From Candidatus Omnitrophota bacterium (GTDB lineage: Bacteria > Omnitrophota > Gorgyraeia > Gygaellales > Profunditerraquicolaceae): a stretch of DNA of 64,000 nt. The stretch covers positions 3,708 through 67,707 of the forward strand of contig JAGVER010000003.1 of the NCBI GenBank assembly GCA_020058085.1, written 5' to 3'. Below, piece after piece: positions 1 to 64,000 of this stretch (the stretch's first letter is position 1; every line of letters begins with the position of its first letter). The notes below the pieces were generated by a model. That model did no database searches, had not been told where the DNA came from, and saw nothing but the letters and a program-made list of their open reading frames with translations. The translations under genes were made by a program, and so were the position numbers.

Positions 1-251
1 GCGAAGTTAATTTGGTAAAATTAGTCAATGATTTTGAAAATAAGGCATCTTCTTTAAAGCTTAATCCAATTAAGGTAGCGCTCATGGGTTGTGTAGTGAA
101 CGGTCCAGGAGAGGCTAAAGAAGCGGAGATAGGTGTAGCTTTTGGAAAAGAATACGGGCTCTTGTTTAAGCATGGCAAGGCGATAAAAAAGGTACATTTT
201 TCTGAATGCGTCGATTCTTTATTAAAGGAAATGGAGAACAAGCATGGTTGA
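1..251 (+). CDS. ispG: IspG/GcpE (4-hydroxy-3-methylbut-2-enyl diphosphate synthase), C-terminal fragment; 5' end outside window
   Basis: Frame is open to the window edge. The translation ALMGCVVNGPGEAKEAEIGVAFGK matches the conserved MGCxVNGPGE C-terminal block of IspG. Confidence 0.75.
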   Translation, partial: EVNLVKLVNDFENKASSLKLNPIKVALMGCVVNGPGEAKEAEIGVAFGKEYGLLFKHGKAIKKVHFSECVDSLLKEMENKHG

Positions 252-1503
252 TATGTTAAAGGCTAATATTAGGGATAGAATTATCTCTAGTCATGGAAAA
301 TTATTTTCCCGGGAAGATGTTTCCGCGAAGGAACTAGAAGATGTGATTAACCGTATTCTCAATGAGATAGTTCAACAAGAACATATTAATTTGCTGGTGG
401 TAGAGAAGCAAAAAATTATTCAGGAACTTTTGAATGATTTCTTAGGTTTTGGGCCTATAGATAGCCTGATGAAAGATATCTTAGTTACTGAAATTATGAT
501 TAATGGCCCTAAGAAGATATTCATAGAGCGTAATGGTAAGGCGCAGCTATCGGAGATTACTTTTAAAGATGATAAGGAATTAATGTATTTAATTTATAAA
601 TTGCTTGCGCCTACACGCCGCAGGGTGGATGAATCTAATCCTTATGCTGATATATCTTTAAAGGATGGTTCGCGAGTAAACATTATCATACCTCCGCTTG
701 CCTTAGATGGCCCTATGGTAACGATAAGGAAGTTTTCAAATACCCTAAAGACTGTTAATGATTTGATTACAGCTGGTACTCTAGATAAACGTATGGCAGA
801 TTTTTTGGTCGCTTGTATTAAGGCTAAGGTGAATATTATATTTTCAGGTGCAACCGGAGTGGGCAAAACTACTACTCTCGGGGTCCTTTCTGCGCATATC
901 TCTAATGATGAGCGTATCGTTACAATAGAAGATACTGCGGAACTTCATTTAGATAAGCCTAATGTAGTAAGGCTTGAGGCAAGAACGCGGAATATTGAGG
1001 GTAGAGGTGAGGTTAGTATAAGAGAGCTTTTTAATAATTCGTTGCGTATGCGTCCGGAGAGAATTATTTTAGGTGAGATAAGAAGCTCTGAAGCTTTGGA
1101 TATGCTTCAGGCGATTTGTTCCGGCCATACCGGTTCTTTGGCAGTATTGCATGCTAATGCTCCTAGTGAGGTCATTTACCGTCTTGAGACGATGATTCTA
1201 GTTTCAGGTGTACTTATAAGCATTGAAGCGATACATAGGCAGATGGCAGCAGCTATAGATATCATAGTACATCAGGAGCAGTTGCTTGATGGATCACGTA
1301 AGGTGACTTATATTACTCAAGTTAATGGGATTAAAGATGGCCAGGTTAATTTAGAGGACATCTTCGTTTACGATTTAGAAGGGATTAATCCTGATGGTAA
1401 AGTCCGTGGCAAATGGAAGGCTACCGGAATAATTCCTAAGTTTTACAGGCGTTTTGAAAAAGTAGGAATAAATATCTCTCAAGAGATATTCAACAAGGAC
1501 TAG
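244..1503 (+). CDS. cpaF: CpaF/TadA-type secretion ATPase (VirB11/GspE superfamily), stand-alone
   Basis: 419 aa with Walker A GATGVGKTT, Asp box IVTIEDTAEL, His box GHTGSLAVLHAN, and the VTEIMINGP motif typical of Tad/Flp pilus ATPases. Confidence 0.85.
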   Translation: MVDMLKANIRDRIISSHGKLFSREDVSAKELEDVINRILNEIVQQEHINLLVVEKQKIIQELLNDFLGFGPIDSLMKDILVTEIMINGPKKIFIERNGKAQLSEITFKDDKELMYLIYKLLAPTRRRVDESNPYADISLKDGSRVNIIIPPLALDGPMVTIRKFSNTLKTVNDLITAGTLDKRMADFLVACIKAKVNIIFSGATGVGKTTTLGVLSAHISNDERIVTIEDTAELHLDKPNVVRLEARTRNIEGRGEVSIRELFNNSLRMRPERIILGEIRSSEALDMLQAICSGHTGSLAVLHANAPSEVIYRLETMILVSGVLISIEAIHRQMAAAIDIIVHQEQLLDGSRKVTYITQVNGIKDGQVNLEDIFVYDLEGINPDGKVRGKWKATGIIPKFYRRFEKVGINISQEIFNKD

Positions 1504-1506
1504 AGA

Positions 1507-2757
1507 ATGCTTTGGTCTAAAACATTTATACCAACTTTAAAAGAGGTTCCACAAGAGGCAGAATCAATAAGCCATCGTTTACTTTTACGTGCCGGTATGG
1601 TGCGTATGCTTATGGCCGGGGCTTATTCCTATTTGCCCTTAGGTCTGAAAGTATTATGGAAGATAGAGAATATAGTCCGTGAAGAGATGGATTCTTGTGG
1701 TGCAGCTGAAGTCTTGCTTCCGGCGTTACAGCCTTTAGAGTTCTGGCAGCGATCCGGGAGAGATAAAGATATAGGCGAAGTTATGTTTAAATTTATTGAC
1801 CGCCGCGGGCGCAAGGTTTGTTTAGGGCCCACGCACGAAGAGATTATTACTGAATTAGTTAAAAATCATATATCAAGTTATAAACAATTACCTTTAATTC
1901 TCTATCAGATCCAGACTAAATTCCGCGATGAGTTACGGCCGCGTTTTGGTTTAATCCGCGCCTGTGAATTTATTATGAAAGATGCTTACAGTTTTGATGC
2001 TGAAGATTCCGGGCTAGATAATAATTATCAGGCAATGTATGAAGCTTATCTGAGAATATTTAGAAGATGTGGTTTAGATATATTGACTCCCGAAGCTGAT
2101 TCCGGGGTGATGGGCGGTAAGGTATCACATGAGTTCATGGTTCCAGCTAAAGACGGAGAAGACCTGGTTTTAGTCTGCGAGAAATGTAAAAATGCTAAGG
2201 CTTATAATGATGAGTTAGAGAGTAGTTGTTTGAAGTGCCAAGGAAAGTTAGAGAAAGTTAGCGCTATTGAAGTCGGGCATATTTTTAAACTAGGGACTAA
2301 ATACAGCGTTTCTATGGGTGCTAATTTCTTAGATGCTAATGGGAAATTACAGCCTATAATTATGGGTTGTTATGGCATAGGTGTTTCGCGTTTAATCTCT
2401 GCGGTAATTGAAGAGAATCATGATAAAGATGGGATTATCTGGCCTAAGGAGCTTGCTCCGTACAATGTTATTATTATAGCTTTGGATACTACGGATAAGA
2501 ATATTATGGATCTGGCTTCAAAGGTATATAAAGATTTACAGGGATCTAAGATTGATCTTCTTTTTGATGATCGTGATGAACGGGCAGGGGTAAAGTTTAA
2601 AGACGCCGACCTATTAGGTATACCTTTGCAATTAATTATAGGTAAGGGCGCCCTTAAGGATGGTTCTTTAGAGCTTAAAAATCGTATTACTCAAGAAAAG
2701 ATTATCAAGCCAAGTGCAGAGATTCTTGAAGAAATAAAAAGGTGTGTTAATGGATAG
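1507..2757 (+). CDS. proS: Prolyl-tRNA synthetase, short bacterial-type form without INS editing domain
   Basis: N-terminus MLWSKTFIPTLKEVPQEAESISHRLLLRAGMVR and the block EVGHIFKLGTKYS are typical ProRS. It is only 416 aa. Confidence 0.9.
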   Translation: MLWSKTFIPTLKEVPQEAESISHRLLLRAGMVRMLMAGAYSYLPLGLKVLWKIENIVREEMDSCGAAEVLLPALQPLEFWQRSGRDKDIGEVMFKFIDRRGRKVCLGPTHEEIITELVKNHISSYKQLPLILYQIQTKFRDELRPRFGLIRACEFIMKDAYSFDAEDSGLDNNYQAMYEAYLRIFRRCGLDILTPEADSGVMGGKVSHEFMVPAKDGEDLVLVCEKCKNAKAYNDELESSCLKCQGKLEKVSAIEVGHIFKLGTKYSVSMGANFLDANGKLQPIIMGCYGIGVSRLISAVIEENHDKDGIIWPKELAPYNVIIIALDTTDKNIMDLASKVYKDLQGSKIDLLFDDRDERAGVKFKDADLLGIPLQLIIGKGALKDGSLELKNRITQEKIIKPSAEILEEIKRCVNG

Positions 2758-3262
2758 GCCAGAAGGACATGGTTTGCCTTCCTTTAGGCAAAGCCATGGC
2801 CAAAGCCATAAGGCGGTATTAACTAATGAGTTGAGACTCTTATTAAAGGATTATTTAGGGTCCTTAAATTTTGTATTTGTGGATATTATTTGCAGATATG
2901 AGGGCAGCGATCTCGTTGTGAGGGTCTTGGCGGATAGGCCTGAAGGCGGTATAAATTTAGATGAATGCGCCGGGCTTAATCGCGATATAGGTAGGTTGTT
3001 TGATGAAAAAGATATAATTCGAGAGAGGTATATCTTGGAAGTTTCATCTCCCGGTTTAGACCGGTCGCTTAAAACCAAAGATGATTTCTCGCGCCTCTTG
3101 AATAAAAAAGCTAAATTTTTCTTAAACGAGGCTATTAACGGTAAATTAGAGTGGGATGGGTTGATCAATAAAGTAGGTCAAGAGAGTGTTTTTATAATAA
3201 CCGAGAGTGGTATCCTCGAGGTGCCTTTTCTCAGGATTAACAGAGCAAAACTTATCATCTAA
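2744..3262 (+). CDS. rimP: Ribosome maturation factor RimP (start uncertain: GTG 2744 or ATG 2750; N-terminus runs through a palindromic repeat)
   Basis: VRVLADRPEGGINLDECAGLNRDIGRLFD...YILEVSSPGLDRSLK is the RimP signature. The gene sits in the conserved rimP-nusA-infB order. Confidence 0.85.
   Translation: MLMDRPEGHGLPSFRQSHGQSHKAVLTNELRLLLKDYLGSLNFVFVDIICRYEGSDLVVRVLADRPEGGINLDECAGLNRDIGRLFDEKDIIRERYILEVSSPGLDRSLKTKDDFSRLLNKKAKFFLNEAINGKLEWDGLINKVGQESVFIITESGILEVPFLRINRAKLII
2757..2812 (+). repeat. GC-rich palindromic repeat copy at the proS/rimP junction
   Basis: Hairpin CATGGTTTGCCT-TCCTTT-AGGCAAAGCCATG. The 28-mer at 2770-2797 is identical to 4882-4909 in infB. Confidence 0.85.
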
Positions 3263-3282
3263 TAAGATCGGAGAGTAAAAAA

Positions 3283-4515
3283 ATGAGCCAGGAATTATTA
3301 GCAATAATCGAACAAATTGAGAGGGAAAAAGGGATAAAGAAGGAAGTCTTAATTGAGGCAGTTGAGAGTGCCTTACTTAGCGCTGCCAAAAGAGTCATCG
3401 ATCTCAAACCTGATGAAGAACTTAAGGTAGAACTTGACCGAAATACCGGGAAGGTTCGCGCTTATAGAAACGGCGAAGAGATTACTTCTATAGATTTTGG
3501 TCGTATCGCTGCTTCAACTGCGCGACAGGTTATTATTCAGAAGATGCGCGAGGCAGAGAAGGATGTGGTTTTTAATGAGTTTCAAGGCCGGGTCGGAGAG
3601 ATCGTTAGCGGGACGGTATATAGATTTGAGAAGGGAAATGTAATTATAGACCTTTTGGGTAAAGCCGAAGGGATGCTTATTAAACGCGAACAATCCCCAA
3701 AAGAAGAATTTAAGCAAGGGCAGCGTATCCGTGCTTTTCTCTTGGATGTAAAAAAGGAGGCTAGGGGTGCTCAGATTATTTTGTCGCGTACGCATCCTAA
3801 TTTAGTAAAGAAACTTTTTGAACTTGAAGTACCCGAGATCTACGAGGGTATAGTAGAGATAAAAGCTATATCCCGTCAGCCGGGTGAACGTACAAAAATA
3901 TCAGTTTATTCCAAGAATGATAAAGTTGATTCTGTGGGTGCTTGTGTAGGGATGCGCGGGAATAGGGTGAGAAATATTGTTAATGAACTCTATGGGGAGA
4001 AGATTGATATTGTACGTTATAACGAAGATATCCGAGAGTATATTAAAAACGCGCTTTCCCCGGCTAAGGTCGCCGAGATAAAACTGGAAAAAGAAAAATT
4101 GAAAGCCGAGGTTATAGTTGATGATGATCAATTATCTCTTGCTATAGGTAAACATGGCCAGAATGTCCGGCTTGCTTCAAGGCTTATAGGTTGGGAACTC
4201 GATATTCGCACTAAGACTACTCAAGCCCAAGCATTAGTTAAGGAAAAAGAGGATAAGGATTCAGCTGAGGCTAAAGTCCAAGAAGAAGAGCTTGTTGAGA
4301 AATCCAAGAAGAAGGAGAGAAAAAAGAAGAAGTCCGAAGCCTCATTAGAAGAATTATCCGGTTTAGGGGAGAAGACTTTACTTAGTTTGAAAGAAGCCGG
4401 AATAAACTCGTTGCCAGATCTGATTAAGGCAGGAGAAGAAGGCCTGATTAAAATTAAAGGTATTGGTGAGAAGAAAGCGGCGAAGTTAATCGCTGATGCT
4501 AAGAAATTAAAATAA
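3283..4515 (+). CDS. nusA: Transcription termination/antitermination factor NusA
   Basis: N-terminus MSQELLAIIEQIEREKGI, followed by S1 and KH regions, a K/E-rich linker and a C-terminal HhH (GIGEKKAAKL). Confidence 0.95.
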   Translation: MSQELLAIIEQIEREKGIKKEVLIEAVESALLSAAKRVIDLKPDEELKVELDRNTGKVRAYRNGEEITSIDFGRIAASTARQVIIQKMREAEKDVVFNEFQGRVGEIVSGTVYRFEKGNVIIDLLGKAEGMLIKREQSPKEEFKQGQRIRAFLLDVKKEARGAQIILSRTHPNLVKKLFELEVPEIYEGIVEIKAISRQPGERTKISVYSKNDKVDSVGACVGMRGNRVRNIVNELYGEKIDIVRYNEDIREYIKNALSPAKVAEIKLEKEKLKAEVIVDDDQLSLAIGKHGQNVRLASRLIGWELDIRTKTTQAQALVKEKEDKDSAEAKVQEEELVEKSKKKERKKKKSEASLEELSGLGEKTLLSLKEAGINSLPDLIKAGEEGLIKIKGIGEKKAAKLIADAKKLK

Positions 4516-4546
4516 TTTTTACAAGAACAGGAAGAAGGTAAATATT

Positions 4547-6811
4547 ATGGTTAAGACCAAGAGTTCAAGGAAGGTAGTTAAAAAAGAACCTGCTCTTAAG
4601 GCTAAAAAGATAGTAAAGAAGGCTGTTAAGACAAGCCAACGGGCAGTGGTTTGGCATCCTCTGGCCAAAGCTACAACTAAGGTTGTCAAGCCGGTTAAGA
4701 AAGCTCTCTCTCTACCTAAATCTAAGAAAATCGTTACGCACAAAATACATACTGCGCCAGTTTCTAAGCCAACGCCTGCTATTAGGCTAGAAGGCCATGG
4801 TTTGGCCTCCTCTAGCCAAAGCCACAAGCCAGCGGGCAGTGGTTTGGCCTCCTCTAGCCAAAGCCACAAGCCAGCGGGCAGTGGTTTGCCTTCCTTTAGG
4901 CAAAGCCATAAATTAGAGCCTGTGGTTAAGCCGGAAATTAAAGTTGTTGAACCTAAGGTTGAAAATAGGCCGCATATTCAGGTTAAACCAGTGGTGAAAC
5001 CAGAGGTAAAGCCTGAAGTAAAAGCAGAGGTTGAAGTTGTTAAACCGAAAGTTGAACTTAAAGATTTAGAATTAGTACTTCCTATTACCCTTAAAGATTT
5101 GGCTATAAAGCTTCAGGAAAAGCCGTCAGTAATTATTAAGATGCTTATGGATATAAAAATAATGGCGGGGATAAATCAGACTTTAGATGAATCTATAGTA
5201 GAAAAAATTTGCGAAAAATATCATTGTAAGATTAAGAAGGCATTAGGAGAAGAAGAAATAGTTTTAAGCGCGCACGCGCTTGAGGATGAGGTAAAAGATT
5301 TAAAGCCGCGCTCATCCGTTGTTACATTCATGGGGCACGTTGACCATGGGAAAACTTCTCTTCTTGATGCCATAAGGAAAACTAAGGTTGCCGAATCCGA
5401 GCATGGCGGGATTACTCAGCATATCGGAGCTTATCGGGTAATTCTAAATCACGGAGAGATAACATTTTTGGATACTCCAGGACATGAAGCATTTACTGCT
5501 ATGCGTTCACGGGGCGCCAAGATTACTGATATAGTAGTCTTGGTTGTTGCCGCGGATGATGGTATTATGCCCCAGACTCAAGAGGCCATAGATCATGCCC
5601 GGGCAGCAGGCGTCTCTATAATCGTGGCTATAAACAAGATTGATAAAGCCGGCGCAGATGTTGATCAGGTGAAGAAGCAATTAGCTAAACTTGGCTTAAA
5701 TCCCGAGGATTGGGGTGGTAAGACCATAGTTGTCCCGGTATCAGCCAAGACAGGCGAAGGAATAGATAATCTTTTAGAGATGATTATATTAGAGTCGCAG
5801 ATGCTGGAATTAAAGGCTAATCCTAACCGGTTAGCGCGAGGAGTTGTTATTGAGGCCCAGATGTCTAAAGGGAGAGGTCCGGTAGCGACGTTTCTTGTGC
5901 AAAACGGTACTTTACATTTAAACGAAAATATCATTGTCGGTAATTTTTATGGCAAGATTCGGGCGATGTTTAATGATCATGGGCAGTCTGTAACTAGCGC
6001 TGCTCCTTCGGTCCCTGTTGAAGTTTTAGGTATTTCAGGCGTACCCGCGGCGGGAGAACAGTTTTTTGCCATTCTTCAGGAGAAAGAAGCTAAGGATTTA
6101 GCCTTTTTACGTATGGAAAAAGAAAGAGAGAATCAGGTGAAAACAGTAAAGCGTATAAGCCTGGAAGACTTGCATGCTCAGATTCAGGAAGGTAAGATAA
6201 AAGAATTAAAATTAATTATCAAGGCGGATGTTCAGGGTTCGCTTGAGGCAATCAGAGAGACCTTGAATAAGATGAATGTATCGGAGATAAAACTGGATTT
6301 TATACACTCTGGTGTAGGTAATATCAATAGCTCGGATATTATATTAGCGGTTGCTTCTAATGCTTTGATTTTAGGATTCAATGTTGATATTGACGATTTA
6401 GCTAAAGAACTTATGGCTAAAGAAGGGGTGGATGTAAAAAACTATAATATCATTTACGAATTAGCCAATGATATTAAAGCAGCAATTGAGGGTATGCTTG
6501 AGCCTAAGATTAAGAGAATTTTCTTAGGACGGGCTGAAGTTAGAAAGATGTTTAAGCTTTCCCGTTCGGGTATAGTCGCAGGATGCTTTGTTACTAAGGG
6601 TAAGTTTACCCGTAACTGTTTAGTTAATCTGGTCAGGAATGGAGCAGTAGTTTTTGAAGGTAAGCTTTCTTCGCTGAAGCGTTTCAAAGATGATGTGCGT
6701 GAAGTTGCTGAAGGTTTTGATTGCGGTATTAGCTTAGCCGGGTTCGACCAGTTGGCAGAGGGCGATATTATTGAAGCTTATACCGAAGAGAAGATAGCCA
6801 GAAGAATATGA
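4547..6811 (+). CDS. infB: Translation initiation factor IF-2
   Basis: G-domain motifs [20 protein letters not shown] and NKIDK. The repetitive, low-complexity N-terminal region carries the palindromic repeats. Confidence 0.95.
4632..4675 (+). repeat. Diverged copy of the same palindromic repeat inside infB, read in a different frame
   Basis: CAAGCCAACGGGCAGTGGTTTGGCATCCTCTGGCCAAAGCTACA compared with the unit CAAGCCAGCGGGCAGTGGTTTGGCCTCCTCTAGCCAAAGCCACA. Confidence 0.8.
4786..4911 (+). repeat. Tandem array of the palindromic repeat inside infB: two perfect 42-bp units (4798-4839, 4840-4881) plus a variant third copy
   Basis: Direct reading shows the unit TGGTTTGGCCTCCTCTAGCCAAAGCCACAAGCCAGCGGGCAG twice. 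Each unit contains the hairpin TGGTTTGGC/GCCAAAGCCA and is translated as [14 protein letters not shown]. Confidence 0.9.
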
Positions 6812-7788
6812 GAAAAATAATCTTAAGTGGAATGCGGCCTACCGGTAAATTACACCTGGGTCATCTTGTAGGTGCATTAGATAATTGGATAAAGCTTCAG
6901 GAAGAATATCAGTGTTTTTTTATGGTTGCTGATTGGCATGCGTTAATGAGTGAGTACGAGAATACTTCTGAAATTTCCGAGAATATAACCGATAATGTTT
7001 TAGATTGGTTAAGTGTAGGGATTGATCCTGAAAAATCGGTAATATTTATTCAGTCGGAAGTACCCGAGCACCTTAAGTTATATATGATCTTCTCCTGCCT
7101 TACTCCTTTAGGTATCCTTGAGCGCTGTCCGACCTATAAAGAGCAGATGCGTGAAGTGAAGATGCGTAATCTTAATACTTATGGTTTTCTAGGATACCCG
7201 GTTTTACAGGCCGCAGATATTTTGCTCTATAAAGCGGATAAGGTTCCCGTGGGGAAAGATCAGTTACCGCATTTGGAGTTGACTCGCGAGATTGCCCGGC
7301 TTTTTAATAATTTATATAAGAAAGATATTTTTCCTTATCCGGACGCGATATTGACTCAGACTCCTAAATTATTGGGGCTAGATGGTAGAAAGATGAGTAA
7401 GAGTTACCTTAATACAATAAACCTCTCGGATACTCCAGAGCTTATAATAAAGAAGATCTCTACTATGTTTACGGATCCTAAGAGAATCAAGCTAAGCGAT
7501 AAAGGCCATCCGGATACTTGTAATGTTTTTTCTTATTATTCTACGTTTGTTCCTAGATTGAATAATGAAGTCAGCGATTGGTGCATGAAGGCTTCGGTAG
7601 GTTGCACCGAGTGTAAGAGGCTCCTTGCGGGGAATATTATCAGTAAGATTACGCCTATTCAGCAAAAAAGAGCAGAACTTGGTAAGGATAAAGATAAAGT
7701 AAGAAAAATACTTGATGCAGGCAGGGAGAAGGCAAGCTCAGTCGCTTCTCAGACGATAGAAGAAGCATTTAAGGCAATGAACCTATGA
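6808..7788 (+). CDS. trpS: Tryptophanyl-tRNA synthetase
   Basis: 326 aa class I aaRS with a HIGH-like GKLHLGH motif and KMSKS. Confidence 0.9.
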   Translation: MRKIILSGMRPTGKLHLGHLVGALDNWIKLQEEYQCFFMVADWHALMSEYENTSEISENITDNVLDWLSVGIDPEKSVIFIQSEVPEHLKLYMIFSCLTPLGILERCPTYKEQMREVKMRNLNTYGFLGYPVLQAADILLYKADKVPVGKDQLPHLELTREIARLFNNLYKKDIFPYPDAILTQTPKLLGLDGRKMSKSYLNTINLSDTPELIIKKISTMFTDPKRIKLSDKGHPDTCNVFSYYSTFVPRLNNEVSDWCMKASVGCTECKRLLAGNIISKITPIQQKRAELGKDKDKVRKILDAGREKASSVASQTIEEAFKAMNL

Positions 7789-8546
7789 ATTATAAGATAA
7801 AGCTTGAATTATTTGAGGGCCCCTTAGATTTGTTATTATATTTGGTTAAAAAAGACCACTTAAATATTTACGATATTCCAATATCTAAAGTAACGGAGCA
7901 ATATTTACAATATATTAATCTTATGCAGCTTTTAGATTTAAATATCGCCGGAGAATTCTTAGTTATGGCGGCAACGCTTATGCAGATTAAGTCTAAGATG
8001 CTCCTTCCTGCTGAAGAAGGTGTAGGAGTAGAGGAAGAGAAGGAAGATCCGCGTGAAGAATTAGTCAGGCGGCTTCTGGAGTATGAGAAATTTAAGGAGA
8101 TAGCTGAAAATTTACGCCAGAAAGAAACTGATCAGCGTGAGGTATTTAAACGGCCTAAGACCGAGATAGATAAAGGCGAAGTAAAAGACAGAGAGGTTTA
8201 TTTCGAAGCCAGCATATTTGATCTTATTAGCGCATTTTCCAAGGCCCTAAAAGATATACCTAAGGATATATTTTACGAGGTAGTTAAAGACCAATTTACA
8301 GTCGAGCAGGCGACCCATGAAATACTGCATTTGTTGCTGGTTAAATCTGAAGTTAAGCTTTTGGAGTTGTTTGCCAGAGCAAAAAATAAGATGGAGATTA
8401 TTGTTACTTTCTTAGCAGTATTAGAATTAATCCGCATGAAAGAGATTGTCGCTCGTCAAAACGAGCTATTTGAAGATATAGAGATCTTAAGGAATAAGGA
8501 GAATATAATTCCCTATGAGCGAAGAGACGAGAGAGGCGTTGCTTAA
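7785..8546 (+). CDS. scpA: Segregation and condensation protein A (kleisin)
   Basis: N-terminal ELFEGPLDLLLYLVKKDHLNIYDIPISKVTEQYLQYI is the ScpA signature. Confidence 0.85.
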   Translation: MNYKIKLELFEGPLDLLLYLVKKDHLNIYDIPISKVTEQYLQYINLMQLLDLNIAGEFLVMAATLMQIKSKMLLPAEEGVGVEEEKEDPREELVRRLLEYEKFKEIAENLRQKETDQREVFKRPKTEIDKGEVKDREVYFEASIFDLISAFSKALKDIPKDIFYEVVKDQFTVEQATHEILHLLLVKSEVKLLELFARAKNKMEIIVTFLAVLELIRMKEIVARQNELFEDIEILRNKENIIPYERRDERGVA

Positions 8547-9573
8547 AGGAAAAGTTAATATATCCGGCGTCAAGGAGTCCGAGGAAGATGTCGTATTAAA
8601 TATTTCTCTGCGTCCGAATAAATTCTCGGAGTTTGTCGGGCATAAAGATATTGTTGACAATCTAAAGATCTCCATTCAAGCAGCTAATCAGAGGAAAGAG
8701 CCGTTAGAACATGTTCTCTTAAGCGGCCCTCCGGGCTTGGGCAAGACTTCCTTATCACATATTATTGCTCATGAAGCAGGCTCTAAGATTACGGCAACAA
8801 GCGGCCCGGCCATCGAACGTGCCGGAGATTTAATTGGTATATTAACTAACCTTGAAAAGGGAGACGTGTTATTCATTGACGAGATACATAGACTATCAAA
8901 AGTGGTTGAAGAGTTTTTGTATCCGGCAATGGAAAGTTTTCAAATTGATTTTGTTATTGATAAAGGCCCATATGCTAAGACGATAAAATTTAATTTAAAG
9001 CCCTTTACCCTAATAGGCGCTACCACGCGTACAGGTTTATTAGCCGCGCCATTAAGGGCAAGATTCGGCATATTTTATAATTTGGATTTTTATAAAATTG
9101 AGGATTTGGCTAAAATTATTAAACATTCCGCTAAGATATTAGATATAGGAGTTGAAGATGACGCTGCAGATGAAATAGCTCGTAGGGCACGCGGTACTCC
9201 GCGTGTTGCCAATAGGTTGTTGCGTCGGATAAGAGATTATGCGCAGGTAGCTAAGATGAAAAGAGTAGATCTTAAGATGGCTGCAAAATCTTTAGATGAT
9301 TTAGGTATTGATAAGGCAGGGCTTGATGACTTGGATCGTAAAGTCTTAAGGTTAGTTCTGGAATCATATGGCGGAGGCCCAGTAGGCGTGGAATCTTTAG
9401 CTGCAAGTTTGAACGAAGAAGTAGATACTATCTCTGATACGGTTGAGCCGTATCTTCTTAATGCCGGGTATCTTAGGCGTACCGCACGTGGCCGCACTGC
9501 TACTAAACTCGCCTTTGATCATTTCGGATTCAAGTACGTAAAAGAACAACAGGAAGAGTTGTTTGACAAATGA
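8515..9573 (+). CDS. ruvB: Holliday junction branch migration helicase RuvB
   Basis: LRPNKFSEFVGH, Walker A GPPGLGKTSL, Walker B LFIDEIHRL, and a GTPRVANRLLRR arginine finger region. Confidence 0.95.
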   Translation: MSEETREALLKGKVNISGVKESEEDVVLNISLRPNKFSEFVGHKDIVDNLKISIQAANQRKEPLEHVLLSGPPGLGKTSLSHIIAHEAGSKITATSGPAIERAGDLIGILTNLEKGDVLFIDEIHRLSKVVEEFLYPAMESFQIDFVIDKGPYAKTIKFNLKPFTLIGATTRTGLLAAPLRARFGIFYNLDFYKIEDLAKIIKHSAKILDIGVEDDAADEIARRARGTPRVANRLLRRIRDYAQVAKMKRVDLKMAAKSLDDLGIDKAGLDDLDRKVLRLVLESYGGGPVGVESLAASLNEEVDTISDTVEPYLLNAGYLRRTARGRTATKLAFDHFGFKYVKEQQEELFDK

Positions 9574-9625
9574 AGCTCCACATGCTAAAACCTAAGGTTT
9601 CTTGGAGCCCCAAAAGCTGGATACT

Positions 9626-9648
9626 TAGCCCCGCCTTTGGCGGGGCTA
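9626..9648 (+). terminator. Strong GC hairpin after ruvB (no T-tract; terminator or REP-like palindrome)
   Basis: TAGCCCCGCC-TTT-GGCGGGGCTA, a perfect 10-bp stem. Confidence 0.45.
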
Positions 9649-9659
9649 ATGTATGAAAT

Positions 9660-10196
9660 ATGGATATCCTATTACATACCTGTTGTGCGCCTTGCCTGAT
9701 TTATCCGCTTGAATTATTGAGGCTAAAAGGTTTTAAGGTTACAGGTTTTTTTTATAATCCTAATATTCATCCAGTTTTAGAATATAACGAGAGGAAAAAA
9801 GCCATTGCCGTATTGAATCCGGGAATCGAAGTAATTTATCCGGATTATTTACCTAGGGAGTTTTTCCAGGCAGTAAATTTAAAGGAAGAGGCTCCTGCAA
9901 GATGTGCGCTTTGCTGGAGGCAGAGGCTTGCGAAAACCGCGGCCCTAGCCGGGGAGAAAGGTTTCAAATATTTTAGCACCACTCTTCTGGTCAGCCCCTA
10001 TCAGGACCATGAGCTGTTAAAGAAAATCGGGGATGATATTGCAAAAGAAGTAGGAGTTGAGTTTTATTACACGGATTTTCGTCCAGGTTTTAGAAAGGCC
10101 CGTGATGAAGCAAGAGCCAAAGGCGTATATATTCAGAAATACTGTGGTTGTATCTATTCTGATATAGAGAGGTTTAAGAAAAAACAGAATGCATAG
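9660..10196 (+). CDS. queH: Epoxyqueuosine reductase QueH (DUF208)
   Basis: The LLHTCCAPC N-terminal Cys motif and CxxC...C pattern are typical of QueH, and queA and tgt are neighbours. Confidence 0.8.
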   Translation: MDILLHTCCAPCLIYPLELLRLKGFKVTGFFYNPNIHPVLEYNERKKAIAVLNPGIEVIYPDYLPREFFQAVNLKEEAPARCALCWRQRLAKTAALAGEKGFKYFSTTLLVSPYQDHELLKKIGDDIAKEVGVEFYYTDFRPGFRKARDEARAKGVYIQKYCGCIYSDIERFKKKQNA

Positions 10197-11370
10197 GCTA
10201 AAGTATATAATATTAATTTTTATTATTCTTTGTTTTGGAATTACAGTTTTATCCTTTAGCGAGGATAATTTAGAAAAAGAAACTCCAAGGGGAGTATGGG
10301 TCAGTGTTTTTTCTAAAGATAAGGTTTTGTATTCTCGGGACGCTATCCTGAAGTTAATCGCCTTATGTAAACAGGCAAAAATTAACCAAATATATTTACA
10401 GGTTTATCAGTCTGGCAAGGCCTATTACGATTCTAAAATTACTGATCCCTCAAAATATGAAGATATGGTAAAGTCAGCGGGTGTAGATACGATTGATTTT
10501 CTCTTAAAAGAGGCTCGGGATAATAATATAGAGGTATTTGCTTGGGTAAATTTATTGAGTTTAGGCCAAAATGATCATGCCGATATCATTAAGAAATTCG
10601 GTAAGGACGTCTTAACTAAAGACCAGTATAACAAGATATCCGGCAAAGGCAATCCTGATGCATTAGATCAATTCTATCTTAGGGAGGAGCTTTTATTCCT
10701 TGAGCCCGGAGACCAAAGGGTGGCAAAGTATTTAATCTCTATTGTTGAAGAGATAATCGAACGCTATCCTTTATTTGACGGGGTTCATCTAGATTATCTG
10801 CGCTACCCGATGACAGTACCTTTTATTCCGGGGTCAAGGTTTACAAAATATGGTTTAAGTTACGGGTATGGCCTGAAGAATATTGAGCGGTTTAAGGAGT
10901 GGGCAGGACTGGATCCTCGTAACGGATTAAAAAGCGCTAAGGACTATATGTTTTGGGATGACTGGAGGCGTGATCAAATCACTAGTCTTGTAAGAAGGAT
11001 AGCCAAGCGGGTTAAGGAGGAATCACCCAGACTTTTAGTCTCTTCCGCAGTAATCCCGGCAGGAGAGCGGGCGTATTCGAGCATGTTTCAGGATTGGCCT
11101 CTTTGGCTTGAGGATGGGATAGTAGATTATGTCGTACTGATGAATTATACCCTTGATAACCAACTGACTAAAGAGTTGGTGCGTTCTTCTCTATCTTATC
11201 GTGGCAAGGGTAAGGTTTTTATAGGTATTGGGCTTTATCTTATGAAAGATATTTCAGATGTATTTACCAAACAGTATAAAACCGTGGCCGGGCTCTCTCC
11301 TGACGGGATAGTTATATACTCTTATGATGATTTAGATGATGCGTTCATTGGAAACCTGAGTAATTTATAG
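10189..11370 (+). CDS. Secreted glycoside-hydrolase-like family 10 (YngK/YddW, UPF0748-like) protein
   Basis: N-terminal signal/TM segment. GVWV...NQIYLQV...FAWVN...GVHLDYLRYP resembles the TIM-barrel GHL10 family. The call rests on recall of these motifs only. Confidence 0.55.
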   Translation: MHRLKYIILIFIILCFGITVLSFSEDNLEKETPRGVWVSVFSKDKVLYSRDAILKLIALCKQAKINQIYLQVYQSGKAYYDSKITDPSKYEDMVKSAGVDTIDFLLKEARDNNIEVFAWVNLLSLGQNDHADIIKKFGKDVLTKDQYNKISGKGNPDALDQFYLREELLFLEPGDQRVAKYLISIVEEIIERYPLFDGVHLDYLRYPMTVPFIPGSRFTKYGLSYGYGLKNIERFKEWAGLDPRNGLKSAKDYMFWDDWRRDQITSLVRRIAKRVKEESPRLLVSSAVIPAGERAYSSMFQDWPLWLEDGIVDYVVLMNYTLDNQLTKELVRSSLSYRGKGKVFIGIGLYLMKDISDVFTKQYKTVAGLSPDGIVIYSYDDLDDAFIGNLSNL

Positions 11371-11389
11371 GCCTACCCTTAAAGAAAAA

Positions 11390-12379
11390 ATGAAATTATC
11401 CGATTTTGATTATGACCTTCCTAAAGATTTAATTGCCCAATATCCTTTAAAAGAGCGGCATAAAGCCAAGCTTTTAGTTTTAAACCGCGCTGACGGTTCT
11501 ATTGGGCATTATCTATTTGAGGATATATTAAACTTTATCAATAAAGACGACCTCTTAGTATTAAATAATACTAAAGTCCTTACCTGCCGATTAATGGGTC
11601 GTAAAGCTACGGGTGGAAAGGTCGAGGTACTTTTAACACGTCGTAAGACCGGTTCAATATTTGAGGCTTTAATCCAGCCCAGCCGTACAAAAACAGGAGA
11701 GAAGATAATCTTCGGCGGGGGAGATCTCTCAGGGGTAATCAGCGGCCGCGGTGAAATATCATTTAAATTGCAGGACGCGAACACAATATATCAATTCGGA
11801 CAAGTTCCTTTACCGCCGTATATTAAAAGAGAACCGGAAGATTTAGATAAGGTTTATTATCAGACAGTATATGCGGAAAAAGAAGGGGCAATTGCTTCTC
11901 CCACTGCGGGCCTGCATTTCACCGATGAGCTATTAAAAGAAATCGCATCCCGGGGAATTGATACTGCCTATCTTACTCTGCACGTCGGTTTAGGAACATT
12001 TAAACCAGTAAAATCCGAAGATATCACTGAACATAAGATGGAGCCGGAATATTTTAGGGTTCCCGAAAGTGTCGGGGAGAAGATAGAAAGAGCGCGGCTG
12101 AATAAAAAGCGTATTATCGCCGTAGGTACAACTAGCCTCAGGGCTCTGGAGTCTTACGCTAACGGCGTGAAAGAAGGCAATACGGATTTGTTCATTTATC
12201 CGGGTTATAAATTTAAGATCGTCGATTCTTTGCTAACTAACTTTCATTTACCTAAGACAACACTTTTTATGCTCGTTTGCGCTTTTGGCGGCGAATCCCT
12301 GATGAAGAAGGCTTATCAAGAGGCAGTAGAGCAGAAATATAGATTTTATAGTTATGGCGATGCGATGTTGATAATTTAG
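11390..12379 (+). CDS. queA: S-adenosylmethionine:tRNA ribosyltransferase-isomerase
   Basis: MKLSDFDYDLPKDLIAQYP, GQVPLPPYIKR, AGLHFT and RFYSYGDAMLI are QueA signatures. Confidence 0.95.
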   Translation: MKLSDFDYDLPKDLIAQYPLKERHKAKLLVLNRADGSIGHYLFEDILNFINKDDLLVLNNTKVLTCRLMGRKATGGKVEVLLTRRKTGSIFEALIQPSRTKTGEKIIFGGGDLSGVISGRGEISFKLQDANTIYQFGQVPLPPYIKREPEDLDKVYYQTVYAEKEGAIASPTAGLHFTDELLKEIASRGIDTAYLTLHVGLGTFKPVKSEDITEHKMEPEYFRVPESVGEKIERARLNKKRIIAVGTTSLRALESYANGVKEGNTDLFIYPGYKFKIVDSLLTNFHLPKTTLFMLVCAFGGESLMKKAYQEAVEQKYRFYSYGDAMLII

Positions 12380-12399
12380 GTTGTTCTTACATAGTTTTT

Positions 12400-12600
12400 A
12401 GCGTCTGTCTTGTCTTTGCTTCATTCGGCACCGTTCGTCCCGCCCCACCGAGGCGAGACTCACTTGAAGTTTATGCTCGCTCGCCGTTAACTCTGTATTA
12501 GCGAAGGCACCTGGCCGCTCGCATAAACTAACATGCCGCCTGAACCAAAGCCAATCCATCCGCTAAAATCGACATTCGCTCAAAAATCCACCAGTGTCAT
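12400..12600 (+). repeat. Degenerate copy of the 42.7-kb inverted-repeat element, in the queA-downstream gap
   Basis: It shares the exact 20-mer GCTAAAATCGACATTCGCTC (12562-12581 = 42936-42955) and a similar right end (CCAGTGTCATTTT vs CCAGAGACATTT). It also has internal GC-rich hairpins, e.g. GTTTATGC/GCATAAAC. The boundaries are approximate. Confidence 0.5.
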
Positions 12601-12688
12601 TTTCTGGGGGGAGTGCGTAATTCATGAATTTGAGTTACTTTGCCTAACCTGCCTGTAGGCAGGCGCTCGAACACGGAGGATAATTGAT

Positions 12689-13042
12689 ATGAAAAAATTA
12701 TTTCAACCCTTAATCTTATTTGGATTGGTTTTAGTTTTCTTTACAACTGTTTTTGCAAAATCGGGGCCTCCGATACCCATTCCGCAGGTATCGATAACAG
12801 AAGCGATTACTCTTGCCCAGGACTATTTTTCTAATGAAGAAAAACGAATTGTCGATGTTGAGCTCTTTAAGCGGAAAGATTATTTACTTTATTCAGTTAG
12901 ATATACGAGTAACTTTAATGGCGAATTGGATAAGGAGTGGGCTTGGGAGGTTAAATTTATTCATCCATTGCAGAATGATCATTCGGTAGCATATAAAGTT
13001 ACCAATGACAGAAAGATAATCTTACTATATGCTTCGGAATAG
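12689..13042 (+). CDS. Small secreted hypothetical protein inserted between queA and tgt
   Basis: The 117 aa ORF has a signal peptide (MKKLFQPLILFGLVLVFFTTVFA), an upstream GGAGG RBS, and no recognisable family motif. Confidence 0.5.
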   Translation: MKKLFQPLILFGLVLVFFTTVFAKSGPPIPIPQVSITEAITLAQDYFSNEEKRIVDVELFKRKDYLLYSVRYTSNFNGELDKEWAWEVKFIHPLQNDHSVAYKVTNDRKIILLYASE

Positions 13043-13107
13043 TTACAGATCATTTTTGTTTGTTAAAGTTGTTTGATGAATCATCGATGTGAGTATAACT
13101 TATTAAT

Positions 13108-14241
13108 ATGTTTAAACTAATTCAAGAAGATAAAAATAGTAAAGCACGGCTGGGGAAATTAACTACTCTGCATGGCGAGATTGAGACACCCTGTTTTATG
13201 CCTGTGGGTACTCATGCTACGGTTAAAGGCCTATATCCAAAGGACGTGGAAGAGGCAGGCGCCCAGATTATGCTCTCTAACACTTATCATTTATTTTTAC
13301 GCCCGGGTATGGAAGTTATTCGTAAGGCAGGTGGTTTGCATAAGTTCATGTCCTGGAATAAACCTATTCTTACGGATAGCGGCGGGTATCAGGTATTTAG
13401 TCTTGCGTTTCTAAGAAAGATAAGTGATAAGGGAGTGGAATTTCAATCACACATCGACGGTTCTAAACATTTTCTTACTCCTGAAGATGTTATGGATATA
13501 GAACGGGATTTAGGTTCGGATATTATTATGCCTTTGGATGAATGCAGCCATTATCCTTGTACAAGGGATCATGCGGAGATAGCAATGAAAAGAACGATTA
13601 ATTGGGCAAAACGTTCCTATAAACATAAAGAGGAGCAGGAGGGGAGCGGGCCGACTAAAAAGCAGTTTTTATTCGGAATAGTGCAGGGAGCGACCTACGA
13701 AGACTTGCGTAATATTTGTGCGAAAGAATTAACAGAGATAGATTTTGACGGGTTTGCTATAGGAGGAGTATCAGTTGGCGAGCCGAGTAATTTAATATAT
13801 AATATTCTTGGTAATACAACCGCTCTATTACCTCTTGAGAAGCCGCGTTATGCCATGGGCATAGGTTATCCGGAGGATATTCTTGAGGCAGTGGAGCGTG
13901 GCGTTGATATGTTTGATTGCGTAGTTCCCACGCGTTATGGCAGAAATGGCACTGCTTTTACCAGTACCGGTAAGATCAAGATAGGCAACGCCCCTTATAT
14001 CGAAGACTTTAATGCGCTCGACGTAAGATGTTTTTGTTATACTTGTAGAAATTTCAGCCGCGCCTACCTTCGGCATTTATTTAATGCTCAAGAGATGCTC
14101 GGATTGACGCTACTCTCATTGCATAATCTGTATTTCTTTTTGGATCTGGCGCGTAAAATCCGCGAAGCGATTAAGAATAATCAATTGAGTGAATTTAAAA
14201 AAGAATTTCTAGCTAATTACAATAATTCTCTATGCGCATAG
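13108..14241 (+). CDS. tgt: Queuine tRNA-ribosyltransferase
   Basis: [21 protein letters not shown], and the zinc site CxCxxC...H ([16 protein letters not shown]). Confidence 0.95.
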
Positions 14242-14909
14242 ATATCCTTACAATATTTCCAAAAATGTTTGATCCGGTGCTTAATGAGTCAATTATTAAA
14301 CGTGCCCGGATTAAGGATAAAGTCAAATTCTATATTCATGACTTACGTGACTACACTTCTGATAAGCACAGGAAAGTTGATGATCGGCCTTTTGGCGGAG
14401 GTTCGGGTATGGTGATGCGCGTGGAGCCGATCTTTAATTGTATAGAAACAATAAAGCGTAAGGAGAAAAAACCCAAGATAATTTTACTTACCCCCCAAGG
14501 TAAGAGATTGAATCAGGATAAAGCTAAGAAGCTCTCTAAGCTTTCCCATCTAATTTTAGTTTGCGGGCATTATGAAGGGGTGGATGAAAGGGTGAGAAGT
14601 AATTTAGCGGATGAAGAGATATCTATCGGAGATTATGTCTTGACCGGAGGAGAGCTTCCGGCAATGGTTTTAATAGATGTCATCGTAAGGCTAATGCCCG
14701 GGGTCTTAGGCAACAAAAATTCCTTGAATTTTGAGTCATTTGAGGGTAATCTATTAGAATATCCGCATTATACTAGGCCATCTAGTTTTCGTAAAATGAA
14801 CGTTCCGGAGATACTTGTATCCGGGGATCATCATAAAATAGAAGCTTGGAGACGGGTAGAAGCGTTAAAGAGGACAAAAAAGAGAAGGCCGGATTTGTTG
14901 AAGCGGTAA
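14232..14909 (+). CDS. trmD: tRNA (guanine37-N1)-methyltransferase
   Basis: [26 protein letters not shown] and [19 protein letters not shown]. Confidence 0.95.
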
Positions 14910-14932
14910 TATAATAATATATGGAGGTAGTA

Positions 14933-15289
14933 ATGGATAAGATAAAGCTTATTGAATCGCAATTTACTAAAAAAGATCTTCCTGTCTTTGGCGTTGGAGA
15001 TACAGTGAAGGTTATGACCAGGATACCTGAAGGCCCTGATAAATTCCGTTTGCATCCTTTCGAGGGTGTAGTTATATCCAAGGAAGGTTCGGGAGCAAGA
15101 GAGCATTTTACAGTAAGAAAAGTATCTTATGGTGAAGGCATTGAACGTATATTTCCTTTGAATTCTCCAAGCATTGAGCGAATTGAGATTATTCGTTCCG
15201 GTAAGGTTAAGAGGGCTAAACTCTATTACTTGAGAAATAAGGTTGGGAAACGGGCGACAAAAATAGAAAGTAAAGAAGAGAAGGAATAA
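14933..15289 (+). CDS. rplS: Ribosomal protein L19 (ATG 14933 preferred over 14921; GGAGG lies 5 nt upstream)
   Basis: [11 protein letters not shown]...[21 protein letters not shown] is the L19 signature, in trmD-rplS synteny. Confidence 0.9.
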
Positions 15290-15892
15290 ATTTTATACTA
15301 CGAACGTAAATTTAAGAAAAAGGGTTTTAATTTTATTATCGGAGTTGATGAAGCCGGGCGAGGTCCTTTAGCCGGGCCGGTAGTTTCAGCAGCAGTATTA
15401 TTAAAGGCAAGTAACTTCAGTTCTCGTATAGATGATTCCAAGAAATTATCCCCTTCTCAACGGGAGAATGCTTTTCCAGATATTATTAATAATTCAGTAT
15501 TTGGTATTGGTATTGTAAGCGAAAAAATAATTGATCGAATTAATATTTTGGAAGCTACCCGTCTTTCCATGCGGCAAGCAGTAACCTCTTTGATGAGAAA
15601 ATTGGGTGTCCTTAAAAGTAAAGGCATCTATGTAATCGTGGATGGTAATATGAGTTTAGATTTGGCTTTGCCGTATACATCTATCGTCAAAGGTGATACC
15701 AAATCTAAAAGCATTGCCGCTGCTTCAATCTTGGCTAAAGTTACCCGTGATAGGATAATGATTAAGTATGACAAGCTTTATCCTGAATATGGATTTGCAA
15801 AACATAAAGGTTATCCCACAAGAGAACATCGGGATATTTTAAGAGAGATTGGCCCATCCCGGATACACAGAAAGAGTTTTGCAGGTGTCTGA
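15290..15892 (+). CDS. rnhB: Ribonuclease HII; N-terminal 86 codons lack any ATG/GTG/TTG (probable ATT start directly after the rplS TAA)
   Basis: IIGVDEAGRGPLAGPVVSAAVLL (catalytic DEAGRG) is encoded at 15335-15400, upstream of the track ORF start at 15548. The C-terminus has DSKxLS and HKGYPT motifs. Confidence 0.8.
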   Translation: MLYYERKFKKKGFNFIIGVDEAGRGPLAGPVVSAAVLLKASNFSSRIDDSKKLSPSQRENAFPDIINNSVFGIGIVSEKIIDRINILEATRLSMRQAVTSLMRKLGVLKSKGIYVIVDGNMSLDLALPYTSIVKGDTKSKSIAAASILAKVTRDRIMIKYDKLYPEYGFAKHKGYPTREHRDILREIGPSRIHRKSFAGV

Positions 15893-16265
15893 AGAGAGAA
15901 TATCTTTAGGGAATAAAGGCGAAGAACTGGCTGCGGATTTATTAAAAGATAGCGGTTATAAAATATTATACCGTAATTACAAAACAAAGTTGGGCGAGAT
16001 AGATATTATTGCCAAGGATAAAGAGACAGTTTGTTTTATAGAAGTAAAAACGCGTAGCAGCGATAGGTTTGGTTGCGGCAGCGAAGCTGTTTCACGGGTA
16101 AAGCAGAGGCAGATAGCTAAAGCTGCGCTTAGTTTTCTTAAAGAGAAGCGCCTCTTGGATAAGAAGGCCAGGTTTGATGTGGTTTCTTTAGATTGCTCTT
16201 CTTCAGAGCCAAAGGTAGATTTAATCAAAGATGCTTTTGAACTGGATGGAAGTTTTTCCTACTAA
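15885..16265 (+). CDS. yraN: YraN-family (UPF0102) endonuclease-like protein; GTG 15885 overlaps the rnhB stop
   Basis: GNKGEELAADLLKDSGYKILYRNYKTKLGEIDIIAKDKETVCFIEVKTR is the YraN PD-(D/E)xK signature. Confidence 0.8.
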   Translation: MSEERISLGNKGEELAADLLKDSGYKILYRNYKTKLGEIDIIAKDKETVCFIEVKTRSSDRFGCGSEAVSRVKQRQIAKAALSFLKEKRLLDKKARFDVVSLDCSSSEPKVDLIKDAFELDGSFSY

Positions 16266-16270
16266 TAAAA

Positions 16271-16831
16271 ATGTATAAAGACCAAGCGATTAAAATTTAT
16301 TTAGATGATTTGGCAGCGAGATTACCTGCTCCGGGGGGAGGATCAGCCTGCGCGCTTAATGCTGCTATGGCTGCGGCATTGATAAGCATGGCAGTTAATT
16401 TTACTTTAGGCAAGCCTAAATATGAAAAGTATGAGAAAGAACTAAAAGAGATTTTAAATAAATCGGAAACCTTAAGAAAAGAGTTTTTGAATCTGGTGGA
16501 TTTAGATGTTACCGCTTATAAAAGTAAAAATATGAGAGATGTCCTTAATATTCCCTTTATGGTTGCCCGGCTCTCTTTTGAGGGGATAAAATTATGCCCA
16601 GTGCTTATAAAAAAAGGAAATATAAATTTGATTACCGATGTAGCAGTGGCTGCAATTTTTTTTGAAGCTGCTTTCGTTTCAGCATGCTCTAATGTTGAGA
16701 TCAATCTAAAAAGTTTAGGTGACAAAAAGTTAGCTAAGTCTGTTAAGGGAGAGCTTAACAAGAAAAATAAGCTCATTAAAAAAATAAGAATAGAGACGGA
16801 GAAGAAAGTTGGCGAAATTATTAGATGGTAA
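16271..16831 (+). CDS. Cyclodeaminase/cyclohydrolase family protein (FtcD C-terminal domain-like)
   Basis: LDDLAARLPAPGGGSACALNAAMAAALISMAVNFTLGK is the hallmark N-terminal helix pair of this folate-binding family. Confidence 0.75.
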   Translation: MYKDQAIKIYLDDLAARLPAPGGGSACALNAAMAAALISMAVNFTLGKPKYEKYEKELKEILNKSETLRKEFLNLVDLDVTAYKSKNMRDVLNIPFMVARLSFEGIKLCPVLIKKGNINLITDVAVAAIFFEAAFVSACSNVEINLKSLGDKKLAKSVKGELNKKNKLIKKIRIETEKKVGEIIRW

Positions 16832-17690
16832 AATATTAGCAGAAAGAATTAAGGAAGAGATAAAGGCGCAGATTTCTTCTTTAAAGTTTAAGCCAGTCTT
16901 GGCTAGTATTATGGTTGGAAATAATTGTGGAGCTGCTAGTTATGTTAAATCGCAACAGAAAACAGCAGAGGTATTAGGCATTGAATATCAGCTGCATAAG
17001 TTGGTTCAGGATTCTAGCGAAGCGCATCTATCTGATTTTATTCAAAGATTAAATGTTAATAAATCCGTAAATGGAATTATTATCCAAATGCCGCTTCCTG
17101 CGCATATAGATTATAAGAGGATTAGCCAGTTTATCCTGCCTGAAAAAGATGTTGAAGGAATGCACCCTCAGAATATCGGTAAACTTTTATTTGGAGCTAA
17201 GGGCTTCATTCCTTGTGCGGCTGCAGCAGTTATGGAGTTAATTGCCGCAAGCGGAGTTGATTTATACGGCAAGGAGGCCGTAGTAGTAGGCCATAGCGAA
17301 ATAGTAGGTAAGCCTTTAACACTTTTATTGTTGGATAAATTTGCCACGGTTACAATCTGTCATCTTGCAACAAGTAAAGCCGGAAAATTAGAGGAGCATA
17401 TAAGGCGCGCAGAGGTTTTAATCGTTGCGGTTGGTAAGGCCCGATTGATTAAGGGGGAATGGATCAAAAAAGGCGCGGTAGTTATAGATGTCGGAATAAA
17501 TCGCGTAGGAGATAAAATTGTCGGGGATGTAGAATTTGAGGGAGCAGAGAAACTCGCCTCCTACATTACTCCCGTTCCCGGAGGTGTGGGCCCGCTTACA
17601 GTTATGATCTTAATGCGTAATTTAGTTGAGGCAGCTAAGCTGCAACAGGAACCAAAATATATTGGTGAGGCACCCAATTCTAAAGGATGA
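16809..17690 (+). CDS. folD: Bifunctional methylene-THF dehydrogenase/methenyl-THF cyclohydrolase (TTG start)
   Basis: AKLLDGK, VVVGHSEIVGKPL and TPVPGGVGPLTV. Confidence 0.95.
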   Translation: MAKLLDGKILAERIKEEIKAQISSLKFKPVLASIMVGNNCGAASYVKSQQKTAEVLGIEYQLHKLVQDSSEAHLSDFIQRLNVNKSVNGIIIQMPLPAHIDYKRISQFILPEKDVEGMHPQNIGKLLFGAKGFIPCAAAAVMELIAASGVDLYGKEAVVVGHSEIVGKPLTLLLLDKFATVTICHLATSKAGKLEEHIRRAEVLIVAVGKARLIKGEWIKKGAVVIDVGINRVGDKIVGDVEFEGAEKLASYITPVPGGVGPLTVMILMRNLVEAAKLQQEPKYIGEAPNSKG

Positions 17691-17719
17691 ATTGGTGCCC
17701 ATAACTATGGGAGTTAGAT

Positions 17720-18589
17720 TTGACATTCAAAGAAAAATTACAATCAGGAAAATTTATGGTGACCTCGGAGATCGGGCCGCCAAAAGGTATTGATATCCGG
17801 CAGCTTTTAGAGGACGCCGAGCTTATCCGTAATCGAGTTGACGCAATTAATGTTACGGATTTACAGAGTTCAGTTATGCGCCTTGGTTCTTTAGCGGTTT
17901 CAAGCCTGCTGAAGCATCACGGATTTGAGCCGATATATCAGTTGACCTGTCGTGATCGTAACCGTTTAGCGCTGCAATCGGATCTTTTATCTGCTGCTGC
18001 TTTAGGTATTGAGAATATTTTAATACTTACCGGAGACCATCCGGAATTAGGGGATCATCCTGACGCTAAACCTGTATTTGATTTGGATTCTGTCCAGCTA
18101 TTACAAGTAGCTAAAATATTAGAGTCTGGTGCGGATATGAAAGGTAATAGATTAGTTGGTTCATCGCCAAAATTCTGTTTAGGCGCAGTGGTTAACCCCG
18201 GGGCGGAGCCATTAGAGCCGCAGATTATAAAGATGGAGAAGAAGATTGCCGCAGGGGCGGAATTCTTTCAGACTCAAGCGGTCTATGATTTAAGAATATT
18301 CGAGAATTTCTTAAATAAAACTAAGCACCTAAAAACTAAAATTATAGCGGGGATAGTTTTACTTAAGTCGGCGGGTATGGCTAGATATATGAATCAAAAT
18401 GTTGCCGGCGTATCTGTTCCGGATAATTTGATTAAAGAGATGGAAGAGGCAAAAGATAAAACTGCTCTTTCTGTTGAAATTGCTTCGCGTTTGATTAAGG
18501 AATTAAAGCCTATCTGTGACGGAATACATATTATGCCGATTGGCCTCGATAAGGTAGTTCCGCGCGTATTAGATGCCGCATCATTATGA
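17720..18589 (+). CDS. metF: Methylenetetrahydrofolate reductase (MetF-like)
   Basis: FMVTSEIGPPKG, QLTCRDRNR, ILILTGDHP and FFQTQAVYD are typical of MetF TIM barrels. Confidence 0.85.
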   Translation: MTFKEKLQSGKFMVTSEIGPPKGIDIRQLLEDAELIRNRVDAINVTDLQSSVMRLGSLAVSSLLKHHGFEPIYQLTCRDRNRLALQSDLLSAAALGIENILILTGDHPELGDHPDAKPVFDLDSVQLLQVAKILESGADMKGNRLVGSSPKFCLGAVVNPGAEPLEPQIIKMEKKIAAGAEFFQTQAVYDLRIFENFLNKTKHLKTKIIAGIVLLKSAGMARYMNQNVAGVSVPDNLIKEMEEAKDKTALSVEIASRLIKELKPICDGIHIMPIGLDKVVPRVLDAASL

Positions 18590-19461
18590 ACAACCATATA
18601 GTTATAATCGGAGCTTCTGTTTCGGGCCATAATATTGCTTTACGTTTAAGGGAGAAGTCTAAGGAATGTCAGATTACCTTAATTAGTGAAGAGGAATATC
18701 CTGCCTATGACCATTTGAAATTGGCAGATCTCATCAGCAGCGTAATAAGCGAAAAGGATATCTTCCTTTGCAGCGAAGATAGTTATTCTAAACTCGGCAT
18801 AAATTTTATTAAAAACAAAAAAGTCGGAAGCCTGAATATTTCGAAGAAACTGCTTTATTTTAAGGATAAAGGAAGTATTAATTATGATATTTTAGTCATT
18901 GCTTCAGGGAGGAGCCCGGTTATCCCTGATATTCCTGGCGCCAAGAAGGAAGGAGTTTACCGTCTTTATACATTAAATGATGCCAAGGAATTTATCCAGC
19001 GTTATATAGCGCACCCGGTCTGCATTGTAGGTAGTAATAGTTTTGCCTTAAAAATGGCCGAGGCGGTCTCGAGAAAATATGGCGTTGAGGTAAAGCTTTT
19101 AAGCTGCACTGCGTTTGATCCTTCCAATATTCCCCAGAATACGGAAATTATCAATGATTCTATAACAGAGATAATCGGTGAAGGGGAGACTCAGGCAATT
19201 AAGCTTGCGAGTGGCAAGGCATTAGGTGTTTGCGCTGTTTTATTTATGGATGACTATAAATCTAATATTGAATTCTTAAAAGAGACCGGCATCAAGATTA
19301 AAGATGATTTTGTTCTGGTAGATGGATGGATGCGCACCAATCAAGATAATATTTTTGCTTGTGGAAGCGTGGTGCGTAAAGATAGCGTAGTAATAAGCAT
19401 GATGTTGGTGGATCATATAATTAGTAAGTTAGGGGAAGTAAGTGCCAGGCTCTCTGTTTAA
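18586..19461 (+). CDS. Short FAD/NAD(P)-binding oxidoreductase (pyridine nucleotide-disulfide oxidoreductase family)
   Basis: N-terminal Rossmann segment IVIIGASVSGHNIA, then DILVIASGRSP, then IFACGS near the C-terminus. The second dinucleotide motif looks degenerate (IVGSNSFA). Confidence 0.6.
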   Translation: MNNHIVIIGASVSGHNIALRLREKSKECQITLISEEEYPAYDHLKLADLISSVISEKDIFLCSEDSYSKLGINFIKNKKVGSLNISKKLLYFKDKGSINYDILVIASGRSPVIPDIPGAKKEGVYRLYTLNDAKEFIQRYIAHPVCIVGSNSFALKMAEAVSRKYGVEVKLLSCTAFDPSNIPQNTEIINDSITEIIGEGETQAIKLASGKALGVCAVLFMDDYKSNIEFLKETGIKIKDDFVLVDGWMRTNQDNIFACGSVVRKDSVVISMMLVDHIISKLGEVSARLSV

Positions 19462-20719
19462 AAAAATTTCCCTGGTAAATATTGATATTCCTTTGCCTTA
19501 TTCTTCAGCCTTTGAAGGTGAGAGAATTAGCGAAAAAGATCTGCGAGTTGAATTTGGCGGCAAGAAAGGTCTAGCTCTTGAGTTTCTAACTTCAAAAAGC
19601 GAAGACGAAGTAGAAGATGGTAAGATTAAAATAATCGGCCCGGATATCGAACAGCTAGGGCTGGGCGGAAGATCTCTGCCTCTGGCTGTAATCGTTGATG
19701 TTTATGGCCGTAAGATGCAGAAAGATTTTGAGCCGATCCTAGAGCGTCAGATACATCGTTTTGTCAATTGTGCTCAAGGCTTGACGCATACAGGCCAGCG
19801 CCAGATGAATTTGATTAGAGTAAGCCACGAAGCTTATCGTAATGGTTTTAGATTAAAACATATCGGGGTGATATTACACGCAATGCTGCATCAGGAATAT
19901 GGCGCGATTGTAGATAAGGTACAGGTTAGATTATATACTAAGAAGGAAGCTGTTAAGAAACTGCTCATCGCGGCAAAAAAAGTTTTTGATCAGCGCGATG
20001 AACGCCTAAACGGAATGACTGATGAGAGTGTGGATACTTATTATTCCTGTTTGATCTGCCAGTCATTCACGCCAAATCACGTTTGTGTTATTACTCCGGA
20101 GAGAATAGGAATATGCGGGGCATATTCCTGGCTTGATGCCAAGGCTTCTTTTGAAGTTACTCCTACAGGTCCGAATCAGCCTATCTTAAAAGGTAAAGCG
20201 CTTAATAAAAGGCTGGGCCAGTGGAAGAGTGTAAATGAATTTGTGAGCAGTAAATCCAGTAAAGTAATAGAGAAGGTTAGTTTGTATTCCTTGATTAATT
20301 TTCCCCAGTCATCTTGCGGATATTTCGAATGTATTATTGCCATCATTCCTGAAGTTAACGGGGTAATGGTTGCGCATCGTAATTATTCCGGTCTGACTCC
20401 TTCCGGAATGGATTTTGTCGCTCTGGCAGGTTTAGTGGAGAGGGGGGCGCAAACTCCCGGGTTCTTAGGAGCGAGCAAATTATATATATTAAGCAAAAAG
20501 TTTATTTCAGCTGAAGGCGGGTTAAAGCGCTTGGTTTGGATGCCTAAAGAATTAAAGGAATTGTTAGGAGATAAATTGAAGAAAGCCGCCCAAGATATAG
20601 GGGAGCCTGATTTGCTGGAACAGATTGCGGATGAGGGAGTTGCTAACACTTTGGAAGAGCTCGTAAGCTTTGTTAAGAAGGTTAAACACCCGACTATTTT
20701 TATGGAATCGTTAATATAA
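19442..20719 (+). CDS. Acetyl-CoA synthase (AcsB/CdhC)-like protein, short form, with altered Ni-site tripeptide
   Basis: YYSCLICQSFTPNHVCVITPERIGICGAYSWLDAKASFE matches the A-cluster Cys block. It is followed by QSSCGYFEC where the canonical enzyme has Cys-Gly-Cys. Confidence 0.65.
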   Translation: MPGSLFKKISLVNIDIPLPYSSAFEGERISEKDLRVEFGGKKGLALEFLTSKSEDEVEDGKIKIIGPDIEQLGLGGRSLPLAVIVDVYGRKMQKDFEPILERQIHRFVNCAQGLTHTGQRQMNLIRVSHEAYRNGFRLKHIGVILHAMLHQEYGAIVDKVQVRLYTKKEAVKKLLIAAKKVFDQRDERLNGMTDESVDTYYSCLICQSFTPNHVCVITPERIGICGAYSWLDAKASFEVTPTGPNQPILKGKALNKRLGQWKSVNEFVSSKSSKVIEKVSLYSLINFPQSSCGYFECIIAIIPEVNGVMVAHRNYSGLTPSGMDFVALAGLVERGAQTPGFLGASKLYILSKKFISAEGGLKRLVWMPKELKELLGDKLKKAAQDIGEPDLLEQIADEGVANTLEELVSFVKKVKHPTIFMESLI

Positions 20720-20764
20720 TTTCTCTTGACGTAGCTAACTTATAATATATAATAAAAGAAATAG

Positions 20765-21526
20765 ATGCTAACCTCAATTCCCAAAGTAAACTTGAAGAAA
20801 ATAATCTTAAATTTAGTTATTTTTTTTCTTTCCTCAAATCTTTCTGTTTTTGCTCAGGATTTACTCAATCCAGATAAAAAAGAGGAACTTACTGCCTTGC
20901 AGAAGCAAGCGCGGGAATACCGTGATGAAGGCCTTAAAGTACAAGATATGGGTGATTTAGATTCAGCGATGAAGCTCTATCAAAAAGCAATAGAGGTAGA
21001 TCCTGCTTACGCAGTAGCTTATAATGATTTAGGAGTAATCTACGAAACTAAGGATATGGCTGATCGGGCAGAAGAGAGTTATATTAAGGCTATAAAGATT
21101 GACCCTTATTATTTAAGCACTTATTCTAATCTCGCGCTTTTATATGAAGAAAAAAGGGATTTTGGTAAGGCTGCTTATTGTTGGAAGAAGAGAGCTGAAC
21201 TCGGCGATCTTGAAGACCCATGGACTAAAAAGGCAAGAGAGCGTTTGGAAGATATTCGTCTAAGCTTATCTCCACGTCCGGCTCAAGATTCACAGGAAAA
21301 AGACGTGATAAAGCTTATGAAAGATGTTGCTAACGAAAAGTATATGCTAAGTCATGATGATAAATTACTTGCGCGTAAAAATTTTATGAAAGCTAAAGAT
21401 AGTTTTAATAAAGAAGATTATGCAACCGCTGTAAAGAAAGCATCGGATGCCCAGTTTTTAGATCCGGATAATAAAGCTATAGAGGAATTTATCGAAAGAT
21501 CCCAGAATAGGGCATTATCACGATAG
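20765..21526 (+). CDS. Secreted TPR-repeat protein
   Basis: Signal peptide, then TPR repeats (AMKLYQKAIEVDPAYAVAYNDLGVIY..., AEESYIKAIKIDPYYLSTYSNLALLY). Confidence 0.75.
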   Translation: MLTSIPKVNLKKIILNLVIFFLSSNLSVFAQDLLNPDKKEELTALQKQAREYRDEGLKVQDMGDLDSAMKLYQKAIEVDPAYAVAYNDLGVIYETKDMADRAEESYIKAIKIDPYYLSTYSNLALLYEEKRDFGKAAYCWKKRAELGDLEDPWTKKARERLEDIRLSLSPRPAQDSQEKDVIKLMKDVANEKYMLSHDDKLLARKNFMKAKDSFNKEDYATAVKKASDAQFLDPDNKAIEEFIERSQNRALSR

Positions 21527-21576
21527 AAGCTACTTAAATAATCTCCTACCAAAATTGATTTCCAAATTTCTTAGTC

Positions 21577-24114
21577 ATGGATAGTAAAAGGTTATATCTA
21601 TTAGATGCTACGGCTTTTTGTTATAGGGCGTTTTATGCAGTTAGAGGATTGAGCACTTCTTTCGGCCAGCCCACAGGAGCCATATATGGGTTCGTAAATA
21701 TTTTAAATAAAATCATTAAGGATAATAAGCCTAAGTATCTGGCTGTTTGTTTTGATGTTTCCCGTGATACCTTTAGGTCTAAGATTTTTGCTGAGTATAA
21801 GATCCAGCGTCCGCCTATGCCAGATGATCTTTCCAGCCAGATTCCCTTGATTAAAGAGATAGTCTCTGCTTACGGTTTCTCCATTATTGAAAAAGAAGGG
21901 TTTGAAGCAGATGATATTATTGCTAATTTTGCCAAACGCGCTAAGGTTTCTAATGTCCCTGTAACTATTGTAAGTTCTGATAAGGATATACTGCAATTGG
22001 TAAGCGATGATATTGAGGTATTTAGCCCCTATAAAGATGCCGGTGTAACTTATGATGCAGATATGGTAGAGAAGCGTTTTGGGGTTAAGCCTAACCAAGT
22101 AGCGGATGTTATAAGCCTTATGGGAGATAACGCGGATAATATTCCTGGGATTCCCGGAATCGGAGAAAAAACCGCACTGGGGTTAATTAAGAAATTCGGC
22201 TCTTTGAATAATTTACTGAAAAATATCGAAAAGATAGATAAGGAGAAGTTGAGGCAGACAATAGAAGATAACCAAGATAAGATTAAGTTAAATAATGATT
22301 TAGTGGTTTTATCGGGCGATTTAGAGATAGATTTTAATTTAAAGAGCCTAGAGATAGGCAGCCCGGATTTACTTAAACTGGCGAATCTATTCAAACGTTT
22401 GGAATTTAAAAAGTTTTTAACGGGTTTAGGCTTGAAAGAAGATGCTAACCTCAAGATAGATATGGAAGAATGTAAAGATAGCGATTTAGGCAAGATTTTT
22501 AAAGCCGGGGATGAGATGTGTATTTTTGTAGAGAGACCGGACAACATATTTTTTTATTCCGAAGGGAGAATCATGCATCTTGATAAGGTTGGGGAACATT
22601 TTAAGAGCGCCCTATCAAATCCTAAGATTAAAAAGATTAGCCATGATTTAAAAAGGTGTAAGGTTGTATTATCCAAAGATTCCATACTTTTTGATGGTCT
22701 ATATTTTGATACAATGATTGCCGCTCATCTGTTGAATCCTTCGCAACCCGGATATGCTTTGGAGAGCCTGGCCTTAGGATATCTGGATAAGATACCTCAT
22801 GGTAGAGATATCAGCCCTCAAGAAGGCCTTACTTTGATTAAAGAGTTAAAGCCAAAGCTGGAGAAGTTGTTAAAGGAGAAAATGCTTCTTAATTTATTTA
22901 CTGATACCGAGATGCCTTTGGCAAATGTTTTAGCAGAGATGGAGCTTTGCGGGATAAAGCTGGATTTAAAATTATTAGCTTCTCTCTCTAAAGATTTAGA
23001 AAAGAAACTTAATGCATTAATCCGGGATATATATGATTTAAGCGGCTCGGAATTTAATATTAATTCTCCTAAGCAACTAAGGGTAATTTTATTTGATAAT
23101 CTTAAGCTTCCGGTAGTTAAAAAGACTAAAACCGGGCCTTCTACAGACGAAGAAGTCTTAAATAAATTAGCAACTAAACATAAACTCCCGGCATTATTAT
23201 TAGAATATCGTCAGCTTACAAAACTAAAAACAACATATGTTGATGCTCTTCCTGAGTTAGTTGATCAGAAGACAGGTAAGGTGCATACTTCTTTTAACCA
23301 ATGCGCTACAGAGACCGGCAGGCTTAGCTCTAGTAATCCAAACCTGCAGAATATACCAATTAAAACTGATATTGGCAGGAATATAAGGCGCGCGATAGTC
23401 GCTTCTAGTAAAGAGAATCTGTTTATATCTTGCGATTATTCCCAGGTAGAGTTAAGGATGTTGGCTCATTTATCTAAAGATGAGAATTTGATAACTGCAT
23501 TTATCGCCGGCCACGATATACATAAGATTACTGCCAGCCTTATCTATGGGATAGAGGAAAAAGAGGTGAATAATGAAATGCGCAATACAGCTAAAAGAGT
23601 GAATTTCGGAATTGTCTACGGTCTTACCTCTTTTGGTTTGAGCCGGGATTTAAACATTCCGCTTGATGAAGCGCAGGCTTTTATTGATGCGTATTTTACA
23701 CGCTACCCCAGGGTTAAGGAGTATATTGAAAGCGAGATAAAAAAAGCCCAGAATGACGGTTATGTTACTACTATATTAGGCAGGAGACGGTATATCTCAG
23801 AGATTAATAGTAAAAATATGGCAGTACGCCAATTCGCCCAGCGTCAAGCGGTAAATACACCTATCCAGGGGTCAGCCTCTGATTTGATTAAATTAGCGAT
23901 GATTAATATCCATAATGAGATTAAAGAGAAGGGTTTGAAGTCAAGAATGGTCTTACAAATCCACGATGAACTATTATTTGATTTACCTAAAGATGAGTTA
24001 TCGCTTTTAGTTAATTTAGTGCGTGAAAGAATGGAAAAAGTTTTGAAACTCGACGTGCCAATTACCGTAGATATAAAAAAGGGCCATAATTGGCTGGAGA
24101 TGGAGGAAGTATGA
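21577..24114 (+). CDS. polA: DNA polymerase I
   Basis: A 5'-nuclease N-terminus, then pol motifs DYSQVELRMLAH, RRxAKxxNFGxxYG-like AKRVNFGIVYG, and QIHDELLF. Confidence 0.95.
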   Translation: MDSKRLYLLDATAFCYRAFYAVRGLSTSFGQPTGAIYGFVNILNKIIKDNKPKYLAVCFDVSRDTFRSKIFAEYKIQRPPMPDDLSSQIPLIKEIVSAYGFSIIEKEGFEADDIIANFAKRAKVSNVPVTIVSSDKDILQLVSDDIEVFSPYKDAGVTYDADMVEKRFGVKPNQVADVISLMGDNADNIPGIPGIGEKTALGLIKKFGSLNNLLKNIEKIDKEKLRQTIEDNQDKIKLNNDLVVLSGDLEIDFNLKSLEIGSPDLLKLANLFKRLEFKKFLTGLGLKEDANLKIDMEECKDSDLGKIFKAGDEMCIFVERPDNIFFYSEGRIMHLDKVGEHFKSALSNPKIKKISHDLKRCKVVLSKDSILFDGLYFDTMIAAHLLNPSQPGYALESLALGYLDKIPHGRDISPQEGLTLIKELKPKLEKLLKEKMLLNLFTDTEMPLANVLAEMELCGIKLDLKLLASLSKDLEKKLNALIRDIYDLSGSEFNINSPKQLRVILFDNLKLPVVKKTKTGPSTDEEVLNKLATKHKLPALLLEYRQLTKLKTTYVDALPELVDQKTGKVHTSFNQCATETGRLSSSNPNLQNIPIKTDIGRNIRRAIVASSKENLFISCDYSQVELRMLAHLSKDENLITAFIAGHDIHKITASLIYGIEEKEVNNEMRNTAKRVNFGIVYGLTSFGLSRDLNIPLDEAQAFIDAYFTRYPRVKEYIESEIKKAQNDGYVTTILGRRRYISEINSKNMAVRQFAQRQAVNTPIQGSASDLIKLAMINIHNEIKEKGLKSRMVLQIHDELLFDLPKDELSLLVNLVRERMEKVLKLDVPITVDIKKGHNWLEMEEV

Positions 24115-25499
24115 AGATAGTAATTTGCGCTTCCGAGGTGGTTCCTTTTGCTAAGACCGGGGGTTTGGCGGATGTAGCTGGGGCGCTGCCGTTAGCTTTA
24201 GAAAAAGAGAAGCAGGAAGTTATTATTATCCTGCCGCGCTATAAAGCAGTGGATGGCGCTAAATTCAATCTCAAGAAACTAAATGCCGAGATCTCTTATT
24301 GTGGGATTGGGAATAATACGAAAGTTTATTTTATTGAAAACGAAAAGTATTTTAATCGAGAAGGATTATATGGAAATAAGGACGGTGACCATAAAGATAA
24401 CTTGGATCGCTTTGCTTATTATTGCCGTAGGTCGCTGCGCCTCTTAAAGGAGATAAATTTTAAGCCGGATATTATCCATTGTCATGATTGGCAATCTTCT
24501 TTAATTCCGGTATATTTGAAGACAATCTATGCTAATGATCAGTTTTATAAGAAAATACGCACGGTTTTAACCATACATAATATTGGATATCAGGGTATTT
24601 TCCCAAAGGATGAATTCTTGAAGCTCGGGCTTGACTGGAGCTTGTTTGATATGGAGGGATTAGAGTTTTATGGCCAGGTCAACATCTTAAAAGGCGGTAT
24701 GGTTTTTGCTGATCTTATTAATACTGTAAGCCCTACATATGCCAAAGAGATAGAGACTAAAGAATTCGGTTTTGGCCTTGAAGGTGTATTAGATAAACGC
24801 CGGGGTTCAGTCTTTGGCATATTAAACGGATTGGATTATGATACCTGGAATCCCCAAACCGATAAATTTATCGCTAAAAATTTTTCTGCTCTGGACCCGG
24901 GTGGGAAGAGAAAAGATAAGGAAGCTCTTCAGGTTGCCTGTAATTTACACAAGGCTAAAAATCTCCCGCTATTTGGTATTGTCTCAAGGTTGGCGGAGCA
25001 GAAGGGTTTTGATATTCTAGCCGAAGGGATTGATGAGATATGTAAGATGGGCATTCAGATGGTAATCCTGGGAACAGGGGATATTAAATACCATCAGATT
25101 CTTGAGAATATAGTAAAGAAGTACCCGAAAGTAATCTCTCTGAATCTTAGATTTGATGATCCTTTGGCACATAAGATTTATGCTGGTTCAGATATTTTTC
25201 TTATGCCATCTAAATATGAGCCTTGCGGACTCGGCCAGCTAATAGCTTTAAGGTATGGAACCATACCGCTTGTTTTTAAGACTGGGGGGTTAGCCGATAC
25301 GGTAAATTCATCTAATGGTTTTGTTTTTGATTCTTACAGTAGGATTGGCCTAATTAAGACGATTAAAAAGGCAAGCGCAGTTTTTTCTGATAGTAAAAAA
25401 TGGGACGTTTTGATATCACGGGCAATGAAATGTAATTTTTCTTGGGCTGCATCTGCTAGGAAGTATTTGGAGCTTTATGTTAAGGCAAAAGAAGGCTAA
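24111..25499 (+). CDS. glgA: Glycogen/starch synthase (ATG 24111 overlaps the polA stop as ATGA)
   Basis: MKIVICASEVVPFAKTGGLADV, a GT5 N-terminus, and a C-terminal PSKYEPCGLGQL motif. Confidence 0.9.
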   Translation: MKIVICASEVVPFAKTGGLADVAGALPLALEKEKQEVIIILPRYKAVDGAKFNLKKLNAEISYCGIGNNTKVYFIENEKYFNREGLYGNKDGDHKDNLDRFAYYCRRSLRLLKEINFKPDIIHCHDWQSSLIPVYLKTIYANDQFYKKIRTVLTIHNIGYQGIFPKDEFLKLGLDWSLFDMEGLEFYGQVNILKGGMVFADLINTVSPTYAKEIETKEFGFGLEGVLDKRRGSVFGILNGLDYDTWNPQTDKFIAKNFSALDPGGKRKDKEALQVACNLHKAKNLPLFGIVSRLAEQKGFDILAEGIDEICKMGIQMVILGTGDIKYHQILENIVKKYPKVISLNLRFDDPLAHKIYAGSDIFLMPSKYEPCGLGQLIALRYGTIPLVFKTGGLADTVNSSNGFVFDSYSRIGLIKTIKKASAVFSDSKKWDVLISRAMKCNFSWAASARKYLELYVKAKEG

Positions 25500-26100
25500 G
25501 AAACTTGTTATTGGCGTAACCGGAATTTTTGGCAGCGGAAAAAGCACAGTCTCCGGTATACTCAAGTCTTACGGTTTAAAGATCATAGATGCTGATAAAA
25601 TAGCGCATAACTATCTTTTACCCGGGACTAGGACTTATAAAAAGATACTGGATTATTTTGGGAGAGGTATTCTCAAAAAAGATAATAAGATCGACCGGCA
25701 AAAACTTGGAAAGCTGGTCTTTGCTAATCAAAGACTGCTCAAGAGGTTGAATAGTATCGTACATCCCGAAGTAATTTCTGATATCAGAGAGGGTATTAGA
25801 AAATCAAAGGAAAAGATAGTTGTTTTAGACGCGCCTTTGTTACTCGAATCGGGATTAAGAAAGATAGTAGATGATTTGATTGTGGTAATAATAAAAAGAG
25901 ATGAGTTGATGAGGAGGTTAGCAAAAAAGTCTGTTTTAAAGAGGCCAGAGATCCTAGAGAGAATAAAATCTCAAATTCCGCAAAAAGTGAAGTCACGATT
26001 TGCGAATTTTATCATAGATAACAGTGGTAAGGTTAGCGAGACAAAGAGGCAGGTAAAAAAAGTGATGAAAAAAATTGAGGAGGGTATGTGGAGAAATTAG
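25477..26100 (+). CDS. coaE: Dephospho-CoA kinase
   Basis: [15 protein letters not shown]-loop, IDADKIAH and VHPEV. Confidence 0.85.
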
Positions 26101-27344
26101 AGATTAAGAATTTGAAAGATATGAAGATTACCGAATTAAACAAGTTGGCTAAGGAGCTTAATGCTAACGGGACAAGCGGATTAAAGAAGCAGGATTTAAT
26201 TTTTAAAATCCTGCAGGCTCAGGCGGAGAAAGAGGGCCTTATGTTTGGCGAGGGAGTTTTGGAGATTCTTCCCGAAGGCTTTGGTTTTTTAAGAAGCCCG
26301 AATTATAATTATTTGCCTTGCCCCGACGATATCTATATCTCCCCTTCACAAATAAGGAAATTCGACTTAAGAACAGGGGATACTGTTTCAGGGCAGATCC
26401 GTCCGCCGAAAGAAGGGGAAAAATATTTCGCCCTGCTTAAGGTTGAAGCGGTAAACTTTGAGAACCCGGATGACCTTAAAGAAAAGGTGCTTTTTGATAA
26501 TCTCACTCCGGTTTATCCGCATGATGCTTTTGGCCTTGAAACTAAGCCGGATGAAGTATCTATGAGGGTTATGAATTTGCTTGCTCCGATAGGTAAAGGT
26601 CAGCGTGGTTTAATTGTTGCCCAGCCCTATAGCGGGAAAACTGTACTTCTGCAGAAGATCGCCAATGCCATAACTACAAATAATCCGGATGTAATCCTAA
26701 TTGTACTTTTAATTGATGAGCGCCCGGAAGAAGTTACAGATATGCAACGGCATGTCAAGGGAGAGGTTATCTCTTCTACATTTGATGAACCTCCGGAGAG
26801 ACATGTACAGGTAGCTGAAATTGTATTGGAGAAAGCTAAAAGGTTGGTTGAGCATAAGCGTGATGTAGTCGTTTTGTTAGATAGTATAACGCGACTCGCC
26901 CGCGCCTACAATTCAGTTGTTCCGCATAGCGGCAAGGTTCTTTCAGGCGGAGTTGATTCTAACGCTCTGCAGAAACCTAAGAGATTTTTTGGAGCAGCGC
27001 GAGCGGTTGAAGAAGGCGGGAGCCTGACAATTATTGCTACGGCGCTGGTCGATACCGGAAGCCGTATGGATGAGGTTATCTTCGAAGAATTTAAGGGCAC
27101 AGGAAATATGGAGACCCAGCTCGATAGAAACTTATTCCAGCGTAGAATTTATCCGGCTATTGATATTAAACGCTCGAATACCCGGCATGAAGAGCTTCTG
27201 GTTAAACCGGATGTATTGCAGAAGACTTGGATCTTGAGGAAAGTGCTTAATGAATTAAATAATGTTGAGGCAATGGAACTTTTAGTCGGTAAACTTAGTA
27301 AGACCAAGAACAATGAAGAGTTTTTAAATAGTATGAATCAATAA
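26088..27344 (+). CDS. rho: Transcription termination factor Rho
   Basis: N-terminal Rho_N ([16 protein letters not shown]), a cold-shock-like RNA-binding domain, a [11 protein letters not shown]-loop and [11 protein letters not shown]. Confidence 0.95.
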
Positions 27345-27359
27345 TGAGGAGAAAAGAAA

Positions 27360-27560
27360 ATGAAAGACAAAGTACACCCTGAATACAAAGAAAGCACAAT
27401 TGTTTGTGCTTGTGGAGAGACAATTCATACCCGCTCGACTCGTCCAAGCATAAGAGTTGAGATTTGTTCTAAGTGTCATCCGTTTTTTACAGGAAAACAG
27501 AAATTCGTAGATTCTGCCGGGCGCGTGGAAAAGTTTATAAAGAAATTCGGGAAAAAATAA
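27360..27560 (+). CDS. rpmE: Ribosomal protein L31
   Basis: MKDKVHPEY...CxC...[13 protein letters not shown] is the L31 signature. Confidence 0.95.
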
Positions 27561-27580
27561 TAGAGAATCAATAATCAAAA

Positions 27581-28642
27581 ATGTTTGAGCAATTACAAAG
27601 ACTGGAAGACCGCTATAATGAACTGGAGCAACTTTTAAGTTCATTCGAAGTATTCTCTGACCGTGAAAGATCGAATAATTTAGCCAGAGAGCTCTCCGGA
27701 ATTAAAGAGCCGGTAAGTTTATTCCGGGCATATAAAAAAGTGTTAAAGGAGGTATCTGACCTTAGAGGAGTGCTTGAGGAAAAACATGATCAAGAATTCA
27801 TCGACTTGGCAAATAATGAACTTAGAGAACTCGAATCAAAAGAAAAGGAAATAGAAGGAAAGTTAAAAAAAGCTCTTACCCAAGAAGATAAAGATGCTGA
27901 TCGCGACGTTATTCTAGAGATTAGGCAGGGTACCGGAGGAGATGAGGCTGGCTTGTTTGCCGCTGATCTCTATCGTATGTATACTAAGTATGCTGCGAAC
28001 AAAGGCTGGACAACAGAACTTATGTCAGCGACTGATAATGAGTCCGGCGGGCTTAAAGAAGTATCTTTTGCGGTAAAAGGTAAGGATGTTTACAGAAGGT
28101 TTAGATTTGAGAGTGGGGTGCATCGGGTGCAGCGTGTTCCTACAACCGAAGCGCAAGGTAGGATTCATACTTCTACTGCTACAGTTGCGGTCTTAATGGA
28201 ACCTGAAGAAGTGGATTTAACTATTGATCCCGGAGATTTGAGGATAGATACATATCGCTCCAGCGGCCCTGGAGGCCAGCATATGCAAAAGACCGATTCT
28301 GCGGTAAGGATAACGCATATACCTACGGGTGTTGTAGTTGCTTGTCAGGATGAACGTTCTCAATTAAAAAATAAGAATAAAGCAATGCGAATCTTGCGCG
28401 CCAAAATTTTAGACGCTAGAATAGAAGCAGAATCTAAAAAGATGTCGCAGGAGAGGAAGTCTCAAGTCGGTTCAGGCGACCGTAGCGAAAAGATACGTAC
28501 TTATAATTTTCCGGATAGGCGAATTACCGACCACCGTATAAACTTTACTACGCATAGCTTAGAAGCTGTGCTTGAAGGTGAATTTGATGAGATCTCCGAT
28601 GCGCTGATAAAGGCAGCTGCTGAAGCCGCAGAGAAAATATAA
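27581..28642 (+). CDS. prfA: Peptide chain release factor 1
   Basis: GGQ motif (SSGPGGQHMQKTDSAVRITHIPTG) and an RF1-type PxT region (RVQRVPTTEAQGRIHTS). Confidence 0.95.
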   Translation: MFEQLQRLEDRYNELEQLLSSFEVFSDRERSNNLARELSGIKEPVSLFRAYKKVLKEVSDLRGVLEEKHDQEFIDLANNELRELESKEKEIEGKLKKALTQEDKDADRDVILEIRQGTGGDEAGLFAADLYRMYTKYAANKGWTTELMSATDNESGGLKEVSFAVKGKDVYRRFRFESGVHRVQRVPTTEAQGRIHTSTATVAVLMEPEEVDLTIDPGDLRIDTYRSSGPGGQHMQKTDSAVRITHIPTGVVVACQDERSQLKNKNKAMRILRAKILDARIEAESKKMSQERKSQVGSGDRSEKIRTYNFPDRRITDHRINFTTHSLEAVLEGEFDEISDALIKAAAEAAEKI

Positions 28643-29415
28643 TGATTGAATCAGAGCTATTATTTACCCAGGTTTTAGGTTGTGATAGGGTATCTTTATA
28701 TCTCAATAAAGATAAGCGTTTAACTTCTGATCAGGCTAGGTTCATCTCTTCTTCGCTGGAAAAAAGAATTAAAGGCGAGCCTTTACAGTATATTCTCGGT
28801 AAGACAGAATTTATGGGTTTAGAATTCAGGGTAAATAAGAAGGTGCTTATCCCTCGGCCGGAGACCGAAACTTTAGTTGAGGCTGCGATTAAATACGCTA
28901 AAGGTAAAAAGATTTTAGATTTAGGTACTGGTTCAGGTTGCATCGCGGTATCTATAGCCAAGAAATCACCCGGTAGCGATGTAACGGCCGTGGATATATC
29001 AAAAGACGCACTTGATATAGCTAAAGAGAACGCTGAGCTTAACAGGGTTAAAGTTAGGTTTTTACGTACTAAATTGTTTAAAGGCTTATTAACAAAGTAT
29101 GATCTTATTATAAGTAATCCACCCTATATTCCTCGTGATCAAATCAGGTCTCTTCAGCCTGAATTAAAATATGAGCCGTTTATTGCTTTGGATGGAGGAA
29201 ACGACGGGTTAGCATTCTATAGGAAGATAATTAAGGAGGCTCCGGATTATTTAAAAGATAACGGAATTTTGATTATGGAGATGGGTTTTAATCAAAGAAA
29301 ATGGATAGAGGGCATTCTTCGTAGGGTTAAGCATTTTAATATCATAGAGGTAATCAAAGATTATAATAATATAGATAGAGTAATCGTAGTACAGAAAGGT
29401 AGAAGAAATGGATAA
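28642..29415 (+). CDS. prmC: Release factor glutamine N5-methyltransferase (HemK/PrmC)
   Basis: SAM motif ILDLGTGSGCIA and catalytic NPPY (IISNPPYIP). The gene lies directly after prfA. Confidence 0.9.
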   Translation: MIESELLFTQVLGCDRVSLYLNKDKRLTSDQARFISSSLEKRIKGEPLQYILGKTEFMGLEFRVNKKVLIPRPETETLVEAAIKYAKGKKILDLGTGSGCIAVSIAKKSPGSDVTAVDISKDALDIAKENAELNRVKVRFLRTKLFKGLLTKYDLIISNPPYIPRDQIRSLQPELKYEPFIALDGGNDGLAFYRKIIKEAPDYLKDNGILIMEMGFNQRKWIEGILRRVKHFNIIEVIKDYNNIDRVIVVQKGRRNG

Positions 29416-30670
29416 ATTAATTATTGAAGGTGGAGTAAAACTTAAGGGTGAAGTGATTATCTCGGGGGCTAAGAATTCGGTTCTACCGATTATGGCTGCT
29501 ACATTGCTTACTGATGATGCTTGTCTGATTAAAGGCGTTCCGGAATTACGGGATACTAACACTATGGTCAAGATATTACGCTCTTTAGGTAAAGGAGTTG
29601 AATTTAATAAGGGGATGGTAACAGTCGCCACTCTTAAAAATACAAATTATGTTGCGGATTATAAGCTTGTTTCTACTATGCGCGCTTCTTTTTGTGTTTT
29701 GGGCCCACTTTTGGGGAAGTTAAAAAAAGCCAAGGTTTCTCTCCCTGGAGGATGTATTATTGGTGTGCGCCCGGTTGATTTACATTTAAAAGGAATAAAA
29801 GCTTTGGGCGCAGAGATAAGTATTGATTCGGGTTATGTCTTGGCAAAAGCCAAGAAATTAAAAGGTACTCATATTTATTTGGGTGGTGTTTATGGCTCTT
29901 CGGTATTAGCCACTGATAATGTTATGATGGCTGCGGTTTTAGCTTCTGGTAAGACTATAATTGAAGCCGCTGCATGTGAACCCGAAGTAGTGGATTTAGC
30001 GGAATTTTTGAATAAAATGGGCGCAAAGATTAGCGGCCATGGAACGCCAACCATAGAGATTGAAGGAGTTAAGCATCTGCACGGCGCAACACATACAATT
30101 ATCCCGGATAGAATTGAGGCAGGGACGATGATTTTGACCGCACTGATTACTAAAGGCGATATTATTATTAAGAATGTGTTGCTGCGGCACTTGGGCGCTT
30201 TAATCGATAAGTTAGAAGAGGCAGGTGTTAATATAATTAAAACGGATAATTCTATACACGTAAGTTATAAAAGGCCACTTAAAGCAGTGAATATTACCAC
30301 ACTTCCTTATCCGGGATTTCCTACTGATATGCAGGCGCAGATGATGAGCCTAATGTGCGTTACCCCAGGGATAACTATAGTGACCGAAAAGATTTACCCG
30401 GATAGGTTTATGCATGTTGCTGAACTTAACCGTATGGGCGCGCATATTCAGCGTGAGGGCCCCCATGCTATTGTCGAAGGTATTGAAAAATTATCCGGCG
30501 CGCCTGTTATGGCTTCGGATTTACGCGCTTCAGCATCGCTCGCATTGGCAGGCCTTGCAGCATCAGGTAAGACATCAATATCAAGGATATATCATCTTGA
30601 GCGCGGTTATGAAAATATCGAGAGTAAATTAGAGAAATTAGGTGCTAAGATTTGGAGAGAAAAAGAATGA
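29408..30670 (+). CDS. murA: UDP-N-acetylglucosamine 1-carboxyvinyltransferase
   Basis: [14 protein letters not shown] and the active-site Cys loop [15 protein letters not shown]. Confidence 0.95.
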
Positions 30671-31233
30671 TACTGATGATTGATAATTACGACTCTTTTA
30701 CTTATAACTTAGTCCAATATTTAGGTGGCTTTGGTCAAGAAGTAAAAGTATTTCGTAATGATAAAATAGATTTGGCCAAGATAAAGTCTTTAAAGCCCAA
30801 GGGGATAGTTATTTCACCCGGTCCGGGCCGGCCTGAAGATGCTGGAATATCTTGCGCGGTTATAAAAGAATTCTCCGGAAAGATTTCTATTCTCGGTGTT
30901 TGCCTCGGGCATCAGGCAATAGGTTATTCTTTCGGAGGCAAGATTATCGGGGCAAAAAAACTTATGCATGGTAAAACTTCATTAATATACCATAATAAGA
31001 AAGATATATTCCATAATATTCCCAACCCTTTTTTAGCAACGCGGTATCATTCATTAATCGTAGAGAGAAAGAGTCTGCCTAGTTCTCTTCAAGTGATAGC
31101 AGAGACAGAAGAGAAAGAGATTATGGGGTTAAAACACAAAGATTATCCTCTTTGGGGTGTGCAATTTCATCCGGAGTCTATTCTTACAAGTTCGGGTAAA
31201 GATATCTTAAATAATTTTATTAAATTATGCTGA
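30667..31233 (+). CDS. trpG: Anthranilate (or aminodeoxychorismate) synthase glutamine amidotransferase component (ATG 30667 overlaps the murA stop)
   Basis: [29 protein letters not shown] catalytic Cys, and GVQFHPES. Confidence 0.9.
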
Positions 31234-32234
31234 TTAAAGAAGCGATCAAGAGGTTGGCTCAGAAAAGAGATTTAGATAGAGAGCAGATGCAGGGTGTAAT
31301 GCTGGAGATATTAGGCGGGGTAACTGATAATGCCGATATAATTGCCTTTCTTACGCTTTTAAACGATAAAGGCGAAACGGTTGAGGAATTGACAGCGGCG
31401 ATAGAGTCAATGCTTAAATATGTTGATCCTATTATTGTTGACCGGCCGAATATATTAGATACTTGCGGCACGGGGGGAGATAGGAAAGGAACATTCAACA
31501 TTTCAACCATTACTGCTTTCGTAGCAAGCGGGGCAGGGGTTTGTGTGGCTAAACACGGCAATCGTTCTGTCTCAAGTAAGTGCGGAAGCGCGGATATATT
31601 GGAGGCTTTAGGTGTAAATATTAATATGAGTAAGGAAAAAATAAAAAAATGCCTGGAAGAGATCGGAATCGCTTTTTTATTTGCTCCTAACTTTCATCCA
31701 GCGATGAAAAATGTTATGCCTGCGCGCCGTAAGATTGCCACGAAGACTATGTTTAATATCCTAGGGCCATTGATTAATCCTGCGCGTGCGACAAATCAAT
31801 TAATCGGTGTTTATAGCCATAAGTGGACCAAAATTTTAGCACGAGTCTTATATAACTTAGGTACTAAACATGTTTTGGTAGTTCATGGTAAGGATGGCTT
31901 GGATGAAGTAACCACGACTGATAAGACTATTATCTCCGAGGTCTCTGATGGTAAGTTTAAGGATTATGAAATTGCCCCCGAGGACTTTGGTTTTAAGAGG
32001 GCTTCTTCAGAAGATCTTATTGGTGGAGATGCTAAGGAGAATGTAGGCATTGTTATGGATGTTTTGAATGGGAGATCCGGATTTAAGCGAGATATAGTTT
32101 TGTTAAACTCTGGTTGCGCCATATATGCCTCGGATAAAGCTAAATCAATAGAGGAGGGGATAAAACTGGCAAAGGAATCAATAGATAGCGGGGCAGCATT
32201 AAAAAAGTTAGGTTTATTAAAGGAGTATTCTTAA
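31227..32234 (+). CDS. trpD: Anthranilate phosphoribosyltransferase
   Basis: [38 protein letters not shown]. Confidence 0.95.
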
Positions 32235-32235
32235 G

Positions 32236-33027
32236 ATGAAGAGTGTAGATACTTTAAAGGATATTTTAACTAAGAAAAAAGAAAGGATTGCTTTAGCTAA
32301 ACAAGGTATAGCGGAGGAAGAATTAAAAGTAAGGGTTCAAGGTTTGCTTCCTACCCGGCCGTTTATTGAAGTAATCAATAAGCCGCGCCAGATTTCGCTT
32401 ATCGCCGAGATTAAAAAAGCTTCTCCTTCGCAAGGGGTTATCCGTCAGGATTTTAATCATATTGAGATTGCCAAGGCCTATCAGGATTCCGGAGTTCAGG
32501 CTATATCGGTTTTAACCGAGGAAGATTACTTTTTGGGGAATATAGCTTATATTAATGAAGTAAAAAATTTAACCACGGTTCCCATCTTAAGAAAAGATTT
32601 TATTCTCGAGCCGTATCAGATCTATGAGTCACGTTTTTATGGAGCGGACGCAGTATTGTTGATTGCAAGTTTGCTTACGCAGGATGAGATACTCCAGTTT
32701 TCAAGACTAGCTGATGAATTAGGTATGGATTCATTAGTTGAGGTGCATAATGAAAAAGAGCTTAAGAAAGTATTAAAACTAAAAGGCATACCACTTATCG
32801 GAATTAATAATCGCGATCTGCGTACCTTAGAGGTTGATCCTAAAACCGTTGAAAAGCTATTCCCGCTTCTCCCAAAAGACAAGGTAGTAGTCGTGGAGAG
32901 TGGGATTAAAACAGCGCAAGATGTATTATTCTTGAAAATTTTCGGGATAAATGCCATCTTGGTTGGAACGACCTTTATGCAAGCTCCCGAAATAAAGAAA
33001 AGCGTGGAAGGGTTGATGGGGTGGTGA
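32236..33027 (+). CDS. trpC: Indole-3-glycerol phosphate synthase
   Basis: IAEIKKASPSQG, LRKDFI, GINNRDL. Confidence 0.95.
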   Translation: MKSVDTLKDILTKKKERIALAKQGIAEEELKVRVQGLLPTRPFIEVINKPRQISLIAEIKKASPSQGVIRQDFNHIEIAKAYQDSGVQAISVLTEEDYFLGNIAYINEVKNLTTVPILRKDFILEPYQIYESRFYGADAVLLIASLLTQDEILQFSRLADELGMDSLVEVHNEKELKKVLKLKGIPLIGINNRDLRTLEVDPKTVEKLFPLLPKDKVVVVESGIKTAQDVLFLKIFGINAILVGTTFMQAPEIKKSVEGLMGW

Positions 33028-33632
33028 GAGTAAAGATTTGCGGAATTACTAATTTAGAGGATGCCTTAGCTGCGTTTTTTAGCGGTGCGGATGCCATAGG
33101 TTTTGTATTTTACAAGAAAAGCCCGCGTTATATTGATCCGATAAAAGCCAGAAATATATCGCGTATCTTGCCTAAAAAGATAATTAAGGTTGGAGTATTT
33201 GTTGATGAAAAAGAGGGCAAGATTAGGGGTATCTCTAAAATGTGCGCTTTGGATATGCTGCAGTTTCATGGTAGCGAATCGCCGGAATTCTGTTCTAGAT
33301 TTAAAGGATATAAGATTATTAAGGCTTTCAGGATTGAGGATAAGTTGGAATTAGCGAAATTAAAAAAGTATAAGACATTTGCTTATCTTTTTGATACTTT
33401 TTCTAAATATAAAGCCGGAGGCACAGGAAGAAAGTTTGATTGGAATTTATTGCGGGAAAAGAGTAGAATAAAGCGTCCGGTTTTCTTGTCCGGAGGATTA
33501 AATATAAGGAATATAAAGTCTGCGTTAAGAGAGGTTAATCCGGATTGGGTGGATGTTTCTAGTTCAATTGAATATAAGCCGGGTAAAAATGATCATAGAA
33601 AAATCCGGAATTTTATGAGAGTGATAAAATGA
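33021..33632 (+). CDS. trpF: Phosphoribosylanthranilate isomerase
   Basis: [35 protein letters not shown]. Confidence 0.9.
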
Positions 33633-34834
33633 AAAATAATTTGATCAATAAGAAGTTACCGGACAGGCTAGGGCATTTTGCGGAGTTTGGTGGCAGATTT
33701 GTTCCAGAAACGCTTATTTTTGCCTTAGATGAGTTGGAGAAGGAGTATGCCAAAGCAAGGCGGGATAAGAAATTCATCTGCGAATTAGATTATTATTTAA
33801 GAGAATACGCCGGCAGGCCCACCCCGTTATATTTTGCTAAGAACCTAAGTAAATATTTAGGGATACGTAAAATATATTTAAAGAGGGAAGACCTTCTACA
33901 TACAGGCGCGCATAAGATAAATAATACTTTGGGCCAGGCGCTTTTAGCCTTAAGGATGAAAAAGCCTAGGGTCATTGCTGAGACTGGGGCAGGCCAGCAT
34001 GGGGTTGCTACTGCTACTGTAGCCGCGCTCTTTGGTTTAAAATGTGATATCTATATGGGTGAAGAAGATATGGAGCGTCAGAAACCCAATGTTTTTAGGA
34101 TGAAACTTCTCGGCGCTAAGGTGATCCCTGTTAGAAATGGCTCTAAGACTCTCAAAGACGCGATGACCGAAGCTTTACGTGACTGGGTTACTAATGTTTG
34201 TGATACTCATTATATCATCGGCACTGTTGCCGGGCCGCATCCTTATCCTATGCTAGTCAGGGATTTTCAGGCGGTTATCGGTAAAGAAACAAAGCAGCAG
34301 CTTAAAACACAAGAAAATAGGTTGCCGGATTATTTAGTTGCCTGTGTAGGCGGCGGAAGCAATGCCTTAGGATTATTCCATCCATTCTTTAAAGATAAGA
34401 AAGTAAAGTTTATAGGAGTGGAGGCAGGCGGAAGAGGGTTATCTTTAGGCGAGCATGCAGCGACGTTAGTCAATGGGAAGATCGGCGTATTACATGGTTC
34501 AAAGTCCGGGTTGCTGCAGAATGATTCAGGACAGGTTAGCCCTACGCATTCTATTTCCGCGGGATTGGATTATCCCGGAGTTGGCCCGGAGCATGCTTAT
34601 TATAAGAAAATAGGCCGCGCCGAATATTTTGCGGTTAATGATAAAGAGGCTTTAGCGGGTTTTGAGTTGCTCTCTAAATTAGAAGGTATAATTCCGGCGT
34701 TAGAATCTGCTCATGCAGTGGCTTATTTAAAGAAAATGCCTAAGAATAAAATTAGGGATGCTATTGTTGTTGTCTGTTTATCCGGCAGGGGAGATAAAGA
34801 TTTAGGGATCGTCACCCGGGAACTAAAAATATGA
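33629..34834 (+). CDS. trpB: Tryptophan synthase beta chain
   Basis: [12 protein letters not shown]-lysine motif, [16 protein letters not shown]. Confidence 0.95.
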
Positions 34835-35619
34835 ACCGTATAGAAAAGAAGTTTAAGGAACTAAAAAAATCTAAGCAAAAGGCGTTCATTGCCTTCATTA
34901 CTGCCGGTTACCCCAGTTTGAATATCACTGAAAAGCTGGTTGTAGAATTTGAGAGATCCGGCGTAGATATTATAGAATTGGGCGTGCCTTTCTCTGATCC
35001 TATGGCTGATGGCCCAATAATCCAAGAGGCATCCTGCGAAGCGCTAAAGAAAAATATCCGGCTTGTTGATATTTTGAGTTTAGTGAAAAAATTACGCAAA
35101 AGGGTAAATATCCCTATAATACTTATGACTTATTATAATCCTATATTTTCTTTAGGCGATAATAAATTCATTAGCATGGCTGTAGAGTCGGGAGTGGATG
35201 GGGTGATTATTCCTGATCTTCCTGCTGATGAAGGAAAAGATTTTATTCTCAAAGCTAACAAATCCGGATTAAATAATATCTGCTTTATCTCTCCCACGAC
35301 AAGCCTTAGACGGATAAAGTTTATTTCTGCTCTAGCCAGAGGTTTTATTTATTATGTTTCTTTAGCCGGGGTTACGGGCATTCGCAAAGCCATTGCCTCT
35401 AATCTGAAACAGAATATCAAAAGAATCAAACGATATACAGATAAACCCCTATGTGTTGGTTTTGGTGTATCCAGCAGTGAACAGGTGAGAGAGGTTGGAA
35501 GAATAGCTGATGGTGTTATCGTGGGTAGCGCAATCGTAGCCAAGATAAGAGAAAATATTAATAATCCATCTTTGGTTAAAAGAGTAAGTGAATTCGTGCG
35601 GGGGCTAAAGGGGAGATGA
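34831..35619 (+). CDS. trpA: Tryptophan synthase alpha chain
   Basis: [17 protein letters not shown] and GVTG...GFGVS motifs. Confidence 0.95.
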
Positions 35620-36893
35620 AACCAGTGTATAAAAAAAGCATATTGAATAACGGATTGAAAATAATCGTACATCGTATGCCTGCAAGGCAGTCAGTATCTT
35701 TGGGCATCTGGATAAAGGTCGGGGGGAGATATGAGAATAGCGGTAATAAAGGGATAGCGCATTTTTTAGAGCATCTTCTTTTCAAGGGGACTAAGAAATA
35801 TTCTTGTCGTAAGCTTAAGGAATCTATTGAGGGTGTTGGTGGGTCTCTTAATGGTTTTACCTCGGAAGAGTTAACTTGTTATTTAGTTAAGATGCCCGGT
35901 GTTTATTTAGAAAAGGCGCTTCATATTCTCTCAGATATGGTGATTCAGCCTACTTTACCCAGCCTTGAGATCAAGAAAGAGAAGACTGTTATTTTGGAAG
36001 AGCTCAAGATGTACCGGGATCTCCCGCAAAGCTATGTATATGAGCTTTTAGATGAATTATTATGGCCAAAGCAACCATTAGGAGCACCGATTATAGGTAC
36101 GGTTGGTTCAGTCAGCCGGATGTGCAGGAAAGAAATTATTTCATTTAAAGAAGATTGTTATACTGCTTCAAATATGGTGATTAGCGCGGCTGGAGAACTA
36201 GACGAAGAAAAATTAAAAGATGGGGTAGCTAAAATTTTTTCTCGTCTTCCCATGAAGCGTGAAAATATTTTTCTTAACGCAGAAGAAAGACAGGATGAAG
36301 TAGGACTCAAGGTATTCTATAAGGAGACCGAGCAAACGCATATGGCATTAGGTTTTAGGAGTTTTAAGCGCGGCCATCCTTTAAGGCATGCCTTAGGTTT
36401 GCTGCACATTATACTAGGTGCAAATATGTCTAGCCGACTTTTTGATGAGGTAAGGGAGAAAAGAGGCTTGGCTTATGAAATTGGGACGGCGGTTAAACGT
36501 TTTTATGACACCGGGGCTTTTTTAGTGCACGCCGGTATTGACAATCAGAAAGTCTATAACGCTATCCCTTTAATTTTGAGAGAACTTAGCAAGACTAGAG
36601 ATGATTTAGTAACTAATGATGAGTTTAGGAGGGCTAAAGAGTTTTATCTAGGGCAATTGAAATTAGGGCTTGAAGATACAATGGAGCATATGCTTTGGAT
36701 AGGCGAGACTACTACTACTTTAGATAGAACCTATTCCTTAGATGAAATTATTGCTGAAGTTGATTCTGTTACAAGAGCCGATATCCGTGAAGTTGCCAGA
36801 GAGGTCTTTAAGAATAATAATCTTAACTTAAGTTTGATCGGTCCGCTTAAAGGCTCGGAAGATAAAATACGTAAGCAGCTTGTTTTAAGCTAG
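35616..36893 (+). CDS. M16-family zinc peptidase (insulinase/PqqL-like)
   Basis: Inverted zinc motif HFLEHLLFKGT (HxxEH). Confidence 0.85.
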   Translation: MKPVYKKSILNNGLKIIVHRMPARQSVSLGIWIKVGGRYENSGNKGIAHFLEHLLFKGTKKYSCRKLKESIEGVGGSLNGFTSEELTCYLVKMPGVYLEKALHILSDMVIQPTLPSLEIKKEKTVILEELKMYRDLPQSYVYELLDELLWPKQPLGAPIIGTVGSVSRMCRKEIISFKEDCYTASNMVISAAGELDEEKLKDGVAKIFSRLPMKRENIFLNAEERQDEVGLKVFYKETEQTHMALGFRSFKRGHPLRHALGLLHIILGANMSSRLFDEVREKRGLAYEIGTAVKRFYDTGAFLVHAGIDNQKVYNAIPLILRELSKTRDDLVTNDEFRRAKEFYLGQLKLGLEDTMEHMLWIGETTTTLDRTYSLDEIIAEVDSVTRADIREVAREVFKNNNLNLSLIGPLKGSEDKIRKQLVLS

Positions 36894-36899
36894 ACAAAT

Positions 36900-37889
36900 A
36901 TGAATAATATACCCGTAATAATATTGTTTATAATCTTGGCGGTAGTTTCATTCTTTCTTTCTGCATCCGAAACATCTATTATCGCCTTAAGCAAGATACG
37001 CTTACGTCATATGATTGTCCAAGGAATTAAAAGAGCGCAGAGTGTTCAAAACTTAGTAACTAAAATAGATAAGTTTATTGCTGCCATACTGATCGGCAAT
37101 AATTTTGTGAATATCGCCATGTCCGCGATTATAACTGCATTATGTATACCTATATTTGGGTTTAAATGGGGTACTATTGTAGCGACTTTTGTTACGGCAT
37201 TCTTTGTGCTTGTCTTTTGTGAGATTACTCCTAAAATGCTTGCTACGAAACATACGGATAAGATTGCGCTTTTGTTCGCCCCTATTATGGAAAGATTTAT
37301 GAAAGCGCTTAACCCTTTATCTAACTTTTTTATCGGCATTAGCAATTTTTTGCTTAAGATATTCAATGTCAGCTCGACTAAACGTTCACCTTTGATAACT
37401 GAAGAAGAGCTTAAGCTCATGATCGAAATTGGCAAAGAGGAAGGGGTCTTGAGTGACGAAGAAAGAAAAATGCTTCATCGCATCTTTGAATTTGGGGATA
37501 CTAAGGTTAGCGACGTTATGGTCCACAGGGATAAGATGATTTCAGTCAACATAAATACTACTTCTGAGGAGCTCTTGAACTTGTTTGTCGAAGAGGGGCA
37601 TGCCCGGCTCCCGGTATATAACGGAACTATTGATAATATTGTCGGGGTTATTTATGCCCGTGATCTGCTTTATATATTAAGGGATAAGGGGTTGTTTTTG
37701 CTGCAGGACCTTATACATAAAGCCTATTATATACCAGAAAATATGCGTGTTAATGAATTATTACGTAGGTTTCAGGCGAATAAGATTCAGATGGCCATAG
37801 TAGTAGATGAGTTTAATAAAGCGCTGGGCTTGTTAACTCTTGAGGATTTGGTTGAAGAGATTGTTGGTGAGATAGAAGAAGAGAGCTAG
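36900..37889 (+). CDS. CNNM/DUF21 transmembrane protein with tandem CBS domains (TlyC/CorC-type, lacks the CorC_HlyC C-terminal domain)
   Basis: Four N-terminal TM helices with SASETSI, followed by a CBS pair (VSDVMVHRDKM..., ARLPVY). Confidence 0.8.
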   Translation: MNNIPVIILFIILAVVSFFLSASETSIIALSKIRLRHMIVQGIKRAQSVQNLVTKIDKFIAAILIGNNFVNIAMSAIITALCIPIFGFKWGTIVATFVTAFFVLVFCEITPKMLATKHTDKIALLFAPIMERFMKALNPLSNFFIGISNFLLKIFNVSSTKRSPLITEEELKLMIEIGKEEGVLSDEERKMLHRIFEFGDTKVSDVMVHRDKMISVNINTTSEELLNLFVEEGHARLPVYNGTIDNIVGVIYARDLLYILRDKGLFLLQDLIHKAYYIPENMRVNELLRRFQANKIQMAIVVDEFNKALGLLTLEDLVEEIVGEIEEES

Positions 37890-37917
37890 ACCAAATCTTA
37901 TTGTGCTTAAATAAAAA

Positions 37918-37946
37918 TTGACCTTTTTTGTTTAAAGTTGTATAAT
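37918..37946 (+). promoter_or_regulatory. Sigma70-type promoter for the zinc-ribbon/rsfS/argS unit
   Basis: TTGACC, a 17-bp spacer, then TATAAT. Confidence 0.7.
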
Positions 37947-38027
37947 CTAGAAATAGTAACTAAGAAGCTTGACTACGACGCCTATTAAGGGCTCCATGAA
38001 TCAAGCGCTCATTAAGGGAGGAATAAA

Positions 38028-38177
38028 ATGGCAGAAACAGGTTATTGCGTGAAATGTAAGGGTAAGAAAGAGATGAAGGATGAACAGAAGGTAACGATGA
38101 AGAACGGCCGTTCGGCGATGAAGGGAAAATGTACTTCTTGCGGGACAGGCATGTATAAGATTTTAGGGAATAAATAA
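38028..38177 (+). CDS. 49-aa zinc-ribbon protein (CxxC...CxxC); below the ORF-track size cut-off
   Basis: MAETGYCVKCKGKKEMKDEQKVTMKNGRSAMKGKCTSCGTGMYKILGNK. It has a strong RBS (AAGGGAGG) and a consensus promoter at 37918-37946. Confidence 0.7.
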   Translation: MAETGYCVKCKGKKEMKDEQKVTMKNGRSAMKGKCTSCGTGMYKILGNK

Positions 38178-38200
38178 TTTATTAGGATAGGAAGAGGTAG

Positions 38201-38563
38201 GTTAAAATAGAAACAAAAAATTTAGCTCAAGCGATTGCGAAAGCTGCTAAGTCGAAAAAAGCGCAGAAGGTGGTAATTTTAGATATGCGATATGTTGCTG
38301 CCTTCTGCGATTATTTTGTTATAGCAAGCGGTACTTCTTTACGTCAGGTGAATGCTATCGCTAGGGGCATCGAAGAAGAATTAAGTAAAAATGAAATAAA
38401 GCCGCTTTCTCATGCCTCTTTGAGAGATGAATCAGGTTGGGTAGCCCTCGATTTTGTTTCAGTTATTGCGCATATATTTTATAAGCCGATGCGTGATTTG
38501 TATGCTCTTGAACGCCTCTGGTCTGATGCAAAGAAAGTAAAAGCAATAAAATCCCCCCGATAG
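38201..38563 (+). CDS. rsfS: Ribosomal silencing factor RsfS/iojap; conserved N-terminal helix lies upstream of the first canonical start (GTG 38270)
   Basis: VVILDMRYVAAFCDYFVIASGTSLRQVNAIA...WVALDFVSVIAHIF is the RsfS signature. The 23 codons after the in-frame TAG (38198-38200) encode ETKNLAQAIAKAAKSKKAQK, typical of RsfS helix 1. Confidence 0.8.
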   Translation, partial: VKIETKNLAQAIAKAAKSKKAQKVVILDMRYVAAFCDYFVIASGTSLRQVNAIARGIEEELSKNEIKPLSHASLRDESGWVALDFVSVIAHIFYKPMRDLYALERLWSDAKKVKAIKSPR

Positions 38564-38578
38564 CCTTTTTAAAGATAT

Positions 38579-40210
38579 ATGAAAAAAAATATCCAAGAAA
38601 GAATAATCCAATTAATAAAAGAGTCTTTAAAGGGTTTTGATGGTGGTTTTTCTGAAGAACCCCAATTAGATTTTCCCCAAGATCCAAAGTTTGGAGACCT
38701 CTCTACAAATATCGCAATGCGATTGAGTAAATCGCTTAAGAAGCCGCCACGCGATATTGCGATTAAACTCATGGTTAATATTAATTCTGAAATGGAGGGG
38801 CATGGTTTAAGGGATTATATCAAGGAAGTTAGAGTTGAAGGTGCCGGTTTTATTAATTTTTATCTTAGTGAAAAATATCTTTATGAATCACTTAAGGATA
38901 TATTAACCAGAGAAAAGGAAGCATTACGTGTAGATTTAGGAAAGGGTAAACGGGTATTAATTGAATTTGTGAGCGCGAATCCTACTGGTTCTCTTTCAGT
39001 GGCTCACGCGCGCCAAGCGGCAGTAGGCGATGCCCTTGCGAGCATACTTGAATTCTTGGGTTTTAAAGTGAAGAGGGAGTATTATCTAAACGACGAAGGT
39101 AACCAGATCAATATTCTGGGTAGATCAACTGAACTAAGAATGAAAGAGTTGGCAGGTGAAAAAATAGAATTCCCCGAGAATTATTATCAGGGTGAATATA
39201 TTTATGATATAGCTAAAGAAGCCAAGCAAAAAGGGATTAAGGTAGATGATTTGGGTCATTTTGCCGCGGATTATATTCTCGGTATCATTAAGCGAGAGCT
39301 GGATGATTTTGGAGTAAAATTTGATTCTTGGTATTCGCAGAAGGAGTTAGGCGAGAGCGGCAAGATTGAGAAGGCCTTTGACTATTTAAAGAAAAAAGGC
39401 TTTTTATATGATTCTGACGGCGCGCTCTGGTTTAAATCGACCGATTTTTCTGATGATAAAGACAGGGTGGTTGTAAAGAGCGACGGCTCTCAAACTTACT
39501 TAGCTCCGGATATTGCTTATCATGATGATAAGTATAAGCGCGGCTTTGAATGGTTGATTAATATCTGGGGTCCGGATCACCATGGCTATATTAACCGGCT
39601 TAAATCATCAGTTGCGGCGTTTGGAAGGGATCCGGATTCGCTCTCCATATTAATAGTACAATTGGCTACAATCTTTAGAGATGGTAAGCCAGTTCAGATG
39701 TCTACTCGCCGGGGAGAGTTTATAACCTTAAGAGAAGTTTTAGATGAAGTGGGTAGAGATGCTGCCAGGTTCTTTTTTATGGCAAGACGCACCTCAAGTC
39801 ATCTTGATTTTGACCTTGATATTGCTAAGGAGCAGAGTGCGCAGAATCCAGTTTATTATGTGCAATATGCACATGCCCGTATTCATAGTATTTTACGCAA
39901 TAGTATCGTCAAATTAGGCAAGAATGCTGATCTTTCATTGCTCAAAGAGAAAGAAGAGCTGGCATTGATTAAGAAATTGCTCCAGTTCTCCTATATTTTA
40001 AATATCTGCTTAAGTACCCAGGATCCTTATATGCTCACTGTTTATCTTCAGGAGCTTTCAGAATCATTCCATAAATTTTATGATCTTTGCCGAGTTCTAT
40101 CTGATGACGAACAGCTTACTAAAGCTAGGCTCGCTCTTATCGAAGGGGTAAGGATTGTTATTGCTGCAGGTTTAGATTTATTAGGGGTTTCTAAACCCGA
40201 GAAGATGTAA
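38579..40210 (+). CDS. argS: Arginyl-tRNA synthetase
   Basis: FVSANPTGSLSVAHAR (HIGH region), MSTRRGEF (KMSKS equivalent), and a DALR anticodon-binding C-terminus. Confidence 0.95.
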   Translation: MKKNIQERIIQLIKESLKGFDGGFSEEPQLDFPQDPKFGDLSTNIAMRLSKSLKKPPRDIAIKLMVNINSEMEGHGLRDYIKEVRVEGAGFINFYLSEKYLYESLKDILTREKEALRVDLGKGKRVLIEFVSANPTGSLSVAHARQAAVGDALASILEFLGFKVKREYYLNDEGNQINILGRSTELRMKELAGEKIEFPENYYQGEYIYDIAKEAKQKGIKVDDLGHFAADYILGIIKRELDDFGVKFDSWYSQKELGESGKIEKAFDYLKKKGFLYDSDGALWFKSTDFSDDKDRVVVKSDGSQTYLAPDIAYHDDKYKRGFEWLINIWGPDHHGYINRLKSSVAAFGRDPDSLSILIVQLATIFRDGKPVQMSTRRGEFITLREVLDEVGRDAARFFFMARRTSSHLDFDLDIAKEQSAQNPVYYVQYAHARIHSILRNSIVKLGKNADLSLLKEKEELALIKKLLQFSYILNICLSTQDPYMLTVYLQELSESFHKFYDLCRVLSDDEQLTKARLALIEGVRIVIAAGLDLLGVSKPEKM

Positions 40211-40216
40211 CACGTT

Positions 40217-41905
40217 ATGAATAGCCACAAGATACTTAATCTCGCCGTATTAAATTCAATCTCTCAGGAAAAATTAAGCAAAGAGTTAAACATATCTAAG
40301 GTTCTTGCTCAAATTCTCATTAATCGCGGCCTAACCGATCCTCTCCAGGCCGAGAAATTTCTTAATGTAAGCCTAAAAGAGATGCATGACCCGTTTTCTT
40401 TTTCAGATATGGCTCAAGTAGTTGATAGGATTAAGCGGGCTGCGACAAAAAAAGAAAAGATTATGGTTTTTGGCGATTATGATGTTGATGGTATAACCAG
40501 TGTAGCTATTCTTAAGAATAATCTGGATAAGCTGGGCTTAAACGCTGACTATTATCTGCCTCATCGCATCAAAGAGGGATATGGTTTGCCTAAAAACATA
40601 TTAAAGATTGCTCAAGAGAGAAAGATTAATCTTGTTATTACTGCTGACTGCGGAACAAGTAATAGCCGTGAAGTAGAGGATTTAAAGCGGCATAATATCA
40701 ATACTATTATTACTGATCATCATGAACCTTCGATCAAAGATTTACCTTCCGCAGTAGGTATTATTAACCCGAAAGTTAAAAATTCTACCTATAAATACCG
40801 GGAATTAGCCGGAGTAGGAGTTGCTTATAAATTATGCCAGGCTCTTACGCAATCAAAGTTGATAGATGATCTGGATTTAGTGACCTTAGGTACAATCGCT
40901 GATGTAGTTCCTTTAACCGGAGAGAATCGTGTATTTGTAAAAGAAGGGTTGAAAGCTTTCCCGCAGACGAAAAGGCCGGGGCTTAAAGCAATGATCGAGA
41001 ATGCGGGGATAAAGAATAAGAAATTTACTCCTACATTTGTCAGTTTTATCATTGGCCCGAGATTAAATGCTTCGGGCCGGATGGATTCAGCGGATGCTTC
41101 CTTAAAATTATTAATGACAAGTAATGATCAAGAGGCGCAGGAATTGGCAGGTCTACTTGAGCAGCATAACCGCTCGCGCCAGCGCATCGAAGGCAAGATT
41201 TTAGAAGAGGCGGAAGCGATTATTAATAAAGATGTCAATTTTAAGAAACATAAAGTAATCGTAGTAGCCAAAGAAGACTGGCATCAGGGTGTTTTAGGTA
41301 TAGTAGCCTCAAAACTTGCGGATAGATTCTATCGCCCGGCAATTGTTATCTCTCTTAACGAAGATATTTGCAAAGGGTCAGGGCGCTCAATAAAGAACTT
41401 CCATCTTTTCCACGCGCTTGGCGAATGCAGTGAATTTTTACATGCTTTTGGCGGCCACGCTCATGCTGTAGGGCTGACAATTACCCGCGAAAGCATTGAC
41501 GATTTTAGGGATAGTATTAACCGCTTAGCGCATGACAAATTGTCCTTTGAAGATCTTCTGCCTAGCTTAGAAGTTGATATGGAATTAAGTTTAGCGGATT
41601 TGAATGAGAAAACAGTCCAAGAATTAGAAAAATTAGAGCCTTTTGGCATGGGTAATCCTGAACCTTTATTCTATACCCGTGGCCTTAAGCTAAAAGGAGA
41701 GCCTCAAAATCTTGCCCGTGAAACAATAAAATTCTGGGTTACTGATGGCGAGAATACTCATCAGGTTATAGGTTTCGGGATGAGCAGCCTGACAATGGAT
41801 CTTAAAGAAGCAGATACTTTAGATTTAGTCTATAATGCGCGGATGGATAACTGGGGAGATGAACCTTCGGTGATCTTAGAGGCTAAGGATATTTTCTTTA
41901 AATAA
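40217..41905 (+). CDS. recJ: Single-stranded-DNA-specific exonuclease RecJ
   Basis: DHH family motifs VFGDYDVDGITS, ITADCG, ITDHHEP and GGHAHAVG. Confidence 0.95.
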   Translation: MNSHKILNLAVLNSISQEKLSKELNISKVLAQILINRGLTDPLQAEKFLNVSLKEMHDPFSFSDMAQVVDRIKRAATKKEKIMVFGDYDVDGITSVAILKNNLDKLGLNADYYLPHRIKEGYGLPKNILKIAQERKINLVITADCGTSNSREVEDLKRHNINTIITDHHEPSIKDLPSAVGIINPKVKNSTYKYRELAGVGVAYKLCQALTQSKLIDDLDLVTLGTIADVVPLTGENRVFVKEGLKAFPQTKRPGLKAMIENAGIKNKKFTPTFVSFIIGPRLNASGRMDSADASLKLLMTSNDQEAQELAGLLEQHNRSRQRIEGKILEEAEAIINKDVNFKKHKVIVVAKEDWHQGVLGIVASKLADRFYRPAIVISLNEDICKGSGRSIKNFHLFHALGECSEFLHAFGGHAHAVGLTITRESIDDFRDSINRLAHDKLSFEDLLPSLEVDMELSLADLNEKTVQELEKLEPFGMGNPEPLFYTRGLKLKGEPQNLARETIKFWVTDGENTHQVIGFGMSSLTMDLKEADTLDLVYNARMDNWGDEPSVILEAKDIFFK

Positions 41906-41910
41906 ACTTT

Positions 41911-42138
41911 TTAAGCTTTCTTAAGATCGCCTTTTTTGATACATTTGGCGCAGACGTAAACTCTTGTAGGTTGGCCTTTAATAAGAATACGTATTTTTTG
42001 CAGGTTGGGAAAGAATTTGCGCATACTCCAGCGGCTGATCTTAGAACCTGTTCCGCCTTTAGCCTTATATTGGCCTTTGCGCGCGACAGTTTTACCTTTG
42101 AGTGCACCTTTTCCACATAAAGCACATTTTTTAAGCAT
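41911..42138 (-). CDS. rpmB: Ribosomal protein L28
   Basis: MLKKCALCGKGALKGKTVA...RKFFPNLQKIRILIKGQPTRVYVCAKCIKKG is the L28 pattern. The overlapping ORF 41898..42125 is the wrong frame. Confidence 0.85.
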   Translation of the reverse strand: MLKKCALCGKGALKGKTVARKGQYKAKGGTGSKISRWSMRKFFPNLQKIRILIKGQPTRVYVCAKCIKKGDLKKA

Positions 42139-42168
42139 CTTCGTTACTCCTTAGTTATTAATTGAACT

Positions 42169-42196
42169 AGTATACTTGAAAAAGTGGCATTGTCAA
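42169..42196 (-). promoter_or_regulatory. Sigma70-type promoter for rpmB (minus strand)
   Basis: The minus strand reads TTGACA (complement of 42191-42196), a 16-bp spacer, then TATACT (complement of 42169-42174). Confidence 0.65.
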
Positions 42197-42246
42197 GAGG
42201 GTTTCTCATCTAGCCTGTTTCTCTCCGATTTTAAGCGTAGGTTATG

Positions 42247-42304
42247 GGGGACGGTTCTATTTTTCCATTTTTCTAGGTTTCTATTGAAAAATAGAACTGT
42301 CCCC
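42247..42304. promoter_or_regulatory. 18-bp inverted repeat (1 mismatch) between the divergent rpmB and HTH promoters; operator or insulator/terminator hairpin
   Basis: GGGGACGGTTCTATTTTT (42247-42264) pairs with AAAAATAGAACTGTCCCC (42287-42304), followed by TAGTTTTT. A related half-site, GGACAGATAGTTCTA, occurs near 45320. Confidence 0.55.
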
Positions 42305-42320
42305 TAGTTTTTAAAAGAAC

Positions 42321-42349
42321 TTGACATTTATACACCAATGGCGTATACT
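42321..42349 (+). promoter_or_regulatory. Sigma70-type promoter for the XRE HTH gene
   Basis: TTGACA (42321-42326), a 17-bp spacer, then TATACT (42344-42349), 22 nt before the ATG. A GGAGG RBS is present. Confidence 0.7.
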
Positions 42350-42371
42350 TTAAGTGTGAAGGAGGCGCAAT

Positions 42372-42662
42372 ATGAACAATAAGAACTTTGGAGATTTATT
42401 AACAAGTATCGGACAGGCTAGGAAGATACATAGCGGCAGAATGAAACCCGGGAATATCTCTAAGTTTCATCCAATAATTGTAAAAAGAATACGTAAGAAA
42501 CTCCATAAATCCCAAACCGAATTTGCCTATTTAATCGGAGTTAGCGTTGATACTTTGCAGAATTGGGAACAGGGTAGGAGAAGGCCCGAAGGCCCGGCAT
42601 TGGCATTACTAAGAGTAGCGCAGTCTAATCCGGAAGTTGTTATAAAAGCTCTACATGCATAA
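42372..42662 (+). CDS. XRE-family HTH protein with MqsA/NadS-type antitoxin-like architecture, no cognate toxin ORF adjacent
   Basis: 96 aa. IRKKLHKSQTEFAYLIGVSVDTLQNWEQGRRRPEGPALALLRVAQSNPEVV is a classic HTH with the RxPxGxAxxLL tail. It has its own TTGACA-17-TATACT promoter. Confidence 0.75.
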   Translation: MNNKNFGDLLTSIGQARKIHSGRMKPGNISKFHPIIVKRIRKKLHKSQTEFAYLIGVSVDTLQNWEQGRRRPEGPALALLRVAQSNPEVVIKALHA

Positions 42663-42727
42663 TTTGTCCTTTAGAGCCCCATTTTTAAGGTTGCACCCGT
42701 ATTGAATCAGCAGTAGAATAAGTTTTG

Positions 42728-42976
42728 TAAATGTCTCTGGCAAGCTTCTCGCTCAGGTCGATTTTGCCACATAAAGTTACTATTTAGGCAATGCCAATGA
42801 TCTTTCGTATTTCGGCGGCAAAACAACTCGCGCTTCGGCTTCTGGCCTTGGCGCTCAAACAGTTTTGCCGTGCCTGTGTTGTCTCCCGCCTATGGCGGTA
42901 TCCACAGGCATTTCCTCAGTGCTCAAGCTCCATTGGCTAAAATCGACATTCGCTCGAACCATGCCAGAGACATTTA
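42728..42976 (+). repeat. ~249-bp element with 15-bp perfect terminal inverted repeats and several internal hairpins (MITE-like or structured ncRNA)
   Basis: TAAATGTCTCTGGCA (42728-42742) is the exact reverse complement of 42962-42976. The sub-terminal arms also pair (GTCGATTTTGCC / GGCTAAAATCGAC). Internal stems include CGGCAAAAC/GTTTTGCCG, GCCTGTG/CACAGGC and CCGCC/GGCGG. Confidence 0.7.
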
Positions 42977-43106
42977 AATAGGCTGAGGAGTCATTGGGAT
43001 TCATTGATTTGTTAGTAGCTATCTAGAAACGGTCTGGAATTTTTCGGATGATCATGTTGACAAAGGAGTAAAGAAATTGGATTTTTGACGGAGAGAATAT
43101 TAATTC

Positions 43107-44225
43107 ATGTTTGGACAATGGTTGGGCGGGACAATAGGAACAAATAAAGGTTTTTGTGTTTTGAATATAGAACCCGGTGCGCCATTAGAAGGCAGAATAA
43201 TGTTTTTTGACATGGACCAAACAAAGCATTCAATGTGGGCAAGCGTCTCTTTTAAGATAGAAAATGACAAGATAACAGGTAATTTATACAATTATCTGGT
43301 TTTCTACAAAAACGAATTAATAAAAAGCGAGGAATTAAATAAAGAAATCGCGCCTGAAAGATATCCAGTTACTGGCGAAATTAACGGCTCATTTATAGGA
43401 GGAAAGCTCAAGGGTAATTTTAAAACTAATGTAAATACTTTTGGAGAGTTTATTCTTACTAAAACCGTGCTTGGAGAGCCAACTAAGCCTAATCGAGAAA
43501 TGAGTTGGGGTGAATATAAGAAATTTGTCAGCGAGCTTGATCGAACCAACAAAGTCATAATCTTCCGGGGTCAATCCAATAATAATCAAAGATTAGTGAC
43601 TACTTACCATAGGTCAGGTAGGGCGGATTTATTTAGATATCTTGGTGGCGATATCCCAAATTTAGTTCGTTTTATAAATTTGATTCCGCCATACAAGTAT
43701 GATTTAAACAAAATCGGAGATCTTGATGCATTGTTAGGATTAGTTCAGCACCACGAATACCCAACTCCTTTCCTTGATTGGACAGAATCACCTTATATTG
43801 CTGCCTATTTCGCTTATAGAAAAGCAAAAAATGACCAACAGACCGACAAGGTTAGAATTTTCATTTTTGATACTGTTCCCTGGGTAAGTTTTTGGCAGGC
43901 AATAGCTCAAAACACTATATTAATAGCACCTAAGCCCGTTATTTCTATTCATAATCTTACCTCAACGAATAATAACCGAGCTATTCGACAAAAAGCAGTT
44001 TCAGTATTTTCTAATATTGTCGATATGGAAGCTTTTTTTGATGCGTCCAAAGAAACGGGGAAGTTGCCGGATTCTTTTTTTCAAAGAATTGACTTGCCAT
44101 ATTCTGAGAAAGAAGCAGCAATGAATGATCTTTTAGATATGGAGATTAGCACCGCAACATTATTCCCAGGTTTAGATGGGGTTTGTAGGTTCTTAAGTGA
44201 GCAATATTTTGGGAAAATAAATTAA
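43107..44225 (+). CDS. FRG-domain protein with unassigned ~130-aa N-terminal domain
   Basis: VIIFRGQSNNNQRLVTTYHR (the FRG motif at nt 43563-43571) and LGLVQHHEYPTPFLDWTESPYIAAYFA (the QHxGxPTxxLDWTxSP core of the FRG family). Confidence 0.75.
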   Translation: MFGQWLGGTIGTNKGFCVLNIEPGAPLEGRIMFFDMDQTKHSMWASVSFKIENDKITGNLYNYLVFYKNELIKSEELNKEIAPERYPVTGEINGSFIGGKLKGNFKTNVNTFGEFILTKTVLGEPTKPNREMSWGEYKKFVSELDRTNKVIIFRGQSNNNQRLVTTYHRSGRADLFRYLGGDIPNLVRFINLIPPYKYDLNKIGDLDALLGLVQHHEYPTPFLDWTESPYIAAYFAYRKAKNDQQTDKVRIFIFDTVPWVSFWQAIAQNTILIAPKPVISIHNLTSTNNNRAIRQKAVSVFSNIVDMEAFFDASKETGKLPDSFFQRIDLPYSEKEAAMNDLLDMEISTATLFPGLDGVCRFLSEQYFGKIN

Positions 44226-44236
44226 TTCCTATATAA

Positions 44237-44255
44237 TAGGCACATTTTGGGCACA
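44237..44255 (+). repeat. 19-nt direct repeat copy 1, 12 nt after the FRG gene stop
   Basis: TAGGCACATTTTGGGCACA, containing GGCACA-N4-GGGCACA. Confidence 0.7.
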
Positions 44256-44356
44256 AAGCAAAAAAGTGATGTTCTTAACTTGCTGCAAGATAACAGATAA
44301 AAGTTAATTGATGTAGAGCGAGGTGTTCTAATACCATGTTAGAATGAGGGTTGCAA

Positions 44357-45205
44357 ATGAAAGTTATTGCTCCGCTATTCAACTTTTGGTGTAAAGAGGG
44401 AATATCAGAATTTAAAATTACAAAATACTTCTCAATAAAGAAAGAAAAATACAACATAAAGAATGATGATGCAAAAGATTTTTTGTCCAAATATGAAAGA
44501 AGCGATATCTCTGAATGTGATTTTTTGGCAGAGATTGATAATGAGCCCAAAGATTTGAGTCCGGGAGAAATACTGAATGCATTTCTTTTGTCTATCTGGT
44601 TTATAGGACCTACTAAAGTCACAATTACCCATAGATTTGAAGAACCAAATACTATTTCAAGAATGCTGGATAGATTTCAACCTAATAAAAAAGATATATT
44701 TAAAGAAGAGCTATCAAAGGAGGATCTAAATACAGTTGCAAATTATTTCAAGTTGCTAATCAAGATAAGAAGAAGTAAAAAAAGATTATTCACTGCACTT
44801 GCTAATACATATCAAGGATGTATTGCACACCAATGGAAAGTAGCTTTTGTTCTTTTTACTGCAGCATTAGAAGCTATGTTGACATATAGCAGAGATGTGG
44901 GGATAACTAAACGATTATCTAAATCTTATGCTTGTGTAGTAGGAAAGACTAAATACAAAAGAGACCGCTACTATAGGCAATTTTATGGTCTTTACAGTGT
45001 ACGTTCAGATATAATGCATGGAAGAATAAGAAAATATTCAAAACCAGAAGGAAATTTGAAGTCTCTTTCAAAATTAGCAATATTATTAAGAAAACTATGG
45101 CAGGGTATATTAGAGAATGCTGCTTTATTAAATGCTTTAGAAAAAGACGATATGAACAGAAAACATTTTTTCAAGAATTTGGAACAGGGATATATTGCAC
45201 CTTGA
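44357..45205 (+). CDS. HEPN-like protein (Rx4H motif), function unknown (alternative TTG start at 44351)
   Basis: The C-terminal helical region has FTAALEAMLTY ... FYGLYSVRSDIMHGR, with R-S-D-I-M-H at nt 45002-45019. The N-terminal ~140 aa are unassigned. Confidence 0.6.
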   Translation: MKVIAPLFNFWCKEGISEFKITKYFSIKKEKYNIKNDDAKDFLSKYERSDISECDFLAEIDNEPKDLSPGEILNAFLLSIWFIGPTKVTITHRFEEPNTISRMLDRFQPNKKDIFKEELSKEDLNTVANYFKLLIKIRRSKKRLFTALANTYQGCIAHQWKVAFVLFTAALEAMLTYSRDVGITKRLSKSYACVVGKTKYKRDRYYRQFYGLYSVRSDIMHGRIRKYSKPEGNLKSLSKLAILLRKLWQGILENAALLNALEKDDMNRKHFFKNLEQGYIAP

Positions 45206-45226
45206 GAGAACATAATAATTTATTTT

Positions 45227-45245
45227 TAGGCATTTTTTGGGCACA
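45227..45245 (+). repeat. 19-nt direct repeat copy 2, 22 nt after the HEPN-like gene stop
   Basis: TAGGCATTTTTTGGGCACA, identical to copy 1 at 17 of 19 positions and lying 990 bp from it. Confidence 0.7.
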
Positions 45246-45371
45246 TGGTAATTGAAGAAAAATCATAACTAATTATACCATAACAAATTTAACTCATTTT
45301 GAGTTAGGACAGATAGTTCTAACTACTTCTGCTTGGGATTTTTATTTATAAGCGGTATAATTGAAGAGTAA

Positions 45372-45471
45372 TTAGCGGGTGACTTGGTTTGCACCTTGCC
45401 TCAAAGGATAGGCAAGTGCGCCCTTTTGGGCGATTACGAGCAGCATGTTAAGCCAAGGCAGGACCCGCTAA
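45372..45471 (+). repeat. Structured GC-rich element A (outer stem plus two adjacent hairpins) 16 nt upstream of the helicase-nuclease start
   Basis: Outer stem TTAGCGGGT/ACCCGCTAA. Hairpin 1 is GCACCTTGCCT/AGGCAAGTGC. Hairpin 2 is CGCCC-TTTT-GGGCG. Confidence 0.7.
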
Positions 45472-45487
45472 ACACGAAATTATAATC

Positions 45488-48397
45488 ATGAATAAAATAT
45501 TAGAAGGCCTAAATAAGGAGCAGTTGGAGGCGGTGACGCATAAAGAGGGGCCGCTTTTAATTATTGCCGGTGCAGGGACAGGGAAGACTACGGTGATTAG
45601 CCGGAGGATTGCCTGGCTTATCTCTGAAGGTTTGGCCAAGACTGATGAGATTTTAGCGCTTACCTTTACGGATAAAGCCGCTAAAGAGATGCAGGAGCGC
45701 GTGGATATCCTTGTTCCTTATGGATATACAGATATCTGGATATCTACATTTCATGCTTTTGGCGATCGAATCTTGCGTGAGAATTCTTTGATTGCCGGAT
45801 TAAATCCGGATTTTAAGGTTTTATCCCAGAGTGAAGCTACAGTATTCTTCCGCGAACGGCTCTTTCAGTTTACCTTAAATTATTTTCGGCCTTTAGCTGA
45901 TCCTACGCGTTTCATCGAAACACTTATACAATTATTCAGCCGGGCAAAAGATGAGGATATCTCGCCTCAAGAATATATTAAATACGCGCAGGATCTCTTA
46001 ATTAAGGCTAAAGCTGACCAGAAAGATCTAGCTCTGCAGGAAGAATCGCTTAGGGAATCAGAGGTAGCTAATGCTTATGTTAAATATCAGGAGCTTTTAG
46101 CTAAAGAAGGGCTTCTAGATTTTGGTAATCAGTTTTATCTTAGTTTGAATCTCTTGCGTAATCATCCGGCAGTATTAAAGAAGTATCAGAAGCAATTTAA
46201 ATATATCTTAGTTGATGAGTTCCAGGATACAAATTATGCCCAATATCAGTTGGCAAAGATTCTCACCAATAAAGAGCAAAATATTACCGTTACGGGGGAC
46301 GATGACCAGAGTATCTATCGTTGGCGCGGAGCAGCATATAGCAATCTCTTAAATTTTATTAATGAATATCCTGACACTAAAAAAGTAAGCCTTATCAGAA
46401 ATTACCGCTCTACACAGCCAATTTTAGATAGCGCGTATCAACTGATCCAGAATAATAATCCTGAACGTTTTGAGGTAAAAGCGAACATAAATAAGCGGCT
46501 CATTGGTTTAACCAAGGAAGGCCAGCTTCCTAAGCACCTGCATTATGATACTTATTCTACAGAGGCTGATAATGTAGCCAAGATTATTCATGAAAAGGTT
46601 AAATCAGGAGATTTTAGATATAGTGATTTTGCCATTCTTGTGCGTTCAAATTCCGATGCCCAGGGATTTCTCCAGGCGTTGAATATGGAAAATATTCCTT
46701 GGCAATTCAGTGGCAATCAGGGACTTTATTCAAGGGAAGAGGTAAAACTCTGTATTAATTTCTTAAGGGTGACAGCTAATCTCTCGGATTCTTTAAGTTT
46801 GTATTATCTGGTTAGTTCTGAAATCTATGGTTTAAATTTAATTGATCTTAATTTGTGCAATCATTATGCCCGGCGCAGGAATAAATCTCTGTATTCGGTA
46901 TTTAGAGAATTAAATAGTATCCCCGAATTAAAAGAGATAAGCGAGGACTCCTTAAAGAAGATAGAAGGGCTTCTTGCGGATTTAGATAAATATTTGAGGA
47001 TTGCCCGGGAAGAGACTACTGGTAGATTGCTCTATGCTTTTTTAACCGAGACTAGCTATCTAAAGAAATTAACCAGCCTGCAGAACCTAGAGAATGAGGA
47101 TAAGATCCGTAATATTGCCAAATTTTTTACTAATGTTCGGGATTTTGAATTAGTGGCAAAGGAAGACCGGGTGATCAGTTTTGTGAGTTATCTTAATTTA
47201 TTAATTGAAGCAGGAGATGATCCGCCTACAGTAGAAGCGGATTTAGATACTGATGCAGTCAATATACTCACAATACATAAGGCTAAAGGGCTTGAGTTCA
47301 GAGTTGTTTTCTTAGTTGGCCTGGTGCAAGGGCGTTTTCCCTGGCCGCACAGGTCAGAAGCAATTGAATTACCGGATGCATTGATAAAAGAAGTTTTGCC
47401 TAAAGGCGATTTTCATACTCATGAAGAACGCAGGTTATTTTATGTTGGGATGACTCGCGCAAAAGAGGAGTTATATCTAACCAGCGCCGAGGATTATGGC
47501 GGCAAGCGCCTGCGTAAGGTAAGCGCATTTGTTTTTGAGGCGCTAGGGACAGAAGCTAAAGAGAAAGAGAAGAAAAAGGCAAGCGCTATGGAGGCGATCG
47601 CACGTTTTGCCCCCAAGAAAGATTCGGCTAAGTCTCAAGATACAAAAATAGACGAGACTAAGCCTGTAAAATTAAGTTATTACCAGATCGATGATTATAT
47701 TACCTGTCCTTTAAAATACAAATACGTAAATATTTTGCGCGTTCCGATTATGGAGCATCATACGGTTATCTATGGCCGGGCAATGCATGAGGCAGTTACT
47801 CGGTATTTTCAGTTCAAGATGGCTGGCAGAAAAATGGAGTTGGATGATATCTTGAATGCTTTTGAATCAAGTTTTGACCCGCAGGGATTCTTGGATCAGT
47901 ATCATCAGGAGGAGAGGTCTAGGGTAGGCAGGGAGGCTTTAGTGAAGTTCTTCCACATGGAGGAAGAGTGCGATAGCAACCCAAAGTTTATTGAGAAAGA
48001 ATTTTCTTTTATCTTTGAGGGTAATAAAATCGCCGGAAGGTTTGACCGGGTAGATGAGGATGCTGAAGGGGATATTATTATTGATTTTAAGACCTCGGAA
48101 ATTAAGGCTCAAGATGTTGCGGACAAAAAAGCTCAAGAGAGCCTGCAGTTGGCCCTCTATGCTTTGGCTTATCAGCAGATATTTGGTAGATTGCCGCTGC
48201 GAGTTGAGCTATTTTTTCTTGAGTCTGGAATTATCGGGAGTTCTGTTATTGAAGAAGATGGCTTAGAAAAGATTAAGGAGAAGATTCGGATAGTATCTGA
48301 TGGGATACGCAGCCAGAATTTTAAGGCTACTCCTGCTTATATGGCATGTACATATTGTGCTTATAACCAGATTTGCCCTGCAGCTAAAGCCCGTTAG
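45488..48397 (+). CDS. UvrD/PcrA-family helicase fused to a C-terminal Cas4/AddB-like Cys4 PD-(D/E)xK nuclease
   Basis: AGAGTGKTT, VDEFQDTN, YRST, TIHKAKGLEF and VGMTRAKEEL are the helicase motifs. The C-terminus has YITCPLKY ... IIIDFKT ... QLALYALAY ... CTYCAYNQIC (one Cys plus CxxCx5C). Confidence 0.85.
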   Translation: MNKILEGLNKEQLEAVTHKEGPLLIIAGAGTGKTTVISRRIAWLISEGLAKTDEILALTFTDKAAKEMQERVDILVPYGYTDIWISTFHAFGDRILRENSLIAGLNPDFKVLSQSEATVFFRERLFQFTLNYFRPLADPTRFIETLIQLFSRAKDEDISPQEYIKYAQDLLIKAKADQKDLALQEESLRESEVANAYVKYQELLAKEGLLDFGNQFYLSLNLLRNHPAVLKKYQKQFKYILVDEFQDTNYAQYQLAKILTNKEQNITVTGDDDQSIYRWRGAAYSNLLNFINEYPDTKKVSLIRNYRSTQPILDSAYQLIQNNNPERFEVKANINKRLIGLTKEGQLPKHLHYDTYSTEADNVAKIIHEKVKSGDFRYSDFAILVRSNSDAQGFLQALNMENIPWQFSGNQGLYSREEVKLCINFLRVTANLSDSLSLYYLVSSEIYGLNLIDLNLCNHYARRRNKSLYSVFRELNSIPELKEISEDSLKKIEGLLADLDKYLRIAREETTGRLLYAFLTETSYLKKLTSLQNLENEDKIRNIAKFFTNVRDFELVAKEDRVISFVSYLNLLIEAGDDPPTVEADLDTDAVNILTIHKAKGLEFRVVFLVGLVQGRFPWPHRSEAIELPDALIKEVLPKGDFHTHEERRLFYVGMTRAKEELYLTSAEDYGGKRLRKVSAFVFEALGTEAKEKEKKKASAMEAIARFAPKKDSAKSQDTKIDETKPVKLSYYQIDDYITCPLKYKYVNILRVPIMEHHTVIYGRAMHEAVTRYFQFKMAGRKMELDDILNAFESSFDPQGFLDQYHQEERSRVGREALVKFFHMEEECDSNPKFIEKEFSFIFEGNKIAGRFDRVDEDAEGDIIIDFKTSEIKAQDVADKKAQESLQLALYALAYQQIFGRLPLRVELFFLESGIIGSSVIEEDGLEKIKEKIRIVSDGIRSQNFKATPAYMACTYCAYNQICPAAKAR

Positions 48398-48417
48398 GGG
48401 CTAGGAGGGTTTTAAGC

Positions 48418-48588
48418 TTGGAAACTAAGATCGGCCATTTAAAAGTTGAGATCTTTAAGATTAAAAATCGCTCTGGCTATGCGGCGATCTGTTGCGGCCA
48501 CCTTACTGAAGGCAAAACTGCTCAAGAGGCGCATGAGCGCATGATTAAAGCTTTGCGCAGGACTAATAGAAAAGAAGTCTCTGGATAA
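48418..48588 (+). CDS. Possible 56-aa HicB-like/UPF0150-like small protein (TTG start)
   Basis: A GGAGGG RBS lies 8 nt upstream. The translation LETKIGHLKVEIFKIKNRSGYAAICCGHLTEGKTAQEAHERMIKALRR loosely resembles the HicB N-terminal fold pattern. Evidence is weak. Confidence 0.3.
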   Translation: METKIGHLKVEIFKIKNRSGYAAICCGHLTEGKTAQEAHERMIKALRRTNRKEVSG

Positions 48589-48595
48589 AGATTCC

Positions 48596-48624
48596 TTGAG
48601 CGGCCGGGAGTTCTATGGTATATT
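48596..48624 (+). promoter_or_regulatory. Extended -10 promoter for the histidine kinase operon
   Basis: TTGAGC, a 17-bp spacer, then TGgTATATT. Its core TTCTATGGTATAT is identical to the promoter at 51501-51513. Confidence 0.6.
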
Positions 48625-48654
48625 CAGTCAAAGTATTTTGGTAGAAAGGTTAAA

Positions 48655-50073
48655 ATGTCTCCTATAGTAATATTATACATAGTAACAGCGGTTGTTAGTA
48701 CAGCGGTTGCCTTAGTATTGTTTAATTTGACAAAGATATCCGGGCGGGCGAAGATAACTACTGATAATAAAAGAGAAAAAATGGAATATTTAGATTCAAA
48801 TATTCTTCCTGGTAAGCCCTTGAAACAAGCTATACTTGAAGAAATAGATGAGTTTGTGGATTCAAAACAACAGCGTCAAGAAATAAGCAATAAGCTATCC
48901 GATGCTTTTGAGAAAGAATTAGAAAAGAAAATAAATCTGAGCACTCAAGAATTAAGTAAAAAATATGAAGCGGTTATTAAAGAAGAAAAACGAAATGAAG
49001 AGGTTACTTGGAAAAAATATAAGAAAGTACTTACTGATAAGAAAAGTACAGATGCAGTGATACGTAGCATCGCTGAAGGATTGGTTGTAGTAGACGCAGA
49101 AGGCAAGGTCATTATGATGAATCCTGCCGCGGAAAGACTTTTAGGTATTCCGAAGAAAGACAAAATCGGTAAACTTATTTCAGAGGACCTTAAAGAAGAG
49201 CAATTGATTTCTTTGATTAAAGGTTCATCTGATAAAGAGGAAAGAGAGATTGAGCTAATTAGTCAAAAAGATGATACTAAGAAGGTTCTAAGGGCGAGTA
49301 GCGCGGTTATAGAGAATGAAAATGGGCAGTCTATAGGCATGGTTTCTGTTCTAAGCGATATTTCCAAGCAGAAAGAGCTCGATCGATTAAAATCAAATTT
49401 TGTCTCTAGCGTCACTCATGAGCTACGCACGCCTCTGGTGGCCATAGATAAGTCCATCTCTTTGATTCTTACGAAAAGTGTAGGAGAGATTTCATCCGCT
49501 CAAGAGGAATTTCTTTCTATCGCGCAGCGTAATATTAAAAGACTCTCTAATATGATTAATGATCTGTTGGATCTCTCTAAGCTTGAAGCAGGAAAAATGG
49601 AAATCAAGGCTCGGCCATCTTCGATTGTATATGCCATTAATGAATCAGTTGAGTCTCTTAGTAATTGGTCGAAAACAAAATCTATCAGTATAGAAAAGAA
49701 AATAGAGGAAGGGCTGCCAGAAATAAATATTGATCCAGACAGGGTTATCCAGGTTTTAAATAATCTTATTGGTAATGCCATTAAATTTACGCCTACTAAT
49801 GGTAATATAACTATTGCAGTATCGTTAGATGGCGAGGGCAAAGCAGTAATGGTTAGTGTTCAGGATAACGGTATAGGTATATCTAAAGAAGATTTGCCTA
49901 AAATTTTTAACAAATTTTACCAGGCAGGAGAAAGAGTCGCTTCAGATATAAGTGGAACGGGTATAGGGTTATCAATTGTCAAAGAAATTGTTGAATTACA
50001 CGCTGGAAAGATTTGGGTAGAGAGCGAAAAGGGCGTAGGCGCACGGTTTATTTTTACGCTTCCATTAAAGTAA
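48655..50073 (+). CDS. Sensor histidine kinase (TM - coiled coil - PAS - HisKA - HATPase_c)
   Basis: H-box SVTHELRTPL, N-box LNNLIGNAIKFT, G1 VQDNGIGI, G2 GTGIGLSIV. Confidence 0.9.
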   Translation: MSPIVILYIVTAVVSTAVALVLFNLTKISGRAKITTDNKREKMEYLDSNILPGKPLKQAILEEIDEFVDSKQQRQEISNKLSDAFEKELEKKINLSTQELSKKYEAVIKEEKRNEEVTWKKYKKVLTDKKSTDAVIRSIAEGLVVVDAEGKVIMMNPAAERLLGIPKKDKIGKLISEDLKEEQLISLIKGSSDKEEREIELISQKDDTKKVLRASSAVIENENGQSIGMVSVLSDISKQKELDRLKSNFVSSVTHELRTPLVAIDKSISLILTKSVGEISSAQEEFLSIAQRNIKRLSNMINDLLDLSKLEAGKMEIKARPSSIVYAINESVESLSNWSKTKSISIEKKIEEGLPEINIDPDRVIQVLNNLIGNAIKFTPTNGNITIAVSLDGEGKAVMVSVQDNGIGISKEDLPKIFNKFYQAGERVASDISGTGIGLSIVKEIVELHAGKIWVESEKGVGARFIFTLPLK

Positions 50074-50123
50074 TTACACTGTGTTAGTTAACGAATCCAC
50101 TTTATATCGGTGTTAAAAAACAC

Positions 50124-50245
50124 CCGGCCTTATTTGCACCTTGGCATAAATGTACCTTTGCCTATTTGAAAGCAAAGTACGCTTCTTCTGAAGCGATTGC
50201 CAAGCGCCCCCTTCAGGGGGCGGCCCATTCGGGGCGAGAGGCCGG
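50124..50245 (+). repeat. Structured GC-rich element B, same architecture as element A with compensatory stem changes, in the kinase/receiver intergenic region
   Basis: Outer stem CCGGCCT/AGGCCGG. Hairpin 1 is GCACCTTGGCA/TGCCAAGCGC with two nested extra hairpins. Hairpin 2 is GCGCCCCC-TTCA-GGGGGCG. The leader TTTGCACCTTG is shared with A. Confidence 0.7.
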
Positions 50246-50315
50246 TACCTCGACATAAATGAATGTCGAGTATCCCGTTTTCTGCGGGATGTGCGCTAGT
50301 GCGCAAGGAGGAATA

Positions 50316-50717
50316 ATGATGGCTGAAAATAAAATTACCGTTCTTGTCGCGGAAGACGAAACCGATTTTCGTACAATAATGACGTTTTGGCTTGAATCAA
50401 AAGGCTACGCAGTTATACCCGCGTCTGATGGAAGAATGGCAGTGGAGCTGGCAAAAGAAAAAAATCCAGATGTTGTTTTTCTGGATTTGAATATGCCGGG
50501 CATGGATGGCGTTGAAGCTTTTAAGAGCATAAGGAAATTCAATATTGATGTTCCGATAATAATTATCAGCGCGCACTTAGGTACTCCCAGGGCCAAAGAG
50601 GCAATGTCTTTGGGGGCTTCAGGCGTATTTTCTAAAGAAGATGATTTTGAGAAAGGGTTCTCTTTATTAGAGATTGCTTTGAGAGGGAATAAAAAACTCA
50701 AGGAAAGGACAAAATAG
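50316..50717 (+). CDS. Single-domain response regulator (CheY-like receiver); ATG 50316 preferred over track start 50259
   Basis: An AAGGAGG RBS precedes 50316. Motifs are VLVAEDE, the phospho-acceptor in VVFLDLNMPGMDG, and ISAH. The track's N-terminal extension runs through a structured repeat. Confidence 0.85.
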   Translation: MMAENKITVLVAEDETDFRTIMTFWLESKGYAVIPASDGRMAVELAKEKNPDVVFLDLNMPGMDGVEAFKSIRKFNIDVPIIIISAHLGTPRAKEAMSLGASGVFSKEDDFEKGFSLLEIALRGNKKLKERTK

Positions 50718-50718
50718 A

Positions 50719-51420
50719 ATGCAGAAGGAAGAAGCGCCCCTTAAAGGATCTCAGGAGGAAAAGATAGCAGCCATACGTCAATTCGCGGTTGGTTTGACAG
50801 ATGAGATGAGCAATCTCTTAATTGTTATCTCTGGAAGGCTAAGGATTCTTTTAGAGCAAAAAACAATTGATAAGGATATTAGAGGGGCTTTGGATACAAT
50901 TAGTAATTGTACAGATAGGCTTAGCGAGATAGTCAACCGGATTCTTAAGTTCGCTATGAATATGCCTCAGAAATTTGAAAATTTAAATATAAATGAGATT
51001 ATTGAAAGTGTTTTTACGCTTCTTAATTATCATAAGGTATACTCTACATCCGTAAGCATAGAAAAAGACCTGGCGAAAGACCTTCCTCTCGTTAAAGGTG
51101 ATGTTAATCAATTGCAGGAAGCCTTTTTGGATTTATTACTGAACGCCTATCAGGCAATGGCAGGAAGGGGTAAGCTTACCGTAAAAACATCTAATTTTCA
51201 AAATCATCATATCGAAATTAAGATAAGTTACAGAGGATGCGAAATATTGGATGAAAGTTTGGAAAACATATCTAAACCTCCTTTATTTAAGAAAAAAGAG
51301 TGGATAGATTTTGACTTATTATTCTGTCACAAGGTTATTAATAATCTTAATGGTTCTATAGATATAGAAAGTCAGGAAAATTACGGCACTACTGTTATTA
51401 TAAGATTACCGTTTGTTTAG
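50719..51420 (+). CDS. Degenerate histidine-kinase-like protein (His to Asp in H-box, eroded G-boxes)
   Basis: FAVGLTDEMSNLL stands where the HE(x)xNPL H-box is expected. The N-box LLLNAYQAM is retained. G1 is YRGCEI and G2 is absent. Confidence 0.65.
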   Translation: MQKEEAPLKGSQEEKIAAIRQFAVGLTDEMSNLLIVISGRLRILLEQKTIDKDIRGALDTISNCTDRLSEIVNRILKFAMNMPQKFENLNINEIIESVFTLLNYHKVYSTSVSIEKDLAKDLPLVKGDVNQLQEAFLDLLLNAYQAMAGRGKLTVKTSNFQNHHIEIKISYRGCEILDESLENISKPPLFKKKEWIDFDLLFCHKVINNLNGSIDIESQENYGTTVIIRLPFV

Positions 51421-51447
51421 AAATTGAGATTTTAAATAAATAAAATA

Positions 51448-51476
51448 GGCCCAGCTTTTTTGCTGGGCATTTTTTT
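51448..51476 (+). terminator. Rho-independent terminator after the degenerate kinase gene
   Basis: GGCCCAGC-TTTTTT-GCTGGGC followed by ATTTTTTT. Confidence 0.8.
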
Positions 51477-51486
51477 AAATTTTTCA

Positions 51487-51514
51487 TTGACAAGATTGAA
51501 TTCTATGGTATATA
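51487..51514 (+). promoter_or_regulatory. Extended -10 promoter for the MerR-like gene
   Basis: TTGACA, a 16-bp spacer, then TGgTATATA. Confidence 0.6.
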
Positions 51515-51579
51515 TAGGAGTTATGGTAATCAGGATAATTACAATATCTTTAGAGGCTTATCAAAGATAAAATAAGTGA

Positions 51580-51825
51580 ATGACTATGGTCAATAATAAA
51601 CAGGATAAAATGCTTTCAGTAAAAGAGATTATGCAGGAATATAATATAACTTATCAGACAGTAAATCACTATACTGATTTTGGATTATTGCCCATAGAGT
51701 TAAAAAAAGGAAACGTGAGGTTTTATAACAAGAATATAGTGGAGGAGCGCCTGAAGAAGATAAAAGAATTGACAGAAGAAGGGTATTCTTTGCGCTTGAT
51801 TCGCAAACAAATAATTGGAATTTAG
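51580..51825 (+). CDS. Small MerR/excisionase-type HTH protein
   Basis: LSVKEIMQEYNITYQTVNHYTDFGLLP followed by a short coiled coil. It has its own promoter and terminator. Confidence 0.65.
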   Translation: MTMVNNKQDKMLSVKEIMQEYNITYQTVNHYTDFGLLPIELKKGNVRFYNKNIVEERLKKIKELTEEGYSLRLIRKQIIGI

Positions 51826-51905
51826 AATAAAGACTAAAGTTATTGGAATATAAGAAGATACAATAGAATATGCTTGGAACCTTTAGGTTTAGGGAAATTA
51901 GGATA

Positions 51906-51942
51906 AAAGGCTTGATTTTAAATAATAAATCAGGCCTTTTTT
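51906..51942 (+). terminator. Rho-independent terminator after the MerR-like gene
   Basis: AAAGGCTTGATTT-loop-AAATCAGGCCTTT followed by a T-run. Confidence 0.7.
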
Positions 51943-51964
51943 ATAATTATTTCAAGGACGAAAG

Positions 51965-52834
51965 ATGAGTTATTTCAAGGTGTTAGGATTTAATAAGGAG
52001 CCATTCTCTACCAGTCCTGATCCAGAGTTCTTTTATTTATCCAAAGAGCACGAGACAGCGCTTACAAATATCTTGATTGAGCTTCGGCTTAAAAGGGGGC
52101 TCTCGGTTATCTTAGGAGATGTGGGAACCGGCAAGACTACTTTATCCCGTAAACTTATTCAGGAGTTAAAAGAAAGAGATGATTTTGTCCTGCATATAAT
52201 TTTGGATCCCTCTTTTGAAAATGAACTGCTATTTATTACATCGTTAGTAAAAAACTTTGAAATTAATATTAATAGCGCGGGCCTTCCTACAATTGTGGAC
52301 TTAAGGGAATCTTTGGAAAGATTTCTTTTCCAAAAAGGCGTTAGTGAAAATAAAACCGTAGTTTTAATTATTGATGAGGCTCAAAAATTAAATGAAAATT
52401 CTTTAGAGATTTTACGCGTGCTTCTAAATTATGAAACAAATGAATTCAAGCTCATACAAGTAGTTCTTTTAGGGCAGTTGGAATTGCATTCTAAAATAAT
52501 TAATATTCCTAATTTTTTTGACCGCATCAGTTTTAAATGTAATTTAAATCCTTTGGATCTTAGAGAAACAAAGGAAATGATTGAGTTTCGCATAAGGCAA
52601 GCGGGCTATGTTGCGAATATGCATTTGTTTTTGGATGAGGCGATAAAAGAGATTCATCAGTACAGCCAGGGCTATCCAAGAAGAATAACAATGCTCTGCC
52701 ATAAGGCCTTAAAAGTTTTGATATTAAAAAATAAATTTGTAGTGGATGCGGATTTTATCAAAGAAATAATTGATCAGGAGATAAGAACAGGGTGGCACAG
52801 GAAAGATCTGTTACTCCAGAGAAACAGTTATTAG
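51965..52834 (+). CDS. ExeA/GspA/MshM-like AAA ATPase
   Basis: FGFNKEPFSTSPDPEFFYLSKEH, Walker A GDVGTGKTT, Walker B VLIIDEAQKL, and GYPRRITMLCHKAL are typical of ExeA-family secretin-assembly ATPases. Confidence 0.85.
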   Translation: MSYFKVLGFNKEPFSTSPDPEFFYLSKEHETALTNILIELRLKRGLSVILGDVGTGKTTLSRKLIQELKERDDFVLHIILDPSFENELLFITSLVKNFEININSAGLPTIVDLRESLERFLFQKGVSENKTVVLIIDEAQKLNENSLEILRVLLNYETNEFKLIQVVLLGQLELHSKIINIPNFFDRISFKCNLNPLDLRETKEMIEFRIRQAGYVANMHLFLDEAIKEIHQYSQGYPRRITMLCHKALKVLILKNKFVVDADFIKEIIDQEIRTGWHRKDLLLQRNSY

Positions 52835-53472
52835 GATTAATCGAGGGGCCCAAGATTAACGCTTCAGGAGCCCGGGCTCAGATTATTAAACATCATAGTT
52901 TAAGCTTCTTTTCGTTTAGCGCCTGGATGGGCAGAGTTTCTTTTTTTAAAGATGAATTTAGAAAATTGTTTCATAGGGCTAAGCCGTTACAGTTTGACAT
53001 TAAGTCAATTAACAGTGTTTTGATTTTACTTGTTCTTATTTTGAGCGGTTATTTTTTGAGTACGCTTTTTAGTTCTATTGTTAGTTTGAAAAAAAATACT
53101 CATTTTGAATTAAAGGCTCCGGAAGGAACCGGCTCGGCAGCCTATCAAGATACCTCATTATTAAAAAAAGCGGCATCTTATTATTTGGAGAAAGTCAGGC
53201 AAAGAGATATCTTTAAGATGGGACAGAATAAAAAGGGTGCTACTGAGGTTGTTTCTCGCGGCCCTTCTTCAAGGATTATTGAAGTAACTCAGCATTTAAA
53301 ACTGGTAGGGATTTCCTGGTCTGATGATCCGGACGCGATGATTGAGGATACTAAGGCGCTAAGGACTTTTTTTGTAAAAAGGGGAGGGTTTGTTGGCGAG
53401 ATAAAAGTTCAGGCAATTTTTAAGGATAAGTTGATCTTAAGTTACGCGGGAGAAGAAACTGAATTAAGATGA
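52792..53472 (+). CDS. Hypothetical single-pass membrane protein, possibly a GspC/PilP-like secretin partner
   Basis: GTG start. One TM helix (VLILLVLILSGYFLSTLF). The C-terminal beta-rich segment LVGISWSDDPDAMIEDTKALRTFFVKRGGFVGEIKVQAIFKDKLILSY resembles secretin-docking HR/PilP domains. The function is an inference. Confidence 0.4.
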   Translation: MAQERSVTPEKQLLGLIEGPKINASGARAQIIKHHSLSFFSFSAWMGRVSFFKDEFRKLFHRAKPLQFDIKSINSVLILLVLILSGYFLSTLFSSIVSLKKNTHFELKAPEGTGSAAYQDTSLLKKAASYYLEKVRQRDIFKMGQNKKGATEVVSRGPSSRIIEVTQHLKLVGISWSDDPDAMIEDTKALRTFFVKRGGFVGEIKVQAIFKDKLILSYAGEETELR

Positions 53473-55310
53473 AATCTATAAGAAATATAATTTTACTGGT
53501 TATCCCTATCTTATTTTCTATGAATTACTCTTCAATCGCAGAAGAGGCCACTTCGCAATTAGCTCAAGCTTCTTCGAATCAGGCTCAAACCGCAATTTTG
53601 CCTGTATCCGGCGGTATAATGGGAAGGATTTCTTTGGACCTGCGTAATATTGATGTAGTGGAGGCGCTTAAATTTATAGCCACTAAAGCAGGAATAAATA
53701 TTATTTCTACTAAAAATGTTACCGGTAGAATTACACTTATGGTGGAGAATGTCCCGGTTAAAGATGTATTTGATATAACTCTGCGTTCTAACGGCCTTGC
53801 TTATACCAAGCAGGGTGAAATTTATAATGTAATGACAGAAGATGAATATAAAGCGCTTTTCGGAAAAAAGTTTGCGGATATCAGGCAAGTGAAGACTTTT
53901 AAACTTCAATACGCTATACCCGAGCAGGCGTTCAGCCTTTTAGATACTTTAAAGAGCGAGGTAGGAAGGGTTTTAGTTGAGCCTGATTCCGGTACTGTCA
54001 TGATTATGGACACTCCAGAAAATATCAAACAGATTGAGAATGCTTTAGCTTCGTTAGAGCAGAAAAATTTAGTTCGTGTATTTACTTTAAAATATGCTAA
54101 AGTAAAAGATGTGGAAGAGCAGCTTAAAGCCCAATTAGATGCCAAGAAGGTCGGTTCGATAAAAGCAGATGAGCGTTCAAATCAGGTTATTATTCAAGCG
54201 TTGCCTGAACGAATGCGGGACATGGAGATGTTAGTACAAGCTTTGGATAAAAAGACAAAACAAGTTTTAATTGATACGAAAATCGTGAAGGTTAAATTAT
54301 CCGATGAATTAACTACCGGGATTGAATGGGAAGGGCTATTTAATTTAGGTACGAAAATAGGAGCTGCTTATATGGGTTCTTATCCTTTTAGCGTGATACC
54401 TGCTGCAACTACTGCGATTCCTTGGCAATCCAGGAAGGCTTTTCTAAATTCCCAGAAGACAATCGGCGCCTATCCCACCAGCAGTTCCACTAGCGCAAAG
54501 ACCCCTCCCGGAGAGATGCATGTTGGTATGATAAATGATAAACAGGATTTTGATGTTATAATTAAATATCTGCAGACACTAGGTAATACGCAAATACTTT
54601 CTAATCCCCAGTTAGCGGTGATAAATAATCAGGAAGCAAGAATACATGTGGGTGAAAAACAGGCTTATGTTACAACAACTACTACTACCGGCCAGACTAC
54701 TACTACGGTTTCCGAAGAGGTAACTTTCGTGGATGTGGGGATTCAGCTCTCTGTAACTCCAACTATAAATGATGACGGTTATGTGACGATGAAAGTAAAG
54801 CCGGAGGTTTCCAGCGTGGTTTCTACTCTGACTACCCCTTCGGGCAATAAAATTCCTATAATTGATTCCTCTATGGCAGAAACAACGGTGATGGTAAAGG
54901 ATGGCGCGACTATTGTTATCGGAGGCTTACGTAAAGAGGAAAAGACTTCCAGCGGCGACCAGGTGCCTATATTAGGTAAAATTCCTCTCTTGGGTTTCTT
55001 TTTTAGGTCAGGCACAAAAAAAACCGAAAGGACGGAATTATTGGTAATGTTAACTCCGCATATTGTTAGTGGCGATACTCTCACTACCGGCGATGAAAGG
55101 GAGTTTGGAACAAAACCCGGGAAAGACTATAAAGAGTACCCCTCGTTTACTGAAAAGTCGGATTTTAAACCACCCAAGAAAATACCGGAAAAGATAATTA
55201 GCCCTAAGGCCGCGCCAGAAGAAGAAATAAAACCTTATCGGGAATATATGGCTCTTAAGAGAGAAAAGGAATCCAAGACAACAATTAAAGGAGAAGGGGA
55301 CAATGAATAA
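53469..55310 (+). CDS. Outer-membrane secretin (GspD/PilQ/MshL family)
   Basis: Signal peptide, an N0/STN-like domain (ISLDLRNIDVVEALKFIATKAGINII), and a secretin core (LSNPQLAVINNQEA..., VDVGIQLSVTPTIN, VPILGKIPLLGFFFRS, ELLVMLTPHIV). Confidence 0.9.
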   Translation: MKSIRNIILLVIPILFSMNYSSIAEEATSQLAQASSNQAQTAILPVSGGIMGRISLDLRNIDVVEALKFIATKAGINIISTKNVTGRITLMVENVPVKDVFDITLRSNGLAYTKQGEIYNVMTEDEYKALFGKKFADIRQVKTFKLQYAIPEQAFSLLDTLKSEVGRVLVEPDSGTVMIMDTPENIKQIENALASLEQKNLVRVFTLKYAKVKDVEEQLKAQLDAKKVGSIKADERSNQVIIQALPERMRDMEMLVQALDKKTKQVLIDTKIVKVKLSDELTTGIEWEGLFNLGTKIGAAYMGSYPFSVIPAATTAIPWQSRKAFLNSQKTIGAYPTSSSTSAKTPPGEMHVGMINDKQDFDVIIKYLQTLGNTQILSNPQLAVINNQEARIHVGEKQAYVTTTTTTGQTTTTVSEEVTFVDVGIQLSVTPTINDDGYVTMKVKPEVSSVVSTLTTPSGNKIPIIDSSMAETTVMVKDGATIVIGGLRKEEKTSSGDQVPILGKIPLLGFFFRSGTKKTERTELLVMLTPHIVSGDTLTTGDEREFGTKPGKDYKEYPSFTEKSDFKPPKKIPEKIISPKAAPEEEIKPYREYMALKREKESKTTIKGEGDNE

Positions 55311-56316
55311 ATTTAAGATACCGATTATTTTAATAGGGGTCTTAATCTTTGCTGAGAGCGCTGGCCTTATATATTTTGTCAGCAAGTCGCAAGATTTATC
55401 TAAAAAACTGGAAACTATAAAGCCGGGTTATCAAAAGCTTAGCCAAGAAGAGCAGGAGTTAAAGAGTAAATACGCGGGGGTGCTTAAGGAAAATGAAGTA
55501 TTAAAGGTTGACCGTGATAATATTTTGGCTCAAACCAAGAGCCTTATGGGAGAAAGAAGCCGGGCAAATGAACTTACGGTTTCTTTAGAGAGATCTAACT
55601 TAGAGGTAAGCCAGCTTCAGAAGGGAAAAGAAGAGATACAAAATTATAATTTGAGTTTAAAAGAGGAAATCGGAAAATTCCTAGAAGAACAAAAGCGCCT
55701 GACTCGGGAAAGGGACGATTTTAAGGTTGCCTATGAAAAAGCCAGGAAGGATAATATCATTAAAGAGTTAAATAATAAGATTTCTAATTTGCAGAAAGAA
55801 AAGAATAATGTTGAGGGTAATTTAAAGAATAAACAGGGGGAGATAGATAAATTGACAGGGCAGAAATCTAAATTGGAAGCGGAAAATGAACGCTTAACAG
55901 CGCAATTAAAAGGCTATAAGAAAAATTACGCGCAAGCGGTTAGAAAAAACAAAGAGTTGGGACATGAAGTGATAAATATACCCAAAAAGTTTTCTGAAAT
56001 TGCGCGGCAGAATAAGGTGTTAATTAGGCAGACCGCGGAGATGCATTATAACTTGGGTGTTTTTTATACTAAGAATAAGGAATATGAAAGGGCAGTTGCC
56101 GAGTTTGAAAAAGTGGTAGAAATAACTCCGGATGATTCTTACGCCCATTTTAATCTAGGTTATATCTACGCAGAATATCTGGTGAATCGTAAGAGAGCAA
56201 TTGAGCATTTTCGGCATTTCTTAAGATTGGCCAAAAGCGGTGACAAAGATGTAGATTGGGTAAAGAAATATCTACTTACTTGGGAGACATATGAGGGTAA
56301 GAAGCCGATGCAATAG
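55303..56316 (+). CDS. Membrane-anchored coiled-coil protein with C-terminal TPR repeats (MshN-like position)
   Basis: An N-terminal TM helix, about 200 aa of heptad-rich K/E/L/N sequence, then TPRs (AEMHYNLGVFYTKNKEYERAVAEFEKVVEITPDDSYAHFNLGYIY). Confidence 0.7.
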   Translation: MNKFKIPIILIGVLIFAESAGLIYFVSKSQDLSKKLETIKPGYQKLSQEEQELKSKYAGVLKENEVLKVDRDNILAQTKSLMGERSRANELTVSLERSNLEVSQLQKGKEEIQNYNLSLKEEIGKFLEEQKRLTRERDDFKVAYEKARKDNIIKELNNKISNLQKEKNNVEGNLKNKQGEIDKLTGQKSKLEAENERLTAQLKGYKKNYAQAVRKNKELGHEVINIPKKFSEIARQNKVLIRQTAEMHYNLGVFYTKNKEYERAVAEFEKVVEITPDDSYAHFNLGYIYAEYLVNRKRAIEHFRHFLRLAKSGDKDVDWVKKYLLTWETYEGKKPMQ

Positions 56317-56342
56317 AGTGAAGAGGTAAAAAAGGAGGAAGG

Positions 56343-56837
56343 ATGAAAAAGGCAGTATCGTTATTAATGGTTTTCGGTTTTTTAGTTTTGACTTACGGAT
56401 CAGTTTTTGCCGCATGGTTTGACAAAGGAAAAGCGCCGCAAGCTCCGGCTGTCTCTCAATCAAGGCCTGTTTCACAAGCTGCGGAGGTTGTTGCCAAGAA
56501 GAAAGCCGAGTTAAACGGAACAGAATGGAATATTGAATTATGGTCAATGGCTAAACCCAAGGGAAAGTCCAAGGGGGAGATAGATGTAATTAGTTTTGCT
56601 GAAAATAAGGTTGCTTCTAAAAATCTAAGCGCTTTAGGTTATGCGGCTTCAGGTTTCAGCGTTAGGTTAGAAGAAGATGGCACGGTTATCTGGGAGACGA
56701 TGCAGGTCTCAGAAAAGTCCGGCACAGCATTTTGGCGAGGTGATATCGGGCCAGACGGCACAATGCGCGGGGTCTTAAGTAGAAGAGACGCAAAAGGTAA
56801 TACTGTTGATTCCAATTTTGTGAGCGTACCTAAGTAA
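56343..56837 (+). CDS. Secreted hypothetical protein
   Basis: AGGAGGAAGG RBS, a signal peptide (MKKAVSLLMVFGFLVLTYGSVFA), and no recognisable motif. Confidence 0.6.
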   Translation: MKKAVSLLMVFGFLVLTYGSVFAAWFDKGKAPQAPAVSQSRPVSQAAEVVAKKKAELNGTEWNIELWSMAKPKGKSKGEIDVISFAENKVASKNLSALGYAASGFSVRLEEDGTVIWETMQVSEKSGTAFWRGDIGPDGTMRGVLSRRDAKGNTVDSNFVSVPK

Positions 56838-56876
56838 AAAATAAGTAAAAATAACTATATCCCCGAAAGAATACTT

Positions 56877-57392
56877 ATGAGGCTATTTAAGTTTATCTGC
56901 ATTCTCGTTTTATTTTTTTTCTTTAGTCAAATTTGTTTTGCAAAAATTCTTAATTTAAAGTTCAGTATATTATTAGAGAAGAGTGCATATAAATGGGAAG
57001 AGCCTATTAATGTTACTTTTAAATTAGAGAATAAAGGTAAAGAGCCGGAGTTTGTTAATAAAAGATTCTATCTTAACTCAGAAGATATAGCTAAGGAGCG
57101 TCGAGGAGAGGTGGTGCTTAAGGTAATCTCGCCATCTGGTAAAGAGCTTCCTTGCAAATTCTCTTATGAGACAGGCCTTCCCAAGAGCGACTATTTTGAG
57201 TTGCTAGAACCGAGTAAAGAAATAATTTCAGAATATCCGCGGAATTTGCGCGGATATTTTTCTTTTGAGGAGCCGGGTGTTTATAAAGTAGCCGCGGTGT
57301 ATCAGAATATTTTTGGCAAGGAGATAGGACTGGATGTATTTAAAGATAAACTCTCCTCTGATTCAGTTTCTTTTAAGATAATTAAAGAATGA
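56877..57392 (+). CDS. Secreted hypothetical protein, probable Ig-like beta-sandwich
   Basis: Signal peptide, then alternating beta-strand pattern ([15 protein letters not shown]...GVYKVAAVY). The fold assignment is an inference. Confidence 0.55.
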
Positions 57393-58858
57393 GAAAAACT
57401 TATTTTTTTATTATTGCCGCTTTATTTCTTGGGGTGGGATTATCCTTTTCCCAGCCACCTGATAACCAGCCGTCTAACAAAGGGAATGTCGTTGGAGAAG
57501 CTTTTGGTAAACTCGTAACTAATGAGGAGTTTCTCTATTATTACAAAACTGCCCTTATTTTTACTCGTTCCGGAGATAAAGGACAAAAGGAGACAGAGCG
57601 TACTGATGAAGAAAGAAGGCAGGAGGCCTGGCAGAACCTTATTTTCACAAAAGAAGCTAAAATACTTGGGATTACAGTAGATAAGGAAGAAACAATAGCA
57701 GAGCTTAAGCGTTTGTTATCAGAAAAGAATATAGAGTATGGCACAGATAAATATAACTCCTGGATATTGTTAACCTTTGGCGAAGATCAAAAAGTCTTTG
57801 AGCAGCGAATAGAGAACTTACTCCTGATAAATAAATTTGTTAAGATTAAAATGAGGCCGGAGGTTTCCGTAACTGAAGAGGAGGCCAGGGAGAAATTTCT
57901 AAATCAGTACAACTCTTTTGAGAGCGAATATATTCTTTTTGAGAGTGCAAAAGAAGCTAAGGAATTTGCGCAGCAGGCAAAAAAAAATCCCAGGCTCTGG
58001 AAGGATACTTACGACCAGAAAAAACCACTTGGACAGAAAGGCGCCAGCTGGATAAATATAATGTCACTAGAGGCGTTAATCGATCTTTGGAAGATACCCA
58101 AGGAGGATGCCCAGCGTATTCTTGATAGCAGGGAAGGGGATTTTATTGCGGCAAGAAACTATTATGGCGATGTAGTATTTCGTTTACTTTTTAAAAGAAA
58201 AGCAGATTTGAAGGAATATGACGGGAAAAAACAGGAGTATTACCGAAAAATGCTCACTCAATCAAAGACATATAGAATAGTCAAGGATTATTTCGATGGT
58301 TTGTTTAAACGGGCTAATTTCCGGGATTATCTGGCAGAAAAACAGCAAGCAGAGAAAATCGAGGCGCTCAAGAAAAAATCTCAACTTGTCTTGCAGACAA
58401 ATCAAGGTGATATTGAAGTAAAATTGTTTCCGGATATAGCTCCTTTGGCTTGTGAAAATTTTATCGGGCTGGTTGAAAAGGGGTATTACAACGGCATTAT
58501 TTTTCATCGTGTAATTAAAGATTTTATGATTCAGGGCGGTGATCCTACGGGTACTGGCACTGGAGGGGAGTCTCTTTGGGGTAAGAGGCCGTTTGCCGAT
58601 GAGTTCAGCGATAAAGTATCTTTTGATAAACCGGGAATCTTGGCAATGGCAAACTCCGGTTCAGATACCAATCTAAGCCAGTTTTTTATTACGCTTAAAC
58701 CTCTTCCGTCGTTAAATGGAAGGCATACGATATTTGGCGAAGTAATTTCTGGAATGGATGTAGTAAAAAAGATAGAAACTTCACCAACAGATGCTAAAGA
58801 TAAGCCTAAGGTTGAGCAAAAAATAGTGAAGGCCTATATTAAGGCGCAGAAGCCATAG
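57389..58858 (+). CDS. Periplasmic chaperone: SurA-N-like helical domain fused to a cyclophilin-type peptidyl-prolyl isomerase
   Basis: C-terminal [57 protein letters not shown] is the cyclophilin signature. A signal peptide and a ~330-aa helical region precede it. Confidence 0.85.
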
Positions 58859-58910
58859 AGATCAAGGAAAAAATTTATCCGGTAATAAAATAAATGAATA
58901 AGGAGATAAA

Positions 58911-59420
58911 ATGATGAAGCGGACTAATAAAATTCCCTTAATTAAAATGATAATGAGCTTAATTTTATTTTCGGGTTTAATATGCAGCGTAAACGCAGCA
59001 GAAAAAGGCGCGGAAGATAAAGAAGAGCCTAAAAAGATAACGCTGGAAAAAACAGTTAGTGGAGATGTAAGCGGGATAAGCCCTAATTTTATCGCTATCC
59101 TTTATGGTCAGGATAAAAAGACATCTTATGAGATGGCGTTGGTTATTGATAAAAATACAAAAGTAGAACGCAAAAAGAGTTTGAAGGAAATTGGGGCCGG
59201 AGATACTGTATCAGTGAAATATGAGGAGACAACCCAGACGCATAAGGAGAAGACGGAGAAAGGCAAAGAGAAGGATATAACTAAGATATTAGTCCGGCTG
59301 GCAAAGGTGGTTAGCTTTGTTAAGGCGGCGCCCAAAGAGTTACAGTCGCTTGAGGTAAACGAGCTACCCGCGCCTGAGCAATCTGAAGAGAGTAATTCTG
59401 AAGAGAGTGAATCCAAATAG
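58911..59420 (+). CDS. Secreted K/E-rich hypothetical protein
   Basis: Signal peptide (LIKMIMSLILFSGLICSVNA) and an acidic Ser/Glu tail. Its stop lies 1 nt before the giant ORF start. Confidence 0.55.
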   Translation: MMKRTNKIPLIKMIMSLILFSGLICSVNAAEKGAEDKEEPKKITLEKTVSGDVSGISPNFIAILYGQDKKTSYEMALVIDKNTKVERKKSLKEIGAGDTVSVKYEETTQTHKEKTEKGKEKDITKILVRLAKVVSFVKAAPKELQSLEVNELPAPEQSEESNSEESESK

Positions 59421-59421
59421 A

Positions 59422-62400
59422 ATGAATAAGATAAGCAGTAATTTTGTAAAGAAATTAAGGAAGTTACATTTCGTAATAGCTTTGGCGGTGTTAGGAGGGT
59501 TTTTGTTTGCTTCAACTGCTGAAGCCGTACAGATAAAAAGGGTGCAGACCGGTGAAATTTATTTTGATGCTGACGATATTACCCAGGTGGCTGAAATTTC
59601 AGCTGTGGATCAGAGCAAAACGATTGTGCTGCTTTATCCGAAGCCGGATTTAAATACCGGAACTAATGCGCGGCAGAATATTCTCTTTTCCGCTGATTTC
59701 GGTTCCGATACCGATTTAGTGCTTACCCGTGACGGCGCCAGTTACGGAGTTACGGTGCGTTATTATTTAATCGAGTTTGCCGACGGGGTTAATGTTACCC
59801 GCGGTATCTCTTCTTTTGCCGCCGGCAGCCCGACTAACACCAAATATACTACCAAAAATATCGCGCTTTCTCCCAGCCTTACTGATTATAATAACGCGGT
59901 AGCCATTGTGCAAACCCGCTCCGCTCTTACTACTTCTACTAGTGATGAAATTGCCACCGTCAGGGCCAGTATTCCTGATAATAATACCTTAACCTTAGAC
60001 CGTTACGCGACTAATGATGTCCTCAAGAGCGTGAATATGGTTTGGCAGATAGCGGAGTTTACTAAAGATGTCACAGTCAAGCAAGGAACGGCGACGATTG
60101 CCGTGAACTCTACTTCGCAAACCGCGACAATTAATCCAGCGATAGGCACTCTGGGCAAAGCCTTGTTATTATTTAGCTGTAAAGCTAACCGCAGCGTAAA
60201 TGGTATCGAAGGGTATGAGGATATCAGAGGGGTAATTACTAATGCCACAACCCTTACTTTTACCCGCGGCTACAGCAGCTCGACTACTTTAACTGATGTG
60301 GCGATCAACTGGTTTGTTATTGAGTTAACTGACCCTTTGAGCACTGTTCAGAGCGCAGGCGCTCTTTCTGTGGCTAGCGCTGTAGAAGGCATAGGTATAA
60401 CTTTAGGTACGGCGGTAGATCCCACCCGCTCGGTGCCGATTTTTACGGTTTCCGGCCCTGCCAGCCAGAGTGGTTCCGGCTATGAAGATGAGAACAGGTT
60501 TTCTGTTGAAAGAGACTCTCCGCGTGGTGTTGTTTATGTATCGGGAACTCCGGGAGAGGTCTGGGTAGCTAATTATTATTCCAATACTGTAACCCGGTAT
60601 AATGCTTCTACCGGAGCCTTAGTGGGCAGCGTGATCACCGTAGGGACCGGGCCGATTGCCTTGTGTTATAGCGCGGTTAATCCGGCTTCAGTCTGGGTAG
60701 CTAACTATCTTTCGGATAATGTTACCAGGATAGACGCCTCTACCGGAGCAGTGATCGAGACCGTGGCATTAACTGCGGGAGCAGCGCCGCTTGGTATTGC
60801 CGCGGACGCGACCTCTTCTTCGGTGTGGACTGCTAATAGCGGGATGACTTCTAGCAGTAACGTGGTAACTAGGATTGTTGTGGATACCAGCAGTCCTTAC
60901 GCGAGTGTGGCTACTAATTATAACGGTTATGCGGGGTATCCGGTGGCTATCTGTTATGACCCGGGTTCAGGCGGCAGCAGCCCTTATATGTGGGTAGGTT
61001 ATCAGGTGAGCGATAGAATTACCAGATTTCTCTGTACCAATCCGGCAACTTCTGTTAACTATGACTTAGGGGCCACGAACAACTTCTATAACTCGATTGT
61101 TTACGCTCCTCCTGGCTTCGGAGGCTATGCTAGCCCAAGCCTCTGGATTACTTCAGCCAGAAATAACTTTATTTCACGCGCAACTTTAAATTCTTCTACA
61201 CATGCTTATTCCTCTCAAACTACGTTTGGCACCGAGCTTAATCCCAAAGGAGTTGACCTTATCGGCAGTGGAGCAAGCGGTAAAATAGCTTTTACCAATT
61301 ACGGTTCCAATACCATGAACATCATGAATCCTAATGACGGCACGACGACTGCCTATGCTACGCAGTCAAACCCCTGGGGCTTAAGTTATGATGCTACCAA
61401 CAGTAAGATCTGGGTAACTAACTCCTCCAGCGGTTCGTTTATGAAGTTTGACGCTGACGGATCAAACCCGGTGGCTTATCTGCCGAATTCTATTTTGACT
61501 AATTATTATTTTGCCCGCCTTAACGCTACCACTACCGGCGCCGATACCATTAGCTGGTTTGTCCCGGAATTTTGCCCGTTTACCTTAAATAACCCTAATG
61601 GCGCCGATACTTGGGTTATTGGCAGTAATGTGGATATTACCTGGAAATACGCTGATTCTTTAAAAACCGGCGGTGGCGGTACCGGCACTGTGCATCGCGT
61701 AAAGTTGGAGCTCTCTACTAACGGAACCAACTGGTATGAGATTCCCGGTGCCTCTAGCTTAGATATCAGCAATGGTTATGATTCGGCTGTCAGTAATGAC
61801 GGTAAGTTTACCTGGAGTAATCTTCCGGCTGCAATTACCGGGATTAATAATGATATCGGCACGACTTTAAAAGTTAAGATCTCCGATATCGAAACCGGAT
61901 ATACCGGCTTCTATGATACCTCGAATAATAATTTTAACATTAAAGGACTTCTTACCGTGGATACTCCTCCGGATACCTGGAAATTAGGCGAAACAAAAAA
62001 TATTACCTGGAGCACAAAAGGTAAATTGAATGATTCGGCATTCTCTCCGGATAATGATATGACAATTTACTTGTCTACGGATGGCGTGACTTTTAATCAT
62101 ACCTTGACTGCTGTTGCCGACCCGGGTACAGACGGCACCAGCAATAATCCCTGGAGCTGGGCGAATATTCCCTCAAGTATAGAAAGGAACGCGCCGGAGC
62201 AGGGGACATTTGATAATACTATCAGCTCGAATAACAAGATAAAGATAAAGTCTAATTATACCGCAGCCGGGACGGTAGAGAGTATTGGTAACGCGTTTGT
62301 CTTAAAAGGAACAATAAGTAATGTTAGGGTTACTAATGCCGGTGGCACTACAATGACCTCCTGCCTTCGCGGCGGCGCCTATAAAGTGAAGTGGAGTAAA

Positions 62401-64000
62401 TTAGGTCATTTTGGCGCGGGGATAACCGAGGGAACAGTGGATATTTATTATTCTCAGGATACTGGTGCCTCTTATCCCACATTGCTTAGCGCTGGAGTGA
62501 CGGCTGGGGCAGATGGTGATAATGGTTCCTGGGATTGGAATATTCCGGCTGATTTTACTCCTACTCCGGCTACTTTTATGTCGGAGGTAAAAGTAGCCCA
62601 ATCCACGGATACTTCGGTTTTTAATGACAGTAAAACTAATGCCAGTGATTTTGATATAAAGAGCGGGACCTTGATTGTCACCGCTCCCGGTAATGGAACA
62701 ACATGGAATATAGGTACATTACAGCATATCACTTGGGATTATACCGGTAACTACACTACTGTGAAGATATCTTTATCCAGAGATAATGGCGCTGATCAGT
62801 ATGATGAGGTCTTAGTTGCTTCGACTACCGCAAGTACTAAAGATTATTCCTGGCCAATAGTTATTCCTCCGTTAACCACCCAAGCTAAAATTAAAATAGA
62901 AAGTACGCAGTATCCGGATGTATTTGCCACGAGCACAGGTAATTTTATTATTGCTGGCGCGATAACCGTTACTGCTCCTTTGGTTACCGATATTTGGGAG
63001 ATTGGTACTGCGCAAAATATTACCTGGTCAACGACCGGAACTTTTTCTACGGTAAATATATATGTATCCCGCGATAGCGGAGGAAGTTGGGGGCTTCCGA
63101 TAGTCAGCGGATATAGCGCCGCGGGTACTTATCCCTGGACGGTTGCCGCGCCCGGAACTCAGGAGGCGCTGGTAGCTAAGGTTAAGGTAGAGAGCACGGA
63201 TTTTGCGCAGGAGACAATTTCCGGGACTAGCGCGCTTTTTAAAATTCGCGAAGCTATCCAAGTAACTGTTCCGAATAATACCGGAATTATCTGGCGAGTA
63301 GGAACGAGTCCAAATATTCAATGGAGTATTGCCGGTTCATTACCCGGTAATATGGTGGATATATATTATAAAAAGTTAGTCGGTGGTGCCTGGACATTGC
63401 TTGCTGGGTTCCCCGGTTCAGGTTATCAGGCGGATAACGGCGGCGGGGGAAATACTTACTCCTGGTTGATACCGAATGATATTCATGATGAAGTTTATAT
63501 TAAGGTGCAAGATCACAGCCGCGCCTATATCAATGATGTCAGCGATAACAGTTTTAAAATAAAAGGGTTAATTTCAGTTACTGAGCCGCATTTGAATGAA
63601 ATCGTTAAAGTTTCCGATACCGGCGAATCAAAAAATATCCAATGGAATCTTACCGGAAATATTACCGGCACCGCTGCGATAAGATTATCTAAAAACGGGG
63701 GTACTTCTTACGATACTCTTTTGACTTCGGGTGCTGTGAATATAACTTTAAACAATTATAACTGGACTGTGCTGGCTGCCCATTTAGGATTAGATGATAA
63801 AATAAAAGTAGCTTTGGATGGGGATGAGGATTTAGCTACCGGAACAGCGGGTGTTTCGCCCGGGTTTATTGTTAAATCACAATTAAAATTAACCTATCCT
63901 AATCAGAGCGGTATTACTAAGAACATCGGCGATACGATGACCATAACCTGGAATGCTATTCCTGATGATTTGGGCGGCGCAGGCCAGGTAAATATAAGAT
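59422..64000 (+). CDS. Giant secreted/surface protein, 5' part (>1526 codons, continues past window end): signal anchor, three related N-terminal modules, YVTN/NHL-like beta-propeller, at least 8 Ig-like ~90-aa repeats
   Basis: My own translation from ATG 59422 (MNKISSNFVKKLRKLHFVIALAVLGGFLFASTAEA...) is uninterrupted to position 64000. Propeller blades such as VWVANYYSNTVTRYNASTGALVG, VWVANYLSDNVTRIDASTGAVIE and KIWVTNSSSGSFMKFDADG are present, as is a repeated xTxPxxxxxWxxGxxxxITWxxxG...F.IKG module. The ORF is absent from the track only because it has no stop codon. Confidence 0.85.
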   Translation, partial: MNKISSNFVKKLRKLHFVIALAVLGGFLFASTAEAVQIKRVQTGEIYFDADDITQVAEISAVDQSKTIVLLYPKPDLNTGTNARQNILFSADFGSDTDLVLTRDGASYGVTVRYYLIEFADGVNVTRGISSFAAGSPTNTKYTTKNIALSPSLTDYNNAVAIVQTRSALTTSTSDEIATVRASIPDNNTLTLDRYATNDVLKSVNMVWQIAEFTKDVTVKQGTATIAVNSTSQTATINPAIGTLGKALLLFSCKANRSVNGIEGYEDIRGVITNATTLTFTRGYSSSTTLTDVAINWFVIELTDPLSTVQSAGALSVASAVEGIGITLGTAVDPTRSVPIFTVSGPASQSGSGYEDENRFSVERDSPRGVVYVSGTPGEVWVANYYSNTVTRYNASTGALVGSVITVGTGPIALCYSAVNPASVWVANYLSDNVTRIDASTGAVIETVALTAGAAPLGIAADATSSSVWTANSGMTSSSNVVTRIVVDTSSPYASVATNYNGYAGYPVAICYDPGSGGSSPYMWVGYQVSDRITRFLCTNPATSVNYDLGATNNFYNSIVYAPPGFGGYASPSLWITSARNNFISRATLNSSTHAYSSQTTFGTELNPKGVDLIGSGASGKIAFTNYGSNTMNIMNPNDGTTTAYATQSNPWGLSYDATNSKIWVTNSSSGSFMKFDADGSNPVAYLPNSILTNYYFARLNATTTGADTISWFVPEFCPFTLNNPNGADTWVIGSNVDITWKYADSLKTGGGGTGTVHRVKLELSTNGTNWYEIPGASSLDISNGYDSAVSNDGKFTWSNLPAAITGINNDIGTTLKVKISDIETGYTGFYDTSNNNFNIKGLLTVDTPPDTWKLGETKNITWSTKGKLNDSAFSPDNDMTIYLSTDGVTFNHTLTAVADPGTDGTSNNPWSWANIPSSIERNAPEQGTFDNTISSNNKIKIKSNYTAAGTVESIGNAFVLKGTISNVRVTNAGGTTMTSCLRGGAYKVKWSKLGHFGAGITEGTVDIYYSQDTGASYPTLLSAGVTAGADGDNGSWDWNIPADFTPTPATFMSEVKVAQSTDTSVFNDSKTNASDFDIKSGTLIVTAPGNGTTWNIGTLQHITWDYTGNYTTVKISLSRDNGADQYDEVLVASTTASTKDYSWPIVIPPLTTQAKIKIESTQYPDVFATSTGNFIIAGAITVTAPLVTDIWEIGTAQNITWSTTGTFSTVNIYVSRDSGGSWGLPIVSGYSAAGTYPWTVAAPGTQEALVAKVKVESTDFAQETISGTSALFKIREAIQVTVPNNTGIIWRVGTSPNIQWSIAGSLPGNMVDIYYKKLVGGAWTLLAGFPGSGYQADNGGGGNTYSWLIPNDIHDEVYIKVQDHSRAYINDVSDNSFKIKGLISVTEPHLNEIVKVSDTGESKNIQWNLTGNITGTAAIRLSKNGGTSYDTLLTSGAVNITLNNYNWTVLAAHLGLDDKIKVALDGDEDLATGTAGVSPGFIVKSQLKLTYPNQSGITKNIGDTMTITWNAIPDDLGGAGQVNIR

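Follow-up and report, generated by a model that had tools for sequence, protein, structure and literature searches.

A candidate ApeA-like HEPN ribonuclease with an unassigned N-terminal domain in Candidatus Omnitrophota

RNases of the HEPN type recur as effectors of bacterial immunity, with Cas13, Csm6, ApeA, DARNA, RnlA and PrrC as examples, and how they sense infection is for most of them the open question. HEPN toxins of the HepT type have an adjacent MNT nucleotidyltransferase as their partner; these toxins of the HepT/MntA (HEPN-MNT) type II/VII toxin-antitoxin systems represent the minimal HEPN (PDB 5YEP, 7AE8, 8xdj).

The HEPN core is a four-helix up-down bundle, in which helices 2 and 3 are often separated by an insert. 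The conserved Rx4-6H occupies the point where core helix 3 ends and the loop to helix 4 begins, the residue after the conserved arginine is polar (mostly N, D or H), and a second conserved acidic residue is found in helix 2, typically as Ex3[K/R] (Anantharaman et al., 2013; PMC3710099). The Pfam model PF18739 (HEPN_Apea) corresponds to the ApeA/BMEI1217 family of the same survey (PMC3710099). In Ec2ApeA, which extends to at least residue 583, residues 1-198 form the N-terminal domain, 199-309 the Mid domain and 335-583 a HEPN domain that is split and carries insertions, and DARNA combines HEPN with a helical sensor domain and acts as an ssDNA-activated tRNA anticodon nuclease; both are sensor-domain/HEPN proteins that dimerise via HEPN and, when activated, cleave the anticodon loops of tRNA (bioRxiv 10.64898/2026.01.26.701840, 10.64898/2026.02.22.705581).

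Here we describe a gene of Candidatus Omnitrophota whose product very probably carries, in its C-terminal half, a HEPN-type domain of the ApeA-like kind that is predicted to cut RNA. The gene is a plausible, and fairly ordinary, single-gene anti-phage or toxin candidate.

The gene and its homologues

Within the window (the whole 64,000-nucleotide stretch of DNA that was analysed), the ORF list gives a 282-aa protein plus stop codon on the + strand, from ATG 44357 to the stop at 45205. The mechanical ORF start is TTG 44351, but ATG 44357 is the likely one, because all homologue N-termini read M-x-x-x-(A/S)-P-L and align to MKVIAPLF. The gene and the parts of its product are located as follows.

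44357..45205, + strand: protein-coding gene, 282 aa (ORF list, homologues, aligned homologue N-termini)
44357..44692, + strand: N-terminal domain, residues 1-112 (conserved positions, low-depth model)
44693..45202, + strand: C-terminal all-helical HEPN-like domain, residues 113-282 (AlphaFold2, hhalign)
44834..44881, + strand: residues 160-175, proposed as HEPN core helix 2, with E172 (model, conservation)
44870-44872, + strand: codon of E172, within AALEAMLTY (E kept in 114 of 115 homologues)
44903..44941, + strand: residues 183-195, a helix inserted between the proposed core helices 2 and 3 (model secondary structure)
44951..45016, + strand: proposed HEPN core helix 3, residues 199-220, ending in R216-S-D-I-M (model)
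45002..45019, + strand: Rx4H motif R216-S-D-I-M-H221, then G222; predicted catalytic site (coordinates, conservation)
45044..45115, + strand: proposed HEPN core helix 4, residues 230-253 (model, conservation)

Four close homologues were found for the 282-aa protein, and an exhaustive profile search returned 1383 representatives at E<=1e-3 and 128 at E<=1e-30; a word-indexed search for homologues that used the profile of 115 sequences contributed almost nothing more. The hosts include Deltaproteobacteria, Ignavibacteria, Georgfuchsia, Binatia and Rhodospirillum, and the distribution of the family is patchy across phyla. The ORF at 44357-45205 is a real, conserved gene. Public records name the family members 'hypothetical protein', a label that follows from the fact that no curated annotation model detects the family.

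The first-pass annotation had set aside some 140 unassigned residues at the N-terminus. Such a region is present and matches no family, its consensus sequence included, but it spans only about 112 residues, since the helical part begins at residue 121. Residues 1-112 appear as a region of mixed alpha/beta structure and, after it, a linker that is poorly modelled and has a conserved RxLDRF: in the low-depth model, residues 1-83 form strands and helices (block pLDDT 66-89), and confidence is low for 85-116. Conserved positions comprise P6, L43/S44, E47, N74, W81, P85, F94, R102 and D105-R106-F107, and the signature of the domain can be written as APLxxF ... HWL ... NxFLLALW ... RxLDRF. In hhalign comparisons the domain does not align with the N-termini of annotated HEPN proteins.

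The C-terminal domain and its HEPN relatives

Conservation was counted over 115 homologues that share 22-60% identity with the 282-aa protein. R216 is kept in 113 and H221 in 114 of these, G222 in 112, and the upstream acidic residue E172 is likewise almost invariant (114/115); position 217 is Ser in 105 sequences and Asn in four, and R245 and W248 of the proposed core helix 4 are nearly invariant. The first-pass annotation had named a lack of R/H conservation among homologues as one ground for refutation, and both residues prove to be near-invariant; its other ground, a fold that is not the four-helix up-down bundle, could be approached only indirectly, through the modelled helices described below. 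The same annotation had read R-S-D-I-M-H exactly where it is encoded, at 45002-45019 (residues 216-221), and had rightly seen FTAALEAMLTY upstream of it, starting at residue 167 (nt 44855). R216-x4-H221 is the single Rx4-6H in the whole protein. Shuffles of the same protein contain an Rx4H in 22% of cases and an Rx4-6H in 52%, so that the presence of the motif alone is not beyond chance; judged from the alignment, its conservation, unlike its mere presence, does exceed chance.

AlphaFold2, run on a 117-sequence alignment, models residues 113-282 as all-helical with a pLDDT of 96.1 and a pTM of 0.90, which bears out the helical setting first suggested for the motif. In full-length numbering the modelled helices span residues 121-140, 143-155, 160-175, 183-195, 199-220, 230-253, 255-261 and 265-276. 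The Rx4H lies at the end of helix 199-220, with H221 as the first non-helical residue and 230-253 as the next long helix, E172 lies in the preceding core helix 160-175, and the extra helix 183-195 is inserted between the E-bearing and the R/H-bearing helix. When these features are set against the published description of the HEPN fold, the conserved Rx4-6H is found as R216-x4-H221 in the 115-homologue alignment, and its place where helix 3 ends and the loop begins is seen in the pLDDT-96 model. The residue after the arginine is polar, but Ser is an atypical choice, and E172 stands in the context L-E-x-L-L-T-Y and not in Ex3[K/R]. As modelled, the secondary-structure layout of residues 113-282 fits the published HEPN arrangement (PMC3710099).

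Foldseek returned no significant match for the C-terminal model (pLDDT 96.1) against PDB and BFVD or for the full-length model (pLDDT 70.6) against PDB, and no match below E=0.4 for either; 8xdj alone among HEPN structures appeared in any of its lists, and it did so at E=2.7 for the full-length model, the poorer of the two. We treat this result as uninformative for small helical bundles and not as counter-evidence to a HEPN fold. The authors of the ApeA work needed GTalign to detect HepT (bioRxiv 10.64898/2026.01.26.701840, 10.64898/2026.02.22.705581).

Sequence profiles provide a link to proteins that are annotated as HEPN. The Cronobacter protein WP_175299785.1, annotated 'HEPN domain-containing protein', is aligned by hhalign with a probability of 96.9%, its family with 98.2% (E 5e-14), one family member being named 'Apea-like HEPN domain-containing' by UniRef, and a set of eight diverse NCBI-annotated HEPN proteins from Bacillota, Cyanobacteriota and Pseudomonadota with 98.6% (E 1.3e-15). 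In these hhalign alignments the E172 and RSxxxHG columns match one-to-one, and E172 pairs with the invariant L-E of the annotated proteins. A tblastn search with the domain consensus matched 29 plasmid records, 25 of them at genes annotated 'HEPN domain-containing protein'. By profile comparison, the C-terminal domain is homologous to annotated HEPN proteins, the comparators being automatic annotations and not curated seed alignments.

Scans of the 282-aa protein with Pfam, NCBIfam and PHROGs gave no significant match, and neither did Pfam scans of the 115 homologues and of the consensus sequences, in which the best match among the homologues was to PF18739 in one member (E=0.054); PF18739 and the other Pfam HEPN models did not reach the gathering threshold. 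PDB sequence searches with the single sequence and with profiles yielded no significant match. PADLOC gave no ApeA match for the 282-aa protein, and its matches to family members were all weak, with HEPN models making up nearly half of them (CARF_HEPN 6, Cas13-ApeA 2, the better at 4.5e-4, and Csx1 1, among the 115 homologues). The Cronobacter protein WP_175299785.1 was not matched by any Pfam or NCBIfam HEPN model either. Since no curated HEPN model matched, the HEPN link runs via automatic annotations of unreproduced basis. The HEPN assignment, put forward at first pass from a short motif, gains support from the conservation of R, H and E, from the all-alpha layout of the model, and from hhalign probabilities of 98.2-98.6% to annotated HEPN proteins.

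Genomic setting and alternative explanations

The surroundings of the gene contain the following features.

42372-42662: NadS-family, MqsA-like HTH protein, two genes upstream
43107..44225, + strand: upstream neighbour, 372-aa FRG-domain protein (Pfam FRG 9.5e-17; PADLOC PDC-S15 1.9e-35)
44209..44237, + strand: sigma-70-like promoter TTGGGA-17-TATAAT, 10/12 (consensus match only)
44237..44255, + strand: 19-nt direct repeat, upstream copy TAGGCACATTTTGGGCACA (sequence search)
44337..44345, + strand: extended -10-like TGtTAGAAT (read from sequence)
44346..44350, + strand: Shine-Dalgarno-like GAGGG, ending 6 nt before ATG 44357 (read from sequence)
45227..45245, + strand: 19-nt direct repeat, downstream copy TAGGCATTTTTTGGGCACA, 22 nt past the stop codon (sequence search)

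The extended -10-like TGtTAGAAT had been noticed at first pass and is real, but its position is 44337-44345, shifted rightwards by one base from the 44336-44344 given then; it has no -35 match and is absent from the output of a two-hexamer promoter scan. GAGGG sits between this box and ATG 44357, and a transcript starting just past the box, the nearly leaderless mRNA considered at first pass, would leave it out. The sigma-70-like match at 44209-44237 is better than the -10-like box; it overlaps the end of the FRG gene, its leader would be about 110 nt long, and sigma-70-like sites number 12 in the region versus 11.2 expected by chance. The 19-nt repeat, TAGGCAyyTTTTGGGCACA, occurs in only two copies in the 64 kb, which flank the gene, and two copies were found in 0 of 100 shuffles. 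A sigma-54 promoter reading of the repeat, suggested by its GG-N10-GC spacing, was rejected at more than two mismatches from TGGCAC-N5-TTGCW, a consensus that is not enriched in the window (16 matches versus 19.6 expected). An Rfam scan of the window detected no known RNA, and a permissive scan of 45200-45520 none either. The gene lies in a low-GC islet beside the FRG gene; its GC content is 0.30-0.32, versus 0.38-0.42 in its surroundings.

At other homologue loci, the neighbours include pairs of ORFs that resemble IS3-type transposases, picked out by eye as duplicated ORFs of 96 and 251 aa. Further neighbours match AHJR-like and Mrr-like nuclease domains, MazEF and a LexA-like peptidase, in each case weakly and at a sub-threshold or borderline level. 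Genes of the family tend to sit among mobile, restriction and toxin-antitoxin genes.

We consider it reasonably probable that the protein is a HEPN RNase of the ApeA-like clade, gated by an N-terminal sensor and acting in single-gene abortive-infection or toxin-type defence. The neighbourhood could also be read differently, with the protein as effector or partner in a two-gene system together with the FRG gene or the NadS/MqsA-like HTH gene, and not self-contained. The FRG gene is on the same strand, ends 131 nt upstream and matches PDC-S15, a candidate defence family, the HTH protein is encoded nearby, and all three genes share one islet between rpmB and a helicase gene. However, at none of the 32 other homologue loci does an FRG-like or HTH neighbour cluster with those in the window, no neighbour family was seen in more than three of the 33 loci, a sigma-70-like promoter match falls inside the 131-nt gap, and the MNT nucleotidyltransferase partner of HepT-type toxins is absent. 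A two-gene FRG-HEPN system was rejected given that no neighbour recurs across the 33 loci, and we regard any such partnership as very unlikely; the FRG gene is context and not a conserved partner. A HepT/MntA-type toxin-antitoxin was also rejected because no MNT gene is adjacent, the neighbours being the FRG-domain gene and the helicase gene.

Another explanation would deny catalysis to the C-terminal domain and treat it as an inert helical binder of nucleic acid, ligand or protein, unrelated or only distantly related to HEPN, in which RSxxxHG serves binding. Neither a curated HEPN HMM nor Foldseek gives a match at significance, an Rx4H turns up by chance in the shuffles at the rate given above, and non-catalytic HEPN or HEPN-like domains do exist, such as the nucleotidyltransferase-fused and MtlR families (PMC3710099). 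Yet non-catalytic lineages characteristically lose R or H (PMC3710099), whereas R, H and E are each kept here in at least 113 of 115 homologues, the same columns are invariant in independently annotated HEPN proteins, and profile-profile probabilities reach at least 98%, so we hold an inert domain to be unlikely. Quite unlikely, in our estimate, is that the gene is a passenger of a small repeat-bounded mobile cassette, with a role in addiction to or stabilisation of the element and not in phage defence. This would agree with the direct repeats that bracket the gene, with its low GC content, with homologues that lie between IS3 copies in an Ignavibacteria genome, and with related HEPN genes that adjoin partition genes on plasmids also encoding capsid or tail-fibre proteins, which suggests phage-plasmids. 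The repeat is absent, however, from the two homologue loci searched (L001 and L002), the window has no adjacent recombinase or integrase gene, and the repeats could equally be regulatory sites.

Proposed mechanism and comparison with known systems

According to the preferred reading, a gated HEPN RNase in single-gene defence, the C-terminal ~165 residues would form a HEPN domain that belongs to the ApeA-like clade and bears L-E-x-L-L ... Y-x-x-R-S-x-(I/V)-x-H-G as its signature, and would act as a metal-independent endoribonuclease by analogy with characterised HEPN enzymes. The putative active site comprises R216, S217 and H221 from helix 3 and E172 from helix 2; homodimerisation probably completes it. 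The conserved N-terminal domain of ~112 residues, which has no known relatives, is most likely a sensor or regulatory module that keeps the RNase inactive until a trigger arrives. We infer RNase activity, dimerisation, N-terminal gating and the role in defence. Since the gene travels alone, is patchily distributed across phyla and tends to sit amid mobile, restriction and toxin-antitoxin genes, its most likely role would be single-gene abortive-infection or toxin-type defence through the cleavage of tRNA or mRNA.

It is possible, though doubtful, that the family represents a previously unrecognised minimal single-gene abortive-infection system, in which the novel N-terminal domain senses an infection cue and releases the ApeA-like HEPN RNase; if this were true, the protein would be among the smallest sensor-effector HEPN defence proteins. 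In this genome the gene may have arrived as a cassette of about 1 kb bounded by the two 19-nt repeats. The family is compact (a ~112-residue N-terminal domain and a ~165-residue HEPN domain), widespread and without a partner gene. Should it prove active in defence, its small size would suit it as a tractable model for the gating of a HEPN active site by a sensor domain. A profile for this family would improve the annotation of defence islands. The family overturns nothing, as further HEPN families with new N-terminal domains are what the field expects.

Among described systems, the ApeA-like HEPN proteins come first: the closest detectable relatives of the window protein are annotated as HEPN or Apea-like HEPN and share L-E ... 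Y-x-x-R-S-x-x-x-H-G, and the weak direct matches of its family go to PF18739 and PADLOC Cas13-ApeA, although the window protein itself is below threshold for PF18739 and the PADLOC ApeA-type models. Like ApeA, the window protein is a single polypeptide in which a non-catalytic N-terminal part precedes a C-terminal HEPN domain with Rx4H, and both are encoded by stand-alone genes of patchy distribution in defence or mobile contexts. The three-domain architecture of Ec2ApeA (~580 aa) is not shared, the window protein having 282 aa and an N-terminal region of ~112 aa that is unrelated in sequence. The plasmid-borne 'HEPN domain-containing' proteins of ~320-430 aa (for example Cronobacter WP_175299785.1, Klebsiella WP_048255544.1, Exiguobacterium WP_238240166.1 and Listeria WP_031642496.1) have homologous C-terminal domains (hhalign 96.9-98.6%) and are also encoded by stand-alone genes, but their N-terminal regions are longer (~200-300 aa) and not alignable to that of the window protein; they are themselves uncharacterised and were matched by no Pfam HEPN model.

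HepT/MntA systems resemble the window protein in their small helical domain with Rx4-6H and, by analogy, in an expected dimeric RNase, whereas the window protein has in addition an N-terminal domain and extra helices on both sides of the core, and its Arg is followed by Ser. DARNA shows no detected sequence relationship to the window protein and differs from it by an N-terminal HEPN domain, and thus a reversed domain order, in a 456-aa protein that forms a dodecamer; its logic, however, is the one proposed here, with a HEPN effector gated by a second domain of the same protein.

The target gene and its protein family

The gene considered here is the single long open reading frame of its region:

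44351 (TTG) or 44357 (ATG) to 45205, + strand: target ORF

Because homologues begin with M-x-x-x-(A/S)-P-L-F, which aligns to MKVIAPLF in the target, translation probably starts at ATG 44357, giving a protein of 282 residues. A word-indexed search retrieved only four relatives (43-58% identity); when 1.84 billion cluster representatives were searched exhaustively with a profile, 1383 matched at E<=1e-3, of which 225 reached E<=1e-10 and 128 reached E<=1e-30, mostly proteins of 280-300 residues that match end to end. The target is a genuine gene, with a sizeable family that lacks curation. In public records its product is labelled 'hypothetical protein'; it has no significant match in Pfam, NCBIfam or PHROGs and a single weak match in PADLOC, and a Pfam scan of 115 aligned homologues and the family consensus sequences gave nothing significant.

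The first-pass annotation had tentatively read the protein as HEPN-like on the basis of an Rx4H motif in a helical segment. The motif R-S-D-I-M-H is encoded exactly at 45002-45019 (residues 216-221), and the segment FTAALEAMLTY does lie upstream of it, beginning at residue 167. As a bare pattern Rx4H is weak evidence for HEPN: shuffles of the target protein contain Rx4H in 22% and Rx4-6H in 52% of cases. Conservation of the Arg and His had been set beforehand as one test of the assignment, and among the 115 homologues (22-60% identity to the query) R216 is retained in 113 and H221 in 114, alongside E172 (114/115), G222 (112/115) and S217 (105/115), so that the assignment was not refuted on this count. 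W81, R143, W160, L175, Y213, R245, W248 and R268 complete the set of nearly invariant positions. The N-terminal domain (residues 1-112) is likewise conserved within the family, at APLxxF, LS..E, HWL, N74, W81, P85, F94 and R102-x-L-D-R-F107; Pfam scans of the homologues and consensus sequences matched it to no family, and profile comparisons produced no alignment with the N-terminal regions of annotated HEPN proteins.

The C-terminal domain and the HEPN superfamily

With an alignment of five sequences, the full-length protein gave a model of mediocre quality (pLDDT 70.6), which suggested that residues 1-83 are mixed alpha/beta, 85-116 poorly defined and the C-terminal part helical. Residues 113-282 modelled with 117 sequences reached pLDDT 96.1 and pTM 0.90, with these predicted helices:

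121-140, 143-155, 160-175, 183-195, 199-220, 230-253, 255-261, 265-276 (full-length numbering): helices of the 113-282 model

In published HEPN domains the motif falls where core helix 3 ends and the loop to helix 4 begins; helix 2 contributes a further conserved acidic residue near the motif, inserts between helices 2 and 3 are frequent, and the Arg is followed by a polar residue (PMC3710099). In the model, E172 sits in helix 160-175, helix 183-195 forms an insert, R216-M220 close helix 199-220 with H221 as the first loop residue, and helix 230-253, with R245 and W248, is the proposed fourth core helix; the residue after the motif Arg, S217, is polar. This predicted layout fits the published one, although the target has Ser after the Arg rather than the typical N, D or H, and its E172 stands outside the typical Ex3[K/R] context. 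Foldseek searches of PDB and BFVD with both models gave no significant neighbour (best E-values 0.4-1), the sole HEPN structure listed being 8xdj (E=2.7), for the lower-quality full-length model. Foldseek copes poorly with small helical bundles, and the ApeA authors had to turn to GTalign before HepT emerged as the closest structure; we therefore take the lack of a match as carrying no information, not as evidence against HEPN.

The target protein matched weakly by tblastn against plasmids (E 2e-3, residues 153-234) a Cronobacter plasmid gene annotated 'HEPN domain-containing protein'. The family profile matched that protein with 96.9% probability and an alignment of its relatives, one of which bears the UniRef name 'Apea-like HEPN domain-containing protein', with 98.2% (E 5e-14), aligning L-E-A-L-L on L-E-A-x-x and R-S-D-I-x-H-G on R-S-K-L-V-H-G. 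With the C-terminal-domain consensus, tblastn retrieved 29 plasmid records, 25 of them matching on a 'HEPN domain-containing protein' gene, from Klebsiella, Enterobacter, Cronobacter, Exiguobacterium, Priestia, Listeria, Nostoc, Dolichospermum, Thalassospira, Leisingera and Sagittula. Eight of these 25 proteins formed a comparison set: the matching region is C-terminal in seven (322-430 residues) and a 122-residue stand-alone domain in the eighth, and L-E, Y-x-x-R-S and H are invariant even though mutual identity is only 17-33%. The family profile matched their alignment with 98.6% probability (E 1.3e-15) across proposed helices 2 to 4, a chain of homology that ends in annotation and not in a curated seed alignment, since the comparators are automatic annotations, the Cronobacter family matches no Pfam HEPN model in our scans and the Cronobacter protein no NCBIfam model. 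Among the weak PADLOC matches of the 115 homologues, HEPN models account for 9 of 20 member hits (CARF_HEPN 6; Cas13-ApeA 2, best 4.5e-4; Csx1 1). Conservation of R, H and E, the model layout and the profile matches together bear out the original assignment, and the C-terminal domain very probably belongs to the HEPN superfamily.

Genomic setting and non-coding elements

The target gene lies in an islet with the following further genes:

41911-42138, - strand: rpmB, one edge of the islet
42372-42662, + strand: NadS/MqsA-like HTH gene (NCBIfam NF041265 at 2.2e-18)
43107-44225, + strand: FRG-domain gene (Pfam PF08867 9.5e-17; PADLOC PDC-S15, a candidate defence family, 1.9e-35)
45488-48397: UvrD/PcrA-like helicase gene (ATG 45488), identified by eye, the other edge

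The 96-aa NadS-family protein looks like an antitoxin, with no obvious toxin ORF of at least 50 aa adjoining. About 130 N-terminal residues of the 372-residue FRG protein are without assignment; FRG domains are proposed ART-superfamily NADase effectors in prokaryotic immunity (PMC9503650). The GC content of the target gene is 0.30-0.32, against 0.38-0.42 in its surroundings.

Homologues occur in MAGs of Deltaproteobacteria, Ignavibacteria, Georgfuchsia, Binatia and Rhodospirillum, and 25 metagenome loci carry one. All-against-all clustering of neighbour ORFs from 33 loci found no family in more than three loci, those sharing one being closely related contigs, and no FRG neighbour beyond the window. 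Individual neighbours include IS3-type transposase-like ORF pairs (by eye), MazEF, a LexA-like peptidase, and weak (sub-threshold or borderline) AHJR-like and Mrr-like nuclease-domain matches. With no recurrent neighbour family and such varied neighbours, the target is a stand-alone, horizontally mobile accessory gene tending to variable regions.

In an Ignavibacteria MAG (locus L004, 5236-12320) the homologue is flanked on both sides by recurring IS3-type transposase-like ORF pairs, recognised by eye, whose 96-aa and 251-aa members are identical between copies; the locus also carries a protein with a borderline Pfam match to an Mrr-like nuclease domain and an ATP-grasp (RimK/MvdD-like) gene cluster. 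Related annotated HEPN genes on Cronobacter pCsaCS931a (locus L009, 1356-2564) and a Klebsiella plasmid (locus L012, 1700-2872) adjoin, in divergent orientation, a partition ATPase gene, annotated MipZ and AAA family ATPase, respectively. Both plasmids (~50-110 kb) also encode capsid or tail-fibre proteins, which suggests phage-plasmids carrying an ApeA-like HEPN gene beside the partition locus.

Several non-coding elements accompany the target gene:

44209-44237: sigma-70-like match, 10/12
44237-44255 and 45227-45245, + strand: 19-nt direct repeat TAGGCA(CA/TT)TTTTGGGCACA, bracketing the target gene
44346-44350: Shine-Dalgarno-like GAGGG
45333-45361: sigma-70-like TTGGGA-17-TATAAT

The extended -10-like TGtTAGAAT, from which a nearly leaderless mRNA had been suggested as possible, is present, but its coordinates are 44337-44345, shifted rightward by one base from the first placement. 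It ends 11 nt before the ATG, and transcription beginning 6-8 nt beyond it would produce a leader of about 4-5 nt, in keeping with that suggestion. However, the gap is filled by GAGGG, and the 10/12 sigma-70-like match lies further upstream. Promoter-like sites in this region show no excess (12 found, 11.2 expected), and no clear Shine-Dalgarno sequence precedes the gene in two homologues.

The direct-repeat copies, 990 nt apart start to start, are the sole two in 64 kb (two copies in 0/100 shuffles); weaker similarity extends across about 100 nt around each, and the first lies immediately 3' of a TATAAT box. The repeat could serve as an operator or regulatory site, or be the scar left when a cassette inserted; a sigma-54 reading was checked and abandoned. 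Just upstream of the helicase gene, and preceded by the second sigma-70-like match, lies a GC-rich multi-branched RNA-like element of about 100 nt (45372-45471, + strand; MFE -45.3 kcal/mol, z=-4.67, equal folding in 0/200 shuffles). Its AGCAGC...CCAAGGCAG is, to our eye, reminiscent of SRP RNA domain IV; Rfam gave no match at gathering score or E<=10, and the element is possibly a leader, riboswitch or small RNA that has yet to be described. Within the 444 nt that separate the HTH and FRG genes lies an inverted repeat (42728-42765 / 42939-42976; 38-nt arms, 82% complementary, 173 nt apart), possibly left over from a MITE-like or other mobile element. A 22-nt hairpin at 42247-42304 is tighter (91% complementary).

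Proposed mechanism and comparison with known HEPN systems

Characterised HEPN enzymes are metal-independent endoRNases that require the R and H for activity (PMC3710099). In both ApeA and DARNA, one polypeptide joins the HEPN domain to a second domain that recognises an infection signal, either deoxydinucleotides or ssDNA presented by phage SSB; HEPN dimerisation forms the active site, and the activated enzyme cuts tRNA anticodon loops, so that infection is aborted (bioRxiv 10.64898/2026.01.26.701840, 10.64898/2026.02.22.705581). By analogy with this logic, we propose that the target protein would be a dimeric HEPN RNase gated by its own N-terminal domain, and might constitute a single-gene abortive-infection or toxin module. 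That the HEPN domain is an active RNase seems reasonably probable by this analogy; that the protein acts in defence and senses through its N-terminal domain is a more tentative proposal, to which we give slightly less than even chances.

A HepT/MntA toxin was considered and set aside, with no MNT gene adjoining the target. The proposed working is like that of an ApeA-type HEPN protein; membership of PF18739 and the ApeA system nevertheless failed, as the target has no match to the model, is roughly half as long and differs in its N-terminal part. The target is best described as belonging to a compact, stand-alone HEPN family that lacks curation and carries an N-terminal domain of its own. This family deserves a profile, although the appearance of further HEPN families fused to novel partners is to be expected.

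Follow-up and report, generated by a model that had tools for sequence, protein, structure and literature searches.

The DNA analysed here, referred to below as the window, is a 64,000-nucleotide stretch from a Candidatus Omnitrophota bacterium (GCA_020058085.1 JAGVER010000003.1:3708-67707). Two GC-rich palindromic elements, A and B, lie on its plus strand upstream of plus-strand protein genes (Table 1). Element A precedes a gene for a UvrD-type helicase fused to a PD-(D/E)XK nuclease, and element B is located in the spacer between a PAS-HisKA-HATPase histidine kinase gene and a gene for a receiver-domain response regulator. Neither a tRNA nor a tmRNA was found in the window. In the initial annotation the two elements were considered to be copies of a single structured element, preserved by compensatory base changes and situated in the 5' leaders of the two genes, and a REP-like repeat, a cis-regulatory leader RNA or a protein-binding or processing site were proposed as candidate identities.

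Table 1. Features of the window relevant to elements A and B; positions are counted from the first nucleotide of the window
Feature	Position	Strand	Basis
Second family member, long form of 178 nt, antisense to flanking plus-strand genes	12395-12572	-	blastn, alignment, fold
Putative promoter TTGGGA-17-TATAAT, ending 10 nt before A	45333-45361	+	consensus scan, 10 of 12 matches
Element A, short atypical member of the hairpin-repeat family	45372-45471	+	fold, family model R2, alignment
A, stem P1	45373-45380/45463-45470	+	fold
A, loop 5' GA	45381-45382	+	fold
A, loop 3' GCAGG	45458-45462	+	fold
A, stem P2	45383-45390/45450-45457	+	fold
A, interior (branched, lineage-specific), hairpin 1	45391-45419	+	fold
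A, interior, hairpin 2	45420-45431	+	fold
A, interior, weak hairpin 3	45439-45449	+	fold
UvrD-type helicase fused to PD-(D/E)XK nuclease	45488-48397	+	Pfam
PAS-HisKA-HATPase histidine kinase, 5' of B	48655-50073	+	Pfam
Lineage-specific insertion of about 190 nt, kinase stop to receiver RBS	50111-50303	+	orthologous spacers, fold
Insertion, hairpin before B	50109-50124	+	fold
Element B, 122-nt multibranched GC-rich palindromic module	50124-50245	+	fold
Insertion, hairpins after B	50249-50270, 50271-50291, 50292-50305	+	fold
Receiver RBS AAGGAGG	50305-50311		
Receiver-domain response regulator, 3' of B	50316-50717	+	Pfam

Element A folds with a predicted energy of -44.6 kcal/mol (z -4.3), and none of 200 shuffled sequences was as stable. 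All the features drawn initially are present in the minimum-energy fold, namely the outer stem UAGCGGGU/ACCCGCUA, hairpin 1 with its bulged C and the GCCC-UUUU-GGGC hairpin 2. Two further features of this fold had been overlooked: a second stem of 8 bp, CUUGGUUU/AAGCCAAG, and a third hairpin, which is weak. The base of the structure, AGCGGGUGAC...GGCAGGACCCGCU, is the part that defines the large family described below. The helicase start codon is located 16 nt 3' of A and lacks a Shine-Dalgarno sequence, and the helicase transcript would start with A if the predicted promoter is used. No plus-strand terminator-like site, with a GC-rich hairpin followed by a U-tract, was found at A or B, where the sequences directly 3' are AAACACGAAA and UACCUCGAC, respectively. 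A sigma-54 promoter considered within GGCAGGACCCGC was rejected on the basis of its GG-to-GC spacing of 8 instead of 10.

Element B is also strongly folded (-59.4 kcal/mol, z -5.3, with none of 200 shuffles as stable) and its minus strand is equally stable. The outer stem CCGGCCU/AGGCCGG, the nested hairpins, which number two and are carried on a CUUGGCA/UGCCAAG stem, and the CGCCCCC/GGGGGCG hairpin were all present as first described, in addition to a fourth hairpin. The three small hairpins reported between B and the receiver RBS are real; the entire kinase-receiver spacer folds with a z of -5.7, and the RBS itself is unpaired in this fold. Six orthologous kinase-receiver spacers (L081-L086) are 31-59 nt long and all lack B, and that of L082 carries the same flanks as the window, CTTTATATCGG and GGAGGA. 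Moreover, no B-like DNA was detected by blastn in the fetched loci. Thus, B is an insertion seen in this genome alone and is separate from the family to which A belongs; judging from this single copy, B probably represents a further case of selfish palindromic DNA, belonging to an unsampled family.

The features held to unite A and B fared less well than the individual folds. The bulged C of hairpin 1 was considered common to both elements, but in B the GCAC/GCGC extension requires an A-C mismatch and is absent from the fold because GCGCCCCC pairs within hairpin 2. The proposed compensatory changes amount to two swapped pairs in one stem of two sequences and carry no statistical weight. The shared leader, the 11-mer TTTGCACCTTG, is indeed present once in A and once in B, and nowhere else in the window, but the match yields a blastn E of 1.7-2.9 against the window, which is at chance level, and both elements have exact matches of 11-14 nt, equal or longer, at unrelated sites. 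The 11-mer had no match in loci L001-L080, and the pattern of the A/B module had none in viral contigs. A covariance model built from A alone (R3) aligns B end to end with the boundaries originally assigned to it, and scores it at 16.0 bits (E about 0.11), fourth in rank and below two unrelated sites, 17658-17751 and, on the minus strand, 4752-4833. The likeness of A and B, which comprises the 11-mer and a G/C hairpin, is therefore at chance level and does not demonstrate that the two are copies of a single element.

Element A belongs to an uncatalogued GC-rich hairpin-repeat family that occurs in several bacterial phyla. Its members are dispersed GC-rich imperfect hairpins of about 65-180 nt which share the conserved base 5'-(U)AGCGGGU-GA-C[P2]...[P2']G-GCAGG-ACCCGCU(A)-3'. 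Membership was defined by stem P1 (GCGGGU/ACCCGC or a covarying equivalent), a 5' GA-C, a 3' G-GCAG(G)A beside P1' and an enclosed P2, all of which were found in A, by family model R2 and alignment; they were not found in B, which ends in its CCGGCCU/AGGCCGG stem without the GA and GCAGG loops. Exact matches to the base occur at no fewer than 120 loci on metagenome contigs, and the same pattern gave no match in 2.9 million viral contigs. Distinct sequences numbered 113, with lengths of 63-114 nt, and a single unbranched hairpin was predicted for 73 of the 83 representatives. Model R2 detects A at 45374-45468 with 38.8 bits (E 2.3e-6) as its sole significant match in the window, and it is blind to B at E values up to 10 with filters off. 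The suggestion of a REP-like repeat family is thereby supported for A only. The typical unbranched interior, with a G-rich 5' bulge, a GC-rich P3, a CGCA/GAGCA loop and a variable apex, is not present in A, where a three-hairpin junction departs from the family consensus. Model positions 1-18 and 71-88 match and this interior is skipped as a local end, so that A, which aligns with the Omnitrophota members, is considered an atypical or rearranged member.

Alignment of all members with MAFFT and RNAalifold yielded the base only, and a tight subfamily that proved usable was taken to seed the model. Model R1 matched 101 places in 100 exact-base loci (L087-L186), and in the resulting alignment 93.6% of cells were paired, against 66.7% for shuffled sequences and about 40% when partners were slid. 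Double changes were observed at 25 of 30 pairs (595 cells), with 64 G-U or U-G against 19 A-C or C-A combinations; the alignment in which these were scored had been fitted to the model. Compensatory changes also extend to P1 in members found by model and not by the exact-base pattern, GGGGU/ACCCC in L052 and AAGUCU/AGACUU in L026. Members were found in Omnitrophota, Nitrospirota and one Levybacteria genome, and the base sequences of 10 and 12 nt are near-identical across the three phyla, although the metagenome matches were picked for exact ends, which in part accounts for the conservation seen there. The base is asymmetric, with a 5' GA opposite a 3' GCAGG, and its sequence is kept in all three phyla while the stems covary.

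Comparison with Rfam, which had been recommended at the outset, gave no relevant match for A or B. At gathering scores, Rfam 15 had no match in the whole window and left the elements unmatched in 12 element loci, and they were also unmatched in seven loci searched up to an E of 5; near A, B and nine homologous elements (E cut-off 5 or 10) there were, at most, fringe overlaps scoring far below gathering. The family was not found in a full-text literature search, where sequence strings returned primers alone and structured RNA in Omnitrophota returned nothing, nor is it described in the REP/REPIN and RepRanger papers.

Several properties of the family are those of a repeat. The window contains a second member, which is homologous to long forms in L044, L005, L003 and L038 (with blastn matches to the L038 and L003 elements) and folds at -78 kcal/mol (z -6.6). 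Two copies occur within a few kb in 10 of the approximately 120 loci (L098, L102, L124, L126, L136, L146, L149, L158, L179 and L187). In L179 an element on the minus strand lies between the hexapeptide transferase (+) and PepP (+) genes and another, on the plus strand, between PepP and TatA (+), with one copy per orientation between co-directional genes; the PepP-TatA spacer there extends to 289 nt with two elements, and it is 33 nt and empty in the related Nitrospirota loci L207 and L208, in which PepP is 90% identical. L133 and L098 contain nested copies, and other copies are bordered by inverted repeats specific to their locus. Some members are decayed or truncated, with L026 lacking one P3 strand, L009 reduced to 41 nt and the interior of A replaced. 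The tsaD gene of L052 contains an element in frame, which adds 31 aa not found in the orthologues of L056 and L051. Insertion in frame was seen in this single case, the more than 100 other copies being intergenic. Comparison of filled and empty sites revealed possible imperfect 8-bp direct repeats, CCGATCCT/CCGATTCT for L179 against L207 and TTAAAAAG/TTAAAGAAG for L052 against L056, which are no more than suggestive of target-site duplications. The flanking genes examined, which lie on contig fragments, did not include a transposase.

Members are located in spacers between housekeeping genes, and an all-against-all blastp of flanking ORFs revealed no conserved neighbouring gene. Where the flanking genes are co-directional, 14 members are antisense and five sense, a count restricted to AT-rich loci because ORF-based context is unreliable in high-GC loci. 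The family therefore occurs in either orientation to genes, a result which the initial annotation had itself named as evidence against its claim. Helicase orthologues were found in about 48 Omnitrophota loci, mostly at 68-78% identity. An element lies near the helicase in about 10 of these, at varying position and orientation, and about 38 have no element upstream, such that a leader specific to the helicase was rejected.

On this evidence it is very improbable that A and B are homologous cis-regulatory leader RNAs of the helicase-nuclease and response regulator genes with a fold upheld by compensatory change. Such a proposal could draw on the placement of both strongly folded elements on the plus strand just 5' of plus-strand genes, on the 11-mer at a similar structural position, on the end-to-end alignment of B by R3 and on the promoter-like site just before A. 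However, the 11-mer match is of E about 2, the R3 score for B falls below those of two unrelated sites, B is invisible to the family model and missing from all six orthologous kinase-receiver spacers, most orthologous helicases have no upstream element, and other members are antisense, between unrelated genes or inside tsaD. The leader interpretation is thus largely refuted and, since A is a member of a widespread family and B a separate insertion, the pair is not regarded as a duplicated regulatory RNA. A cis-regulatory leader or riboswitch was similarly rejected for the family, in view of the unfixed sense orientation and lack of a conserved class of neighbouring gene.

B might alternatively be a highly diverged or chimeric relative within the palindromic-repeat superfamily of A, for example by capture of the module of hairpins 1 and 2. 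The interior of A is off the family consensus, as if replaced, nesting of element within element is documented for the family, TTTGCACCTTG is followed in both A and B by a stem ending in CAAG and then by a G/C hairpin, and the 3' junction of B, GGCGAGA-P1', loosely resembles GGCAG(G)A-P1'. We nevertheless consider this relationship improbable, because the similarity is statistically indistinguishable from chance and the module was found in no other locus, whether by the 11-mer in L001-L080, by blastn with B in the fetched loci or by the module pattern in viral contigs.

The family bears some resemblance to known repeats. REP sequences are repetitive extragenic palindromes which, as doublets, form hairpins mobilised by RAYT Y1 transposases, and REPINs measure about 70-110 nt. 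REP families are generally known to be lineage-specific (PMC3337134). Their ends carry the tags GTAG or CGTC (PMC3733652). The present elements are likewise short, non-coding, GC-rich imperfect palindromes of similar size, multi-copy, intergenic and in either orientation, at times in inverted neighbouring pairs, with compensatory stem changes and the capacity to form stem-loops if transcribed. They differ in lacking a GTAG or CGTC end tag, the two bases before AGCGGG being variable (TT, AT, CC, AA, GT and others), in having arms that, owing to the asymmetry of the conserved base (GA facing GCAGG), do not form a simple inverted repeat, in sharing this base among three phyla and in having one copy within a coding gene.

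Rickettsia palindromic elements (RPEs) are restricted to Rickettsia and its relatives; these palindromic repeats, about 100 nt in length, occur in frame in protein genes, where they add a peptide segment, and also in intergenic regions. The tsaD copy of L052 and the intergenic copies recall these elements, the predominance of intergenic copies does not, and we know of no sequence relation between RPEs and the family. The hairpin-type MITEs Correia/NEMIS and ERIC/IRU are non-autonomous elements of 70-150 bp with inverted-repeat ends, which are transcribed in neighbouring mRNAs, show presence/absence polymorphism and can alter the expression of adjacent genes. Inverted-repeat ends and presence/absence polymorphism between relatives are shared with them, but the perfect terminal inverted repeats (AGCGGGT/ACCCGCT) extend to just 7-9 bp and target-site duplications are suggested at two sites only; to our knowledge, no parent insertion sequence is known.

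Signal recognition particle (4.5S) RNA was considered on account of AGCCAAGGCAG and the 3' GGCAGG. The family resembles it in having no conserved neighbouring gene and in forming an extended, irregular hairpin of about 65-115 nt whose 5' and 3' ends pair, with GGCAGG on the 3' strand close to the closing stem and an internal loop containing AGCA towards the apex. This RNA was rejected because there is neither a domain IV with GNRA loop nor an Rfam match, the apex is hypervariable, and copies are multiple, nested and in both orientations, with one inside a gene. A tmRNA-like RNA, suggested by CUGGAUUCGA in L048, together with 6S RNA, Y RNA and RNase P fragments, were considered a poor fit in size, architecture or gene context and had no match in Rfam, as were group II intron domains, omega or bridge RNAs and retrons. 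A kink-turn at the base is also incompatible with its register of G-C, A-G and C-G with a 3-nt AGG bulge, lacking tandem sheared G-A pairs.

The interpretation that we favour, with moderate confidence, is that A is a dispersed mobile or proliferating hairpin repeat and B a different, genome-specific palindrome-rich insertion. The family would then consist of mobile or proliferating DNA that is non-autonomous, of the same kind as REP/REPIN, MITE or RPE elements. The hairpin form of one strand is probably what selection acts on, because pairs covary and G-U exceeds A-C combinations, and this would fit a trans-acting enzyme that recognises a folded single strand, for example an HUH/Y1-type transposase. 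A transcribed copy would simply be a stable stem-loop; at the 5' end of the helicase mRNA, A could incidentally affect mRNA stability or initiation, and the insertion of B would leave the receiver RBS free. Some observations do not sit easily with mobile DNA. The near-identical base in three phyla is unusual for REPs or MITEs, which are normally lineage-specific, and is better suited to a conserved functional RNA or protein-binding module; the G-U excess fits selection at the RNA level equally well; and the recurrence of Omnitrophota copies in the same rpmB-helicase spacer could mean vertical inheritance of a locus-specific element.

Alternatively, the family could be primarily a functional RNA or single-stranded nucleic acid module and not selfish DNA, in which an internal loop or bulge motif, conserved at the foot of a variable hairpin, is recognised by a host protein that is itself conserved (for instance a nuclease, chaperone or ribosome-associated factor). 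The module would serve, where transcribed, as an mRNA end-stabiliser, processing site or insulator, and copies spread by duplication would be kept by selection. Retention of the asymmetric GA/GCAGG base in three phyla with covarying stems, and the G-U bias on a defined strand, accord with this, as do the promoter-like -10 boxes just upstream of several Omnitrophota copies and several AT-rich loci where an element ends 10-16 nt before a start codon lacking a Shine-Dalgarno sequence (that of the helicase in the window and of a tmk-like gene found in L089, L112 and L172). We nevertheless regard such a primary function as rather unlikely in view of the variable orientation leaning to antisense, the nested copies and the in-frame copy in tsaD, the filling or emptiness of the same spacer between close relatives, the decayed or truncated members (L026, L009 and A) and the lack of either a conserved terminator or a conserved neighbouring gene.

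We tentatively raise the possibility, which falls short of an expectation, that the asymmetric base AGCGGGU-GA-C...G-GCAGG-ACCCGCU is the recognition module of an undescribed system of Nitrospirota, Omnitrophota and CPR bacteria, either a new class of hairpin-targeting mobilisation machinery or a conserved host protein. In the former case, the machinery would transfer the elements from one phylum to another and insert them into genes and the loops of hairpins; in the latter, a transcribed module would be a portable RNA signal. Either would mean that a cross-phylum structured element has been missing from catalogues of RNAs and repeats.

Twin riboregulators, as first suggested, would have constituted a new cis-regulatory RNA, which is not the case. 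What is gained is a hairpin-repeat family defined by covariance model, absent from Rfam 15 and covering the poorly studied phyla Omnitrophota, Nitrospirota and CPR. Since these elements resemble conserved, covarying structured RNAs, they interfere with the search for riboswitches and non-coding RNAs in metagenome-assembled genomes, and knowledge of the family averts false regulatory annotations. Furthermore, the family can serve as a marker with which to follow genome dynamics and perhaps horizontal exchange among Omnitrophota, Nitrospirota and CPR, and its conserved bulge motif offers a direct handle for finding a dedicated mobilising or binding protein, if one exists.

The initial annotation had taken elements A and B (see table) as two copies of one structured 5' leader element carrying compensatory changes. 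Their positions and description hold and both structures are real: A folds at -44.6 kcal/mol (z -4.3) and B at -59.4 kcal/mol (z -5.3) relative to shuffled sequence, and the reverse strands of both fold about equally well. The fold of A contains the outer stem, hairpin 1 with its bulged C and the GCCC/GGGC hairpin, together with a second 8-bp stem, overlooked earlier, and a weak third hairpin. That of B contains the outer stem, the CUUGGCA/UGCCAAG stem bearing two nested hairpins and the G/C hairpin, with an additional fourth hairpin, and the three small hairpins described after B are present, the spacer running on to an unpaired AAGGAGG. The bulged-C stem proposed as the equivalent of hairpin 1 is missing from the fold of B, where it could form only with an A-C mismatch.

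A and B are only weakly linked. Their common 11-mer TTTGCACCTTG is exclusive to them in the window, but the match has an E value of 1.7–2.9 (blastn), and each element has other exact blastn matches of 11–14 nt elsewhere in the window, as long as the 11-mer or longer. R3, a covariance model derived solely from A, aligns B end to end (16.0 bits, E ~0.11) but scores two unrelated matches higher, with 22.4 bits for 17658-17751 and 18.7 bits for 4752-4833 (minus strand). R2, a covariance model of the A-type repeat family, when searched unfiltered against the entire window, gave a single significant match, to A (38.8 bits, E 2.3e-6), with the base aligned and the interior skipped; B was unmatched up to E 10. 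On these values homology of A and B is unsupported, and the compensatory changes amount to two swapped base pairs in two sequences, which is insufficient for covariation.

Two regions with R3 matches are listed in the table. The hairpin GCACC-CAAUUC-UAAAGGAU-GAAUUG-GUGC, with a Shine-Dalgarno-like loop, shares flanks and loop with hairpin 1 of A (GCACC-UUGCCU-CAAAGGAU-AGGCAA-GUGC) and has 6/6 stem pairs swapped (R3 22.4 bits, E ~0.003); the resemblance could be due to chance or to a small shared module. The 42-nt-period repeats give weak R3 matches on the minus strand.

The ends of A recur in about ten Omnitrophota loci, where interior, length (41–178 nt), position and orientation differ. When metagenome contigs were scanned for AGCGGGTGAC, then 36–96 nt, then GGCAGGACCCGC, at least 120 loci matched; the same pattern had no match among 2.9 million viral contigs. 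Among the matches listed there were 113 distinct sequences of 63–114 nt, and 73 of 83 representatives fold into a single unbranched irregular hairpin. A covariance model, R1, built on the full consensus structure of a clean subfamily, detected 101 places in 100 loci (L087-L186), including second copies without exact ends, and R2 was built on these matches. In the R1 alignment standard pairs occupy 93.6% of cells, versus 66.7% when shuffled and 37–47% with slid partners, double changes occur in 25 of 30 pairs (595 cells) and G-U/U-G cells number 64 against 19 A-C/C-A, figures which are biased towards structure because the alignment is model-fitted and its ends are fixed by the search pattern. 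Given the effect size and an independent subfamily alignment, we nevertheless consider the hairpin predicted for the family to be secure. P2 covaries between the window (CUUGG/CCAAG) and locus L048 (CGAUG/CAUCG), and the hairpin stems of the long form are fully compensated (GUUUUGCC/GGCAAAAC, GUUGCGGC/GCCGCAAC, GUCCCGCC/GGCGGGAC). From base to apex, the consensus comprises P1, a loop (5' GA facing 3' GCAGG), P2, a 5' bulge rich in G, P3 (GC-rich), a CGCA/GAGCA internal loop and then the hypervariable apex. Elements were unmatched in Rfam 15 at gathering score (12 loci) or at E up to 5 (7 loci). AT-rich loci were assigned to Omnitrophota by their neighbouring proteins and the abundant high-GC types to Nitrospirota, whose bins match their PolA at 80% and their aminopeptidase at ~90% identity. 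In this uncatalogued, cross-phylum family of hairpin repeats, A is a rearranged member.

Features of the window and of homologous loci
Location	Strand	Feature	Details
45372-45471	+	Element A	Precedes helicase gene
45488-48397		Gene after A	UvrD helicase fused to PD-(D/E)XK nuclease
50124-50245	+	Element B	Kinase-receiver spacer
		Gene 5' of B	PAS histidine kinase
50316 (start)		Gene 3' of B	Receiver-only response regulator
12395-12572	-	Long-form A-family member	178 nt; antisense to flanking genes; blastn and alignment; z -6.6
L005	-	A-family member	172 nt; 3' of helicase
L044, L048, L011, L004	-	A-family members	
L003, L008, L009, L026, L038	+	A-family members	
L113 3441-5440	-	A-family member	63 nt; directly 5' of two tRNA genes, then RNase P RNA gene; one strand
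17669-17699		Hairpin resembling hairpin 1 of A	Bridges gene junction
4631-4911		42-nt-period repeats	Five copies, three in tandem, 63–91% identity to reference copy; within 754-aa ORF 4547-6811
42245-42306		Near-perfect 21-bp inverted repeat	GGGGGACGGTTCTATTTTTC...GAAAAATAGAACTGTCCCC; between rpmB and HTH gene
42372-45205		Genes between rpmB and helicase	MqsA-like HTH antitoxin gene, FRG-domain gene, 284-aa ORF without Pfam match
42715-42980	+ (as read)	GC-rich structured element	~250 nt; closed by 14-bp stem AAATGTCTCTGGCA/TGCCAGAGACATTT
L003 5620-5765; L038 5668-5853; L041 5807-5982; L071 4484-4635; L112 3115-3341; L040 24-122		Relatives of 42715-42980 element	
L053 ~2561-2635		Repeat in tsaD	Core GTCATCCTGA(A/G)CGAAG(T/C)GAAGGATC; peptide HPERSEGS
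L005 ~5950-5990; L070 ~9590-9630		Motifs like L053 core	
L044 6001-10002; L073 6001-9954		Interrupted helicase orthologues	~1 kb, identical position, two Omnitrophota genomes

Other structured elements lie nearby. The GC-rich element at 42715-42980 shows 69–76% identity in other Omnitrophota loci, where its relatives usually adjoin the rpmB promoter, directly before an A-family element; Rfam matches up to E 10 are only partial and far below gathering. It may be a divergent minus-strand relative of the long-form repeat, since its box TCCATTGGCTAAAATCGACATTCGCTC recurs at 12555-12584, overlapping the 5' end (reverse complement) of that repeat. The inverted repeat at 42245-42306 may represent another palindromic repeat family. 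The motif GGGACAGTCCC recurs in the flanks of A-family copies at L005, L092 and L105, with a near variant, GGGACAGACCC, at L087.

In its behaviour the A family is a dispersed repeat and not a gene or leader. In ten loci, copies come in pairs no more than a few kb apart, arranged in tandem, convergently or divergently, and family loci have no recurring neighbour gene. Locus L179 has the order hexapeptide transferase (+), element (-), Xaa-Pro aminopeptidase (+), element (+), TatA (+). Its aminopeptidase-TatA spacer measures 289 nt, with two elements, versus 33 nt and no element in two Nitrospirota contigs related to it (90% aminopeptidase identity); the hexapeptide transferase and aminopeptidase genes, parted by an element-bearing spacer in L179, overlap in L209, and more distant relatives carry copies in different spacers of the same neighbourhood. 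At L133 and L098 the copies are nested, an outer AGCGGGUGG...GACAGGACCCGC in the flanks enclosing an inner one, and many copies cap long inverted repeats that are specific to their locus. Among AT-rich loci, an element between co-directional genes is antisense in 14 cases and sense in five; convergent genes flank seven elements and divergent genes four. A member detected by R2 lies within tsaD of a Levybacteria (CPR) locus, L052, whose TsaD carries a 31-residue in-frame insert exactly at the element, absent from the L056 and L051 orthologues. At this tsaD site L053 has a different repeat, and in Levybacteria the loop apparently tolerates insertion of palindromic repeats.

Among known systems, REP/REPIN elements are closest to the A family in size and form, RPEs for in-frame insertion, and Correia- and ERIC-type MITEs for polymorphism in transcribed spacers. 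The asymmetric base, near-identical across three phyla, is untypical of REP families and leaves room for a functional-module reading, which we consider unlikely.

B is a separate, single-copy insertion that is not assigned to the A family. The distance from kinase stop to receiver start is 31–59 nt in 6/6 orthologous loci, and the window flanks CTTTATATCGG and GGAGGA are also present in one of the homologous loci, L082; the window spacer therefore holds an insertion of ~190 nt (~50111-50303) comprising B and the small hairpins. No B-like DNA occurs in the fetched loci, nor does the A/B module pattern match viral contigs. Both strands of B fold equally well; B leaves the RBS unpaired and has no U-tract. 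The closest homologue of the kinase is 78% identical and no record matches the helicase protein exactly, so the collections do not contain this species.

The window has ~39% G+C and a strongly positive GC skew, and nearly all genes are on the plus strand. Helicase orthologues occur in ~48 Candidatus Omnitrophota genome bins (identity mostly 68–78%), which places the window in an Omnitrophota genome. Most of these orthologues lie directly after another gene, and A is absent before most of them; with mixed family orientation and unconserved neighbours, this leaves the proposed leader RNA unsupported. The ancestral gene order is recJ(+), rpmB(-), helicase(+), and some genomes have an rpmB-helicase spacer of just 79–80 nt, occupied solely by two overlapping divergent promoters. 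Since this spacer is short in relatives, 42372-45205 looks like an inserted island. In the interrupted orthologues of L044 and L073 the match spans residues ~1–276 and resumes after the gap, and an intein, intron or insertion could be responsible. A Shine-Dalgarno sequence is absent at the helicase start in the window (45472-45490) and in several orthologous loci (L003, L007, L008, L009 and L038), in contrast to the strong AAGGAGG of the receiver gene; the predicted helicase 5' UTR in element-free genomes is only ~5–12 nt.

We propose that the A family would be a non-autonomous, proliferating palindromic element. The covarying stems and G-U excess suggest that the selected form would be one folded strand, which a hypothetical structure-specific enzyme would recognise; hints of target-site duplication were seen in two cases only. 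A promoter-like TTGGGA-17-TATAAT ends 10 nt 5' of A, and the helicase ATG lies 16 nt 3' of it. If this promoter is in use, A would be the 5'-terminal stem-loop of the helicase mRNA, and, given the dispersed-repeat behaviour of the family, any putative effect on the stability or initiation of that mRNA is probably incidental.
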